NCBI GenBank assembly: GCA_946408925.1 | Contig: CAMJUE010000003.1 | Coordinates: forward strand, 14,628-78,627 | Direction: 5' to 3' | From: an uncultured Methanobrevibacter sp. | Lineage (GTDB): Archaea > Methanobacteriota > Methanobacteria > Methanobacteriales > Methanobacteriaceae | Length of the DNA stretch: 64,000 bases | Shown: positions 1 through 64,000 of the stretch, piece after piece | Position numbering within the stretch: position 1 is the first letter of the stretch | Layout of the letters: every line of letters begins with the position of its first letter | Program-made: the position numbers and the translations under genes | Notes under the pieces: generated by a model | Told to the model about the DNA's origin: nothing | Seen by the model: only the letters and a program-made list of their open reading frames with translations | Database searches by the model: none

Positions 1-47
1 AATAAAGCGATTATTAATGCGATAAGTAACACTAACTTTTTATTCAT
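1..47 (-). CDS. 5' fragment of a secreted or membrane protein (runs off the window start)
   Basis: Minus strand reads MNKKLVLLIALIIAL (signal-peptide-like). Its ATG overlaps the rfbD stop (ATGA coupling). Confidence 0.6.
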   Translation of the reverse strand, partial: MNKKLVLLIALIIAL

Positions 48-883
48 TTGATCAACTCAATATATTCTTTAATAGCTTGCTTATAACTTCTTAATGGTTT
101 GAAACCTTTTTCTACCCAGTTTTTATTATCCAAAACAGAATAGCTTGGCCTTGGAGCGGGTCTTGCAAATTCGGATGCGGTTACAGGGATTACTTTAACA
201 TCCGCATCTGCAATTTCAAAAATATATTTTGCAAACTCACACCAGGAACAGCTTCCGGAATTTGTTAAATGATAAATTCCGTAAAAATCTGTTTCGATTA
301 ATTGCGAAATTCCCTGCGCCAAATCCGGGGTGTATGTCGGTGTTCCCACTTCATCATATACAACTGTTATTTCAGAGTGATTTTTAGCCAGTTCAAGCAT
401 TGTTTTAGGGAAGTTTTTACCATTTATTCCATACAGCCATGCAGTTCTGATAATGAAATATTTATCCAGAATTTCCAAAATGGCCTCTTCTCCTTTAAGT
501 TTACTTTTACCGTAAATACTGATTGGGCCGATTTCGTCATCTTCAACCCATGGCCTGTCATTTTTACCATTGAAAACATAATCGGTACTTATATGTACTA
601 GCGGGCAGTCCACTTCCCTGCATGCGAGTGCGAGGTTTTTTACTCCGTCACCATTAACGGCATATGCTATGTCCTGATTTTGCTCGCAGCCATCCACATC
701 AGTGTAGGCTGCAGAATTTATAACAATATCAGGGTTTGCATCACAAATAAACTCAATTGTATGGTTTTTATCAGTGATGTCCAATGTTTTAGAAGTTGTA
801 AGGATTAAATCATGATTTTCTCCCAAAACTTCGATTAGATCATGACCCAACATTCCGTTTGAACCTGTAATTAAAATCTTCAT
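44..883 (-). CDS. rfbD: dTDP-4-dehydrorhamnose reductase
   Basis: GSNGMLG Rossmann motif, AAYTDVD, HISTDYVF, YGKSK, GTPT and RPAPRP, all typical of RmlD. Confidence 0.95.
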   Translation of the reverse strand: MKILITGSNGMLGHDLIEVLGENHDLILTTSKTLDITDKNHTIEFICDANPDIVINSAAYTDVDGCEQNQDIAYAVNGDGVKNLALACREVDCPLVHISTDYVFNGKNDRPWVEDDEIGPISIYGKSKLKGEEAILEILDKYFIIRTAWLYGINGKNFPKTMLELAKNHSEITVVYDEVGTPTYTPDLAQGISQLIETDFYGIYHLTNSGSCSWCEFAKYIFEIADADVKVIPVTASEFARPAPRPSYSVLDNKNWVEKGFKPLRSYKQAIKEYIELIK

Positions 884-954
884 AATATCACTTAAAGCTT
901 TAATATATGTTAAAATATATATTATATGTAATATTTAAATAAGGAGTTAGAGTT

Positions 955-2193
955 ATGAAAGTTTGTATTATTGGTCAGGGATATATTGGACTTCCAACAG
1001 CAGCTCTGTTCTGTCGCAGCCACTGTGAAGTTGTTGGAGTGGACATTTCAGAGGAAATGATTAGAAATTTAAATAATGGAATTATCCACATAGAAGAGCC
1101 AGGAATATCAGACATCATCAGAAAAGCGGTGGAAAAAAAAGTTTACAAAGCAAGTCTAACTCCCGAAAAAGCTGACGCTTTCATAATCACCGTACCAACA
1201 CCATATATTGTTGAAAATTACAGTTGCGATTTAAGCTATGTTATAACCGCATGCGAATCAATAATGCCTTACGTTGAAAAAGGAAATACAATTATAGTGG
1301 AATCCACAATAGCTCCAATGTCAACTGATGAAGTAATCAAGCCTATTTTTGAAAAGGCCGGTTTTACAATTGGTAAAGACCTGTACCTGGCACATTGCCC
1401 TGAAAGGGTTCTTCCGGGAAGAATAATTGAAGAGCTGATTCATAATGACCGAATTATTGGAGGAGTTACACCTGAGTGTGCTGTAAAGGCAAGTGAAGTG
1501 TATGGCCAGTTTGTTGAAGGAGATTTGATGCTTACTGAAGCAAAAACCGCCGAATTATCAAAATGTATGGAAAATACATTTAGGGATGTTAACATTGCAC
1601 TTGCAAATGAGCTTGCAAAAATATGTGCCGAAATTGGTGTTAATGTTCTTGACGTAATAAAAATGGCAAATAAGCATCCAAGAGTTAACCTGCATTCCCC
1701 CGGACCCGGAGTCGGAGGGCATTGCCTTGCAATAGATCCTTACTTCATTTATTCCAAAGCTCCGCAAACCGCAAAGATAATCAAGTTAGCGCGTGACACC
1801 AACAATTCCATGCCGGATTTTGTTGTTGACAACGTCAAAAAGATAATCAAAGAGGGTAAAATTGCAATACTGGGAGTGTCATATAAAGGAAATACCGGTG
1901 ATGACAGGGAAAGTCCCGCTTATGAAATCATTGCAAAATTAGGCAACGATTATGAAATAGCAATTCATGACCCTCATATTAAAAATCCAAACTTTGTTGG
2001 TTTAGATGCGGCCGTAAAAGATGCGGATTTAATTCTGGTACTGTGTGACCATAATGAGTTTAAGCACCTGGATTATAATCTAATTTTAAAAAGCATGCAC
2101 AATCCAATAATATTCGATACAAAAAATATAATAAAAGAAGTTCCATCTGAAATTAAATTATTTAATTACGGGAACTTATATGAATTGACTTAA
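955..2193 (+). CDS. wecC: UDP-N-acetyl-D-mannosamine dehydrogenase (nucleotide-sugar dehydrogenase)
   Basis: GQGYIGLP, VPTP, CPERVLPG, ENTFRDVNIA, PGPGVGGHC, DDRESP. Confidence 0.88.
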   Translation: MKVCIIGQGYIGLPTAALFCRSHCEVVGVDISEEMIRNLNNGIIHIEEPGISDIIRKAVEKKVYKASLTPEKADAFIITVPTPYIVENYSCDLSYVITACESIMPYVEKGNTIIVESTIAPMSTDEVIKPIFEKAGFTIGKDLYLAHCPERVLPGRIIEELIHNDRIIGGVTPECAVKASEVYGQFVEGDLMLTEAKTAELSKCMENTFRDVNIALANELAKICAEIGVNVLDVIKMANKHPRVNLHSPGPGVGGHCLAIDPYFIYSKAPQTAKIIKLARDTNNSMPDFVVDNVKKIIKEGKIAILGVSYKGNTGDDRESPAYEIIAKLGNDYEIAIHDPHIKNPNFVGLDAAVKDADLILVLCDHNEFKHLDYNLILKSMHNPIIFDTKNIIKEVPSEIKLFNYGNLYELT

Positions 2194-3401
2194 AAATTTA
2201 TTGATTGGTCTGGTTGAATCGGTTGGCCGTTCCATGCTTTTAGAGAACTCCAGTCTTCAGAAGGCGCTTTCCAAAACATGTCCTCTGGTTTTAAACCTAA
2301 AGGCAGGAAAACTGCACAGCATGCATAAAGACTACCTGTATCAATATTATTTTCACAGATTTCAAGCTGGGATCCATTAAATCCGCAAATCAGCCATCCT
2401 TCTGAGTCAAAGTTTTGATTACCTGAAAATTGTCTTTGAATGACTTTAGTAAGTGCGCTTCTGACTTGTGCCGGTGAAATATTTCTTGGTAAAATTTTCA
2501 GCAATGCGGCCTGTGAAAGCAGGTGGAAAATTCCGCAACGATAAGATAATGCCTTACCCAAAAGCGGATAAGTTCCTTCAGGAGAAATCATTCTTTCAAG
2601 TTGAGAAGCCAATCTGGAAGATCTCATTAATTGCACATCCAACAATTCCCCTTCTTGAAGGCCGTATTTTCTCATTACCACTAAAACATCATTTAGCATT
2701 GGATGAATAACCAGGCTATTGAAATATCCCGCTTCAAAATCCTCACCGTTGGAGTAAATTCCATCTCCAATGTATAATTCATCCCTGAATTTTGAAATGG
2801 CATATGTTAATCTTTCCTTGTCACATTCACCTGTGAATTCCAGTAAAGCCGCTTCAATAATTGAAGTGTATAATAACCAATGATTTTCATAAGGAGCAAT
2901 AATTCTTGTATTTTTAAATTCACGAATTATTCTTGCCTGAACATCCATCGGCAAATTAAGCCAAACTTGAGTTTTAGCCCTAAGTAATCCTTGAGCAAAT
3001 AAAGCAACCTCAACTAAAGATTGTTTAGGTTCTACAACAAAAATATAATCATTATTATTTGTACTTACCGCATTTTTAATACATTTTAATGTTAATTGAA
3101 GGTATTTTTCACGAACTTTACCTTCCTGTGATGCATCTGCCCCCAATTCCAACCAAGGAGCAATACCATTAAAAACACGAGCAAATGCTTCGAGATATGA
3201 AAATTTCTGTCCTTCCGCATTATTTGATTCAAAAGGCATGTTTTTTCTAAGTGAGCCTCTAGCTAAATTATTAAGGACAGGAAAAGCTATTTTTTGTAAT
3301 ACTGAAACCCAAATAATCCTATCTTCCCAGACAGGAGCCTCTTCCTCAATTACAGGAGGTTCTTCTTCTTTTTTGAATCTTTTAAAAAATGAGTTGCTCA
3401 T
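2190..3401 (-). CDS. DUF2264 family protein
   Basis: YLEAFAR..GIAPWLEL, Q.LVE.A..AQGLLRA, NHWLL, YFNS.VIHPML, LERMISPEGTYP..G....YR. The start is placed at the second Met, about 25 nt below a TATA-like TATATATAA. Confidence 0.75.
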   Translation of the reverse strand: MSNSFFKRFKKEEEPPVIEEEAPVWEDRIIWVSVLQKIAFPVLNNLARGSLRKNMPFESNNAEGQKFSYLEAFARVFNGIAPWLELGADASQEGKVREKYLQLTLKCIKNAVSTNNNDYIFVVEPKQSLVEVALFAQGLLRAKTQVWLNLPMDVQARIIREFKNTRIIAPYENHWLLYTSIIEAALLEFTGECDKERLTYAISKFRDELYIGDGIYSNGEDFEAGYFNSLVIHPMLNDVLVVMRKYGLQEGELLDVQLMRSSRLASQLERMISPEGTYPLLGKALSYRCGIFHLLSQAALLKILPRNISPAQVRSALTKVIQRQFSGNQNFDSEGWLICGFNGSQLEICENNIDTGSLYACCAVFLPLGLKPEDMFWKAPSEDWSSLKAWNGQPIQPDQSINF

Positions 3402-3719
3402 GAGTAATATTTTATTTGACATTATATATAAAAATTTTTTTAATTGTGGTTGTGGTGGAGTACAATTAAATCAATCAGCATGAAACTTCATTTAATTTTC
3501 ATGATTTTTAACCAGATTTCACCAGTGCCTTTAAACAGTTCATGGTTTTAATCGTTAAATACTTTAATATTGTTTTTACCCCGTAAAAATGATTTAAATT
3601 AATATTTTCAATTAATATTGATTTTAAAATGAAAAATAATCTTGGAAAGAATTTTCAAAAAAAAGAGTTTATATACATTGTAAAACATATACATTTATCA
3701 TTATTAAGAGGTTTAAAAT

Positions 3720-4964
3720 ATGCCAACAATGTCTGAAAAAATATTAGCCAGAGCTTCAGGTAAAAAGAGTGTGGAAGCTGGAGATATAATTATAGCAAAT
3801 ATTGATGTGGCAATGACTCACGACCTAACAGGCCCTCTTTCAGTTCAGTCTTTTGAAAAGATAGGAGCTGAAAAAGTCTGGGATCCGTCAAAAATAGTCA
3901 TTCCGTTTGACCATCAGGTTCCGGCCGACTCAATTGACTCTGCTAACAACCATATTTTAATGAGAGAATTTGTTAAAAAGCAAGGCATCAAACATTTTTA
4001 TGATGTGAATGCCGGTGTTTGCCATCAAATTTTGCCTGAAAAAGGCCATGTGGTACCTGGAGAAGTTATTGTAGGTGCAGATTCACATACATGTACCCAT
4101 GGTGCTTTAGGTGCATTTGCAACAGGTATAGGTTCAACCGATATGGCAATGGTATTTGCTGAAGGTAACCTTTGGTTTAAAGTGCCTGAAACAAACCGCT
4201 TTAACATTACTGGTGATTTGAAGGACAATGTTTATGCTAAAGATGTTATACTGCACATAATAGGTAAAATGGGTGCAGACGGATCAACTTATAAGGCATG
4301 TGAATTTGCAGGCGAAACCGTTTCGGATATGAGTGTTTCAGACCGCATGGTTTTATGCAATATGGCAATTGAAATGGGTGGTAAAACAGGTTTGGTGGAA
4401 CCGGACAGAAAAACTGTTGATTATGTTGAAAAACGTTCCAATAAACCATATAAAGTATTTAAAACTGATTTGGATTCACCTTCTCTTAATATAATTGATA
4501 TTGATGTTAGTGAACTTGAACCGCAAATAGCCTGTCCCCACAATGTGGACAATGTAAAGCCGATAAGTGAAGTGGATGTCGAAATAGATCAGGTATTTTT
4601 AGGTTCATGCACCAACGGAAGATTAAGCGACCTTAGGGATGCCGCAAAAATATTGAAAGGAAATAAGATAGCTGACGGAACTAGAATGTTGGTTATACCG
4701 GCATCCAAGGAAGTTTATACACAAGCATTGGACGAAGGATTACTTAAGATATTTGTTGAAGCCGGAGCCCTTGTATCCGCCCCATGTTGCGGCCCATGTC
4801 TTGGAGGACATACCGGAATTATCGGGCCTGGAGAAGTGAGCCTTTCAACTTCAAACAGAAACTTCAAGGGAAGACAGGGCTCACCTGAAGGTGAAGTTTA
4901 CCTATCCTCCGCAGCAGTTGCTGCCGCTTCAGCGCTTGAAGGAAAAATTACAGCACCAAAGTGA
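3720..4964 (+). CDS. leuC: 3-isopropylmalate/citramalate isomerase large subunit (aconitase family)
   Basis: [30 protein letters not shown] and STSNRNF motifs. Lies in an operon with the small subunit and the dehydrogenase. Confidence 0.88.
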
Positions 4965-4968
4965 TATC

Positions 4969-5445
4969 ATGAAAGGTAAAGCATGGAAATTTGGAGACGA
5001 TATCGACACAGACATCATTGTTCCCGGAAGATATCTAATATATACAGATGAGGAAACCCTTGCAAAGCATTGCATGGAAGGTCTGGATTCAGAATTCAGC
5101 GAAAAATGCAATAATGGAGATTTTATCGTTGCAGGTAAAAATTTCGGATGCGGATCCTCACGTGAACATGCTCCAATAGCTCTCAAGGGTGTTGGAATTT
5201 CAGCAGTGATTGCCGAGTCTTTTGCAAGAATATTTTATCGTAACGCTACAAATGTGGGAGTTCCTCTCTTAGAGGCTCCAGGAATTAGCAAATTAGTTGA
5301 AGATGGAGAAGAAATTACTGTAGATATGGAAAATGCTACAATAACATCAAGCAATGGAGAAAGTATTGAATTTAAGAAATTACCTCCATTCATGTTAGAA
5401 ATTTTAAATCAAGGTGGTTTGATTGAGTACCTCAAAAACAAATAG
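4969..5445 (+). CDS. leuD: 3-isopropylmalate isomerase small subunit
   Basis: MKGKAWKFGDDIDTD, NFGCGSSREHA, SFARIFYRN. The substrate loop is YLIY (LeuD-like YLVY type, not the homoaconitase YLRT type). Start corrected to the ATG at 4969. Confidence 0.88.
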   Translation: MKGKAWKFGDDIDTDIIVPGRYLIYTDEETLAKHCMEGLDSEFSEKCNNGDFIVAGKNFGCGSSREHAPIALKGVGISAVIAESFARIFYRNATNVGVPLLEAPGISKLVEDGEEITVDMENATITSSNGESIEFKKLPPFMLEILNQGGLIEYLKNK

Positions 5446-6427
5446 TTATAAAATAGCAGTGGTTCCGGGAGATGGAATAGGCAAAGAGGTAATGCAGGCA
5501 ACACTGGATGTGTTGAATGAACTGGACATCGACTTTGAATACATTTACGGCGATGCAGGTGATGAATGCCTTGAAAAAACAGGAACTGCACTTCCAAAAG
5601 AGACATTGGACATCATTAGAGATTCAGATGCATGTCTGTTTGGTGCGGCAGGTGAAACCGCAGCGGATGTTATTGTTAAAATACGCCAGGAAATGAAGAT
5701 GTTTGCTAATTTAAGACCAGTTAAAGCTTACCCAAATACCAATTCATTATTTGAAAACATTGACTTTATGATTGTGCGTGAAAATACTGAAGGAATGTAC
5801 ATTGCAGATGAGGAATCATATACAGATGAAGGGGCAGTCGCAAGACGTATTATCACCCGTGAAGCTGAAAGACGAATTATTGACTATGCATTCCAATATG
5901 CTAAAAACAATAATAAATCAAAAGTCACAGCGGTTCATAAGGCAAATGTGCTTAAAAAGACAGACGGGCTGTTTCGCGAAATTTTCTATGAAGTTGCAAA
6001 GGAATATCCGGAAATTGCAACCGAGGACTTTTATGTGGATGCAACAGCAATGTATCTCATTACACAGCCTGAAAGCTTTGAAGTTATAGTGACAACCAAT
6101 CTTTTCGGAGATATTTTATCTGATGAGGGAGCTGGCCTTGTTGGAGGACTCGGTTTAATCCCATCAGCAAATATTGGTGAAGACGGTGCGCTGTTTGAAC
6201 CTGTCCACGGTTCAGCACCAGACATTGCAGGTCAAAATAAGGCCAATCCGATAGCCATGATGCTTTCAGCAATAATGATGCTCAGGTATTTAGGTGAAAA
6301 CCAGGCGGCTAATATATTTGAAGCCGCAATATTGAAAGTATTAAATGACGCTAATATTTTAACCGGCGATTTGGGCGGTTCGGCCACTACAGCTGAACTG
6401 ACAGCCGAAATTAAAAATAATCTATAA
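5423..6427 (+). CDS. leuB: 3-isopropylmalate/3-methylmalate dehydrogenase
   Basis: GDGIGKEV, NLRP, VRENTEG, HKANV, NLFGDILSD, EPVHGSAPDIAG. TTG start. Confidence 0.87.
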   Translation: MSTSKTNSYKIAVVPGDGIGKEVMQATLDVLNELDIDFEYIYGDAGDECLEKTGTALPKETLDIIRDSDACLFGAAGETAADVIVKIRQEMKMFANLRPVKAYPNTNSLFENIDFMIVRENTEGMYIADEESYTDEGAVARRIITREAERRIIDYAFQYAKNNNKSKVTAVHKANVLKKTDGLFREIFYEVAKEYPEIATEDFYVDATAMYLITQPESFEVIVTTNLFGDILSDEGAGLVGGLGLIPSANIGEDGALFEPVHGSAPDIAGQNKANPIAMMLSAIMMLRYLGENQAANIFEAAILKVLNDANILTGDLGGSATTAELTAEIKNNL

Positions 6428-6444
6428 ATAAAGGAGAAAAAAAT

Positions 6445-6558
6445 ATGAATTTCAAAAAAATGACTAGAATGCAACTTGCAGCACTTTTTATCATATTCAT
6501 TATGGTAGTAAGTGGGGTAGCAGGATTTTTACTCATTATATTTAGCGGTGGCGCATAA
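6445..6558 (+). CDS. 37-aa single-pass small membrane protein (not in ORF track)
   Basis: AAGGAG Shine-Dalgarno at 6431-6436, then MNFKKMTRMQLAALFIIFIMVVSGVAGFLLIIFSGGA*. It fills the leuB-ribH gap in the same direction. Confidence 0.7.
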   Translation: MNFKKMTRMQLAALFIIFIMVVSGVAGFLLIIFSGGA

Positions 6559-6584
6559 AAACAATAAAAAGAGGATTGATAAAT

Positions 6585-7001
6585 ATGGCAAAATATGAAA
6601 TAGCAGCAGTAGTTGCAGAATTTAATTATGATATTACACAAATGATGTTAGAACTTGCAAAAGCAGAAGCAAAAAACAGAGGATGTGAAATTACAAAAGT
6701 GGTTGCAGTACCTGGAGTATTCGACATGCCTCTTGTAATCAAAAAATTATTGCAAAAAGATGAATACGATGCAATTATCACCCTTGGTGCAGTAATTGAA
6801 GGTGCAACCGACCACGATCAAATCGTAGCACAACATGCATCCCGTAAAATTGCTGATTTGGCACTTGAATATGACACTCCGGTGGCTTTAGGAATTACCG
6901 GACCTGGCATGACCAGAATGGATGCTCACAGACGTGTCAAAAATGCAAAAAGTGCTGTGGAAGCTGCAATAAAAATGTGTGACAGATTAAAAGAAATTTA
7001 G
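6585..7001 (+). CDS. ribH: 6,7-dimethyl-8-ribityllumazine synthase
   Basis: AEFN, VPGVFDMP, LGAVIEGATDHD, PVALGITGPG (archaeal type). Confidence 0.93.
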   Translation: MAKYEIAAVVAEFNYDITQMMLELAKAEAKNRGCEITKVVAVPGVFDMPLVIKKLLQKDEYDAIITLGAVIEGATDHDQIVAQHASRKIADLALEYDTPVALGITGPGMTRMDAHRRVKNAKSAVEAAIKMCDRLKEI

Positions 7002-7009
7002 ATGATTAC

Positions 7010-7948
7010 ATGGAAATCTTAAAACCAAATGAATTAAGAGAAAAATTCGATGACCCGTGGATTGCACCATATGAAAAGGTATTGACCATGGTTGATGGGG
7101 ACAAAGTCGAAATTGTAGAATACCATCCATGCATTTCAGGGTCCCATTGGTTATTAAATCAGTACAGAAACAATTCCGAACTTATCGATTCAGCTCGCCG
7201 TGACGGAAACAGACATTTTTATAAATGCCATGTTGGAAAAGCTCCACTTGATTTGAAAGCCAGTTTCAATGCTGCCGGTATCGATGAGATTATTGTTGAT
7301 GGTGATGAAGTAAAAGTCACACATGCAGGTCTTGCTGGAGCAGGCGTTGGAGCAGGAATGTGCAGAGGAATGGGCGAAGGCGTAAAATACATTGAACTTC
7401 TTGATATCGGAGGAGGTTCAAAGGTGGGAAGGGCAACAGTTGTGACCCCTAAACTTGAAAAGGTGGTTATTGGAGTTGATGACACCGATGTTAAAGACGC
7501 CGGTGCCACATGGACAATGGCCCATAACCTGGGAGTTGAACTTGCAGAGGAAGGATATGAGTATTTGGATCATATCATCGTTCAGTTATATCCTCACAAT
7601 CCGCATAAAACCCAGAACTGTGTTTCAATTGCTCTTACTTTTGCTGTTGAAAGCGACAAAAAGCAGGACCTGATTGACAGAGTCATTGAAATACTTAAAA
7701 GAGACACTTTATCCGATAAAACAGCAATAGCAATATTGGAAGGTTTGGACATTCCTCCAAAATTAAGAGAATATTCCATTGCTACCAAATCAGGAATGAT
7801 GGAAGTTGAAACTGCTGAAAAAGTTGCGGAAGAATTGAACATTCCTCTGATTGCAGTTACAGGCGAACAGGGTAAAGTTGGCGCTCTTGCAGCTTTAGGA
7901 CTTTATGATGATGTTGAAGAAGCCGTAAAGGCTTATGATAAAAAATAG
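7010..7948 (+). CDS. mmp11: methanogenesis marker protein 11
   Basis: DPWIAPY, AGLAGAGVGA..CRG, IGVDDTD...GATW, QLYPHNPHKTQNC. Confidence 0.85.
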   Translation: MEILKPNELREKFDDPWIAPYEKVLTMVDGDKVEIVEYHPCISGSHWLLNQYRNNSELIDSARRDGNRHFYKCHVGKAPLDLKASFNAAGIDEIIVDGDEVKVTHAGLAGAGVGAGMCRGMGEGVKYIELLDIGGGSKVGRATVVTPKLEKVVIGVDDTDVKDAGATWTMAHNLGVELAEEGYEYLDHIIVQLYPHNPHKTQNCVSIALTFAVESDKKQDLIDRVIEILKRDTLSDKTAIAILEGLDIPPKLREYSIATKSGMMEVETAEKVAEELNIPLIAVTGEQGKVGALAALGLYDDVEEAVKAYDKK

Positions 7949-7985
7949 TAACCTTTAAAAGGTTATTTTTTCATTTCTTTTTTTA
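7949..7985. terminator. hairpin plus T-tract terminator between convergent genes
   Basis: TAACCTT-TAA-AAGGTTA, followed by T-rich tracts and preceded by an A-tract. Confidence 0.5.
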
Positions 7986-9701
7986 ATTTTCACTTAAATA
8001 TTCTTCAAAATTAAAGTTCAGGAAATTACCCTGATTTTTAGGAACATACTGTTTTATTGAAGTTGAATTAACATCTTTAAATACTATTTCAACCGTATTG
8101 TTCTGATATACAAATGAAGTATTGTTTAAATTATTGACAGTCGCTATATGCTCGCCATCAATAGCTATGTTATATGCCGAATCGTTTTTCAACACACCTG
8201 TTGACGAAACGACTGATTCATTATTAATGAATACTTCAAAGCTCATTGAATTTAGGTCCCTGCTGGAAACGATAAATGTCTCGGCAATTGAAACATTGTC
8301 CTTATTATCATGATTATGGGTGATTTTTGAACCTGCAAATATTTCTTTTAGTCGACTGTTCTGAATCACATCTTCATCCCTGACATTCAGGTCCTTTTTG
8401 GCATGAATTGGCAGTCTCAATATATCCGGCTCCCCAAGTCTTGTTTCATTTATGGTATAGGTCTCGCCATCTATCTCGATTGTGTCATTTAGTTTAATAC
8501 CCAGTGTCATCATTGCATCTGACGGCACCCTTATTATATCTGATTCATTTTCAATAGCTGAATCTATAGTGTATGGACCTCTAACTGAAATGGAGTTATC
8601 GCGCGGTGAATCGTCAGCGTAAATTATCAGGTTCCTTGAGTTCGGCTCAATTGACAGCACCCCATGCTCAAAGTGTGCGGCTCCGATAAATGTTGAAATC
8701 ATCAGGAGAAGCACAATTATTGAAATTATCATCGGGAAATGTATTTTTACAAACGACCTGAATATACTGCCACCTGGGGTCTTTCTGAATATTATGATTG
8801 ATTGAACTATGACTTTAATAATGTAATAAATAGCTATTATAACTCCAATTACAGAAATCAGAACTCCAATAGCCAATGGAACAAATTTTACGAAAAATAT
8901 TGTAAATAACCCTAAAATTACTAATGACAATCCAACTATTGACATTCTAATGTAATATCCGATGTCATCAATCATTGTAACTCTACCGTACTTGTTAGCA
9001 CGGCTAATGATAGTCCTTACAACCTCATTTGCCATCAGGTTCAAATCTGAGAGTGGAGACATGTCATGTTCAATAGCACCAATGTCCACTTCCTTAATTG
9101 AAATGCCCATAACATCAGCATCGATAACGATACCAACATCGACACCATAATCCTTTTCAAAATTAATCTTTTTCAATACTTCCTTACGTGCTGCAAACTG
9201 ACCGCTTAAAGGTTGTTCAAATGAAATTTCAGGAAAGAAAAAGTTTAAAAGAGGCTTCGCAGTAAGCTCTGTCACCCGTCCACTAGCACGTGAAAATTTG
9301 GTTTTTGTAATATCGCTTTCACCATCCAATATTGGCTTAATTATAGATTCCACTTTACTTGAAGTTAAATTATAAATATCAGCATCAATGAATGCTATTA
9401 TATCACATTCCGCCTCCTTAAAACCGGTGTGCAATGCCTCACCCTTACCCTTATTTACTTCATGAGTGATTACTCGGGCTCCAGCCTTAAGGGCTTCTGA
9501 TTCCGTATTGTCTGATGATCCGTCATTAACGACGATGATTTCATCGACAAACGATACATTCCTTACCACATCAATTACCTTAGCTACGGTTTCCTCTTCA
9601 TTATATGCGGGAATGATAACTGAAACCTTCTGATATTTCTTAGGTTTTTCAGTTTTAATGCTAGCTAGTAAAAATGCAATAATTACAAAAAACCAATACA
9701 A
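7983..9701 (-). CDS. GT2 glycosyltransferase (GpgS-like catalytic domain) with TM helices and a C-terminal extracytoplasmic domain
   Basis: IPAYNEE, VNDGS, GKG.A, DAD, GRVTELTAKP, QPLSGQFA, YGVDVG, followed by three hydrophobic helices. Confidence 0.8.
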   Translation of the reverse strand: MYWFFVIIAFLLASIKTEKPKKYQKVSVIIPAYNEEETVAKVIDVVRNVSFVDEIIVVNDGSSDNTESEALKAGARVITHEVNKGKGEALHTGFKEAECDIIAFIDADIYNLTSSKVESIIKPILDGESDITKTKFSRASGRVTELTAKPLLNFFFPEISFEQPLSGQFAARKEVLKKINFEKDYGVDVGIVIDADVMGISIKEVDIGAIEHDMSPLSDLNLMANEVVRTIISRANKYGRVTMIDDIGYYIRMSIVGLSLVILGLFTIFFVKFVPLAIGVLISVIGVIIAIYYIIKVIVQSIIIFRKTPGGSIFRSFVKIHFPMIISIIVLLLMISTFIGAAHFEHGVLSIEPNSRNLIIYADDSPRDNSISVRGPYTIDSAIENESDIIRVPSDAMMTLGIKLNDTIEIDGETYTINETRLGEPDILRLPIHAKKDLNVRDEDVIQNSRLKEIFAGSKITHNHDNKDNVSIAETFIVSSRDLNSMSFEVFINNESVVSSTGVLKNDSAYNIAIDGEHIATVNNLNNTSFVYQNNTVEIVFKDVNSTSIKQYVPKNQGNFLNFNFEEYLSEN

Positions 9702-9812
9702 TTAAAATTCACCATTAATAAGTTATTATTATATTACATTTATTAATCGAACAGTTATAAATGTTTTTATAAAACAAATGTTTTACAATTAAAAAATAGA
9801 AAAGAAATGAAA

Positions 9813-12800
9813 TTATTTTTCATTTCTCCTTGGAAGTATTAAAGTTAAAATAACCAACAATAACAGCAATATCGGATTTCCGGTTGCATTTTTATCAACT
9901 TTTGCGGAAGTCCTTAAACTGCTGTCAGCATTGCCAGTCTCATTATCTGTTTCATATTTATCTGAATCATCTTCGGTCGGTTCATCATCACCAGGAGTTA
10001 CATCATCATCGATTGGCTCATCATCCGGCATTTCATCATCGCCAGGTGTTGAGTTATCAGGTGTTGTCTGGTTGGTTTTGTTTTTAACCTCAACTGTTGC
10101 ATTTGCAGTAATATCTCCACTTGCAACTGTATTTGTCAGGTTGCCAACCTTTTCGGCATTGAATATTACAAACAGTGTAACTGTTTCGTTAGGTGTAATA
10201 TTTGTCCTTATGCTCCATGTGAAATTAGCACCCTCACTCCAGAATCCCTGTGAATCGATGAATGAATCATAGGTCAGTCCCTCTTCCGGCATTTCAATTA
10301 TTGTCAAATCAGTGATATTGACTTTACCGGTATTTTTAACTGTTATTTCAAAGTAGACCTTATCTCCAACAGTTACTGTCTTGTTTAGGGCAACTTTTTC
10401 AATGACATATTGAGGAACGACAACTTCAACCTCGTCGCTTGCTATTTTCGGTTCTGTCTTGTCTGAACTTCCAACGATGGAATTGACAAAGGTTCCAGGA
10501 TTTGTAGTGTTGAACACCATGAAGAATCCCAAGGCCTCATTCCTGTATAGCGGCATGTTCATTTTCCAAGACAGCTCATCATCTGATGCACCAAGCAATC
10601 CTGAAGCTGATAGTGAACCGGTCTGATACCATATTCCTGTATGGTCTTCAATGTGGTCGAATATCAGTCCGTTGAATGAATTTTCAGAAATTGTGACATT
10701 GTTTAGTACAACATCACCATTGTTTAGTACAATAACTTCAAATTTGATTTGACTTCCGGCAGCAACCAACGGATGGAGAGCTGTGATTTTAACTTCCAAA
10801 TTAGGATTGCCATCTTCAGCTTCGTGAACAGTTTCATTTACCCATACGGTAGCATTCACTGTTTTTGATACTGTCTCATCAGATCCTACAATGGCATAGT
10901 TTGTAAAGTTGCCGACATTGCTGGTATCAAATGTTACAAACAAACCTATTGTTTCACCAGGCGCCAACTCTTCCACCATAGTCCACTTGTTTTTACCGTC
11001 AACGACCTCATGTCTCCACAGGCCATCATGCCAATAATCTTTGTAGGTTAAACCTTCAAATGAATCCTCAATGATGTATACATTGTGAACATCGAATTCG
11101 CCGTCATTGAAGATGATTATTTCAAACATGGTCTGATTGCCTACCTTGGTAATCGGCATCAATGAAACCTTTCTTGAATCCAAATGAGGATATAGAACCT
11201 TAACACTGGCATTAGCGGTTTTATTCTCCAAAACAGTAGAGTTTACAACAATTGTATTGTTGAAAGTTCCCATAGCTGTTGTGTTGAAGTAAACAAACAG
11301 GGAAACTGTTTCCTTTGGAGCAAAATCACTGACTAATGTCCAAACGTTTTTTCCGTTGACAATTGAGTGTTTCCATAATGGTGATTCTGTGTAGCTGTCA
11401 AATACCAATCCTTCAAATGAGTCTTCAGTTACGGTCAGTCCTTTAACTGCAACATTGTCAGTATTGTGAAGGACTATTTCAAACTCAGCCTTCTGGCCAA
11501 CGATAACGACAGGCTTTAAAGCAATCTTTTCAATTGCAATATTCGGCTGGTAAGGTCTGACATTTATTGTTACGGATGAAATGTTTTCATCTCCATTTTC
11601 ACACTCCACAATAGCCACATTGGTTATTGGACCATATGAAGTCAATAAACATGTATAGGAAATGTTGATGATTTCTCCAACATCCAATTCTTCAATTGAC
11701 CAAACATTGCCGATGAATCTTCCCTTGTTTGAGGAACTGTTAATCAGTTGCAATCCTTCAGGAAGATTATCCCTGACCATCACATTTATGGCCTTGCCTT
11801 TGCCTGTGTTGTTGACAATGACTGTATATACAACAGTATCGCCCCCATAATATCGTTTATCATCAACAGTCTTAATGATTGACAATACCGGAGGGTTAAT
11901 CCTAATCAGACCTGATTTTATAACAGTATTTTCAAGTTTTGACCCGTCATAAGTACCGTTGACAATCCTTTCACCGGCCATGAAGTCAACTGTGTAGTTG
12001 AAGCTGACTGCACCTTCAATTGCCTCCAATGAATAATGATTACCATTGATTGTGACACTGATGTTTTGGCCTGTAATGGTATTTCCCATATCATCGGTGA
12101 GGTTTGCAAAGATTAAAACCACATCACCAAATTCGGCAGCAATTTTTTTCCCGCCAATGAATGTCAAATAGGAAATACCTATTGAATTGATATTATAGAT
12201 ATCCCTTCCCAAATCTGCTTTTGAATCAACTACAGTATTGTTTTTCACAGTCAAATTCAAATCATTGTAGATAACACCACCAGTACTGGCATTTGTATTA
12301 CTAAAAATGTTATTTGACAATGTTGCAATACTGTGGGTGTAAATTGCTCCGCCAATTTTAGCGGTTACATTGAATATCTTATTTGAATCAAATACTGTTT
12401 TAATTCCATTTGCATGATTATAGAAATATGCGGCACCACCTTTTAATGCCTTGGCATTAATGATTGTATTGTTTTTGAATGTGGATGTAGCGTCGAAATA
12501 TTCGGAAGTTCCAATGGCTCCTCCAAGATTGTTTGAAGAAGAATTGATAATCATGTTGTCAGTTACGATTAAATTGAATCCATATATTGCACCACCAAGA
12601 TAGGTAGCGGTACTGTTAATAATCAGATTTTCATATGCACGAGCGGATTCACCACCTATAGCACCGCCGCTTTTAGCGGAATTGTTTATGAATAAACATT
12701 TAAAGGATATATGATTCCATCCTCCTACTGCTCCGCCGACATCACCTGCACGATTATTGGTGAAGTTTGAATCTAATATTCTTGCTCCATAATGGGCATA

Positions 12801-14384
12801 AACCGCCCCTCCAGTTCCCAGTGCAGTATTATTGTTGAATGTAGAATTTTCAATTCTTAATCTGTTATTGCTGTGATAGTACCATTGATATATTGCACCA
12901 CCGGACCATGCGTAATTGTTTATGAATGTACATTTTCTTATTAAATCAGCTTCAAATATTGCTCCGCCATAGTAGTTTCCAGCACGGTTCTTTAATCCGT
13001 TGCCGTCAAAAGTGGATTCATAAAAATTAGCTGATTTGGCTGTTTTACCTGTATAAACTGCACCTCCTTGGAAATCAGCAGTGTTTTTCACAAATGATGA
13101 ATTGTGAATATTTGTTACTCCATCAAGATACATTGCCCCTCCCTGGGAGTTTGCATTGTTTTTTGTGAAATTGGAATTATAAACATTTATGTCGGATGAT
13201 CGTATAGCTCCACCATATATTGATTCACATTCACTGAAAGTGGAATTGTATATGTTGGCAATTCCGGATTCAGTGTATAATGCTCCTCCATTGGACTCTG
13301 CCGTATTTTTTGAAAATGTAGAATCAACTATAGCCAATCCATCAGTTACCAACAATCCTTTATAATAACTGGAAGCAGGCAAATTAGAAATATTTACTCC
13401 GCGATAGCTTAAATTAACAGGCGGAACATATCGAATGCTCATTCCTTGAACGATTACAGTAGAACCTAAAGAGTTATTAACGTTTGAATTTCTTCCCATA
13501 CAGAATGAAAATTCGGAATTGGTTATATTTATATTACTTCCAAACCCTATACTGTTTCGGGATTGAACTGTGACATTTTGTCCTATGGCAATTGACCATG
13601 AACCTCCCGCATATGCACCGGAGCTTCCATCACTTCCAGATTCATGAGATGGTTTAATCACTTTATTGGTTTTTTTCCAATAAACAGATCCTCCAGCACC
13701 AGCAGCCCTATTATTCGAGAAATTGGAATTTATAATGATTGTTGAATTTGCAATTATATACATTCCAGCACCAAATCCTGCTGAGTTATCACAAAAACGG
13801 GTATTGTTCACAACCAAGCTTAATCCGTCATAGTAGATTGCTCCACCTAAGTTTGCAGTACAGTTAGTGAAAGTACAATTATTAATGAATCCGCTGGTCC
13901 CGTTATAGTAGATTGCAGCTCCATTATCCTTAGCGTAAGCATTGACAAAATTGACTTCGGAAATATACAATGATCCGTTGTTTATCACAAACAGCCTTGA
14001 AACATTTCCCCCATCAATTGTATAGTTGTTTCCAATAAGAATTAATGTAGAGTTTATCTCAATACCATCTGTTGGGTCACCCTCCTTATAGGTGTAATTC
14101 CTATCCAATGTACATACTCCTCCACGAATCCTGTTTTTCAAATCGGTTAGGGAACCCGGACTGCTTGGAGATATTGGATTAATTCCAGGACGTTCAAGAG
14201 TTTCATCGCTTTCATCCTCTCCAATGATATCATCAACAATTCCAGTTTCAAGAGTATCCTCTTTTAAATCACTGACTGCAGTTGTGATTGTTTCATTAAC
14301 CCCGTCATCTGCTGCACTCACAAAACCTATGCTTAAACATGAAATAATAATTAATGTTAAAATCAGTAGATGTTTGCCTTTCAT
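9813..14384 (-). CDS. adhesin-like surface protein (Pmp/pectin-lyase-like beta-helix repeats, about six DUF11 Ig-like domains, C-terminal anchor)
   Basis: Signal peptide, many GGAI(Y)/FxxN repeats, repeated K....VG..V.FEI.V.N.G units, an acidic Pro linker, then NATGNP + TM + RRNEK. Confidence 0.88.
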   Translation of the reverse strand: MKGKHLLILTLIIISCLSIGFVSAADDGVNETITTAVSDLKEDTLETGIVDDIIGEDESDETLERPGINPISPSSPGSLTDLKNRIRGGVCTLDRNYTYKEGDPTDGIEINSTLILIGNNYTIDGGNVSRLFVINNGSLYISEVNFVNAYAKDNGAAIYYNGTSGFINNCTFTNCTANLGGAIYYDGLSLVVNNTRFCDNSAGFGAGMYIIANSTIIINSNFSNNRAAGAGGSVYWKKTNKVIKPSHESGSDGSSGAYAGGSWSIAIGQNVTVQSRNSIGFGSNINITNSEFSFCMGRNSNVNNSLGSTVIVQGMSIRYVPPVNLSYRGVNISNLPASSYYKGLLVTDGLAIVDSTFSKNTAESNGGALYTESGIANIYNSTFSECESIYGGAIRSSDINVYNSNFTKNNANSQGGAMYLDGVTNIHNSSFVKNTADFQGGAVYTGKTAKSANFYESTFDGNGLKNRAGNYYGGAIFEADLIRKCTFINNYAWSGGAIYQWYYHSNNRLRIENSTFNNNTALGTGGAVYAHYGARILDSNFTNNRAGDVGGAVGGWNHISFKCLFINNSAKSGGAIGGESARAYENLIINSTATYLGGAIYGFNLIVTDNMIINSSSNNLGGAIGTSEYFDATSTFKNNTIINAKALKGGAAYFYNHANGIKTVFDSNKIFNVTAKIGGAIYTHSIATLSNNIFSNTNASTGGVIYNDLNLTVKNNTVVDSKADLGRDIYNINSIGISYLTFIGGKKIAAEFGDVVLIFANLTDDMGNTITGQNISVTINGNHYSLEAIEGAVSFNYTVDFMAGERIVNGTYDGSKLENTVIKSGLIRINPPVLSIIKTVDDKRYYGGDTVVYTVIVNNTGKGKAINVMVRDNLPEGLQLINSSSNKGRFIGNVWSIEELDVGEIINISYTCLLTSYGPITNVAIVECENGDENISSVTINVRPYQPNIAIEKIALKPVVIVGQKAEFEIVLHNTDNVAVKGLTVTEDSFEGLVFDSYTESPLWKHSIVNGKNVWTLVSDFAPKETVSLFVYFNTTAMGTFNNTIVVNSTVLENKTANASVKVLYPHLDSRKVSLMPITKVGNQTMFEIIIFNDGEFDVHNVYIIEDSFEGLTYKDYWHDGLWRHEVVDGKNKWTMVEELAPGETIGLFVTFDTSNVGNFTNYAIVGSDETVSKTVNATVWVNETVHEAEDGNPNLEVKITALHPLVAAGSQIKFEVIVLNNGDVVLNNVTISENSFNGLIFDHIEDHTGIWYQTGSLSASGLLGASDDELSWKMNMPLYRNEALGFFMVFNTTNPGTFVNSIVGSSDKTEPKIASDEVEVVVPQYVIEKVALNKTVTVGDKVYFEITVKNTGKVNITDLTIIEMPEEGLTYDSFIDSQGFWSEGANFTWSIRTNITPNETVTLFVIFNAEKVGNLTNTVASGDITANATVEVKNKTNQTTPDNSTPGDDEMPDDEPIDDDVTPGDDEPTEDDSDKYETDNETGNADSSLRTSAKVDKNATGNPILLLLLVILTLILPRRNEK

Positions 14385-14742
14385 ATTTTCACCTCCCTTT
14401 ACAATCGATTAAATGGCAAAAATATAACCATCGATATAATATATAATTATATTAATATATAAAATTAACCAAAATGATAAAAAATAAAAAAATAATTATA
14501 CAGTTAAAAAAAATTAAATAAAAAAATTAATATATTGGAAATATTTTTAAAAATTAATAGTTATACTGGATAATGTCAAAAATATACTGTACAAATAAAC
14601 ATGAAATTTGAATAAATATCATAACTGTATATAAAACAATATTTTCTATAAACGGTTCCATAAATCACATTTAAAAATTTAACATGGCAACTGATTGAAA
14701 AAACATTAAAATACATTATCCAACATAATATTGTAAGGTAGT

Positions 14743-16893
14743 ATGATGATAGTTAAAACACTTGAAGAGGAATTAAATCTTGCAGATTGGCAAGTGAAAA
14801 AAGTAATTAAGCTTATTGATGACGGTAACACAATACCATTTATTGCAAGATACAGAAAAGATGTTACCGGTTCACTAAATGATGAAACACTGCGTAAATT
14901 TGATGAAAGACTGAAATACCTTCGCAACCTTCAAGACAAAAAGGAAAAAATCATTAAAAGAATCGAGGAGCTTGGAAAGCTGGACGATGATTTAAAAAAA
15001 CAAATACTGAATGCAAAAACCCTGGTTGAACTTGAAGATTTGTATCGTCCATTCAAATCCAAAAAGCAAACCCGTGCAAGCAAAGCCCGTGACAAAGGCC
15101 TTGAACCGTTGGCAGACATAATCCTTGCCCAGAAAGTAAAGGAAAGCATTAAAAATATCGCTAAAAAATACGTTACAGATGAGGTAAAAACCCCTGAAGA
15201 AGCTATTGAAGGTGCCAAGGACATCATTGCAGAGGTGGTTTCGGACAATTCAACATTCAGAAAGAAAATCAGGAAAAACACTTTCCACACCGGTCAGATT
15301 GAAACAAAAGCAAAGGACAAGGACACATCCACAGAATATGACCTGTACTACAACTACGCCGAAGGCATTAAAAAGATACCTCCCCACAGGATACTGGCAA
15401 TTAACAGAGCTGAAAAGGAAGGAGTCATTAGAGTTAAGCTTACCTGTGATGCGGATGAGGTTTTAAGGTACTTGAATCGCCATATGCTTAAAAACATCTC
15501 AAAAATTCCTGAAAAAATCGAATACAACAGATATACAACACCAATAATAAAGGAAGCCGTTGCTGATGCTTACAAGAGATTGATTTCACCTGCAATTGAG
15601 AGGGAAATCCGAAATTACCTCACCGAAAAGGCCGAGAAAAAATCCATTGAGGTGTTTGCCAAAAACCTAAATCAGCTTCTTATGGAATCACCGCTTGTCG
15701 GAAAAACAATTCTCGGATGGGATCCGGCTTTTAAAACAGGATGCAAACTAGCAATAATTGATGAGACAGGAAAGGTGCTTGACACAGCACTGATTTATCC
15801 GACAGCACCTCAAAAAAAGATTAGGGAATCCGTTAAAACGGTGCGTGATTTGATTGACAAGTATGACATCAATGTCATTGCCATAGGAAACGGTACAGCA
15901 TCCAGGGAATCCGAAGAGATTGTGGCCCAGATAATAAAAAACACCAATGTGGAATATATAATAGTCAATGAGGCCGGTGCATCAGTTTACTCAGCATCAA
16001 AACTAGCCGATGAAGAGTTTCCGGATTTCTCAGAAGGTGAACGCAGCGCTGTTTCAATTGCAAGACGTCTGCAGGATCCGCTGGCCGAACTTGTTAAAAT
16101 CGACCCCAAATCCATTGGTGTCGGCCAGTACCAGCATGACATGAACCAAAAGCAGCTGACTGAATCATTGGCCGGTGTTGTCGAGAAGGTCGTGAATGAG
16201 GTTGGCGTGGATTTAAACACCGCTTCTGTAAGTCTTCTCAATTACGTTTCAGGCATAGGAAACACTACCGCCAAAAACATCATAAACTATCGTGAGGAAA
16301 ACGGCAGTTTCAACTCAAGATCAGAACTTCTGAATGTTAAAAAGCTTGGTAAAAAGACCTATGAGCAGTGTGCAGGTTTTATAAAGGTCGACAATCCCGA
16401 ACACCCCTTGGACAACACCACCATTCACCCGGAGTCCTATGATGCCACTTTCAAATTACTGAAAAAGCTGAACTACTCTGTAAACGACATTGGAAAAAGC
16501 AGCTTTAAAGTTAAAAACATCAACATTGATGAAATCTCAGATGAATTGAACATCGGTGAGGAGACTTTAAAAGACATCATAAAGGAATTGGAAAAACCGG
16601 GCCGTGACCCAAGGGAGGATATGCCAAAACCGGTTTTAAGGAAAAACGTCTTGTCAATTGATGATTTAGAAATAGGCATGGTGATGCAGGGAACTGTCAG
16701 AAATATTGTGGATTTCGGTGCATTTGTAGATATTGGAGTTCATCAGGACGGTCTTGTCCATATATCACAGCTGGTTGAAGACAGATTCGTTAAACATCCT
16801 CTTGATATTGTCAGCGTTGGCGATATTGTTGATGTGAAGGTCTTGGATGTAGACACAAAACGCAACAGGATTAATCTTTCAATGATAGTTTAA
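14743..16893 (+). CDS. tex: Tex family RNA-binding transcriptional accessory protein
   Basis: GNTIPFIARYRK, LEDLYRP, DPAFKTGCK, IGNGTASRE, ARRLQDPLAELVKIDPKSIGVGQYQHD, C-terminal S1 domain. Confidence 0.92.
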   Translation: MMIVKTLEEELNLADWQVKKVIKLIDDGNTIPFIARYRKDVTGSLNDETLRKFDERLKYLRNLQDKKEKIIKRIEELGKLDDDLKKQILNAKTLVELEDLYRPFKSKKQTRASKARDKGLEPLADIILAQKVKESIKNIAKKYVTDEVKTPEEAIEGAKDIIAEVVSDNSTFRKKIRKNTFHTGQIETKAKDKDTSTEYDLYYNYAEGIKKIPPHRILAINRAEKEGVIRVKLTCDADEVLRYLNRHMLKNISKIPEKIEYNRYTTPIIKEAVADAYKRLISPAIEREIRNYLTEKAEKKSIEVFAKNLNQLLMESPLVGKTILGWDPAFKTGCKLAIIDETGKVLDTALIYPTAPQKKIRESVKTVRDLIDKYDINVIAIGNGTASRESEEIVAQIIKNTNVEYIIVNEAGASVYSASKLADEEFPDFSEGERSAVSIARRLQDPLAELVKIDPKSIGVGQYQHDMNQKQLTESLAGVVEKVVNEVGVDLNTASVSLLNYVSGIGNTTAKNIINYREENGSFNSRSELLNVKKLGKKTYEQCAGFIKVDNPEHPLDNTTIHPESYDATFKLLKKLNYSVNDIGKSSFKVKNINIDEISDELNIGEETLKDIIKELEKPGRDPREDMPKPVLRKNVLSIDDLEIGMVMQGTVRNIVDFGAFVDIGVHQDGLVHISQLVEDRFVKHPLDIVSVGDIVDVKVLDVDTKRNRINLSMIV

Positions 16894-16955
16894 TATATCT
16901 TAAAATCAATATTGTATAATGAATAAAAAATTAATTTTATAGAAGGGATTTTTAA

Positions 16956-17978
16956 ATGACACCAAAAATAATGATTATTCTTGGAAGTGGATCAGATATC
17001 GCTATTGCAGAAAAAGCCATGGACATATTGGATAAACTAGAAATACCATACAGTTTAAAAATCGCATCTGCACATAGAACTCCGAATTTAGTACGTGAAA
17101 TTGTACAGCAGGGTACAGATGCCGGAATTGAAGTGTTTATTGGAATTGCCGGACTGGCCGCACATCTGCCGGGTACGATAGCAGCATATACACCTAGACC
17201 TGTTATTGGAGTGCCAGTGGATGTTAAGACCGGAGGTATTGATGCATTGCAATCAATTGTTCAAATGCCATATCCATCCCCAATAGCCACTGTTGGAATA
17301 GACCGTGGAGACAATGCAGCAATACTTGCAGCGCAGTTTATTGGCCTTCATGATGATGAAGTGCACAGGAAAGTTATTGAACTTAGAAAGGAATATGCAA
17401 GAAAAGTAATTGACAGCAATGAAAGCATTGTCCAGCCTATTGACAGGCCGTTTATTGAAAATGATTTCTTAAGAATTAAAAATCTCGAGATAAATAAAGC
17501 TGAATTTGATGAAAGCGAAGTGAACTGTAAAAATAAAGATGCAGAAGTGGTCATTGTTGTTGGAAGACAGAATGATGTCGCAACAGCTAAAAAGATTACA
17601 AAGATTTTAGAAAGACTTAAGATTAGTTATGATTTGAAGGTTGTCTGTCCGATTAGAAACAACAAGAAATTCATTAATTATGTCAAATGCATGAAAAATG
17701 CAAAGGTTTTCATTGGAATCAGCTCCAACTCATCACAGGTTACAGGAGGACTTGTAGGTTTGACCGCAAGACCTGTTATAGGTGTGCCTTGTACCAATGA
17801 ATATGGTGATAATTATATGCTTACAACAGTCAGCATGCCACCTGGAGTTCCTGTTGCAACAATGGGAGTCAACAACGGTAAAAACGCCGCAGTACTGACA
17901 GGTGAAATATTTGCAATCGGAAATCCTGAAATCGTCCAGCTTCTTGACAAATTGAAAGACAAAAAGATAAACTTATAA
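16956..17978 (+). CDS. purE: N5-carboxyaminoimidazole ribonucleotide mutase, tandem PurE domains
   Basis: [26 protein letters not shown] and SIVQMP in domain 1. The second domain is divergent PurE-like ([14 protein letters not shown]). Confidence 0.85.
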
Positions 17979-17990
17979 AAAGTGATAATT

Positions 17991-19247
17991 ATGAAACTTA
18001 CAGATGAAAACATTATAGAAATCACTGACGAGCTGTCCAGTGAATATGAAATCTCAAAAGTTCTAAGAAAGTATCCTAAAGATACTGTCATTGTTAAAAA
18101 TGTTGAAGGATATGATATGCCTGTTGTAACCGGTATCTGCAATACCCGTGACAAGATTGCTCGCTCAATCAACTGTGAAGTGTCCGAGATTACAGAAAAA
18201 ATCATAGACGCAATGGAAAACCCAGTGGAAGTTACCAGATTCACTGACTTTTCCGAATATGACACTTCAGAAATTGACTTAAGTAAAATCCCGATTCTTA
18301 CTCATTATAAGCGTGACGGAGGAGCATACATTACCGCAGGTGTCGTGTTTGCACGTGATCCTAAAACAGGTATCCAGAACGCTTCAATCCACCGTATGAT
18401 GGTTCTTGACGACAAAAGACTGGTTATTCGTATAGTTCCAAGAAACCTCTACACCTACTTCCAGAATGCTCAGGAGATTGGTGAGGACTTGGACATTGCA
18501 ATAGCCATCGGAATGGATCCGGCAATACTTCTTGCAAGCACAACCTCAATACCAATCGACTACAATGAGATGGAAGTTGCAAACGCATTCAAGAACGGTG
18601 AGTTAGAACTCATCAAATGCGGAGATTTGGAGGTTCCTCAGGCCGACATCATCCTTGAAGGTAAGATTTCAGTCACCGAGACCGTTGCCGAAGGACCATT
18701 TGTGGATTTAACAGATACTTACGATATCATACGTGACCAGCCAATAATCAATCTGGAAAAGATGCACATCAAAAAGGACAATCCGTGCTATCATGCAATT
18801 GTTCCTGCAGGATTTGAACACAAGTTATTACAGGGTCTTCCTCAGGAACCAAGGATTTACAAGGCAGTTAAAAATGCAGTTCCTACAGTGGAAAATGTTG
18901 TCCTCACCGAAGGAGGCTGCTGCTGGCTGCATGCTGTAGTTTCAATCAACAAACAGACCGAAGGTGACGGTAAAAACGCCATCATGGCAGCATTGTCCGC
19001 ACACCCTTCACTCAAGCATTGCGTTGCGGTGGACACCGACGTCAACATATTTGACGCTGAGGATGTCGAATATGCAATAGCTACACGTGTAAAAGGAGAC
19101 CGTGACATAATGATTGTTCCGAATGTCCGTGGATCTTCCCTGGATCCGGTTGCTGAAAGTGACGGAACCACCACAAAGATTGGTGTGGACGCTACAAAAT
19201 CACTTAAGACATTGGAAAAATTCGAAAGAGTTAGTTTTGGCGAATAG
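17991..19247 (+). CDS. UbiD-family prFMN-dependent decarboxylase (probable anhydromevalonate phosphate decarboxylase)
   Basis: [43 protein letters not shown]. The substrate is inferred from the archaeal modified mevalonate pathway. Confidence 0.8.
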
Positions 19248-19275
19248 AACTAACTTTCAAATTCCTTTTTTTATT
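19229..19275 (+). terminator. stop-spanning hairpin plus T-tract
   Basis: AGTTAGTT...AACTAACT inverted repeat around the UbiD stop, followed by CCTTTTTTTATTT. Confidence 0.45.
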
Positions 19276-19349
19276 TAAATTTAATTAAAACTAAAACTAA
19301 CACCTACTTTAACAATAATAACATATATAATCATTAAAACGAGGCAAAT

Positions 19350-19902
19350 ATGAAAAAGAGCTTATTTATAATGGCAGTTTCATTCATATTGCTACTGTCA
19401 GTTACAGCAACATTCGCAAGTGATGTTAGTGACAATGAAACAATTGCCGATGAAATTATAATGGAAACCTTAAATGAGGTTGAAAGTCAGGATATGCTTT
19501 CACAGGATGTGAAAAGTGAAAAAGATGCAATTGATAGCGTAGATGAAAAGGATTTGTCAGCTGAAAGTGATATTTTAAAAGAAGCAGATGAATCTGAAAA
19601 AATGTATGGGTACTGGGTTAACAGTGCAGACATGAAAAATCTTAACCTGACTGACCTGAAAAAACACGGTGTAACCGACATACTGCTTAATTATTACGCA
19701 TATACTAGATTCAATCAAAGTGAAGTTGAACTGTTCATCAACGACGCCAATAATTCAGGAATCAAAAACAAATTCCAAAGGAATAGCTACTTTTAAAATT
19801 AAAAAATTAAGCAAAAAGGGTAAATACAGCGCAAAAATTACTTTCAAAAGCACTGCGCTTTACAATGGGTCTAACAAAAAAGTGAAAATTACCTTAAAAT
19901 AA
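19350..19902 (+). pseudogene. internally deleted, frameshifted adhesin-like protein with a putative glycoside-hydrolase-like N-domain
   Basis: Signal peptide + acidic spacer + GYWVNSADM...KKHGVTDILLN...ANNSGIK. Near 19765 the frame changes to a typical adhesin C-terminus, KTNSKGIATFKIKKLSKKGKYSAKITF...KVKITLK. Confidence 0.7.
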
Positions 19903-19916
19903 GAATCAAAAACTTA

Positions 19917-19940
19917 ATGGATGGATTCACCATCCACCAC
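19917..19940. terminator. hairpin between convergent genes
   Basis: TGGATGG-ATTCA-CCATCCA inverted repeat. Confidence 0.4.
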
Positions 19941-19948
19941 ACCATCAC

Positions 19949-20821
19949 TTAAATATTTCCAAGATAAACGTTCTCAATACCCTTTTCAAATGCAATTTCC
20001 CTTGCCTTAAACAGTATTTCTGCCCTTGTAGGCTCAATGTCATTCATCTTGTAATATGGAAATGCCCTTGAAAAATGCAGAGGCACTTCAGGACCCAGCT
20101 CATCCACCACAAAATCACACAGGTCTGAAATCTGTGATATTGAATCGTTATAATCATTAATTATTAAGTTTGTCACTTCCAAGTGTTTTCCTTCCATGTA
20201 TATTCTTCTTAAATTGTCCAGCACCACATCCAGATCCGCCCGGCATACCTTTTTGTAGAATTCCTCAGACATTGATTTCAAGTCCACGTTGAATGCATCG
20301 ACAAAGCCCAAAACCTCTTCAAGTGACTTGTCTGAAAAGTACCCGTTGGTTACATATATCACTTTCAGGTTTTTCTGCCTTGCAAGTAGAGAAGTTTTCT
20401 TGTTGAAGGGCATGTGTATCGTAGGTTCATTATAGGTCCAAGCAATTGACTTACAATTATAATTAAGTGCATTTTCCACAATCGCTTCTGAAGTTATCTT
20501 GATACCTCTTGAATAGTTATAGTATTCCTGTGATATCATATAGTTCTGGCAATGCAAACATGCCATGTTGCATCCAAAACCTCCGATTGAATATGTAAAA
20601 GTCCCGGGTAGAAAATGATTCAACGGCTTCTTTTCAACAGGATCCGGGCTTAAAGATGATACTATCCCATAGGATTCATCATACAGTTCCCCATTGATGT
20701 TTTTATGCTGTGCACATATGCCGACATTTCCCTCAGCGATTTTACAATAGTTTGCACATATTTCACACCTAATCTTTTGGGTCTTGGAACTCTTTTTGTA
20801 TAACTCCCTACTAACTAACAT
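19949..20821 (-). CDS. amrS: AmmeMemoRadiSam-type radical SAM enzyme (PFL-activase-like)
   Basis: CEICANYC N-terminal Cys cluster, DPVEKKPL.HF.PG, GCNMACLHCQN (CxxxCxxC), TYNEP, PLHFSR, VYLGN. Start moved to MLVSRE. Confidence 0.82.
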   Translation of the reverse strand: MLVSRELYKKSSKTQKIRCEICANYCKIAEGNVGICAQHKNINGELYDESYGIVSSLSPDPVEKKPLNHFLPGTFTYSIGGFGCNMACLHCQNYMISQEYYNYSRGIKITSEAIVENALNYNCKSIAWTYNEPTIHMPFNKKTSLLARQKNLKVIYVTNGYFSDKSLEEVLGFVDAFNVDLKSMSEEFYKKVCRADLDVVLDNLRRIYMEGKHLEVTNLIINDYNDSISQISDLCDFVVDELGPEVPLHFSRAFPYYKMNDIEPTRAEILFKAREIAFEKGIENVYLGNI

Positions 20822-21731
20822 AATGCTCATAACCTTCATTTTTAATTCTTTCGACAAAACCGTTTTCAAGTGTCAGTTCGACAACATCAGAACCGGTGAC
20901 TTCACCTATTACAATGCAATCAATCGGTAATTTCTCCAGATTGTCCTTTGATATTGTGAACAATAGCTCAAAGTCCTCTCCAACATGAAGAATTAAATCC
21001 AAATAATTTAAGTTTAGTTTTTCCGCCGTTGACTTGTAATTGCCGGTGATGCCAAGCATTTCCTCATAAATCATGAAGCCGAAACCGTCCTTTTTGATTG
21101 TGTAGAGTTCGCTTGCAAGCCCATCGGTGATGTCTGTGGCTGATGTGGCATAATCCTTTAATATTAATCCTTCTTTAATTCTTGCCAATGGCTTCAATGC
21201 CTTTTTGGTGTAGATGTTGTTTAAAGTCTCAATCTCGAATCCTAATGCCGCAAAACCGATTTCACCAGTGATGGCAATCAGATCTCCTTTGTTATAAGTG
21301 TCCTTCATCAGAGGATTATCCGAAGTTCCCAATGCCGTTCCGTTTATGATTATTTCAGACGCCTCGTTGGTGTCTCCTCCAATGAGAGGAATCTCATAAT
21401 ATTCACATGCTTTAAGGACTCCGTCGATTACCTGTTTAAACGAATCGACATCCAAATCCTTAGGTATTGCAATTGAAAGCAAAAATCCTAGAGGTTCAGC
21501 GCCCATTGCGGCAAGGTCGCTTACATTAACGGTGACTGACTTGAATCCCATGTCAAAATAGGACATGTTATCCGGAAAATGCCTTGACTGGATTAGCATG
21601 TCACATGTGGAAATCAGATTGGTGTCATTAAAATTTGTTATTGCGGTGTCATCGGGTGTGATATCCTTAGAATTGGCAATAATATATCTGACCAATTCCT
21701 TTTCACCAACATCTGAGACTTTCAATGTCAT
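20811..21731 (-). CDS. thiL: thiamine-monophosphate kinase
   Basis: GEKELV, DDTA, VNVSDLAAMGA, GGDTN, DITDGL, GEDFELLF. Confidence 0.93.
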   Translation of the reverse strand: MTLKVSDVGEKELVRYIIANSKDITPDDTAITNFNDTNLISTCDMLIQSRHFPDNMSYFDMGFKSVTVNVSDLAAMGAEPLGFLLSIAIPKDLDVDSFKQVIDGVLKACEYYEIPLIGGDTNEASEIIINGTALGTSDNPLMKDTYNKGDLIAITGEIGFAALGFEIETLNNIYTKKALKPLARIKEGLILKDYATSATDITDGLASELYTIKKDGFGFMIYEEMLGITGNYKSTAEKLNLNYLDLILHVGEDFELLFTISKDNLEKLPIDCIVIGEVTGSDVVELTLENGFVERIKNEGYEHYVS

Positions 21732-21795
21732 GAATATTAGTATTAATTTTAAATTAAATAAGTTTTAAGAAAAAAAAAGTAAAAAGTTTTCAGAA

Positions 21796-22299
21796 CTATA
21801 AGTGTTCTGAAACCCTGTCTTTAATGATATCGTAGAGACGTGGGTCAATTCCCAACGGGTCGGTCAGTACGATTTCACCGTCGAACTCGAAGCTTTCCTC
21901 ATCATGGTCATGATGGTGGTGATGATGGTGTCCGTGTCCGTGGTGGTCATGGTCATGCCCGTGGTCGTGTCCGTGATGGTGGTGATGATGACCACCGGAG
22001 ATTGATTCCGGATCAAAGTCGCTTTCTATACCAAGCAATCCCGGAATGTCCCTTTTGGTGTGAAGACCATGTGCTACAAATACTGGCACTACAATGATTT
22101 TATCCAAATCGTTTTCACTGGTTAATTTGTTTATTGTTTCAGGGATTCCTGGTTTTCTGATTTCCATAAATCCATATTCTACTGGAATGTCTGGAAATTC
22201 CTCTGCATACATTTCCTTATAAGCTTTAATTACTTCTTCACCATCATCCAATCTGGAACCGTGGCTTAAAAGTAAAATTCCTGTTTTTTTATCAGACAT
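21796..22299 (-). CDS. cfbA: sirohydrochlorin nickelo/cobalto-chelatase (CbiX-S/CfbA) with a His-rich loop
   Basis: HGSR, GFME, VPVFVAHGLHTKRDIP and a 21-His insertion. Confidence 0.8.
   Translation of the reverse strand: MSDKKTGILLLSHGSRLDDGEEVIKAYKEMYAEEFPDIPVEYGFMEIRKPGIPETINKLTSENDLDKIIVVPVFVAHGLHTKRDIPGLLGIESDFDPESISGGHHHHHHGHDHGHDHDHHGHGHHHHHHHDHDEESFEFDGEIVLTDPLGIDPRLYDIIKDRVSEHL
21904..21990 (-). repeat. His/Gly/Asp codon low-complexity repeat
   Basis: Runs of CAT/CAC/GGA/GAC codons encoding HHHHHHGHDHGHDHDHHGHGHHHHHHHDH. Confidence 0.8.
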
Positions 22300-22395
22300 G
22301 ATTATCTTCCATTAAATTAAGTTATAATTAAGTTTTAAGTTAAATTCAGTTAAGTTATCTTGAGAAAAAAATTTTTCAAAAAAATATATGAAAAA

Positions 22396-23301
22396 TTATA
22401 ATTTTTCATCCATCATACTGATTAGGATATCTATTAGAATATCATCGGCTTTTATTGGTTCAGGATAGAGTATTTCACCGTCAAAGTCCACAGGAGTCAG
22501 GTCATGGGAATGATCATGACCATGGGAGTGTCCGTGACCGTGTGAGTGTTCATGTTCCTCCAAAAATCCTAAAATGTGTGGAATGTCATGGGTTGTGTGC
22601 ATTCCGGGAGCGATAAATATCGGAACAACAACCAGTCTTTCCAAATCATTTTCATCAACAAGTTTATTGATTGATTCAGGTATGCTTGGACCGCACAATT
22701 CCATAAATCCGAAGCTGGATGGTAATTCGCAGGTTTTTTCAAATTTATTGTATAATTCAGTTGCGAATTTCTTGTTATAATGTAATCTGGAACCGTGAGT
22801 TACAAGTAAAATTCCGGTTTTGACATCTCCTAGTTTGGATTCAGCCAATGCTTCATCAATCCTTTTGTCAATTATATCCAATAGCTCATCTCTTGGTCCG
22901 ATTGAACCTAAAAGTTCGATTTCACCGTCAAAGTCAACATCATCTGCAATGGACAGGTAATGTTCTGGCGGATAGTTGCCGTCAGGACATCTCGGATCAA
23001 CTTCCAACGGTTCAAGACCTAATAATTGTGGAATGTCAATGTTAGTATGAATGCCTGGAGCCAAAAAGACAGGTAGAGCAATAATCTTTTTTAAATCATC
23101 CACTTCATCTTTAAGTATCTCCACTGCACCTGCAATTGTTGGTTCGGAAACTTTCATGTATCCGATTTCAGCTGCAAGGCCGGTTTTTTTGATGAATTTA
23201 TCTTTAATCTCAACAAATACCTCTTCTGCGTAAGGCAAGGTACTGCCGTGGCTTACGAGAATTACACCGGTACTATTTGATAACTTTGAATTTGTATCCA
23301 T
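22396..23301 (-). CDS. two-domain CbiX/CfbA-family chelatase
   Basis: Two HGS...G(Y/F)M...P(V/I)F.APG.HT..DIP domains. The second domain has a His-rich loop. Confidence 0.82.
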   Translation of the reverse strand: MDTNSKLSNSTGVILVSHGSTLPYAEEVFVEIKDKFIKKTGLAAEIGYMKVSEPTIAGAVEILKDEVDDLKKIIALPVFLAPGIHTNIDIPQLLGLEPLEVDPRCPDGNYPPEHYLSIADDVDFDGEIELLGSIGPRDELLDIIDKRIDEALAESKLGDVKTGILLVTHGSRLHYNKKFATELYNKFEKTCELPSSFGFMELCGPSIPESINKLVDENDLERLVVVPIFIAPGMHTTHDIPHILGFLEEHEHSHGHGHSHGHDHSHDLTPVDFDGEILYPEPIKADDILIDILISMMDEKL

Positions 23302-23671
23302 AGGAGATTACTCCGTCTTCTCCATCTTCTCTAACTCTTCTGAATACCATTTCGACATCGTCGCCGATTTCAAGGTTTTCAACATCACAATCTACCAATT
23401 GTGAGGTTAGTTTTGCACCTTCTTCAAGTTCAATAACAGCCACAGCATATGGTGCTGATTTTTTGAAGTCATCAGGTGCTGATCTGATTACTGAATAAGT
23501 GTAAATTTTACCTTTTCCTGAAAATTGGAAAGGTTCAAGGTCTCCTTTTCTTCTACAGTTAGGACAAACTACACGAGATGGGAAAAACAATTCACCACAA
23601 GTGTTACATTTAGAACCTATAAGATTATATCTTTGTTGAATATGACGCCATGTTCTTACAGTATCTGACAT
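23273..23671 (-). CDS. DUF35 Zn-ribbon/OB-fold protein (thiolase/HMG-CoA synthase scaffold family)
   Basis: CNTC...CPNC, GKIYTYS, PY.VAVIELEEG, YGYKF. Confidence 0.85.
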   Translation of the reverse strand: MSDTVRTWRHIQQRYNLIGSKCNTCGELFFPSRVVCPNCRRKGDLEPFQFSGKGKIYTYSVIRSAPDDFKKSAPYAVAVIELEEGAKLTSQLVDCDVENLEIGDDVEMVFRRVREDGEDGVISYGYKFKVIK

Positions 23672-23954
23672 GTAATGCCTCCATAATTTTCAATAAGTAT
23701 AATTTATCCGCAATAATATAAATAAGTATTGAAAGTATTAACTAAATCGCTCTTTTTTGAAAAAAGTATTAATTATTTAATTAGATAATAGCCATGATGC
23801 AAAATATGAAATCACAATATTAACATGAAAATAACACCGCCACAATATTGCATTGAACCTATAAAGGATTATATGATGAAATTTCACTTTTACACAAAAT
23901 CATAAAGTCGCACTTCAACAATTAATTTATAAACTGCAGTTTAAATTTTTAAAA

Positions 23955-24908
23955 ATGAAAAGAAAAAAACTAGACTCAAAAGGAAATATAATCGTTGGAA
24001 CAACTGCAATTCTGATTGTTGCATTATTGTTAATATGCATTTTTGTTGTAACCACAATTAATTTCATTCATGATTCTAATATTGAAAGTACGGCAAATGA
24101 TAATTTCAAATACATCATTGAAGACTATTCAAGGAATTTGGAAGTGCTTGGAAGGGATTCAATTGCTGAGGCAACCCAAAAGGTTTACAATGGACTGCCT
24201 GTTCATGACAGTGAAGACCAAATCAAGAAGAATCTGGCCAAGCGTTTAAGTGAAAAAAATGAGGAATACAAAAAGAAGTATGATATTGACCTTACCTCAG
24301 AGCCTTTATCGGTTGAACCGACCGATTCACCATGGAAAATATTGTTCAAAGTCAAACTGAATGGAAAAAAGGATGGTGAGATGTTTTCACAGATTGTTGA
24401 AAGCAACTCTTCGATTGAGGGTCTAAGAGATCCGCTTCCTGTTGCAAAGCTTACAATAGCATCAGGAATTATGGCATATGATGATAAGATTCATTACAAA
24501 ACTGCCCTGTCGGCATACATGCTCCTGCATAATTTTGATTCACCCGAATCATATATTGAAGCTACAGCACCCCTAACAATGAAAAAATGTCCTTATGACC
24601 CTTATGTTCATCATGGCGACCCCAATGTCTTAAGGGATTGTCTTGACACAGGTTATTTTCATGAAAGCGCTGACGGAAGCTGTTATTTATGCAGACTGGA
24701 AGGCAAGGGTAAATGTCCTCATTACGGTATGGAAGTCTTTATACAGACACATACACCATTGGGCAATGAATCGCTGTCATGTTCTGATCATGTGGTGTTT
24801 GCCGACCATTACAATGGCCAGAAAATTGATCCCGATGACTGGGACAGTCTGATTTTGGATTCTTCACACAGAAAAAAATACGGGTTGAGTGGAAATGAGA
24901 GTTATTGA
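23955..24908 (+). CDS. pilin-like (class III signal peptide) protein with a Cys/His-rich C-terminus
   Basis: MKRKKLDSKG followed by a hydrophobic helix, SIEGLRDP, CPYDPY.HH, GYFHES.DG.CYLCRLEG. Confidence 0.6.
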   Translation: MKRKKLDSKGNIIVGTTAILIVALLLICIFVVTTINFIHDSNIESTANDNFKYIIEDYSRNLEVLGRDSIAEATQKVYNGLPVHDSEDQIKKNLAKRLSEKNEEYKKKYDIDLTSEPLSVEPTDSPWKILFKVKLNGKKDGEMFSQIVESNSSIEGLRDPLPVAKLTIASGIMAYDDKIHYKTALSAYMLLHNFDSPESYIEATAPLTMKKCPYDPYVHHGDPNVLRDCLDTGYFHESADGSCYLCRLEGKGKCPHYGMEVFIQTHTPLGNESLSCSDHVVFADHYNGQKIDPDDWDSLILDSSHRKKYGLSGNESY

Positions 24909-25746
24909 AATCGGCATAATTCTTGTAATACTTTTAGTAATCTTCGGCGTGATTTTAACATCAGTTGAAAACACGTCTGAAAAGGTTATAAGTGAAGTTG
25001 AAGCCAACAATATGGAAAAATTGGTCTCGGAAGTGGTGGACAATCTAATCAATAATCCCGGTGTTCCGGATAACTGGAATGAATATGGAAAAGGAACTCC
25101 CGGCCTTGCAATTGTTAATGATGGCGGTAAAACCGTTCCCAACAGTGTCTCATATGCAAAACTGACTGCACTTGGAAATGACTATAAAAAATTAGTATAT
25201 GAAAGATTATTATCATCAAAAGTGCACACATCAATTGAACTGATTCCCCAAGAGAGCAGTATTTCAAGTGTAAAAATTGGTGAAAATAAGATTGGAGAGG
25301 AAATATTTTCGCTGACAAGGATTGTTAAATGCGATTTTTACAAAAGTTATGTCTTAAAGGACTTTCAAAATGAAGGAAAATGCAATAAGCATCACCCGCA
25401 GGATGAATACAGCTGTAATTACTTTAAAATCTTTAAGGGAAATGTGAAAAAATCTGATTATTATCTGCTGATTGATGACAGCGCAACATATGATTTAAAA
25501 TATATCGTTGACACCACAAGAGTTGTAAAGGCAAAGCCCTGGAAGACAAGCATATCGGATACGATTTATTTAAATAACGAAATTGAGTTTTATGATGATA
25601 CCAGTGCAATTGTATTCGTTCATCTGGACAATCCAGATGCCAAAGCGGTGCTCGTTAGCGTTCCTAAAAATTTCAACAAGGAATTTCTGAATTATGATTA
25701 TTTCAGGACAAACGAGTGTCAGCTGATTTTTAAGGCATGGTATTAG
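24889..25746 (+). CDS. pilin-like membrane-anchored hypothetical protein
   Basis: N-terminal helix with EIGIILV and an LINNPGVPDNW...GLA motif seen in archaeal pilus-associated proteins. Overlaps the upstream gene. Confidence 0.55.
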   Translation: MEMRVIEIGIILVILLVIFGVILTSVENTSEKVISEVEANNMEKLVSEVVDNLINNPGVPDNWNEYGKGTPGLAIVNDGGKTVPNSVSYAKLTALGNDYKKLVYERLLSSKVHTSIELIPQESSISSVKIGENKIGEEIFSLTRIVKCDFYKSYVLKDFQNEGKCNKHHPQDEYSCNYFKIFKGNVKKSDYYLLIDDSATYDLKYIVDTTRVVKAKPWKTSISDTIYLNNEIEFYDDTSAIVFVHLDNPDAKAVLVSVPKNFNKEFLNYDYFRTNECQLIFKAWY

Positions 25747-25779
25747 AAAAAATAGTTAATAATTTCTATTTTTATCATG

Positions 25780-27054
25780 CTAAATTAAAACGCCCAATAA
25801 AAGCAAGGAAACTGAAATCAGTATCAGACTTGAAATGGAATCGGTAATGCTTGTGGAAATTGGAATCACAATATTGTCAGGGTCAAGATTGTTGTTGTAT
25901 GATGTTACTGAAACATAATAAACAATTATAACCATTATTGTAACCAGAATTACACCTGATAATGTTGATATTTCAAGAATCTTATCAAATCCGACACCAA
26001 CCACGCCTAAGGCAAATGATGATCCTTCAGCCAAAAGGCCTATCAATGGGAATACAATTAGTGCTAGAATAAAGCTTATGATGAAGTTATGAACTGACTC
26101 GCCCTGTGGCCTTTTGAATGGCTCTATCAAACCTGAGTGAAGACCGGATGATAATCTTGCACCAAGAATACTTATCAAGCTTCCGCATTCACCTGAAAAT
26201 AGTGGCAGCAATGTTAAAAGACTTGGATTGGTGAGCAGTGTTTCAACTGCTGAATTCAATATTCCGCCTGCAGCCCCGCCTAAAAATGAGCATAAAAGCA
26301 GTACTGGAGTGGACTGTTTTAAAATAGTATTTGTCTCGTCAGACAAACGATAGCAGTAAATAAAGCTTGCAATAACTGCAATTAAAATAACTATTAAAAC
26401 ACTGTCTTTAAAGATTATGCTGAAGTCCATCGTATGGAGGATAAACACAGACAATATTATAGCAGGCAAAGTGAACAGGTCTCCGAATGCGGCAATGATT
26501 GGACTTGTGATGTTATCCGGATCCCAGCCATGTTCAAAACTTTTAAATGATACAAACATTGTGATTGGAAGCATTATAAGATTTGAAATTACACCTGCAA
26601 TCACGCTTACCAATATAAAATCAATCAGATCCATTGATGGCTGGTGAAGTATAATACATAATACCTTGGCAATGATTGCCAAAAATAATGATAAAACCAG
26701 TGTCAAAACAAATGAGGAAAATATATTATAGTTCAATTGTTCTGAAAACTCGAATTTTGGTGATATTATACCGATGTGCAGGTTGGTTGACAGCCTTGAA
26801 GCAAATGATCCGAAAATGTTTCCTCTCATTCCTATTGCTCCTGGAATAATTACCAGCAATCCCGGGAATGCTTCAAGGAAAAAGGTCATTTTTCCTAAAA
26901 TAACGCCAGCGAATAAATCGCCTATGGCACAAATCAGCAAGGCTATAAGGCTTTCTTTTATAACGGAACTATGTTCTGATACAAAATCAGGAAATGTTGA
27001 AAATACAGATAGTGAACTGCGAATCTTCTTCTGTTGTTCTGTCACAAATATCAC
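25780..27054 (-). CDS. MgtE-like (SLC41) divalent cation transporter, duplicated membrane domain
   Basis: GMRGNIFG...SRLST, GWDPDNITSP....GD, and a second LDPDNIVIP....TD. Confidence 0.85.
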   Translation of the reverse strand: MIFVTEQQKKIRSSLSVFSTFPDFVSEHSSVIKESLIALLICAIGDLFAGVILGKMTFFLEAFPGLLVIIPGAIGMRGNIFGSFASRLSTNLHIGIISPKFEFSEQLNYNIFSSFVLTLVLSLFLAIIAKVLCIILHQPSMDLIDFILVSVIAGVISNLIMLPITMFVSFKSFEHGWDPDNITSPIIAAFGDLFTLPAIILSVFILHTMDFSIIFKDSVLIVILIAVIASFIYCYRLSDETNTILKQSTPVLLLCSFLGGAAGGILNSAVETLLTNPSLLTLLPLFSGECGSLISILGARLSSGLHSGLIEPFKRPQGESVHNFIISFILALIVFPLIGLLAEGSSFALGVVGVGFDKILEISTLSGVILVTIMVIIVYYVSVTSYNNNLDPDNIVIPISTSITDSISSLILISVSLLLLGVLI

Positions 27055-27078
27055 TACCTAATATCATTTTAATCAACT

Positions 27079-27678
27079 CTAATCTTCGTCTTCTAATTCT
27101 TCCGGAATATCTTCAAGTGAACAAGCTCCTGCCGCCAGTTTTTCAAGCAGGTCTGCACCTTCATCTGTTCCTTTTAAAATCAATGTGTCATCGGCCAATA
27201 ATGTTGTATGCTTATCCGGACCGTAAATCCAGGATACCCCTCTTCTGATTGCAATTACTCTCATACCTGTACGGTTTACCAGGAGTAAATCTCCTAATGT
27301 ATTGTTTGCCAAATCAGAATTTTCATCAATTTTAACTCTTACAATACTCTTATCAGATTCTTCCATAACCATTTTAAATACTGGGTGTGGTTTAAATCCG
27401 GTTATTACCAAATCAGCTAAATCTTTAGCAGCATTAGCTATACTTTCTGCAGCTTCTGCAATTTCCAAAAGTGCAGTTAATTTTTCGGCATCTTCATATG
27501 ATCGTGCAGCCACCAACGATTCCTTTTTGATTTCATAATTCATGGAGTTAACTTCATTTTCCAGTGCTATGACTTCTTCGGCTGCGGCTTTACTGTTGAA
27601 CAAAATTGCTGAATAAGCCAAATCAACCATTAACTCCGACATATTTTTCATTTCTATTAAAAGATTTTTGATTGACAA
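27079..27678 (-). CDS. PhoU-like/TrkA-C (RCK_C) domain protein
   Basis: [30 protein letters not shown]. Typically paired with the MgtE-like gene. Confidence 0.8.
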
Positions 27679-27689
27679 TTGTAAGTCTC

Positions 27690-28763
27690 CTAAAGATCAT
27701 TTGGATTAGTTTTTAATAAACATGCTTTTCTAAGCTTTAATAAAGTTTTTTTCTTGGTTTTTAAATCATCAACTTCATCAAGGATATTTTCTAAAGGTTC
27801 TCTTAGGTATTCAACTGTCTCTTTTTCGTGTAGCCAGTGACAGTTTGTACAGTTCCAAACTCCCTTACCTTTAATCCATTCCCCGCCTGTTGCTGAATCT
27901 CCACATGGATAAAATGGACAGTAACATAAATCGCAGTACTGACCATCAAAGTGACACGGGTAAAATTCACATTCCCTATTTGGTCCATGTGCTATTTCAC
28001 CATTTAAAAATTTTTCATAGTGATTTTGTGATAATGGATGAATCCTGGACCTAATAACATATCCTCTTGGAGTTATTAGATTGCCATCCTGAATGTATGT
28101 AATGTCATTTCCCACAATTAAAGTGCATGACATGTTGACCATATCTTCTGTTAAATCCTTGATTTTAAGAATTGTAGTTTTTGGAACTTCATAACTACTG
28201 TCAACAATACCTATCAGTGAATCCTCACCTTTAATGTCCAAAACGCATTCTTTAAATCTCCTGAAAGGTTCTTTACGTGTTTTACTAATTGGGTTATATA
28301 TTGCAACTATTAAATTTGCTTCAAGTGCATATCTTAATTTCTTTTCAATTTCTGATAAGGGGGTTAAAATATTGCTTAAGCTTATTGCGGCAAAATCATG
28401 TAAAGGAGCGCCCAAATGACTTGACGCATAGTTCAGCGCTGAAACTCCAGGATAAACATTTATTTCAACATTTTCATATTTGCTTACTATCTGATATAAG
28501 ACATTTGCCATTCCAAAGACCCCAGGATCTCCGGAACTGACTAAGGAAACGGTTTTACCTTCCTGACTTCTTTCAATGGCATATTCTGCTCTGGCTATTT
28601 CATCGCCCATGCCTTTTTTAACTATTTCTTTACCTTCTGTCAAGTCTTCAATTTGGTTAATGTATTTCTTATAACCAATTATGACATCAGACTCTTCAAT
28701 AGCCTTTAAGGCTCCTAAAGTCATGTTTTCTCGGTTTTGACCTATTCCAATTACATTTATCAT
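27690..28763 (-). CDS. cbiH: precorrin-3B C17-methyltransferase with a C-terminal Cys-rich small domain
   Basis: [32 protein letters not shown]. Tail CEFYPCH...[11 protein letters not shown]...WNCTNCHW. Confidence 0.88.
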
Positions 28764-28771
28764 TAATATCC

Positions 28772-29269
28772 CTAGTACAATTTTAAAACAGAATTTATGG
28801 TAACTGTATTTTCATCCACTCTCAAACCGTTTTCTTTGTAACTGGCCTGACCCGTTGCTATCACTTTAAATGATGGGTTTTGACTAATTACAATTTGGCC
28901 TGATGTGGAATTAGGTGAAGCATATCCTAAAGCTTCAATGTTTACTGTGAAATTCTTGTTTTCAGTATCTTCATATGTTGTTATATTCATTGAATCCACA
29001 TTTACTCCATCCACTTTCGACAGGTTCTCCATCTTAAGTGCTACCTCTTTTTTATTTGAAATATTTACAGGAGTTGGGTCTTTAATCAAAACGTCATTTA
29101 CCTTTTCAGGATTAAGCATCTCCTGGATTTTAGAAACCTGCATATCAATCAACCCCTGAACGTTAGGAGCTTCGGCGGTAACAATAGTATATGAACTAAA
29201 AAGACCTAATTCAAAAAATACAATAAATAAAACTATTATTAATACAATTCTTAGTATTTTATTCGCCAT
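28772..29269 (-). CDS. membrane-anchored hypothetical protein
   Basis: N-terminal TM helix. First gene of a co-directional cluster. Confidence 0.65.
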   Translation of the reverse strand: MANKILRIVLIIVLFIVFFELGLFSSYTIVTAEAPNVQGLIDMQVSKIQEMLNPEKVNDVLIKDPTPVNISNKKEVALKMENLSKVDGVNVDSMNITTYEDTENKNFTVNIEALGYASPNSTSGQIVISQNPSFKVIATGQASYKENGLRVDENTVTINSVLKLY

Positions 29270-29428
29270 TTTATCACAATCATGAAATCTTTTTAAATAG
29301 ATTATATAATATGTTAAAGTTTATTTTTAATATATAATAAATCTAACTCAAATCAACATGTTAAAATCAATATTTACTTTTAAAATTCTCAAAGTTTATT
29401 AACATAGAAAAATAAATTTTTTAACAAT

Positions 29429-31195
29429 ATGTCAACTAATAAAATTCTATTGAAATTTGCAAAAAAAGGGATTAACCTATCACCTGAAGCTTATGAAAGA
29501 GTCATTAATGCAGATAATCCTACAGATTTTGCATCTAATTTAATAGTAAAATTAAAAAGCGATAAATTTACTTCAAAGGATTTAGTTTCCGTAAGCGGCG
29601 ATACCGTTGACGAACTAACCGGCAATAAATCAGCACCCCAAAACGACAATCAGGACACTTTAGTCAAGCCTAGTGAACCTGAAATCAAAAGAAAAACTCA
29701 AAAATCAACTGATAAAGCACCACAACCACAGAAAATAAAAACACAAAAAGGAATTGATAAAAAAACACCACAGACACCTAAAAGCATTGATAATAATGCC
29801 GCCAGGACAAAGGCGAATAAACAAACAGCGCAAACTAAAAAGCCACTGTCAATTGATAACCTTAAAAAAGACAGTGACAAACCTGAAACCTATGTTAATG
29901 AAGCCATAAAGAAAGCTTCTGAAACTATTAAGGATACAAACATAAAATTCAAGCGTAATGAACAGAAAATCAATGTCGAATACAACTTTGAAATCATCCA
30001 GGATACAAGTAAAAAGTCATACACAAGCGGTGAGATAGAAAACCTGATTGCATACTTTAAAAGCAGATATGAAAAACTGGCCAACATCCTTTCCAAAAGG
30101 CCGGAGCTTAGAAATTTCACAAAAATTGCAGATATAGATGACGGAATGGAAAGCCTGAGTTTGATCTTAATGGTTCGTGAAATAAGAACAAGTAAAAACG
30201 GTCATAAAATTGTGGAATTTGAAGATGATACCGGCAATATTTCCGTTTTATTCTCACACAACAATGATGAACTCTTCAGGGAGGCTGAAAAACTCGTCAA
30301 GGATGAAGTTGTCGGAGTTATTGCAAACAAAAGTGACGATCCGGGTTTTGCATTTGGTCAGCAAATTATCAATCCTGGAGTGTTAAGGGTTCCCGACAAG
30401 GAAATGGATTTTGGAATCGTGTTTTTATCTGATGTGCACATCGGAAGTTTAACTTTCCTTGAAGATGCATTCCAAAGATTTATAGATTGGATAAACTGTG
30501 AAGCGGGCGATGAAGAACAGAGAAGAGTTGCAGAGGATGTCAAGTATTTAATTATAGGTGGAGATATTGTGGACGGTATTGGAGTATATCCAAACCAGGA
30601 CAAGGAGCTTGCAATCAAAGACATTACCGAACAGTACAATGAAGCCGCAAGGTTTTTAGGAAATATCCGCAGCGACATTAAAATTATTATTGCTCCCGGA
30701 AACCACGATGCATCAAGAGTTGCAGAACCTCAGCCAGCCGTACCTGAGGAATATGCAAAGGCACTGTATGAACTCGACAATGTGGAATTCATATCAAATC
30801 CGGGTGTTGTGTCACTTGACGGAATTAATGTCCTTATTTATCACGGACGTAGTTTTGACGACATGGTGATGGCAGTTAAAGACTTTGAATATGAAAAAAG
30901 CGATGTTATAATGGAAGAATTATTAAAGAAAAGACATTTAGCTCCTTTATATGGTGAAAGAACACCTCTTGCATCAGAACTTGAAGATTATCTTGTGATT
31001 GATGAGGTGCCTGATGTTTTCCATACAGGCCATATTCACATTAACAGTTACAGAAGATTTAAAGGTGTTCATATGATCAATTCAGGTACTTTTCAGACTC
31101 AGACAGAGTTTCAGAAAATTTATAACATTAATCCTACACCTGCTGAAGTTCCTGTACTTCATAAAGGTAAATACAGACATTTCAAATTCTTGTAG
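29429..31195 (+). CDS. polB: DNA polymerase D small (proofreading exonuclease, DP1) subunit
   Basis: OB fold (EDDTG) and calcineurin-like motifs [40 protein letters not shown]. Confidence 0.93.
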
Positions 31196-31207
31196 AGAGG
31201 TAATTAT

Positions 31208-31777
31208 ATGAAAAAAAATGTAAGTGAAATTATTGACGTTTCTAATGAAATTTATGACAAAGGTTTGGTTTCTGGAAAATCAGGAAACATCAGTGCCAGG
31301 TTTGGCAATGTAGTGGCGATCACTCCCACATTAAAATCACTCTCACAGCTCAATGAGGAAGATATCGTTTTAGTTGATTTTAAAGGTAATGTTTTAACAA
31401 AGGGAAATCCCTCATCAGAGGTGAACATGCACCTTGAAATCTACAAAAAAAGACCTGATGTTAATGCCATTGTGCACACACACTCTCCTTATGCTACTGG
31501 TTTTGCTTTTTCAAACAAAAAATTAAAAAGACTTGAAGGTTTTGGACCTATTAATAACCCTTATTTAAGTTTCATAGAATACGAAAAGCCTGGAAGTGAC
31601 GAACTTGCAAAAAACGCAAGCGAAGGTCTTGGACAGGAAGATGTGCTGATATTAAAAAATCATGGTGTGATTTGTGTCGGTGACTGTTTAAAAGAAGCTA
31701 TGTTACTTGCAGTATTTGTTGAGGAAACTGCAAAAACCCAGTTTGTTTCTTTAATGTTAAATTCAGTTGAAGATTAG
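31208..31777 (+). CDS. fucA: class II aldolase/adducin family (L-fuculose-phosphate aldolase-like)
   Basis: SGNIS, PSSEVNMH, VHTHSPYA, LKNHGV. Confidence 0.8.
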   Translation: MKKNVSEIIDVSNEIYDKGLVSGKSGNISARFGNVVAITPTLKSLSQLNEEDIVLVDFKGNVLTKGNPSSEVNMHLEIYKKRPDVNAIVHTHSPYATGFAFSNKKLKRLEGFGPINNPYLSFIEYEKPGSDELAKNASEGLGQEDVLILKNHGVICVGDCLKEAMLLAVFVEETAKTQFVSLMLNSVED

Positions 31778-31947
31778 ATAGTATCTTCATCTGAAATTAC
31801 ATCTGCTTTATTCCTGCTTTTCATTCCTTCTTCAATCATTTTAATGATTAAACCGGATAATGATGTATCTTCATCAATTGCTATTTTTTTTAATTCTTTT
31901 TTCAAATCTTTAGGTAAGTTTATTGTAGTTTTGCTTATTTCTGACAT
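31774..31947 (-). CDS. 57-aa ribbon-helix-helix (CopG-like) DNA-binding protein (not in ORF track)
   Basis: MSEISKTTINLPKDLKKELKKIAIDEDTSLSGLIIKMIEEGMK..., with an alternating beta strand TTINL followed by two helices and the S.S.L motif. Confidence 0.8.
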   Translation of the reverse strand: MSEISKTTINLPKDLKKELKKIAIDEDTSLSGLIIKMIEEGMKSRNKADVISDEDTI

Positions 31948-32092
31948 GTATAATAATTCATTTTAATTTAATATAAATTTTTCTAAAAATTATCTCCCAT
32001 TACCAAAAACTATTTATGGATATTACAAACAAATATTACATTTAATAGTTATATTTTACTTATTTTAATTATTTTATTTTGGAGGGAGTATA

Positions 32093-32341
32093 ATGAGTAA
32101 TCAAGCAATAGAAGAAGTATGTGAAATTCTTGACTATATATCAGATAATAATACTGTTCCTCGTAATATAAGAGAGGCAGCAAATCAGTCTGTTGACTTA
32201 TTAAAAGATGAAGAACAAGATCAATCTGTAAGAATAAGCACTGTTCTTGGAAAATTAGATGAAATCAGTAATGATCCTAATATTCCAGTTCATGCAAGAA
32301 CTTTAATTTGGGAAGTTTTATCTAAATTAGAAGCTATCTAA
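32093..32341 (+). CDS. UPF0147 family protein
   Basis: D..VPRNIR.AA...LDEISNDPN.P.HART.IW...S.LE. Confidence 0.9.
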   Translation: MSNQAIEEVCEILDYISDNNTVPRNIREAANQSVDLLKDEEQDQSVRISTVLGKLDEISNDPNIPVHARTLIWEVLSKLEAI

Positions 32342-32488
32342 TTTAACTTTCTTTTATTTTACTATTTTTTTAAACCAACATCATTATTGCTTTAGTTTCA
32401 TAAAATTTACTTCATTTAACACTTAATCTTTAAATACGATGAGATACATACTCTAAATTAGAAATAAATACCACATTGAGTGAATTAA

Positions 32489-32869
32489 ATGATTCAAAAA
32501 GCTGAACAAATATTTATCCCAATAAAAAATATAGAAACTGACACCTTAAAACTGAAAAAGTTCATATCTGATAATTTTTGTATTCCAGATGATAATTTAG
32601 ATATTATTTGTGAATTTATTACTCATGATATCAAACTGAAAAAAATTATTTTTCAACTTCCGGAAATGATTAAACAACAAGTTTTTTACGATAAATTAGC
32701 AATAAAATTTTTTGATGAATTTAAGGAGGATTTTACCCAATTAGAAATATAAATCTATGTTAAACTTGATCCAAAATCATCACTAGATATAGAACAGCAA
32801 TTAGAACATAAACTATACCAATCATTCCAATGGGATTCAGTTGATAAAATTTTACTTATAATGGAGTGA
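32489..32869 (+). pseudogene. putative antitoxin-like partner of the HEPN gene, with an internal TAA
   Basis: The frame continues past TAA 32750-32752 as IYVKLDPKSSLDIEQQLEHKLYQSFQWDSVDKILLIME* and ends 4 nt before the HEPN ATG. Confidence 0.55.
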
Positions 32870-32873
32870 TATC

Positions 32874-33281
32874 ATGTCAGATGGATTTAATTGGAATAAT
32901 TTTAATATTTTAGCCGATTCTTTTATTGATGAAAATGATGAAGCCAAACAAAGAACTGGTGTTAGTAGATATTACTTTGAAACATTCTGTACTGCAAGAG
33001 ATTTTCTTAATAGAAACAAATATTACTTAAATAATAAATCTAAAAAAATTATGACTTCTAATAAATCAGATGTTCATAATGAAACTTCTAAAATCTTTAG
33101 AAAACACAAAAAATTCAATAATAATGAAATTGGTAAAATTATTTCAAAAGAATTAAATAAATTAAGAAAAATGAGAAATCAAGCAGATTACAACCAAATC
33201 AATAACAATATCGATAATATGATAAAAAAATCAAAAATTAGATCAGAAAGAATATTGAAACTATTAAAAAAATTGAATTAA
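32874..33281 (+). CDS. HEPN domain protein
   Basis: F.W..F, EAKQRTGVSRYYF..F..AR, conserved H (DVH), L.KLRKMRNQADY. Confidence 0.75.
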   Translation: MSDGFNWNNFNILADSFIDENDEAKQRTGVSRYYFETFCTARDFLNRNKYYLNNKSKKIMTSNKSDVHNETSKIFRKHKKFNNNEIGKIISKELNKLRKMRNQADYNQINNNIDNMIKKSKIRSERILKLLKKLN

Positions 33282-34291
33282 TTTGAAAGGGCAACTGCAA
33301 CTGTAACGCCTTCATATGATGTTTTTTTATAAATTAATTTTGATTCAAAACCGGCTGTTATCAGTGCGGAGGGTTCGCAAACACCATATATTCCAAATTT
33401 TGAATATACGAATTCTGATTTTTTAACATCATTTGACTGGAATAACTTCAATTTGTCGATATCGACAAACTTGACAGGTATCTCAAGTTTTTTGGATAAT
33501 TCCAATATCCCTTTTTCATCTTTTTTTATTTCAGCTGAACTTAATAAATTCACTCTTGAGGGATTCATGCCTAAATCATTCAATGATTTTTTAAACCCTT
33601 CATAAAGGTATTTGCACTCTTTTCCCCGTCTGCATCCCAGTCCGACAACCACTTTTCTTTCTTTTAATATCATTTCATGCTCATCAAGGCTAACATGGAT
33701 TTCATCTGTATTTATTTTTGATGAGTAAAAAATTGAGACATCCATTTCAAGTGTATTGTCTTTGAGATATTCAAAAAGATATGTGAAATTCTTGTTTGGA
33801 TTTACAGTCATTGAAATTTCCCTACCTTCAAGGATAGCCTTGTTGAAAAACAAGATTTCTTTTGTATCATTTATTGACAAATAAAGGTCACGTGCCAGAA
33901 CATCAATTCCCAACTTATTGTTCACATCAGTTGAAGTTGTAATTACAGGTGTTGCATCAATGAGACCTGCAATTTTACCTGCAAGTTCATTTGCTCCACC
34001 GAGATGGCCTGAAAGTGTTGAAATTGCAAATCTTCCATTATCGTCCACATTTATGACAGCCGGATCGGTAACTTTGGATTCAATTAACGGTGCAATGGAC
34101 CTGATCAGTATTCCTGATGCCATTATGGCAACTATTGCATCATATTCATAAAACAATACTGGAAAATGCTTTTTAACATTCTTATGGTATAATTCACATT
34201 TTATTATTGTTGAATCCGAATCCAACTTTTCTTTTAATTTTAAAGCCAATTGCTTTCCCTTGTCAGATACTGAAATGATTGCCAATTTCAT
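33278..34291 (-). CDS. cbiG: cobalt-precorrin-5A hydrolase
   Basis: MASGILIR, K.TDPAV, LSGHLGGAN, ITTSTD, GLGCRRG, K.DE.G, GVCEPSA. Confidence 0.92.
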   Translation of the reverse strand: MKLAIISVSDKGKQLALKLKEKLDSDSTIIKCELYHKNVKKHFPVLFYEYDAIVAIMASGILIRSIAPLIESKVTDPAVINVDDNGRFAISTLSGHLGGANELAGKIAGLIDATPVITTSTDVNNKLGIDVLARDLYLSINDTKEILFFNKAILEGREISMTVNPNKNFTYLFEYLKDNTLEMDVSIFYSSKINTDEIHVSLDEHEMILKERKVVVGLGCRRGKECKYLYEGFKKSLNDLGMNPSRVNLLSSAEIKKDEKGILELSKKLEIPVKFVDIDKLKLFQSNDVKKSEFVYSKFGIYGVCEPSALITAGFESKLIYKKTSYEGVTVAVALSN

Positions 34292-35325
34292 AATATCACA
34301 TATAATAGAATAAATAATAATATAATAGTTATTGTATAGAGTATAATAGTTAATTTTGATAAATCAACTGCTCTTGAAATGTCATCCCTTGTTATATCCT
34401 TATTGTCATCACCTAAAATATATGTGTCCTTTTTTATCAGCTGAATGTTCAGTGCTCCCGCAGTTGTTGCCATGGTGTAACCTGAATTTGGTGAAGGACA
34501 ATTTCTTGCATCCCTCAACATGATTCTATATGCATTTGCGCCGTCAAGGCCTAACAGATAAGCTGAAATAACAACAAATATTCCTGAAATCCTTGATGGA
34601 ATATAATTAAGAATGTCATCTATTTTAGCCGGAACAAAACCGATATATATCAGTTCATCAGTTTTATATCCGAGCATTGCATCTAAAGTGTTTGAAATCC
34701 TATAAAACATTGGAATCAAAAGCAAATAATAAAGCGAATTGTCAATATGATAATATAAAAATATAATTGCAAAAATAAAATAATAAAATACAGGTGCAAC
34801 ATAAGAGTCTGTTATGTTTTCAGTGAGACTTTCAATTGTTGCAGATACAATGAATGATTCTGTCAGCTCTTCAGTGTCACGGCTTACCAGATAAGACACT
34901 AATTGTCTTGCCTTGTCAATGCTTATGTCAAATGCCTTTTTAACATCAACAGCTGTTTGAAGCAGCATGTTTACCGAAAATGTTGATGAGAGAAGAACAG
35001 CAAATATTATAAACAATAAAACAATATTGATTCCTGCAATAAGATATATTATATATAAAATTAGACTTGAAACAATACAAACTCCCAAAACAACAAAAAG
35101 ACCTGAAAACCTGTTTTTAATTCCTATAAATGTTTTTTTGAAATAACCTATCAGAGATCCAATTATAATGACAGGGTGAATTTTTGTTGGAAGCTCACCA
35201 AATACAATATCAATCAGCAATGATGCCAATAATGCGAATATAATAAATAAAAACAATTCAAATGATGTAATACTACCTGTTTTAGTTAATATTATATCAT
35301 TAAGTAAATTATTATATTCAATCAT
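34288..35325 (-). CDS. cbiB: adenosylcobinamide-phosphate synthase
   Basis: GE....HPV, LVSRDT, ESLTEN..D, NTLDAMLGY, DDILNYIPSR, SPNSG. Confidence 0.92.
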   Translation of the reverse strand: MIEYNNLLNDIILTKTGSITSFELFLFIIFALLASLLIDIVFGELPTKIHPVIIIGSLIGYFKKTFIGIKNRFSGLFVVLGVCIVSSLILYIIYLIAGINIVLLFIIFAVLLSSTFSVNMLLQTAVDVKKAFDISIDKARQLVSYLVSRDTEELTESFIVSATIESLTENITDSYVAPVFYYFIFAIIFLYYHIDNSLYYLLLIPMFYRISNTLDAMLGYKTDELIYIGFVPAKIDDILNYIPSRISGIFVVISAYLLGLDGANAYRIMLRDARNCPSPNSGYTMATTAGALNIQLIKKDTYILGDDNKDITRDDISRAVDLSKLTIILYTITIILLFILLYVIL

Positions 35326-35389
35326 AGTTTAATTTATATAATTAAAAAATAAATAATTTATTATAAATTTTTTAAAAAAAGATGATATT

Positions 35390-35872
35390 ATGAATCTTGA
35401 AGAAAATGTAAGACAATGGTTAACTGATGAAGACATCTTAAGAGAAGTCAAATATGATGAAAATGCTGATTTTCACTATATTATAGAATTTCCAAATGAT
35501 AATATAATGGATGTCGTTAAACCAACAGGTAAAGACTGTATAATTGTTGCCTGTGCCACTCAGGTAGCTCCTCAGCATACTGAATTGATGAATGCAAGCG
35601 ACAGCAGAACCCGTAAGGATTTCATCATGGAATTGAATTTTGGTTTGAATAGTTTTTTAGTTGACTATGAACTTCAAATCGCTCAGGATATTTTACAGCA
35701 GTTTGTAATAACCGATCAAATATTTGAAGACGGGCTGACTAAAAATGAATTGATCAGAACATTGAAACGTGTTTTCAAATCCAAGCTACATTGTATCTGG
35801 TTAATCGACCAGAAATTCGGCACTCCACAAGTCAACACTACTGTTTCCAATCAGAATGACATGTTTATCTAG
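35390..35872 (+). CDS. DUF2299 family protein
   Basis: Conserved archaeal pattern W L.DE....NA.FH...FP, IFEDGLTK. Commonly found next to the origin. Confidence 0.65.
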   Translation: MNLEENVRQWLTDEDILREVKYDENADFHYIIEFPNDNIMDVVKPTGKDCIIVACATQVAPQHTELMNASDSRTRKDFIMELNFGLNSFLVDYELQIAQDILQQFVITDQIFEDGLTKNELIRTLKRVFKSKLHCIWLIDQKFGTPQVNTTVSNQNDMFI

Positions 35873-36508
35873 AGAGGGAGAGGTGTGTTTCAAGTGAAAC
35901 ACATTTGCGGATATATTCGCGAGTGAAGAGGTATGTTTCAACTGTAACATTTGAAATCTATCTTCATTTTTCCCGCTTATTTTTCAATTTTGAGCATGTT
36001 AAATTCTTTTTTTAAAATTTTGTTTTCAACTTTCATCTTTTTGAAATTTTTTACACTTGAAATATACCTCTTGATTTTTGGCATTTTGAAAAAATTGCTT
36101 ACACTTGTAATGGACCTCTCTGTCTTTGTGTAAAATCATGACAAATTTTTCAATATGGATATTTATTTTATTAACTGTGACCTTCAATGAGTTGTTTATC
36201 TAAGATTTTTACACTGGAAAACTATATCTTATATTTGAAATTATACTTTTTCATATTTATTTAAATAGTCATTAATAAGGATTTAATTATTATTTAAATG
36301 ATTTTAAAAATTTTTTATTACATTTAAAAAATTTTTAGCAATAATATTTGATTTTTAATGGATTTGGTTGATTTAATTTTTAACGATTTTGCATTTTTTA
36401 ATACATTTTTCTTCACTTGTAATACAAAACTTTATTTAATAGCTTTATTATATTATTATCACTGGAAATTATACTTACTACATTTTTTATATTAACTTAT
36501 AATTTTAG
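35873..36508. other. probable chromosomal replication origin (oriC) with mini-ORB repeats
   Basis: At least seven TTACA(C/G)TTG(A/T)AA-like boxes: minus strand at 35888 and 35936; plus strand at 36051, 36099, 36209, 36412 and 36458. They sit in a long AT-rich gap directly upstream of cdc6. Confidence 0.85.
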
Positions 36509-36517
36509 GTGGCAATT

Positions 36518-37684
36518 ATGGGAAACATTTTTGAAGATGAAAAATTATTTTCTGACAGACGAAAAAATATAATTTTTAAGGACAAAAGACCTTTGGATCA
36601 TAGATATTTACCTGAAAAACTGGTTCACAGGGATATGCAAATCAGACAAATAGCAAAATATTGGGTTGATGTTTTAGATGATGTGACTCCTTCAAATGTT
36701 ACATTATACGGTAAAACAGGTACCGGTAAAACTGCGGCTTCCAAATTTGCACGTGAACAGCTGATTGAAGCTGCAAACAATGCAAACATTTTTGTCAAAA
36801 TAGAATACATCAGATGCACAGATTACACTACTGAGTATCAGGTTATAGCCGAGCTGTGTAACAGGCTTGGACGTGATGTTCCAAACCGTGGATGGACCAA
36901 GGCAGAAGTGGTCAATGCATTCAGACAACTGTTTAGAACAAATGCATATGGCAAAAAATTGCATCTGATAGTTATCCTGGATGAAATCGATATCCTTCTT
37001 GATAAGGACGGCGATGGAATCCTATACACATTAACAAGAGCGGACAACATATCCGTTCTTTCAATCAGTAACTATCTTGATTTCAAAAACCTGATTAATT
37101 CACGTGTTAAAAGCAGCTTGAATGACAAGGAAATTATTTTCCCACCATATGGAGCGGACCAGTTATCAGACATCCTATCAGAAAGGGCCGCATTATCATT
37201 CAATGATGATGTTCTGGAGGCTGATGTCATTCCTTTATGTTCAGCAATGGCGGCCAAGGAAGAGGGTGATGCTAGATATGCACTTGATCTTTTAAAAAAT
37301 GCCGGCGAATTGGCTCATGATGAGAATTGTAAAAAGGTTGTAAGTGACCATGTCAGAAGGGCTAAAGACAGAATAGAGCACAATAAAATCACAGAAATTA
37401 TATCAACCTTACCGCTTCAGCAGCAAAGGGTTTTGGAAGCAATTCTAACATTGACTAAACAAAAAGAGGAAATCACTTCAGGTAAGCTTTACGAGTCCTA
37501 CACTGAAATTTCAAAAAAGGATGCCGTAACCTACAGAAGAATATTTGACTTTATAAATGAACTTGAACTTTTAGGAATAATTTCAACAAACACAGTTTCA
37601 CGCGGTCGTGGAAAAGGAAGAACAAATATAATAAAGCTTCAGTGTGATGAAACCTTACTTGAAACAGCCTTATATACTATTTAG
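36518..37684 (+). CDS. cdc6: Cdc6/Orc1 replication initiator
   Basis: Y.PEKL.HR, Walker A GKTGTGKT, Walker B ILDEID, FPPY.A.QL, GDAR.ALDLL, winged-helix GRGKGRT. Confidence 0.95.
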
Positions 37685-38612
37685 GGTTGTTTTTTATCAA
37701 AGTTTTTAAAATTGCCATCCTGACTGGTACTGCATTTGCTGCCTGGGTGAAATACTTGTTGAATTCAGTATCATCAACATCCGTATCAATTTCATCGACT
37801 CTTGGCAGTGGATGCATCACAATCACATCTTTTCCTTCAAGCATCTTTTTATTTATGATATATGCACCCTTAATTTTAAGATAATCGTTAATATCTGCGA
37901 AACGTTCCTTCTGTATTCTTGTAACATATAATACATCAACATCATCAATTATATCTTCAATGTTGGTTACCTCTTCATATTCAACATTTGTCTTGTTCAA
38001 ATCAATTAGAACTTCCTGAGGCATTCTCAGTTCAGGTGGTGATACAAGATAAATTTTAACATTGTCAAACAGTCCCAAAGCCTGTGAGAGGGAGTGTACA
38101 GTACGGCCGAATTTCAAATCGCCTATCAGTGCAATCCTTAAATTGTCTATGGAACCGATTTCATTTTTAATTGTGTATAGGTCAAGCAGTGTCTGTGTAG
38201 GGTGCTGGCCTGCACCGTCGCCTGCATTGATGACCGGAACATCAACAACGTCTGATATGAATTTGGACACTCCTTCAAGTTCATGCCTTATAACAAGTGC
38301 GTCACTGTAGCCTTCAAACATCTTTGCGGTATCGGCTATGCTTTCACCTTTGGAGACTGAACTTGATCCGCTGCTGGTGAATCCTATGCATTGTCCGTCT
38401 AAACGTTTCATTGCTGTTTCAAATGAAATTCTTGTTCTTGTTGACGGTTCAAAAAACATCAATCCTAAAATTTTTCCTTTAAGCTCGTCTGAAATTTCCC
38501 TGGATTTGGCAATGTCCTCCAGTTTTGATGCCTCATCAAGGATGTATTCAACATCTTCCCTTTCAAAGTCCTTAATTGAAATAATGTGTTTTAATCTGAA
38601 AATTTTAACCAA
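37677..38612 (-). CDS. pyrB: aspartate carbamoyltransferase catalytic subunit
   Basis: [45 protein letters not shown]. Confidence 0.96.
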
Positions 38613-38616
38613 CTCT

Positions 38617-39477
38617 CTAAATTATTCTTTCGATTGGCACAACCAATATGTCTCTGGCACCTGCATTTCTTAAATCATTAACAAGTTCAAAAACTTCCCT
38701 TTCATCAATCACGGCTTGAGCCGCCACTGTTTTCTTTTCGGATAACACTTCTGATATTGTCAAACCGCCCATGGAAGGCATTACCTTTTTAACTTTGTGC
38801 AGGTCATCCTCATCAACGTTCATCATGATCAACTTTTTCCTGTCAGCGTCAAGCACACCTTTTATGCTTGTGCTTATGGCTTCAATCAATTTCCTTTTTG
38901 TTTTTAAACTTTCATGATTTGCTATGAGTTTGATGGTACTGTCCAAAATGACGTCGATTACTTCAAGATGATTCATCTTCAGTGTTGTTCCTGTGCTTGT
39001 CAAATCGGTTATCAAATCTGCAATTCCTATGAATGGAGCGGCTTCAGTTGATCCGCTCAGCCTGACAATTTTCAAGTTCAGGCCCTTTTCCTCAAAATAT
39101 TTTTTGGTCAGTACTGGAAATTCGGTTGCCACCTTCATGTCATCGCTAATGTCGTCAACTGAACTGATGTTTGAGTCTTCAGGTGCGGCCAAAACAAGTT
39201 TTGTTTGTCCAAAGCGCAAGTCCAATAATTCACTTACATCAGATTCGCTTTCTTCAATCAAATCGACACCGGTTATTCCCATATCTGCAACTCCATCATT
39301 GACGAATTCCGGAATATCGGATGCTCTTGCAAACATCACTTCAATATCTTCATTGAATGTTTTGGAAATTAGTTTACGATTATTCTTATCTATTAATCCC
39401 AATCCTGCTTTTTCTAGGATATTTATTGATGGTTCACTAATTCTTCCCTTTGAAGGAACGGCAATTTTGATTTTCAT
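38617..39477 (-). CDS. hisG: ATP phosphoribosyltransferase (long form)
   Basis: PSKGRI, RASDIP, GITG.D, ATEFP, GSTEAAP, D..STGTTL, C-terminal regulatory domain. Confidence 0.95.
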
Positions 39478-39719
39478 TTTATCTTCTCGAATTTTTTTTA
39501 TGTGATATAATATATAAATATTGTTATTAATATCTTTATTGTTTATTATTAAAATTTTATAGTTTTATTTTAATGAATTTAGAAATGATTATAACTCATT
39601 TTTAAATCATGGCATAATTTAGCAAAATATTTAAATATTAAGATATCTTATATGTTATTTAACTTATTATTAATTTAATTAATCATAAGTTTTTTATTGA
39701 ATTTTGTGAGGTGAAAATT

Positions 39720-39926
39720 ATGTCTGAAATACCAAAAGCTCCTATCGCAAGAATCATTAAAGAATCTGGTGCTGAAAGAGTTAGCGAAGATGCAAAAGAA
39801 GAATTAGCTGCATACTTAGAAGAAGTAGCTCGCAATGTTGCTAAAGAAGCAAACAATGTTGCAAAAATCGCTAAACGTAAAACTGTTAAAGCAGATGATA
39901 TTAAATTAGCTATTAAAAACTTATAA
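39720..39926 (+). CDS. archaeal histone (HMf family)
   Basis: [20 protein letters not shown]...[12 protein letters not shown]. Confidence 0.95.
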
Positions 39927-39958
39927 ATAGTTTTTAGCTAACTTTTTTTATTTTTTTT
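39909..39958 (+). terminator. hairpin plus T-tract after the histone gene
   Basis: AAAAACT-TATAAAT-AGTTTTT, followed by long T runs. Confidence 0.45.
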
Positions 39959-39969
39959 AAGGTGTTATT

Positions 39970-41268
39970 ATGAACAATACTATTCTTATCAAAAACGCAT
40001 TAATTTTAAAACCAAATTTTGAAAACAAAAAACAATCCTTATTAATTAAAGATGATTTAATCGCTGAGATTGCAGATGAAATAGATGAAAGCAAAGCAGG
40101 TAAAATCATCGATGCTCAGGATAAAATCTTACTTCCGGGATTAATCAATACTCATACTCATTTATCAATGACATTGTTCAGGGGACTTGCCGACGATTTA
40201 AGTCTTGACAGCTGGCTTAATGATCATATCTGGCCAATGGAAGCAAATCTTAATGGTGACTACTGTTATATCGGAGCTCTTTTGGGAGCAATTGAACTGA
40301 TTAAGTCAGGAACAACCACATTTTCCGACATGTACTTTTATATGGAGGATGTTGCTCGTGCAGTTGACGATGCTGGAATAAGGGCAGTTCTATCATATGG
40401 AATGATAGACTTTGGCGATGCAGAAAGAAGGGAAAATGAAATCAAGGAAAATCTGGAATTATTTAAAGCCTGCAACGGGATGGCAGACGGCAGGATAAAA
40501 GTGTTTTTAGGTCCTCACTCTCCATACACTGCTTCCGAAGAACTATTGGTAAAAGTTCGTGAATTGGCGAATGAATATGATATGGGAATCCACATACATG
40601 TTTCAGAAACCCAAAAGGAAATCAATGATTCATTGGACGAAAGGGGCATAAGGCCGTTTGAATACCTGGAAAAAATAGGCTTATTGGGTCCTGATGTACT
40701 TGCAGCACACTGTGTATGGTTAAGCGATGAAGAAATCGAAATCATCAAAAAACACAATGTTAAAGTATCACACAATCCGTGCAGTAACATGAAACTTGCA
40801 TCAGGTGTTGCACCTGTCTCCAAATTGATTGAAAATGGTGTTTGCGTTTCAATCGGAACTGACGGAGCCTCTTCAAACAATAACTTGGATTTAATTGAAG
40901 AGCTTAAAACAGCCAGTCTGCTTCAAAAGGTATCCACTCTTGATCCGAAGGTACTGTCATCTGATGAGGCAATCCAAATGGCAACAGTCAATGGTGCTAA
41001 GGCATTAGGTCTTGACTCAGAAATCGGTTCAATTGAAGTCGGCAAAAAGGCAGATATAATTTTAATCGACACCAATACAGCGAACATGACTCCTGACAGT
41101 TCAAACATAACTTCAAACATTGTTTATTCTGCAAACGGTTCAAATGTTGATACTACCATCTGTAACGGTAAAATTTTAATGGAAAATAAGAAATTGACTG
41201 TTTTGGATGAGGATGAAATTTACGCTAAAGCCAGACAGGCAATAAAAGAATTAAAAGAAGCTATCTAG
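39970..41268 (+). CDS. dadD: 5'-deoxyadenosine/MTA/SAH deaminase (amidohydrolase)
   Basis: HTH, L..WL...IWP.E, PHSPYT, HIHVSET, AHCV, SNMKLASG, GTDG.SSNN. Confidence 0.8.
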   Translation: MNNTILIKNALILKPNFENKKQSLLIKDDLIAEIADEIDESKAGKIIDAQDKILLPGLINTHTHLSMTLFRGLADDLSLDSWLNDHIWPMEANLNGDYCYIGALLGAIELIKSGTTTFSDMYFYMEDVARAVDDAGIRAVLSYGMIDFGDAERRENEIKENLELFKACNGMADGRIKVFLGPHSPYTASEELLVKVRELANEYDMGIHIHVSETQKEINDSLDERGIRPFEYLEKIGLLGPDVLAAHCVWLSDEEIEIIKKHNVKVSHNPCSNMKLASGVAPVSKLIENGVCVSIGTDGASSNNNLDLIEELKTASLLQKVSTLDPKVLSSDEAIQMATVNGAKALGLDSEIGSIEVGKKADIILIDTNTANMTPDSSNITSNIVYSANGSNVDTTICNGKILMENKKLTVLDEDEIYAKARQAIKELKEAI

Positions 41269-42904
41269 CTTCAAATTCTATTTTTTCTTTATTCATAACT
41301 ATACTTCTTTTCCACTCATCATCACTTTGCGGAAAATCGCTTCTGAAGTGTGCGCCACGGCTTTCCCTACGCAATATTGCTGATTTAACTGACAGTATGC
41401 ATATTTCAACCATGTTTGTCACTTCAAGGGCTGTGACCAAATCGGTATTGTATTGTGTCTTGCTTCTGACATCAAGCTTTTCAAGATTCTCTTTCATATC
41501 CAGCAATTCTTTCAGAGCTTCGTTTAAGGTTTTTTCATCACGTACAATTGCAACTTTTTCCCACATCAGTTTTTTAATGTTATTCTTGAATTCCTGTGGC
41601 TTGATGGAACCATTTCTGATTAATGATTCGATTCTTGAAGCTTCATCGTTTACTTGATCATAATTTGTTTTAAGTTCTGTGTCTTTGGCAGCCTTTGATG
41701 CACTTAAACCGGCGATTTTACCGAACACTTGTGTATCTGCAAGTGCATTACCTCCCAAACGGTTTGCTCCATGAACTCCTCCGCACACTTCTCCGGCTCC
41801 AAATAGGTTTTTAAGTGATGTTGAGGCGTCAGTGTTTATTTTTACACCGCCCATGAAATGGTGCGCTGTCGGTGCAACCTCTATAGGTTCATGCTTTATG
41901 TCCACGCCAACGTTTTCAAACTGCAGAACCATTGTCTCCAGCTTTTCGTCGATGTAGTCATCGTCAAGGTGTGAAATGTCAAGGTACACTCCACCGTTTT
42001 CGGTTCCCCGTCCTTCAATGATTTCCTGATATATTGAACGGGCCACAACATCACGTGTTGCAAGCTCCATTTTTTCTGGAGCATATCTGCTCATGAACCT
42101 TTCGCCCTCGCTGTTTATGAGCTTTCCCCCTTCAGCCCTTACAGCTTCAGTTACCAATACTCCCTTTTTGGATTCGGGTGCCACCATTCCTGTCGGGTGG
42201 AACTGTATCTGCTCCATATCAACAAGATTTGCTCCGGCACGGTAAGCCATTGCAAAACCGTCTCCGTTCTTCTGGAAGGTGTTGGATGTTACAGGGTATA
42301 GTTGTCCAGCTCCTCCGCTTGCAAGAATAACTGATTTTGACTGGAAATATATCAGACTTGAATCCTTGAGATTGAGGCCTGTCGCACCTATTACCCGGTC
42401 ATTGTCAGTTACAAGTGAGGTAATCATTACCTCTTCGATGCATTCGATATCCCTTTTTATGATTTCTTCCTTAAGGGCATTAAGAAGTTCAGCTCCGGTA
42501 CGGTCTCCCTGATAGCAGGTTCTTCTGTAGGTCTGTCCTCCAAACGGTCTTTGATCAATCTGGCCGGATTCCTGTCTGTCGAATAGTGCACCGTAGTTTT
42601 CAAGGTCAATGAGTCTTTTAGGTGATTCGTTTACAAGTATCTCCACCAGCCTTTTGTCGTTTAGATAGCTTCCGCCCTTTAGAGTGTCATGCATGTGAGC
42701 GTCTATGGAGTCATCCTTGTCTACTGTTTTGAATACTGCATTGTATCCTCCTTCGGCCATTCCGGTACATCCTGAACGGAATGACAATCCTTTTGATACT
42801 ATTGTTGCTTTCAGTCCTGCATCATCAACTTCAATTGCTGCTCTTGAACCCGCTCCACCAGATCCAATGATTAATACATCTGTTTGGATAGTTTTTATTT
42901 CCAT
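41261..42904 (-). CDS. tfrA: thiol:fumarate reductase (CoM/CoB) flavoprotein subunit
   Basis: GSGGAG, SGCT.MAEGG, QFHPTG, EAVRAEGG, ELATRD, AHHFMGG, HGANRLGGN, ESRGAH. Confidence 0.88.
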   Translation of the reverse strand: MEIKTIQTDVLIIGSGGAGSRAAIEVDDAGLKATIVSKGLSFRSGCTGMAEGGYNAVFKTVDKDDSIDAHMHDTLKGGSYLNDKRLVEILVNESPKRLIDLENYGALFDRQESGQIDQRPFGGQTYRRTCYQGDRTGAELLNALKEEIIKRDIECIEEVMITSLVTDNDRVIGATGLNLKDSSLIYFQSKSVILASGGAGQLYPVTSNTFQKNGDGFAMAYRAGANLVDMEQIQFHPTGMVAPESKKGVLVTEAVRAEGGKLINSEGERFMSRYAPEKMELATRDVVARSIYQEIIEGRGTENGGVYLDISHLDDDYIDEKLETMVLQFENVGVDIKHEPIEVAPTAHHFMGGVKINTDASTSLKNLFGAGEVCGGVHGANRLGGNALADTQVFGKIAGLSASKAAKDTELKTNYDQVNDEASRIESLIRNGSIKPQEFKNNIKKLMWEKVAIVRDEKTLNEALKELLDMKENLEKLDVRSKTQYNTDLVTALEVTNMVEICILSVKSAILRRESRGAHFRSDFPQSDDEWKRSIVMNKEKIEFEAR

Positions 42905-42996
42905 TTCTATTACCCTGTAAAAAATTTTCTTATCATTATTATTTTGTATTTCATTTTAAATAATTCTTATCTTTCGATTTTCTTTTTTTAAAACTA

Positions 42997-44709
42997 CTAA
43001 TTGAATCTCACATAGGACTTGTTGAATCCTAAAACATTCGTATACTCGAATTCACAATTGTTTTCTCGTAATTTCTTGATTGTTTGAGATTCACTGAATT
43101 TATCATTAGAAAATGGGTTATATAGATTGCCGTTATCTATAAACTGGATTACTGCCTTATCCTTCATTATTCTTACTGTAATGTCGATTTCATCTACTGA
43201 AAGTTCATGTTCAAGAATGTTTTCGCATATTCCATTCACTGATGATAAGAATAGCTGGGCATTGTCCTTGAATATTGTTTCAATTTTTTCTAAAATTTCT
43301 TTAGGATATTCCTTTTTGCCTTTATGATATGTGAAATTAACATGATTTGAATCCTGAAGCAATAGGATACTTTTGATTTCATTTTTATGAGATCTTTGGA
43401 GATGTATGGCCATTCCAATATAAATTAAAATAGGCATTGTTTCAGACAACAGAATCGCAATCCATATGCCGATTCCGCCTAAAATGTGAGTCAATATCAA
43501 TGCGGCCGTAATGGAAATCAGAAACTCTTCGGTAAATATGATTATGAATGAAATCCTGTTTTGTTCAATGGCCTGAGCATAATTGGCCAAGAGATATGAC
43601 AAGCATCTGCCGATCAATCCGAATGAGGTTATGCGTATTGAAAAACTAACGATTTCAACATATGTTGGATCGGTAATGTTGAACAGCTTAATCAATATAT
43701 CCGGATAGACAAAGAAAAGAGCCGCAATAGGCACGCTGACAATTAGAATCTGCTTGATTGATTTTTTGATTATGTATTGCACAGCCTTGAAGTCCATTTC
43801 CTTATAGAACACCGCCACAATCGGACTCATCGCCTTCATGATTCCGGAAAGGACAATGTATACGAAAGTTTCGGAGTTGTCATATACAAGAAAAGCCAAA
43901 AGTCCCGCCGCACCGTAATAGGTGGAGCAGAGATATGTGAAAACCGCCATCTGAATTGAGAAGAAAATCTTTCCGACGACCTCTGGAGTGTTGAGAAGTA
44001 TGGTTTTGAAGGAATTCAACACCTGTCCTATCTTCATTTTAGCGACTGAAACGAAATGGAAGGTACGGTTTTCACTGAACAGGTATTTTGAGATATAGAC
44101 CACACCTACGGCATATCCGACAACTGTTGATAGAGCCGCTCCTTCAATTCCCATATTGAAGCCTTTCATGAATACAAAGTCGAATATTATATTCGTAATA
44201 TTGGCTATCAGCACTGAATAGAAAGGCAAATTAGGATATCCGTCAGAACGAATGAAATATGAAATCACTATAATGAAACAGTTTAGCGGATAGAAGAACA
44301 TTATTGAAAACAGATAGCTTTTAGCCTGATTGAAAATGTTTGAGGGAATGTTAAACATGTGCAGTATATTGTCGGCAAAAAAGAATATTGACACAATATA
44401 TATTAGGGAGACTGTGACAATCCCGATAATTGAAACCGTGAAATAAAAATTGGACTTTTCCTCATCCAAATCAGATTTTGCCCTTAAGGCCAGCAAACTG
44501 CCTCCCTGACCAAAAAGGATATATAAAATGCCTGTAAAATAAAGCAAGGGAGATACTGAATTTATTGGAGAGAGCTTTGAACCTCCAATAATCATTCCAA
44601 TTATTATGACATCTATAACGACTGCAATCTTTTCAGACATTACCATGAACAATGTGGGAATCAACAGCTCATAATACTTGTCCTTTAAGAATTGATATTT
44701 CCTTTCCAT
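42997..44709 (-). CDS. MATE family efflux transporter with a degenerate C-terminal HATPase_c-like domain
   Basis: About 12 TM segments with NIIFDFVF...GIEGAALST. Tail ENILEH...FIDNG..YNP...VLGFN. Confidence 0.8.
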   Translation of the reverse strand: MERKYQFLKDKYYELLIPTLFMVMSEKIAVVIDVIIIGMIIGGSKLSPINSVSPLLYFTGILYILFGQGGSLLALRAKSDLDEEKSNFYFTVSIIGIVTVSLIYIVSIFFFADNILHMFNIPSNIFNQAKSYLFSIMFFYPLNCFIIVISYFIRSDGYPNLPFYSVLIANITNIIFDFVFMKGFNMGIEGAALSTVVGYAVGVVYISKYLFSENRTFHFVSVAKMKIGQVLNSFKTILLNTPEVVGKIFFSIQMAVFTYLCSTYYGAAGLLAFLVYDNSETFVYIVLSGIMKAMSPIVAVFYKEMDFKAVQYIIKKSIKQILIVSVPIAALFFVYPDILIKLFNITDPTYVEIVSFSIRITSFGLIGRCLSYLLANYAQAIEQNRISFIIIFTEEFLISITAALILTHILGGIGIWIAILLSETMPILIYIGMAIHLQRSHKNEIKSILLLQDSNHVNFTYHKGKKEYPKEILEKIETIFKDNAQLFLSSVNGICENILEHELSVDEIDITVRIMKDKAVIQFIDNGNLYNPFSNDKFSESQTIKKLRENNCEFEYTNVLGFNKSYVRFN

Positions 44710-45031
44710 AATATAATATTTAATTTGCATCTATATAATTGCAATTCTTTCAATAAATGTATCTTTCTGAAAATCAAGAAGACATATATTCAGAACCAAT
44801 CCAGGAGTTTTGATAGGAACATCTTTCGTAAATCTAATCTGAAAACAAAATCGACAAATTTTTTCTAAGAGTCTAAATCTTTATTAATTACAAATTATTA
44901 AGTTATAGTATTGAATCTATATTTCATAATTTAAAGATTAACATTTTTCTTCATAATATTGTTAAAATGAAATAATGATTAATATTTTTATTAGTTTACA
45001 AATTAATTGTATTTTTATTAGAGGTTATTTA

Positions 45032-45406
45032 ATGAAAATTGATGGTGAAGTTACAACCGGTTTGGGAAAGGCAGCATATTTCCTGTCACAGGAATTTTAC
45101 ACAAGGGAATTTAAGAAAAATCTGGGATTCATACCATACCCAGGAACACTGAACATCATCGTAAGCGATGACTACCTTGATGAAATCAATGAGGTTAAGG
45201 ACAGTTGTGAAAACATTATCAAGCCGGACACAGAATTTGGAGCAGTAAACTATATTGAAGCTGTTTTAAATGATGAAATTGAAGGCGCAATAGTTTTTCC
45301 GGCAAAAACAACTCATGATGAAAATTATCTGGAGTTCATTGCTGAAGATAGGTTAAGGGATAAATTGGGCATTGAAGATGGAGATATTGTATCTTTGGAA
45401 TTTTGA
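45032..45406 (+). CDS. ribK: CTP-dependent riboflavin kinase (archaeal)
   Basis: G.V.TGLGKA..F, LGF.PYPGTLN, P.KT.H....EFIA...LR. Start at the ATG after GAGGT. Confidence 0.92.
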   Translation: MKIDGEVTTGLGKAAYFLSQEFYTREFKKNLGFIPYPGTLNIIVSDDYLDEINEVKDSCENIIKPDTEFGAVNYIEAVLNDEIEGAIVFPAKTTHDENYLEFIAEDRLRDKLGIEDGDIVSLEF

Positions 45407-45410
45407 TACC

Positions 45411-45428
45411 ACAAACTATTTTATATAT
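45411..45428 (+). promoter_or_regulatory. archaeal BRE/TATA promoter of the riboswitch-ribB transcript
   Basis: CAAACTATTTTATATAT, with TTTATATA at 45420-45427, about 25 nt upstream of the aptamer 5' end. Confidence 0.6.
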
Positions 45429-45445
45429 GACGAATATATTTTTTA

Positions 45446-45580
45446 ATACGTTCTCAGGGGAGGGTGAAAATCCCCACCGGTGGTGATTTTTAAAATAAAA
45501 TAAGTCCACGAGCACCAGGAAGTGCTGATTTGGTGAGATTCCAAAACCGACGGTGACAGTCCGGATGAAAGAGAAGATAA
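45446..45580 (+). ncRNA. FMN riboswitch (RFN element) aptamer
   Basis: P1 TTCTC/GAGAA; AGGG-TGAAAAT-CCC; ACCGGTGG...AGTCCACGA; AGCAC/GTGCT; TTTGG-TGAGATT-CCAAA; ACCGACGG-TGACAGT-CCGGATG. These match the RFN consensus elements in order, upstream of ribB. Confidence 0.93.
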
Positions 45581-45633
45581 TAGATTATATAGTTATTTTT
45601 AACCCTGGTTCTAGTAAATAAGGAGATATTACT

Positions 45634-46317
45634 ATGAATCAAGAAACTAATTTAGACAAAGCATTAGAAGCCATCAGGAATGGTGAATTTGTACTAGTTT
45701 TTGACGACGATGACAGGGAAGGGGAAGTTGACATGATTATCGCTTCCGAATTTGTAACCCCTAAATCAATTGCAACAATGAGAAACGATGCAGGCGGATT
45801 AATCTGCAACTGTCTACACTCTGATTTTTGTGATGCAATACATTTGCCTTTCATGGTTGACATTATGGCAGCGGCAACCGAAAAATATCCGGAACTTGCC
45901 GAACTTGCACCTAACGACATTCCATATGATGAGAGATCCTCATTTTCAGTTTGGGCAAATCACAGAAAATCATTCACTGGTGTAACAGACCATGACAGAG
46001 CAATGACCATTAGCGAAATGGCTTTGATGATGAAAGAAGAAAGATTTGATGAATTTGGTGCAACATTCCGCTCACCGGGCCATGTATGTCTTTTAAGAGG
46101 AGCAGACGGACTTGTCAAAAACCGTCAGGGACACACTGAAATCGGCCTTGCATTATGTGAAATGGCTGGTGTGACTCCTGTATGTGTGGTTTGTGAGATG
46201 ATGGATGGTGAAACCGGACAGGCCACCAGTGTTGCAGATGCTCGCAAATACGCCGAAGAGAACGGTTTAATACTATTAAAAGGCGAAGATATTATTAATA
46301 AATATTTAGAAGAATAG
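45634..46317 (+). CDS. ribB: 3,4-dihydroxy-2-butanone 4-phosphate synthase (archaeal type)
   Basis: DDDDREGEVD, GLIC, archaeal insert LPF...DIPYDERSSF, TGVTDHDR, FRSPGHV, RQGHTE, CEM. Preceded by an AGGAG SD. Confidence 0.95.
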   Translation: MNQETNLDKALEAIRNGEFVLVFDDDDREGEVDMIIASEFVTPKSIATMRNDAGGLICNCLHSDFCDAIHLPFMVDIMAAATEKYPELAELAPNDIPYDERSSFSVWANHRKSFTGVTDHDRAMTISEMALMMKEERFDEFGATFRSPGHVCLLRGADGLVKNRQGHTEIGLALCEMAGVTPVCVVCEMMDGETGQATSVADARKYAEENGLILLKGEDIINKYLEE

Positions 46318-46731
46318 CTAATGAGGCTGATTGCACTTATTGGCTATGTATTGAGCAACAAATTCCATAATTTGTTGATATTTGTAGGAATTATAAATGC
46401 TGAATGCGACATATCTGCCGTCATGCATTTTAATTTCTAAACCATTTTTCATTTCTTTTGACTTGTTTATTTGAGAAATTTTATTCCAGGGAACTCTTAA
46501 TGTCTTGCTTTTCAATGCTTTTTCTATATGAATTCCGTCATCCTGGAATTTTACAACCTTAACCAGACGGCGGTTGATATCGGAATTTATTTGGATGTCG
46601 CCGTTTTCATCAAAAACATAATCCGGAATTAGACAGGTTGCCTTCCAGCCCTGTTTCATTTTTTTAAGAACATGTGCCCTGTCTTTTTTTGTAAGCTTAA
46701 CTCCCTTTTCAGGACTCAGATTAAGTGCCAT
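46318..46731 (-). CDS. hypothetical protein (possible PH-like fold)
   Basis: 137-aa ORF abutting the upstream gene, with an F.DDGI.I......VPW..I pattern. Confidence 0.6.
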   Translation of the reverse strand: MALNLSPEKGVKLTKKDRAHVLKKMKQGWKATCLIPDYVFDENGDIQINSDINRRLVKVVKFQDDGIHIEKALKSKTLRVPWNKISQINKSKEMKNGLEIKMHDGRYVAFSIYNSYKYQQIMEFVAQYIANKCNQPH

Positions 46732-48225
46732 TTATATCACCTTTCTTTTTATTTCTTCAAATGTGTAGATTTTGTTGAATTCAACTTCACGAGCCATACT
46801 TATTATTAAATCAATGTCCAGATTTTCTTCAACTAAATCCATTGCATGTGATGTAAAGAGTTCATATCTTATTTCAACTTCAGGAATGAATCCTCTCATG
46901 TCCGCTGATTTTAATTTAGGCAACTTTAAAACATTTTTCACATTTGTATTGTTCATTATGTATGGCACGACATTGTCGAATATATCGTCATTGTATACTT
47001 TATTTAATAGGATTGCCTCCACATCCACACCGAATTTTTCAAGCATATTCGCATGTGACACCAGATCAATTGCCGCAGATTCTATACCTCCTTTGTTCAC
47101 TCCTGATGCAAGTATCATCGGTATATTTGAGGACATTGCAATTTCCGCAGCTGAAAACGGCACTTTTTCATTTAAAAGACCTGTAAATACACTCATCACT
47201 CCTTCTATCAGCACGATATCATAGTCTGAGTTGTTCAGTATATTTACTGTAGATTCAATATCCTTCCATCCGAGGTGTCCAATTTTTACAGATGCGAACT
47301 CCTCCATTTTACCTTTTGTCAGGTATAATCCCGGTATGATGTCGCGCACATCGGGACCGACTTTAAGAAGAGCCACCTTATAGCCTCTTTTTGTCAGTGC
47401 ACCTGCAAGGCCTGTTACGATAAATGTTTTGCCTGAGTCTGATCCGTTGCTTCCAATCATCAGGTATTTAGGTTTGCCCATAGGTTTTATCTGAGGTATT
47501 TTAATTCCTGTATGGATTCCAACCTCATTTCGAAGATATTTTTTAACTTCACCGTTTCTATTGTAGATGTCGTCAATGTTTGAAGCGTCTATTTGTTCTA
47601 AAAGATTGTCTACAATAAGGGGATTTTCATCGAGTATTCCATGAATCATTGTACCTATAACGTTTCCGTCATCGTTGCATGCTCCCGAAAAGATGTTGTA
47701 TTCTCCACTTTTGTTTGTATCGCCATAATTCATTCTTTGAACCTGTGAGTAGAATAACGGCTTTGCATCTCCTTCAACCTTGCCGTAGGTATGTGTGTGA
47801 AAACCGTCAACATCTTCAGTTTGGTTTTTGGTTAAAAATGAGTTGTCAAATACCTTTGCCTTCACCCGGTCGCTTGTAATCAGCGGTGAGAAATCAACAT
47901 CAATCAGTCCAAGGCCCGGTTTAACTATCGGGACCGGGGATTTTCGGCCAATATCGATCTGATTGGACAGTAACTGAAAGCCTGCACATATTCCAATTAC
48001 GGGTTTTCCGTCACGGGCCATTTTTTTTATTTCGGCATTCAGTCCCATGTTAATGTCATTGGACTCTATCAGTGTTCCGCCGGGGATGATTAATGCATCA
48101 AGTTCACTGCTGGCTTTATTTCCATTAACAAGTCCATTTTCTTTAACAATATCAGTCGGTAAGCATCCGAAATCTTCAAATCCCGGAACTGCTCCTTTTA
48201 TATAAGCTAACCCTATTTTTGTCAT
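46732..48225 (-). CDS. CobQ/CbiA-related amidotransferase with N-terminal GATase and C-terminal ATPase domains
   Basis: IIPGG, GICAGFQ and GTMIHG (class I GATase), then SNGSDSGKT, KVGPD, IEGVM and ILLNKV (CbiA-like P-loop). Confidence 0.8.
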   Translation of the reverse strand: MTKIGLAYIKGAVPGFEDFGCLPTDIVKENGLVNGNKASSELDALIIPGGTLIESNDINMGLNAEIKKMARDGKPVIGICAGFQLLSNQIDIGRKSPVPIVKPGLGLIDVDFSPLITSDRVKAKVFDNSFLTKNQTEDVDGFHTHTYGKVEGDAKPLFYSQVQRMNYGDTNKSGEYNIFSGACNDDGNVIGTMIHGILDENPLIVDNLLEQIDASNIDDIYNRNGEVKKYLRNEVGIHTGIKIPQIKPMGKPKYLMIGSNGSDSGKTFIVTGLAGALTKRGYKVALLKVGPDVRDIIPGLYLTKGKMEEFASVKIGHLGWKDIESTVNILNNSDYDIVLIEGVMSVFTGLLNEKVPFSAAEIAMSSNIPMILASGVNKGGIESAAIDLVSHANMLEKFGVDVEAILLNKVYNDDIFDNVVPYIMNNTNVKNVLKLPKLKSADMRGFIPEVEIRYELFTSHAMDLVEENLDIDLIISMAREVEFNKIYTFEEIKRKVI

Positions 48226-48263
48226 TATTTTTCATCTCAATTAAAGGTGCATTTCAACTGTAA

Positions 48264-49139
48264 TCAGTATGTTTTATTTAAAGGTAATAGAGGGTATAGT
48301 GTAGTGCATTTCACGTCCCTGTTTCCAAAACTTGCACGCCCCCAGGGGTTGGAAAATATGCAGTCTGTATCTACACAGATATTGTCGAATGTAACAAAGA
48401 AGTGTCTATGAGGATACTTTAAGTATCCTACATGGACAATGCGCAGCTCATGGTCTTTTGTAATATCAAGTGCCTCGCATAATTGCAAGAATAATTCACA
48501 ATGGCAGCAGCAATTTCCTTTTTTCCTGTTTAGGGTTTCTGTTGGTGTTTGATAAAATCCATTATCGGTTTCATGTTCTATATTGTCATTAACCCATTTC
48601 GCTAATTTTTTTGCCGCATCCACTCCGGTTGATTTACCTGCAATTGATTTTGCCAATTTTTCTATTTCTGAAGTCACTTCACAAGTATATGATGTTTCTC
48701 CCTCTTCTTCAGTTATGTTAACAGTGCTGTTATCAATTGATTTTATGATTTTACAGTCAATAAAAGTTATATTTGATGTAGTGTTTATTGATAAATTTAA
48801 CAATACCGGACAGATATTTTTAAATGTTAAATTTTTCACTGTAAAATTTAAATTGTCACTAACTTCAAACAATGCTCCCGGTTGGCCATTGCAATCGATT
48901 ATTTCATCATGACCTGTTATTGTGAGGTTTTTATCGATTTCAATTGCTGTTTCATTAGGAAGATAAGTATAGTTTTTGGATATTTCCACATTTTCATTAT
49001 TTTTTATTATCTGATTTAATTCAGTAAAATTACCATAATTATCTGATACATCGCTACTGTTTGAAATTTCATTTGCCGATACACAGGACATCGACAAAAT
49101 GGCACATACTAAAAAGTAAATAATAATCAGTTTTTTGAT
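48264..49139 (-). CDS. secreted transglutaminase-like (Cys-His-Asp) protein; the start codon appears as ATC
   Basis: Y..P.ETL..K.GNCC, H, D triad pattern. An in-frame signal peptide IKKLIIIYFLVCAILSMSCVSA begins at ATC 49139, after GAGGTG. Confidence 0.7.
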   Translation of the reverse strand: MKKLIIIYFLVCAILSMSCVSANEISNSSDVSDNYGNFTELNQIIKNNENVEISKNYTYLPNETAIEIDKNLTITGHDEIIDCNGQPGALFEVSDNLNFTVKNLTFKNICPVLLNLSINTTSNITFIDCKIIKSIDNSTVNITEEEGETSYTCEVTSEIEKLAKSIAGKSTGVDAAKKLAKWVNDNIEHETDNGFYQTPTETLNRKKGNCCCHCELFLQLCEALDITKDHELRIVHVGYLKYPHRHFFVTFDNICVDTDCIFSNPWGRASFGNRDVKCTTLYPLLPLNKTY

Positions 49140-49508
49140 ATTTTCACCTCATTTAAATATAATTCAATAATTTTAATTTCACTTCAACTTTATATTTTTC
49201 AAATATCTTATATAAACCTTTTTATATGCTAAATCAATTTAAAATTGCTTAATTTTTTATAATAATCTTTTTTTTAGTTAAAAATTCAACTTTCAAGTAA
49301 TATTTTTTTGAATTTAGTCGCCTAAAGATTAAATTATAATATTATTATTTTTATGGTTTTAGTGTTTTTGAAATTAAAAATAATCACTGTCCACAGTATA
49401 ATATTAAATATGTAACATTTTAACCTTATTTTAAGAAAAAATAGATAGTAATAAAGTTTTTTAGGTTGATAAATTAAAAAAAACGATGTTTTTTATAAAA
49501 AAAAGAAG

Positions 49509-50879
49509 TCATTGAGTGTTTTCGAAAACACTCATAGCTTTGATAATTTTCAAATCATCCAATGGTTTTGCCTGAATCTGCAATCCGACAGGAATGCCGT
49601 CAACTTTACCGGCAGGAATACTTGCTGCCGGAATACCTGCAAGATTAGCTATTACTGTTAAAATATCGTAAGCATACATTTCCATAGGTTCTAACTCAGC
49701 TCCAATTTCGTGAGGAAGTTTAGGAACGGTTGGACCTACAATCAAATCAACATTTTCAAGCATGGATGTGATTTCGCCTCTGATAACTGATCTTGCTTTC
49801 AATGCCTGCTTATAGTATTTACCGCTGAACTCAGCTTCTGCAATATGTGATCCGATTTTGATTCTTCTTAACACTTCATCTCCACATACCTCTTCGATTC
49901 TGGAACCGTAATCTCTTCCATCATATTTTCTTGTTGCAGAGAAGAATTCCACATAGTTGATTAAGTAATATGTAGGTAAACATAAGTCAATATAGTCAAA
50001 ACTTACTTCAACAAGTTCAGCACCTGCATCAACCAGTTTTTGAATAGCCTTATTAACTGTCTTGTTGATTTCATCATCAGTAACATCAATGAATTCTTTA
50101 CATACAGCTATTTTCATGCCTTCTAAACCGGTGTCATCCAATACTTCTGTAAAGTCCGGTTTGTCCCAGTTTAATGTGGTACATTCGGTTTCATCATACT
50201 TTGCAATTGTATTCAATGCTAAAGCTATTCCGCTCACATCATTTGCCAGCGGTCCGATTTGATCTAAACTCATTGATAAATCCAGAAGACCCTGTCTTGA
50301 TACAGCACCGTAAGTTGGTTTGAATCCTACCACTCCACAGTGGGATGCCGGATTTCTGATGGATCCGCCGGTATCTGAACCGATACTGATGTCACACATT
50401 TCAGCTGCAATTGCCGCTGCACAACCTCCTGAAGAACCTCCAGGAATTCTGCCCATTGCTGCAGGGTTTTGGGTCGGTCCGTAGTATGAGGTTTCGGTTG
50501 AGCTTCCTGCTGCGAATTCATCCATATTTAAAATACCAATGATTATACCGTCTTGTGCAAGAATTTCATCAACTACAGTTGCGTTATAGCTTCCGATATA
50601 GTCTTCAAGGGTTTTGGAAGCTGCAGATATGATTAAGTCTTCAACATTAATGTTTGCTTTTATACCAAATACCAGACCAGCTAAAGCACCGACATCTTCG
50701 CCGTTTGCGATTTTTTCATCAATAGCTTCTGCCTGTTTTAATGCATTTTCATAGTTCAATTCAATGAATGCATTAATCTCATCGTTATTTTCATCGATAA
50801 CTTTAATGAAGCTTTCCACATTTTCTTTAGCTGTCATTTCTCCATTTTTTATGGAGTTCAATTTTTCAATAACGTTCAT
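49509..50879 (-). CDS. gatA: Asp-tRNA(Asn)/Glu-tRNA(Gln) amidotransferase subunit A
   Basis: NMDEFA.GS, PGGSSGG, GSDTGGSIRNPA, KPTYG.VSR.GL, EV.RRI.IG, YY..A.KAR. Confidence 0.95.
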   Translation of the reverse strand: MNVIEKLNSIKNGEMTAKENVESFIKVIDENNDEINAFIELNYENALKQAEAIDEKIANGEDVGALAGLVFGIKANINVEDLIISAASKTLEDYIGSYNATVVDEILAQDGIIIGILNMDEFAAGSSTETSYYGPTQNPAAMGRIPGGSSGGCAAAIAAEMCDISIGSDTGGSIRNPASHCGVVGFKPTYGAVSRQGLLDLSMSLDQIGPLANDVSGIALALNTIAKYDETECTTLNWDKPDFTEVLDDTGLEGMKIAVCKEFIDVTDDEINKTVNKAIQKLVDAGAELVEVSFDYIDLCLPTYYLINYVEFFSATRKYDGRDYGSRIEEVCGDEVLRRIKIGSHIAEAEFSGKYYKQALKARSVIRGEITSMLENVDLIVGPTVPKLPHEIGAELEPMEMYAYDILTVIANLAGIPAASIPAGKVDGIPVGLQIQAKPLDDLKIIKAMSVFENTQ

Positions 50880-51118
50880 TAAAACACCTTAATAATCGTA
50901 AATTATAATACTATTAGTTTATTTTTCAACATTTATATAGTTGTTTTTTTTTAAGGTGATTTTTGTTAATTTTTGAGTTTTAAGGTTGCTTTACCAATTT
51001 TAATAATAACTAATTTATTGAGATGTTAATTTTTCATCTTTGTTTTGTCTTTTTGCGACCTTGTTCATGAAAAATAGTAAAAATAAGTAAAAAAAGTTGA
51101 TGCTCCCTGATTTTCGAC

Positions 51119-52739
51119 TCATGCCGTATCAGGGATTCTTTCATTGGTATTCTGTCTGATCCAGTTTGTACCCATACTGTTGTAACAGTTTTTAGTTTCC
51201 AGTTTCACCTTTTTTGACAGCTTGTAATTGAGTTTAACAACCAAACCAATTCCTGCAAATTTGGATTTGAAATATTTCACAGATACCCAATCCGTCGGCA
51301 CCCTGCTTGCTCCTCCTACATTGTAATCTCCATAGGAATTGCTCACCAGAATCTTTTTGCCGTCCCTGCTCACATCAATGTTTGAAACGTAATGATTTGG
51401 AAGGAACGCTATTAGTGCGGCTCCTTTTTTAAGTTTCTTTATTGCGCTGTTGAAAGAGTTTGAGTAGAAGTAATCGGCCTTGAAGTGATGTTTTCCCAAA
51501 ACATTCTTTATAACCGGAATGTTGACGCCGTCTGTAACGCGCATCTTGATTTGGAAATATTTTTCGGAATAATAGTTTTTAAGAACCTGGCTGCATACGC
51601 TGGCGGAGGTAGGTCCGCAGGTATACTCCTTGTTTTGAACATCCCTCACTTCAGCATAGGTATATGACTTTCCGTTAAGTGAAACGGTTATTGTTGGCCA
51701 GTAGCTTTTCTTATTCTTTTTGACAAGTTTCTTGTAAAGCTCCCTTTCAATCACATTCCATTTTTCACGCTTCAGGATATGGTATGTTTTAGGGGATTCC
51801 TTTGTCTTGAAGAAGGTGTATTTTGACAACTTTCCGTATAAAAACAAAGTGTAGCTGTCCCTTTTGAGAACCTCTCTGTAATGTGACTTTTTAAGGTGTA
51901 TTTTGTGCTGCCATCACCCATAACAAAATTGGCCGGCATCACATCAATGTCCGGAACTCCATTTTTTGTCTTGACCTTTGTTTTCAGGGGGTTTTTGACA
52001 TTGCCTTTTATGCATTTGACCTTTTTGGAGACCTTATAGTTTCCGTAGCTCACTTCAATATCATATGTTCCAGCGCCCATTTTCGGCTTTATAATCGCAT
52101 ACCCTTCAGTTGTGGTTTTTGCCGTAAATGCCCTGTTTCCAATTTTGATTTTTATGGTCTTTTTTGAGATTGAAGTTTTTGGTCCGCTCAGATATACTCT
52201 ATGATAGCCGTTTGTTAGAAGCTTTTCGTTTCCAATGCTTATTGAAAGGGAATTTTCAATATAGACCTTAAGTGTTTTATTGAAGGATTTATATTGATTA
52301 TCTCCTGTAAATGAAACATCCAACAGCACACTTGACTGTGCTGAATCTATCTTTACACTTGCCATACCGTTGGAGTTTGTTGTTTTTTCATAAGTCTGAT
52401 TATCAATTTTGATTTTCAACTCCTTACCGGATAGGCAGATCCCTTCATGTCGGTTAAATAGATTTGATAATCATTTCCATTTTTAACAAAGTTTGTGTTG
52501 GTTGTTATTTTTAAATCCTTTTTTGGCTATTCTGTTTCTTCTTTTAATGTATTTTCATTGACTTCATTGCTTTTCACTATACCGGTATCATTTTGTGAAT
52601 CCTTATTTATAACATTGAGTGTGTCATGATTTTCGTCAATTTCAAGCATTTGTGTTGAGTTCGAATCCTCGGCCGATACCGCTGAAACGGCAATGAAGAG
52701 TAAAATAGCAAAAATAATTATTGTCGCACATTTCTTCAT
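51119..52739 (-). pseudogene. disrupted adhesin-like protein with a C39-like cysteine peptidase domain
   Basis: Three fragments join into signal peptide + Ig-like repeats + Q...YTCGPTS...NHY...VSNS. Lesions: TAG at 52527-52529, a frameshift near 52450 and a frameshift in the A5 run at 51888-51892. Confidence 0.75.
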
Positions 52740-52819
52740 ATTAGTAATTATAATTAAATATAATACTTTGAGTAATCTTTCATCGATAATTATTTACATT
52801 TCCAAATCAAATTTTAATC

Positions 52820-53614
52820 ATGAAAAAGGCTGTTGTATTTGATAATTCCGGAACATTAATTGAAAGATACAGAGTTATAAAGGATGTCTTTACCCAAGAA
52901 ATATTCACCAACATCAACTCTTTGGATTTAATCGACTCGGCTGATGCACTTGCCCTGGTAGTTCTTCAGTTCAATACAAATAAGCTATTGAATCTCGATC
53001 CTAACACTTTGATTTCACATGTAATTAAAGAGTATGGTATTGATTTTGATGTCAGCTTTTCAACCAGGCAGGTATCAAAGGCTGAAGTTAAAGAGATTCT
53101 TGACAGCGAAACTTCCACAACCATTTCAGACATTACCGACGGCTTCGAGGTTTTAGGCGAAAAGATTCCGCACTTTGAGCTGTGCAACGGATCTGCCTTG
53201 ATTGTAGATATGGATTTGGGTGCTGTGGCATATACAATAACTTCAGCCGGCAAATTTTTCCCAAGGGTTTTTGAAACTGTTGAAACCTTAAAGTCACGTG
53301 GAATCGAAATATTCATCGCTTCAGGTGACAGAAAAGGGGCAATCAATCGTTTGGCTAAAATGTTGGATGTGCCGGATGACAATGCCTATGGCACCGTTTC
53401 TACTAGAGGCAAATGTGAAGTTGTCTCCATATTGCAGGATGCAGGCTACAAGGTAATGATGGTCGGGGACGGTTTAAACGATGTTTTGGCTTTCAGAAAA
53501 GCTGATGTCAGTGTGCTGACCATTGAACAGCAGGAAGAGGTATCTCCCAAGCTGATGGATAAAACCGACCATATTATCGAGGATATTTTTGAAGTCACAA
53601 TGATAGATTTCTAA
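52820..53614 (+). CDS. HAD-family hydrolase (soluble P-type ATPase-like)
   Basis: FDNSGTL, ASGDR, K, MVGDGLND.LA. Confidence 0.85.
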   Translation: MKKAVVFDNSGTLIERYRVIKDVFTQEIFTNINSLDLIDSADALALVVLQFNTNKLLNLDPNTLISHVIKEYGIDFDVSFSTRQVSKAEVKEILDSETSTTISDITDGFEVLGEKIPHFELCNGSALIVDMDLGAVAYTITSAGKFFPRVFETVETLKSRGIEIFIASGDRKGAINRLAKMLDVPDDNAYGTVSTRGKCEVVSILQDAGYKVMMVGDGLNDVLAFRKADVSVLTIEQQEEVSPKLMDKTDHIIEDIFEVTMIDF

Positions 53615-54186
53615 TTTAGGGATATGACTCTCATATCATTTAATCTTATTCTGGAACCTTTTTTATATGTATTTTCAAAATTCATCTCATCTAAATCATC
53701 TTTTGTAAGGCCATATTCATCCAATACATATTCCAAATCCTCTTCATCATCGATGACTTCCATTATTTCATCAAATACAAAAGGACCCCCAATATCATCA
53801 CGGGGATTATACTTTCCCTTATAATCTGTAATAAGGGCGGTTTTGTTTTTATAATCTGTTTTTTCAAGTTTATGGACAATTATTTCCCAGCCGTCTCCAA
53901 AGTCATATTCATATACTAGAATATCATGTTTTTCAAGGAGTTTGCTGATTTTAGTTCTTAAAAAATCTCCATGCTCTATTATCTCAACGATGCTGTTTAA
54001 ATCCACTGCTTCCTCTTCTGGAATCTCTTCAGGCACTTTGAACTCTGAGATATGATACCCTTTAAATCCAAATATCTTTTTGATGGTATAATCCAGTTGA
54101 AAAAAGGTTACATCATCTGGAATTTCAATTTCACGCCAGGTTTCCGTATTTGTGTATAGTAGTAATCTGATTTTATAGCCGCTCAT
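53611..54186 (-). CDS. plasmid pRiA4b ORF-3 family protein
   Basis: WR.I.IP...TF..L...I...FG....H..EF, YEYDFGDGW, P.DD.GG. Confidence 0.8.
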   Translation of the reverse strand: MSGYKIRLLLYTNTETWREIEIPDDVTFFQLDYTIKKIFGFKGYHISEFKVPEEIPEEEAVDLNSIVEIIEHGDFLRTKISKLLEKHDILVYEYDFGDGWEIIVHKLEKTDYKNKTALITDYKGKYNPRDDIGGPFVFDEIMEVIDDEEDLEYVLDEYGLTKDDLDEMNFENTYKKGSRIRLNDMRVISLN

Positions 54187-54220
54187 ATTCTTTAATTTAT
54201 TGATGTTTTATTTATAATCT

Positions 54221-54317
54221 AACTTATCACTTATAACTTATAACTAAATTATTTGATGAAAACTTATAACTTATAACTAATAACATCCAAAAAAATAAAG
54301 AATAACTTATAAGTTAT
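54221..54317. repeat. AACTTAT heptamer array plus a 16-bp palindrome
   Basis: ACTTATAACTTATAACTAA at 54229-54247 and again at 54262-54280. ATAACTTATAAGTTAT at 54302-54317. Confidence 0.8.
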
Positions 54318-55020
54318 CAATCACTTTCTTGCTTTTAAGGATATTGTCCCAGTTGTTAAGCTCAATTATCGCCGTATCGATTCTTTTAAGCTGGTTCAGG
54401 TCAAGTGTACCTTCTCCCAGGGTGATATGCTGGTCCTTAAAACCGTCATTGTCATTCAGGTGACAATAGCTGATGTTTTTAAGGGAAAGCATCTCTTCAA
54501 GGTTTCCGCAGGTGTTGGCATGGCCGGTATCTATTGTTAGGCTGCAGCCGGTTTGCTCCTGTATCATTTCGATTTCCTCAACTGTGTTTCCTAAAAATTT
54601 TTGGTGAACAGGCATATTTTCAACTGATATTTCAACATTTGTGTTGTCGATTATCTCACCGACACTTTCAACTGCCAGTTCCAGTGCCCATTTTCTAAGT
54701 GGGGGATCGTTTCTTCCGATTATTCCGGGATGAACAGTGATATTGTTGGCGTTGATGCTTTCAGCATAATGTCCGCAGTGAATCATCTGCTTTACGCTTT
54801 CAGCCCTTATCCCCTTGTTTAGGCTTGCGATATTGATGTCTACTGTTGCCGCATGAATTCTCATGTCAAGGCCGCAATCCTTAAACTCGCCGTTGTCCTT
54901 TTCATAGAAAGGATCCTCTCCGAGAATTTCTATTATTTCAAATCCATGTTGTTTAGCTAAATTGATGATGTCATTGTTAGGTTCCATGAATAAAGCTAGT
55001 GTGGTAAAACCTAATTTCAT
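54307..55020 (-). CDS. sugar phosphate isomerase/epimerase (AP endonuclease 2 TIM barrel)
   Basis: HA...DINIAS, VHPG, VENMP, IDTGHA, HLNDN.G..DQH, IIE. Confidence 0.85.
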   Translation of the reverse strand: MKLGFTTLALFMEPNNDIINLAKQHGFEIIEILGEDPFYEKDNGEFKDCGLDMRIHAATVDINIASLNKGIRAESVKQMIHCGHYAESINANNITVHPGIIGRNDPPLRKWALELAVESVGEIIDNTNVEISVENMPVHQKFLGNTVEEIEMIQEQTGCSLTIDTGHANTCGNLEEMLSLKNISYCHLNDNDGFKDQHITLGEGTLDLNQLKRIDTAIIELNNWDNILKSKKVIDNL

Positions 55021-55058
55021 ATTTATATATTAGAAAAACCCATATAATAAATGTTAAC

Positions 55059-55079
55059 ATATATCAAAGTTTTACATAT
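55059..55079. promoter_or_regulatory. candidate PadR operator
   Basis: Imperfect inverted repeat ATATATCAAA-G-TTTTACATAT immediately upstream of the padR ATG. Confidence 0.35.
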
Positions 55080-55087
55080 GTGATATT

Positions 55088-55486
55088 ATGACAGATAAAG
55101 ATTTTGACGAAACTCAAAAAAAGCTCGTCAAGCATTTTTCCAATGGAATAACGCATAACCTGATTTTATGGATTATTTCAAAGGAGACAATTCATGGCTA
55201 CGGCATAATGAAAAAACTTAATGAGTTTTTCAGTTTTGAAGCAGAATGCGATATGACCGCAAGCTCAAGCAAGATATATCCGATTTTATCAAAAATGGAG
55301 AAAAAAGGATTGATAATGGGTGAGTGGGACATTAACGAAAACAATAAAAGAGTGAAATTTTATTCGATAACCGATGAGGGACAGTGTGTCCTGAAGGCTA
55401 TCAGAAATCATATGAATCAAGTCATATCAAATCCCAGATGGATGGAATTCTTTAAAGATATGACCGGTGCGGAGATTAACAAATGA
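55088..55486 (+). CDS. PadR family transcriptional regulator
   Basis: HGYGI, S.IYP.L..ME..GLI, K.YSIT.EG. Confidence 0.9.
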   Translation: MTDKDFDETQKKLVKHFSNGITHNLILWIISKETIHGYGIMKKLNEFFSFEAECDMTASSSKIYPILSKMEKKGLIMGEWDINENNKRVKFYSITDEGQCVLKAIRNHMNQVISNPRWMEFFKDMTGAEINK

Positions 55487-56529
55487 ATGCAATAGAGACT
55501 AAAAACCTTACGAAAATTTACGCAAACAACTTTAAGGCCGTAAACTCCCTGAACCTGGAAATTCCTAAAGGAAGTATTTTTGGAATGCTCGGTCCAAACG
55601 GAGCCGGCAAAACAACAACAATCAAAATGCTGACATGTCTGATACAGCCCACCTCCGGTACAGCAACCGTTGGAGGATATGATGTTTCAAAAAATCCCGA
55701 TGAGGTGAGAAACCTTCTGGGCATGGTTCCGCAGCAGGTAAGCTTATACAAGGACTTGACAGTTATGGAAAACTCCCAATTATGTGCCGATTACTACGGA
55801 GTTGCCCCGGATGAACGTGATTCACGAATTGAGGATTTGATGGAACTTGTGGATATCCGGTATGCAAAGGACAAAAGGGTTGGTCAGCTTTCAGGCGGAC
55901 AAAAGCAGAAGGCATCACTTGTGGCAAGTCTTGTCCACAGGCCGGATATTCTGTTTTTGGATGAGCCTACCATCGGCCTTGACCCGACCACCAAGCGCAC
56001 ATTATGGGATCTGATTAGGGAACTCAACGACAATGGCCATACAATCATTTTATGCTCACATGACATGCACGAGGTTGACATGCTTTGTGATTATGTGGGA
56101 ATCATCAATACCGGTAACCTTGTGGCCTACGATACTCCTCAGGGACTGAAGGATTCTCTTCTTGAATCCAACAGGCAGGATATAACCGAGGCATTGACCC
56201 ATATTTCAGATGAAAATGAGGTGTCAACTTCAACAAAAGAGGATTTGGAGAATTTAAGCTTAAAGAAAATGAGCGTACTTTTGAAAAATCAGAACGATGA
56301 CATTGTTGAAGCCATAAGGCAGTCAGATGATGTAAAAAGCATTGAGATAGCACGCAACGGCCGTATCAATTTAAGGGTTGACAGCTTTGATGATATGGCA
56401 GTGCAGAATGTATTGAACGATATAATATCTTCCGGAGGGATAATCACTTCAATCTATACCGAAGAGCCTTCCCTTGAAGATGTGTTTATCAAATCAACTT
56501 CAGAGGTGAGCGAAGATGATAGAGCCTAA
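55483..56529 (+). CDS. ABC exporter ATP-binding subunit (DrrA-like)
   Basis: GPNGAGKTT, LSGGQ, LFLDEPT.GLDP, SHDM, EPSLEDVF. Confidence 0.92.
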   Translation: MNAIETKNLTKIYANNFKAVNSLNLEIPKGSIFGMLGPNGAGKTTTIKMLTCLIQPTSGTATVGGYDVSKNPDEVRNLLGMVPQQVSLYKDLTVMENSQLCADYYGVAPDERDSRIEDLMELVDIRYAKDKRVGQLSGGQKQKASLVASLVHRPDILFLDEPTIGLDPTTKRTLWDLIRELNDNGHTIILCSHDMHEVDMLCDYVGIINTGNLVAYDTPQGLKDSLLESNRQDITEALTHISDENEVSTSTKEDLENLSLKKMSVLLKNQNDDIVEAIRQSDDVKSIEIARNGRINLRVDSFDDMAVQNVLNDIISSGGIITSIYTEEPSLEDVFIKSTSEVSEDDRA

Positions 56530-57670
56530 AAAATTCTGGTGGATGATTAAAAAGGAACTGATTTCACTTAAAAGGCACCCTGCAAGACTTGTTTCCATTC
56601 TTGCATTTCCTATAATTATGATTTTACTGTTCGGTTATGGTATGGGTGGTGAGATGACAGACCTTCCGATTGTTGTGGTTTCACAAAGCCACGGCGACCT
56701 GACAGACCTGACCTTGGATACCATCAAAAATACAGAAACATATCATGTGGTTGAGGTTGTTGACAGTATGGATGAGGGAAAGCAGCGCGTTGATTCGGCT
56801 GAGGTGAAGGCGGCCATTATTTTGCCTTCGGATTATGATGAGAACTCGTCCAGTCAAAAATCAGTAACGCTTTATCTTGATTCTTCAGATCAGATGGCAT
56901 CCCAGATTCTTGAATCCTCAACTCAGGCAATATTCTACAGGATTTCAAACATGGTGGCATCACAAACCAGTGTTTCAACAAAGGACGCTGATATTGAACC
57001 TTCCGTAATGCATTCCTTAAACAACTTCAAAGATGACATAAGCCTTCATATCAACCGTATTTACGGCAACATCAAATATATTGACTTTTTGGTTCCGGCA
57101 ATTCTCGGTATGACAATCATGATGAGCTGTATGATGGGAATGGGTGCAACCATTGCAGGTGAGCGTGAAACAGGTGAGCTTGCAAGATTGTTCATGACAC
57201 CGACATCTGTTGCAACGGTCATTGGCGGTAAGATTGCGGCAAAACTTTTGATTGAGCTTTTAAGGGCATTGATACTGATATTCATGGCGGTGTTATTTTT
57301 CAATGTCAGCATCAAGGGAGGATTTCTCCAGACATTTATAGTTCTTGTAATAGGGGCGCTGTGTTTTGTCGGATTTGGTATCATGCTTTCGGCAAGAACC
57401 TCCACCCAGGAGGATTATGCACAGATTTCCCTTCCGTTTTCAATGCCGATGATGTTTGTATCAGGAGTATTTTATCCGATTGAGACAATGCCGTGGATAT
57501 TACAGAAACTCGCATATGTTTTCCCATTGACATATCTTAACGATGCAATGAGGGGAATAATGCTTAAGGGTCAGACATTAGGTGATGTGTGGCTGGATTT
57601 GGTAGTGCTTTTAGGTTTTACATTACTCTTCTTCATAGTGGGTGTAAAACGATTTAACAGAGATGTTTAG
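56516..57670 (+). CDS. ABC-2 type permease
   Basis: Y.DFLVP, GERETG.L.RL..TP, SGVFYP...MP, PLTY. Confidence 0.9.
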   Translation: MIEPKKFWWMIKKELISLKRHPARLVSILAFPIIMILLFGYGMGGEMTDLPIVVVSQSHGDLTDLTLDTIKNTETYHVVEVVDSMDEGKQRVDSAEVKAAIILPSDYDENSSSQKSVTLYLDSSDQMASQILESSTQAIFYRISNMVASQTSVSTKDADIEPSVMHSLNNFKDDISLHINRIYGNIKYIDFLVPAILGMTIMMSCMMGMGATIAGERETGELARLFMTPTSVATVIGGKIAAKLLIELLRALILIFMAVLFFNVSIKGGFLQTFIVLVIGALCFVGFGIMLSARTSTQEDYAQISLPFSMPMMFVSGVFYPIETMPWILQKLAYVFPLTYLNDAMRGIMLKGQTLGDVWLDLVVLLGFTLLFFIVGVKRFNRDV

Positions 57671-57681
57671 GAGGTTTATAA

Positions 57682-58884
57682 ATGTATAAAAAATTACTGA
57701 TGGGATTAATCGTTGTGTTATTGTGCTTGTCACCAATTGCCGCTGAAAATTGGGATTCATTTCAGGGGGGTGTGGACCACACTGCCTTTAGGGATGGAAA
57801 TTCAGACTTTGTGACTAATCTGTGGACATTTAACATGGAATCTCCTATTCATTCATCTCCGGCAATATATAAGGACTATATCTATATAGTGTCTCCTGAA
57901 GGCATTTTAAAGGCTATTGACATGGAAACCGGTCTGGAAGAATGGGATTTGGATTTGGAATCTCCAACAAATTCATCACCTATGATCCATAACAACAGAT
58001 TGTACATCGGATGTGATGATGGCCTTAAGGCGGTCAACATCAACTCCCACAAGGTTGTTTGGGACTATGAATGCGACAATGTGGAATCAACTCCATTTTT
58101 CTATAAGGATGTGATTTACTTCGGAAGCGACAACGGACATTTATATGGCCTGAACAAAGACGGTAAGGTTGAATTCAACAAGAAACTTGGTGGAGAGCTT
58201 AAAACATCTCCGGTAGTTGTGGATGATACAATCTATATAGCTTCAACCGATGCCAAAATATACAGCATGGACACAGACAAGAGCAAAAACTGGGAATTTA
58301 CAGCAGGCGATGAAATACTCTCATCTCCGGCATATGTAAATGAAAGCGTTATTTTCGGTTCAAGCGACGGCAATGTGTATTGCCTGAACGAATCCGATGG
58401 TGATTTGATTTGGAAGAGTGACCTTAACAATAAGGTAATCTCCTCTCCAACAGTCGATGAGCATGACAACAGTGTTTACATCGGATCTGATGAGGGAAAC
58501 TTCACATGTCTTGACACCCGTGACGGAACAATCAAATGGAGCTTTTCTGCCGGTGATAAGGTCCGCTCAACAGCCGCATTAAAGGATAAGTTAGTTGCTT
58601 TCGGCTCAAACAATGGGAATTTATATGTTTTAAACAAATACACTGGTTTGCAGGAATTCAACTATAATCCGGGAACTATATTGTTCAACTCAGCTATTAC
58701 CTCCTCACCGGTAATTAACGGCAACAGCCTGTTTTTCGGTGATGAATCGGGATATCTATATTCCCTGAATATTGAAAAATATGAGGTTCCGGGTTCAGTT
58801 CAGCTGTACTATTCCATTGCTGTTTTAATTGTTTTGCTAATTGTTGTTGCGGTAGTTGTTATAAAGGTTAGGGGTAGAAAATAA
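57682..58884 (+). CDS. PQQ-like beta-propeller repeat surface protein with a C-terminal TM anchor
   Basis: Signal peptide, repeated SSP...Y.GS.DG..Y.L...G...W units, C-terminal TM + KVRGRK. Confidence 0.88.
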   Translation: MYKKLLMGLIVVLLCLSPIAAENWDSFQGGVDHTAFRDGNSDFVTNLWTFNMESPIHSSPAIYKDYIYIVSPEGILKAIDMETGLEEWDLDLESPTNSSPMIHNNRLYIGCDDGLKAVNINSHKVVWDYECDNVESTPFFYKDVIYFGSDNGHLYGLNKDGKVEFNKKLGGELKTSPVVVDDTIYIASTDAKIYSMDTDKSKNWEFTAGDEILSSPAYVNESVIFGSSDGNVYCLNESDGDLIWKSDLNNKVISSPTVDEHDNSVYIGSDEGNFTCLDTRDGTIKWSFSAGDKVRSTAALKDKLVAFGSNNGNLYVLNKYTGLQEFNYNPGTILFNSAITSSPVINGNSLFFGDESGYLYSLNIEKYEVPGSVQLYYSIAVLIVLLIVVAVVVIKVRGRK

Positions 58885-58902
58885 TCTGCCCTATTTTTTT
58901 TG
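58870..58902 (+). terminator. stop-spanning hairpin plus T-tract
   Basis: GGGTAGA-AAATAA-TCTGCCC followed by TATTTTTTTT. Confidence 0.5.
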
Positions 58903-58907
58903 GTGAT

Positions 58908-60440
58908 GTGATGCAGGATATTGAAACATTGAAAAGACAAAACATGAATCTTTCCGACAAGATTTACATTTTTGATACAACTTTAAGGGACGGTGAACAG
59001 ACACCGGGTGTTGCTCTTACGGTTGATGAAAAGATTCAGATTGCAACCAAACTCAATAATCTTGGTGTGGATAAGATTGAAGTCGGCTTTCCGGCATCTT
59101 CCCATGGCGAGATAAAGTCCGCACAGAAAATCAAATCATTGGGTTTGAAATCAACTCTTGTTGGTCTTGCAAGATCTCTGGATTGCGATGTCGATGCCAT
59201 TTTGGATGCCGATTTGGATTATGTCCATACATTTATCGGAACATCTCCTCTGCATCGTGACTATAAGTTGAAGATGTCCAAATCTGAAATTATTGAAAAT
59301 GCCTCAAAAACTGTGGAGTATGCTAAGGACCATGGTTTGACTGTGGAGTTTTCAGCCGAAGACGCCACAAGAACTGAAAGGGGATTTTTGCTTGACGTTT
59401 ACAGTGAAGTCATAAGTGCCGGGGCTGATTTTCTGGATGTTCCCGACACTGTCGGTGTGCTTACACCAATCCTGACTCGTGAACTGATTACAGATATTGT
59501 AAATAATTTCAAAATACCTGTCAGCGTGCATTTCCACAATGACTTTGGGCTTGCAACAGCCAATACTTTAACTGCTATTGAATGTGGAGCAAGCCAGGCC
59601 CATGTTACCGTCAACGGTTTGGGAGAGCGTACCGGTAACTGTTCACTTGAAGAGCTTGTCATGACTCTTAAGGCTTCCTACGGAATAGATTTGGGTTTGG
59701 ATACAACAAGATTATACAGTCTATCCACATTGGTCGGCCGCCTCACAGGTGTTAAGATGCCCGTTAACAAGCCGATTGTCGGTGCAAACGCATTTGCCCA
59801 TGAATCTGGAATACATGTTCACGGAATCCTTAACAATTCATCAACCTATGAGCCGATTTCACCTGAGATGGTTGGTCATACCAGAAAGATTGTTTTGGGA
59901 AAACACACCGGTGCAAACGCATTGAAATCCAAGCTTAAAGAGTATCATATAGATTTAAATGAAGATCAGTTTTACAAGGTCTTCAATGAAATCAAGTCTT
60001 TGGGTGACAGCGGAAAGGCCGTTACCGATGATGATTTGATTGCTATTGCAATAACTGAACTTGGTTCTGCACGTGAAACTCCTATCATCATGAAGGGCCT
60101 GAGCATCTCAATGGGGGCAAGCGTTTCTCCAACCGCAACAGTCAAGCTTGAAATCGATGGTGTTGAAAAAGAAACTGCTCATACAGGTGTTGGTCCTATT
60201 GATGCGGCCTTAAATGCAGTTCGTGAACTGGTTCAGGACACTATGGACATTGAACTGGAGGAATACAATCTCGAAGCTATCACAGGCGGTACCGATGCTT
60301 TGGCAGAGGTTTTTGTTATTAGTTCAGATTCCGATGGCAACAAATCCACCGGAAGGTCAACAAATCAGGACATTGTCATGGCAAGTATACTTGCAGTTTT
60401 GGATTCAATGAATAAATTGTTATTGATTAAACGGGCTTAA
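58908..60440 (+). CDS. leuA: 2-isopropylmalate synthase
   Basis: DTTLRDGEQ, GFP, HTFIGTSPLHR.YKL (LeuA-like rather than CimA), HFHND.G, GLGER.GN, HESGIH, C-terminal regulatory domain. Confidence 0.8.
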   Translation: MMQDIETLKRQNMNLSDKIYIFDTTLRDGEQTPGVALTVDEKIQIATKLNNLGVDKIEVGFPASSHGEIKSAQKIKSLGLKSTLVGLARSLDCDVDAILDADLDYVHTFIGTSPLHRDYKLKMSKSEIIENASKTVEYAKDHGLTVEFSAEDATRTERGFLLDVYSEVISAGADFLDVPDTVGVLTPILTRELITDIVNNFKIPVSVHFHNDFGLATANTLTAIECGASQAHVTVNGLGERTGNCSLEELVMTLKASYGIDLGLDTTRLYSLSTLVGRLTGVKMPVNKPIVGANAFAHESGIHVHGILNNSSTYEPISPEMVGHTRKIVLGKHTGANALKSKLKEYHIDLNEDQFYKVFNEIKSLGDSGKAVTDDDLIAIAITELGSARETPIIMKGLSISMGASVSPTATVKLEIDGVEKETAHTGVGPIDAALNAVRELVQDTMDIELEEYNLEAITGGTDALAEVFVISSDSDGNKSTGRSTNQDIVMASILAVLDSMNKLLLIKRA

Positions 60441-60638
60441 TTTTTAATAAAATTTCATTAATTTTCATTTTTTTTATTTATTTTTTAATTCTATTTTTTT
60501 TGTTTATTAATAATTTAATTATAGATACTTTTATTAACTGATTTTTTCATAATATATTTTATTGTTTAAATTTACATAAGTAAAATTATGTAAAATTTTA
60601 TATACATTGATAACAAAAATTAATATGGTGAGTTTAAT

Positions 60639-60914
60639 ATGGAGAATAATACAATTTTTGTAGGTAGCAAACCTGTTATGAATTATGTTTTAGCAGTTGT
60701 TACTCAATTCAATGAAGGATCTGACAGTGTACTTCTACGTGCTAGAGGTAAAGCTATTAGCAGAGCTGTCGATGCTGCTGAAATTGTAAGAAATAGGTTT
60801 GTTCCTGAAGCAGACGTTACAGATATTCAAATTTCTACTGAAGAAATTGAAAACTTTAACAACGAAAAAACTAATGTTTCTATTATAGAAATTTTAATTG
60901 AAAAGAGTGAATAA
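60639..60914 (+). CDS. albA: DNA/RNA-binding protein Alba
   Basis: [29 protein letters not shown]. Confidence 0.95.
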
Positions 60915-60922
60915 ATCTCTTT

Positions 60923-61582
60923 TTAATCAAATTTCTTTAAAACATTTTTCTCAAAAAGGTACTTTGACAGGAGTATGTTTGAAGTTCCTTTTCCATGAGC
61001 CTCTACTTTTCCTTTTTTTATTGCTTTTAATACACTGTCTATGTCTTTTTCACAGTCAATTAGGCTGAAGCAGTCGCCGACGAATTTCCAGTAATGGGCA
61101 TCGCTTGCACCCAATGTTGGAATGTGTTCATTTTTTGCAAGATTTTTTGCCTTGTTGTTACAGTATCCGACAATAAATCTGGCATTTTTTGTTTCTATGG
61201 CATCGATTTTCAGGTCCCTGTAGTCACTTTTGCATAGAAGTCCGTGCCTGTAAAAACAGTATGGATGGGGCACTATTGCAAGACCCCCCAAATCATGAAT
61301 TCTGTCTATCGTATCTTGAGGTGATAGGTCACGAGGTATATTTTCCTCACACCCAAAACCAAGAATATGGCCTTGTGATGAAGAAATCTCTATTGATGGA
61401 ATCGCCAATATATCTGTGTTTCTTGTTTTTCTCATAACTTCACTTGTTCCGTCGACGGTATTGTGGTCGCTGATTGCAATGATGTCAATGTTTTCACGTC
61501 TTGCGGTGTCAAGAATGTCATCAATCTTTGAAAGTGAGTCAGGTGAATATTCGCTGTGTATATGGGAGTCCATCTTAAGCAT
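60923..61582 (-). CDS. PHP domain metal-dependent phosphoesterase
   Basis: D.HIHS.YS.D, SDHN, GH, PHP, SDAH. Confidence 0.88.
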   Translation of the reverse strand: MLKMDSHIHSEYSPDSLSKIDDILDTARRENIDIIAISDHNTVDGTSEVMRKTRNTDILAIPSIEISSSQGHILGFGCEENIPRDLSPQDTIDRIHDLGGLAIVPHPYCFYRHGLLCKSDYRDLKIDAIETKNARFIVGYCNNKAKNLAKNEHIPTLGASDAHYWKFVGDCFSLIDCEKDIDSVLKAIKKGKVEAHGKGTSNILLSKYLFEKNVLKKFD

Positions 61583-61583
61583 A

Positions 61584-62615
61584 TTATCTGCCCTGTATTG
61601 TCTTTATCAGTCCGACGGTTCCGGTCATCATCACATCCCCTCCCGGAGCGGCATGATGCCAGTCAAGGCAGGTCTTTTCAATCAGTTCCCTTTTAGGTCC
61701 GCTGACAATCACCTTCTCTATTTCTGATATCGGATTCAGCACATGTGCGCCGTGGCCATGGTCGTTATATACTTCCTCATTTGTTATTTCACCTGAAGCG
61801 AGGCGCTTTATGTATCGTTCAAGTGACTCGCCGGTAAGGCTTGATGTGTGATGTTCAAAGACACCCTGGATTTTGCCGTTCTCTATTGATGCTGCGGTGG
61901 TGTGGCCGTTTCCGATGTCAATCACAATGAAACTGTCAAGTTTCATGGCCACCTCATCATAGCACATTCCGGCTATTGAAGCGAATTTGGTATCCATCAC
62001 CAGAGGAATCTTTTTAACCCCTTCACTTCTCACCGTTCTTTTGACGGCCTGCATTCTTGTGTAGTATTCAGGCAAATCCTCCTTGAATCCGAACTCAAGA
62101 GGTGATATCGGTTCTGATATCTTTTCTCTGATTTTTTCAAATCTGAAGTCCCTGTCGCCCATGTTTTCATTGTATCCGTGATCCTGGACAGCTATGGCTA
62201 TTTCATCAAAGCCGAACTCCAGGTCATATCCAAGCAGAAAACCGTAAAGTTTTGTGAGATTTATGTCCTTTAGAAATATCTTTGAGTATTCCCTGTACTT
62301 TGTCATGTCATCGTCGATTTTGAATCCGAACGACTTCACCTGTTCAAGGTCATCCCTTATTGTCCTTGCGCATTTTGAATCCATCACAACATCATAGCCT
62401 TTTTCCATATGTTCAAGCAGGGTGTTTTTTATTTTTCCCCCTCCCATTATCTCTCCAGTAAGGTAGATGTCGTTGTCGGTATTTCTGATTTCCTGTGAAA
62501 CATATAGGTGCGGAGACGGCAGCACAAGCTTTATTGAATTTTCAAGTTCCTTTTCTGTGTCATATAACATCATGTCCTGTGTTCCGGTTCCCACATCAAT
62601 AGCTAAAATTCTCAT
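61584..62615 (-). CDS. DUF1786 family protein
   Basis: DVGTGTQD, PSP, AVQDHG, DIGNGHT, FEHHT, GHGA, PGGD.M.TG. Confidence 0.82.
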   Translation of the reverse strand: MRILAIDVGTGTQDMMLYDTEKELENSIKLVLPSPHLYVSQEIRNTDNDIYLTGEIMGGGKIKNTLLEHMEKGYDVVMDSKCARTIRDDLEQVKSFGFKIDDDMTKYREYSKIFLKDINLTKLYGFLLGYDLEFGFDEIAIAVQDHGYNENMGDRDFRFEKIREKISEPISPLEFGFKEDLPEYYTRMQAVKRTVRSEGVKKIPLVMDTKFASIAGMCYDEVAMKLDSFIVIDIGNGHTTAASIENGKIQGVFEHHTSSLTGESLERYIKRLASGEITNEEVYNDHGHGAHVLNPISEIEKVIVSGPKRELIEKTCLDWHHAAPGGDVMMTGTVGLIKTIQGR

Positions 62616-62706
62616 GATTAAAAATTGTCCTTTATAATATTAATATTTAAAGTGTACATTTTTGTACAACAAAGTTTTAAATAGTACATTATAGATACTT
62701 ATTAAC

Positions 62707-64000
62707 ATGACTTATAAAATTGAATTATCATCCGATGAAGTGCCAAAGCAATGGTACAATATGCTTGCCGATTTACCTGTTCCACTTCCTGCCCCTAAAA
62801 ACAGTGAGGGCAAAGACCAGATTGCAGCCCTGCAGCTTGCTTTTACAAAAGCCGGTCTTGAACAGGAATTTGCAACAGACAGATATATTAACATTCCCAA
62901 AGAGGTAAGGGAATTATATATGGAAATGGGAAGGCCATCCCCACTGGTAAGGGCAAACAAGCTGGAGGAATACCTCAACACTCCCGCCAAAATATATTTT
63001 AAAAGGGAAGATTCCTCCCCTACCGGTTCCCACAAGCTGAACTCTGCAATTCCTCAGGCATACTTTGCCAAAAAGGAAGGAGTTGAAAGACTCACTACAG
63101 AAACCGGTGCTGGCCAATGGGGTACCGCTCTTTCACTTGCTTGTAATTTGCTTGATATAGAATGTACAGTATATATGGTAAAGGTATCATTCAACCAGAA
63201 GCCTGACCGTAAAAACATCATGCACATATATGACGGAAACGTTTACGCATCCCCTAGTGAAAACACTAAAGTGGGGCGTCAGGTTTTAGCTGAAAACCCT
63301 GACCACCCTGGATCATTGGGAGTTGCAATTTCAGAGGCTATGGAAGAGGCACTGGAAAATGAAGAGGTCAAATACTCTCTCGGAAGTGTTTTGAATCATG
63401 TGATGCTTCACCAGACTGTAATCGGTCAGGAACTCAAAACCCAGCTTGAAATTGCCGAGGAGGAACCTGACGTGATGGTTGCATGTGCAGGTGGAGGAAG
63501 CAATCTTGCAGGATCACTTTTCCCATTCATCAAGGACAAGATTGATGGTAACTCAGATACCCAATTCATAGCTGTCGAGCCAAGCGCATGTCCAACATTG
63601 ACTGAAGGAAAATATGATTATGACTTTGGTGATTCAAACGGATTTACACCGATGCTTAAGATGTTCACCCTTGGCCATGACTTTGTTGCACCGTCAGTAC
63701 ATGCAGGCGGTTTAAGATACCATGGAATGTCACCTATCGTCTCCCTTTTAACTAAGGAAGGTTACATCGAGCCAAGATCCGCTCATCAGAAGGACTGTTT
63801 CAATGCAGGAATCACCTTTGCACGCTGTCAGGGTATTGTTCCGGCACCTGAAACAACACATGCAATAAAAGTTGCAATCGATGAGGCCATCAAGTGCAAA
63901 GAGACCGGTGAGGAAAAAACAATTGTCCTTAACTTCTCCGGACATGGAATGCTTGATTTGAAAGGATATGCAAGTTATTTTGAAGGAACCATGGAAAACG
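62707..64000 (+). CDS. trpB2: TrpB2 (TrpB-like PLP enzyme), running off the window end; absent from the ORF track
   Basis: Translates MTYKIEL..EVPKQWYN, GRPSPL.RA..LE, SPTGSHK.N, TETGAGQWG, GGGSN, HAGGLRYHG, PAPETTHA, SGHG.LD. Confidence 0.92.
   Translation, partial: MTYKIELSSDEVPKQWYNMLADLPVPLPAPKNSEGKDQIAALQLAFTKAGLEQEFATDRYINIPKEVRELYMEMGRPSPLVRANKLEEYLNTPAKIYFKREDSSPTGSHKLNSAIPQAYFAKKEGVERLTTETGAGQWGTALSLACNLLDIECTVYMVKVSFNQKPDRKNIMHIYDGNVYASPSENTKVGRQVLAENPDHPGSLGVAISEAMEEALENEEVKYSLGSVLNHVMLHQTVIGQELKTQLEIAEEEPDVMVACAGGGSNLAGSLFPFIKDKIDGNSDTQFIAVEPSACPTLTEGKYDYDFGDSNGFTPMLKMFTLGHDFVAPSVHAGGLRYHGMSPIVSLLTKEGYIEPRSAHQKDCFNAGITFARCQGIVPAPETTHAIKVAIDEAIKCKETGEEKTIVLNFSGHGMLDLKGYASYFEGTMEN

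Follow-up and report, generated by a model that had tools for sequence, protein, structure and literature searches.

The leader of the ribB gene of an uncultured Methanobrevibacter sp. holds a complete FMN riboswitch like that of E. coli ribB, likely derived from a bacterial riboswitch-ribB cassette; with a probability that we put at about three in four, it blocks initiation of ribB translation when FMN is present. The element, in its chimeric setting, is a variant of the E. coli ribB switch. Both the RNA class and the mechanism are well known. The presence of FMN riboswitches in archaea is likewise already known; the function in this organism is predicted, and living intermediates make the capture of the element traceable. 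The window referred to below is the whole 64,000-nt stretch of DNA that we analysed, and positions are those of the window (Table 1).

A scan of the window with the Rfam covariance models gave a single match, to RF00050 at 45446-45580 (112.6 bits, E 2e-25, model positions 1-138 of 138), which is also the only RF00050 match in the whole genome. The gathering cut-off is 66.2 bits, and the covariance-model check proposed in the preliminary description therefore returned a strong match rather than a sub-threshold one. The match lies in the putative 5' leader, 53 bases ahead of the riboflavin gene ribB. All six RFN helices and both T-loops that had been reported from reading the sequence are present. 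Compensatory pairs had been claimed for three helices; the claim holds for P3 and P5 relative to E. coli, and it fails for P6, which has the commonest form. We aligned 39 of 115 distinct leaders (20 of 88 from the genus, 16 of 24 from other archaea and 3 of 3 from bacteria; duplicates were dropped from the counts of 88 and 24, and loci L066 and L071 were left out). In this alignment, 96.6% of cells in the aptamer helices were paired and 9 of the 26 pairs showed double changes; none of 500 shuffles reached the score, and 36-58% of cells were paired when the strands were slid.

Table 1. Features of the ribK-ribB locus, in positions of the window
Feature	Position	Strand	Basis
ribK, archaeal CTP-dependent riboflavin kinase, 124 aa	45032..45406	+	PF01982 (CTP-dep_RFKase), 118 bits
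BRE-like CCACAAAC and TATA-like TTTATATA	45409..45427	+	sequence; profile over 88 distinct genus leaders
TATA-like TTTATATA	45420-27	+	sequence
FMN riboswitch aptamer (RFN element), P1-P6	45446..45580	+	Rfam RF00050
P1	45451-55/45571-75	+	read in sequence
P2	45462-64/45472-74	+	read in sequence
P3 GTGG/CCAC	45480-83/45506-09	+	read in sequence
P4	45511-15/45522-26	+	read in sequence
P5 TTTGG/CCAAA	45529-33/45541-45	+	read in sequence
P6 CGG/CCG	45551-53/45561-63	+	read in sequence
T-loops TGAAAAT, TGAGATT	45465-71, 45534-40	+	read in sequence
FMN contacts G10, G11, G32, A48, G62, G84, A85, A99	45457, 45458, 45479, 45511, 45527, 45549, 45550, 45565	+	PMC6298564 numbering
U-tract ahead of anti-P1 strand, possible aCPSF1/FttA termination site	45593..45600	+	sequence
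Anti-P1 strand CCCTGG, predicted ON helix with aptamer TCAGGG 45454-45459	45603..45608	+	complementarity
Sequestering stem over AUG and codons 2-3, predicted OFF state	45606..45641	+	45606-45617 pairs with 45629-45641
Shine-Dalgarno-like AGGAG, in 11-base loop of sequestering stem	45621-45625	+	sequence, fold
ribB, archaeal-type DHBP synthase, 227 aa, bacterial-type MNQ start	45634..46317	+	TIGR00506, 258 bits

The eight FMN-contact bases listed in Table 1 separate true switches from C. difficile variants (PMC6298564). We placed the contact numbering on the Fusobacterium vincentii copy, where a single register fits, and found all eight bases kept in the methanogen aptamer; the lone visible departure in the core is a C to G change at 45460. 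We conclude that the element is a true member of RF00050 and, from the eight conserved contacts, predict that it binds FMN.

The gene upstream had been named as the archaeal CTP-dependent kinase, an assignment borne out by the PF01982 match and by MJ0056 as the best PDB match (E 5e-19). RibK consists of the kinase domain only, with no DNA-binding domain: it covers only positions 92-215 of the wHTH-kinase model, and its score against NCBIfam ribK_Meth (102.5 bits) is below the cut-off of 168. Because ribK stands upstream of the riboswitch, it is not under riboswitch control. RibB scored 298 bits against the 227-aa PDB chain 1pvw, in an alignment with one gap, and 75 bits against 1g57/1iez; 1pvw is the enzyme of M. 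jannaschii and 1g57 that of E. coli. Bacterial and fungal DHBP synthase chains scored 70-103 bits, with gaps at the archaeal-type insert that had been described for RibB and that is visible in these alignments. The closest named relatives of the protein are Methanobrevibacter records (up to 98% identical), and the gene is the only ribB in the genome.

The BRE/TATA-like box is conserved among the 88 distinct genus leaders, with A at 90-93% at -38/-37 and T at 91-93% at -32 to -30 from P1. The layout that had been given as about 25 nt from TATA box to aptamer and about 55 nt from aptamer to ribB agrees with our coordinates, with 18 bases from the box to the model start, 23 to P1, and 53 from the model end to the ATG. 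The rule for spacing between TATA box and start site places the predicted start near 45448-45450. A scan for bacterial promoters and terminators gave counts at the chance level, with no terminator in the leader. In RNA run X1, identical assembled contigs span 45163-45567, from the end of ribK into the aptamer, and 45538-45776, from the aptamer into ribB; because the run covers 27 of 30 bins across the surrounding region, these contigs may have come from DNA, and no start, strand or level follows from them. The riboswitch had been described as wired into a ribK-ribB locus. The two genes do adjoin the element at the source locus, where the ribK-ribB gap is 227 bases, but the leader has a promoter-like box of its own and its distance from ribK is variable: the end of ribK lies at most 280 bases from the ATG in 53 of the 88 genus leaders, lies farther away in 26, and is absent from the fetched flank in 9.

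Downstream of the aptamer lies a putative expression platform, which the preliminary description had missed. Its anti-P1 strand is predicted to form an ON helix with TCAGGG in the 5' part of the aptamer. The complementarity is kept, with 97.4% of cells paired over the 39 leaders and 18-54% when slid; covariation of the helix in the same leaders was not above that of shuffles (149 of 500 reached the score). All seven pairs of the helix are present in E. coli and six in the source genome, which lost the seventh by a C to G change in the aptamer and a G to A change in the anti-P1 strand. Across the genus, the G to A change occurs in none of 68 leaders that retain the partner C and in 9 of 20 with a changed partner, in at least two RibB clades, a pattern that fits selection on ON pairing without proving it. 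In ligand-free equilibrium folds, the ON helix had a probability of 0.06-0.10 in the source genome, compared with 0.65-0.98 in six relatives. With the helix forced in the source genome, nine pairs of the AUG stem stayed in place and the AUG was mostly still paired.

Folded alone, the downstream part of the leader forms a 12-pair stem over the AUG. This predicted OFF stem had 96.0% of cells paired in the 39 leaders (23-54% when slid) and double changes in 10 cells, compared with 1.8 in shuffles. The double changes fall at 2 of 11 pairs (A-U/G-C/U-A at one, G-C/A-U at the other), a count of pairs that is not above shuffles (74 of 500) in sequences that are related. The Shine-Dalgarno-like motif was unpaired in the ON and OFF folds alike; we found no 16S 3' end in the source assembly with which to compare it. 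By computation, the energy needed to open the ribosome footprint was 8.5 kcal/mol in the OFF state, with the aptamer set aside, and 4.7 kcal/mol in the ON state, with the anti-P1 helix forced, a difference that arises partly by construction because the anti-P1 helix and the AUG stem overlap. The cost was no lower (8.3-9.4 kcal/mol) when the blocked stretch was one of 6 bases beginning upstream of 45602. The OFF cost exceeded the ON cost in 81 of 88 genus leaders, 20 of 24 other archaeal leaders and 3 of 3 bacterial leaders; the 7 genus leaders with no difference in the expected direction include the remodelled type with an MSK start. That platform is found in the clade of L020, L024, L047, L053 and L122 (L122 being M. 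intestini); the predicted difference is reversed in L020 (-2.7 kcal/mol), and the switch of this clade may work otherwise.

The arrangement is that of the E. coli ribB leader, which has an anti-P1 stem (ON), a sequestering stem (OFF) and a Rho layer, and which senses FMN during transcription (PMC11571811). The two leaders have in common the RF00050 aptamer, the anti-P1 strand and the sequestering stem over AUG-AAU-CA, with the stem strands identical at 13 of 16 and 12 of 13 bases, and both RibB proteins start with MNQ. The platforms of the Aeromonas and Halomonas ribB leaders are homologous to that of the methanogen, as is that of E. coli. A blastn search of E. coli genomes with the source leader gave no match, and homology to the E. 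coli leader was established through the intermediate locus L034. By contrast with E. coli, the methanogen has an archaeal host, a TATA-type promoter and an archaeal RibB (29% identical to that of E. coli); its spacer from P1 to ATG is about half as long and lacks the E. coli middle region, its leader lacks the extended P4-type arm, and a U-tract precedes the anti-P1 strand, where E. coli has no such run.

Homology to E. coli and the pairing described above suggest how the switch would operate. The archaeal TATA promoter would start the RNA just ahead of P1, and the aptamer, given its conserved contacts, would bind FMN. In cells without FMN, CCCUGG (45603-08) would pair with UCAGGG, break P1 and strip the outer three pairs of the AUG stem. 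In cells with FMN, the aptamer would hold UCAGGG and the full 12-pair stem would shut the AUG; no RibB would be made, and synthesis of lumazine, riboflavin and FMN would fall. It is this predicted FMN-dependent repression of ribB translation to which the probability given at the outset applies. More speculatively, the untranslated RNA might be terminated by aCPSF1 in the place of Rho, a factor that to our knowledge is not known in archaea.

An unlikely alternative is that the main output is premature termination at the U-tract by aCPSF1/FttA, with the AUG stem secondary. T-runs of at least 5 occur in 85 of 88 genus leaders and 22 of 24 other archaeal leaders (107 of 112), and E. coli has none directly ahead of the anti-P1 strand; the source genome encodes aCPSF1 (TIGR03675, 1001 bits), which acts on U-tracts in Methanococcus (PMC8716108), and the E. 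coli switch has its Rho layer (PMC11571811). However, such runs are cheap in a spacer of 25% GC, L009 has no U-tract, the source leader has no terminator hairpin, and the conserved AUG stem carries double changes, all of which count against this alternative.

Somewhat less likely again, the switch of the source strain could be partly decayed or nearly fixed, giving a low constant level of RibB with little response to FMN. The weakened ON helix with its low equilibrium probability, and the changed base after the G10-G12 run, are consistent with this view, and a fully decayed copy exists within the genus (L134). On the other hand, all eight FMN contacts are kept, the score of 112.6 bits is inside the genus range of 105.7-118.8, and the same two-base state of the ON helix occurs in 8 of 88 genus leaders from at least two RibB clades; moreover, the E. 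coli switch makes its decision while it is being transcribed (PMC11571811), so that equilibrium folds mislead. These points count against a decayed switch.

Of 36 other genomes from the genus, 35 had an RF00050 score above the cut-off, the lone miss being a genome that is 77% complete; three overlapping draws from the genus gave 35/36, 15/15 and 34/35. The riboswitch is therefore nearly fixed in the source genus. In the family Methanobacteriaceae, 58 of 150 sampled genomes, belonging to 9 of 26 genera, have it, as do 61 of 135 genomes of a third draw that overlaps the others. It was not found in small samples of 14 genomes from other families of the order, 1 from the class and 9 other archaea, or of 28 genomes from two other archaeal phyla. 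The source assembly is 88% complete and in 133 contigs, as might befit a bacterial contaminant or an assembly chimera, but we consider this explanation negligible because the riboswitch is spread across genus and family, because genomes of the genus, single-contig ones among them, have this leader ahead of this archaeal gene, and because an archaeal histone lies in the window together with ribK.

The preliminary description explained ribB as the target by its position at the step that diverts a pyrimidine precursor shared with F420. RibB supplies the four-carbon co-substrate, and lumazine synthase is the step that consumes the shared pyrimidine. The F420 rationale is weakened and is not needed: ribB is also the only riboflavin gene under an FMN riboswitch in E. 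coli (PMC5397151), as it is the single riboswitch target in the methanogen, and the target was probably inherited, because in relatives the riboswitch still precedes the bacterial ribB with which it came.

Each of the 24 riboswitch loci fetched from outside the genus lies ahead of a gene for a RibB that is 62-70% identical to that of E. coli and 27-32% identical to the source RibB, and these proteins start with MNQ or MNH (for L040, an upstream start is needed). Among the remaining 19 positive genomes outside the genus, 16 have the riboswitch ahead of a bacterial-type ribB by coordinates; the other 3 do not appear among the matches listed and gave only weak, bacterial-level matches to the archaeal ribB query. 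The Methanobacteriaceae cassettes (g15, g17, g20, g22, g25, g28, g29 and g30) have the aptamer and platform of the source genus, differing from it in the bacterial type of the downstream RibB. With the source query, g17, g20, g25 and g28 gave no archaeal-type ribB match; in g22, g29 and g30 the positive genomes have both ribB types, as do two of those in g15, with the archaeal one elsewhere. Riboswitch-less sister lineages have the closest archaeal RibB (61-72% identical), no aptamer and no MNQ, with no Rfam match in 10 loci, and ribK abuts archaeal ribB in L133, L135/L154 and L137/L157. Because copies outside the genus precede bacterial ribB, and because ribK abuts archaeal ribB in riboswitch-less sisters, the leader was likely grafted from an acquired bacterial ribB cassette onto the native archaeal gene.

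Phylogeny is consistent with this graft. The leader tree grouped the source genus with g15/g17/g25/g28 at 100/100, apart from Methanobacterium-like and bacterial leaders, although the bootstrap was not fully settled and shared A+T drift may contribute; the P3 and P5 letters of the aptamer are found in Fusobacterium too. The earlier proposal of a bacterial RNA sensor on a native archaeal gene agrees with the archaeal type of RibB, with relatives' leaders on bacterial ribB and with the leader tree. The bacterial cassette lies beside ribK, facing away, in 7 of the 24 loci (L036, L041, L042, L044, L049, L050 and L057); in L041, a cob gene directly follows ribK and there is no archaeal ribB. In a RibB tree of 31 rows, from which the Halomonas row was left out, the gut-clade bacterial-type RibB fell next to E. 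coli on a long branch. The RibBs of g20/g22/g29/g30 cluster with proteins named Methanobacterium, and Methanobacterium-like RibBs reach 80% identity to those of the Desulfotomaculum and Desulfobacterota types. A single acquisition of bacterial ribB was not rejected (p-AU 0.29); one and two acquisitions are alike compatible with the tree and cannot be told apart. None of 15 genomes of the genus had both ribB types in tandem, each having one match, which counts against the proposed graft. As a history, a bacterial riboswitch-ribB cassette would have entered gut Methanobacteriaceae; several lineages would have kept it whole, often losing archaeal ribB, and the source genus would have retained no more of it than the leader and first few codons, joined to archaeal ribB behind ribK.

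Several loci bear on how such cassettes vary. Methanobacterium-like loci (L031-L035, L037, L043 and L056) hold a near-intact bacterial riboswitch-ribB cassette, mostly beside a separate archaeal ribB, and in several of them a strand past the anti-P1 helix complements the 7 bases that precede P1. In a rabbit-gut Methanobrevibacter (L134), the region about 40-160 bases before ribB has a decayed aptamer, with the anti-P1 strand lost together with it; there is no Rfam match at E 0.05, MNQ and the Shine-Dalgarno motif are kept, and RibB is nested in the genus, making this a natural loss. On a Clostridium estertheticum plasmid (L173:536-640), a related ribB has an FMN-like aptamer and a hairpin-plus-U-run platform, which illustrates that ribB genes of this type travel on plasmids and exchange platforms. 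Archaeal-type ribB matches in G136, G201 and G172 each have one internal stop codon.

An FMN match in M. ruminantium is reportedly listed in the Infernal tutorial. PMC5780412 cites an Infernal annotation of that species and archaeal riboswitch surveys by Gupta and Swati, and in 2017 FMN riboswitches were described from computation as occasionally present in archaea (PMC5473149), as the preliminary description had anticipated in allowing for computational hits in methanogens. In the same year they were called restricted to Bacteria (PMC5397151), a statement against which stands the near fixation in a large genus of gut methanogens. The latter paper lists Methanobacteria as having no RbkR and no known flavin regulator, and as having kinase-only RibK. 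RbkR, the archaeal riboflavin kinase/regulator, exerts FMN-responsive control of archaeal rib genes, as we predict for the riboswitch; unlike it, RbkR is a protein with an N-terminal wHTH fused to the kinase, which the source RibK lacks. Because RibK is kinase-only in Methanobacteria, as in the source genome, the riboswitch may fill this regulatory gap. In 2021 the fluoride riboswitch of Thermococcus kodakarensis was the sole natural archaeal riboswitch described as validated (PMC8241225), and in 2024 no other native one was listed as such (PMC11549558); like the methanogen element it is natural and presumed translational, and unlike it, it is an ion sensor and an ON switch. The available parts of PMC10450193, PMC13035836 and PMC12452182 held no mention of an archaeal FMN riboswitch, and a search of titles and openings, with few subscription journals, found no description of the platform or graft and no functional test.

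It is a tentative and rather doubtful proposition that the full sequence of events took place, in which a switch captured with its gene was re-attached to a native gene, replaced RbkR and exchanged its Rho layer for aCPSF1 at a new U-tract, giving a working archaeal riboswitch for an organic metabolite. The locus offers a direct test case of whether such a riboswitch works with archaeal ribosomes and polymerase, and a traceable case of regulatory RNA moved between non-orthologous coding sequences. It may also yield a native tool for repressible expression in methanogens, and its RNA is a candidate target for roseoflavin or ribocil in rumen methane producers.

Two genes flank the locus. A 137-aa protein with no Pfam or NCBIfam family is encoded at 46318-46731 on the minus strand, convergent with ribB and with adjoining stops. 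On the other side, a 577-aa MATE transporter (42997-44730, minus strand) is divergent from ribK and has a C-terminal extension of about 130 aa beyond the MatE match.
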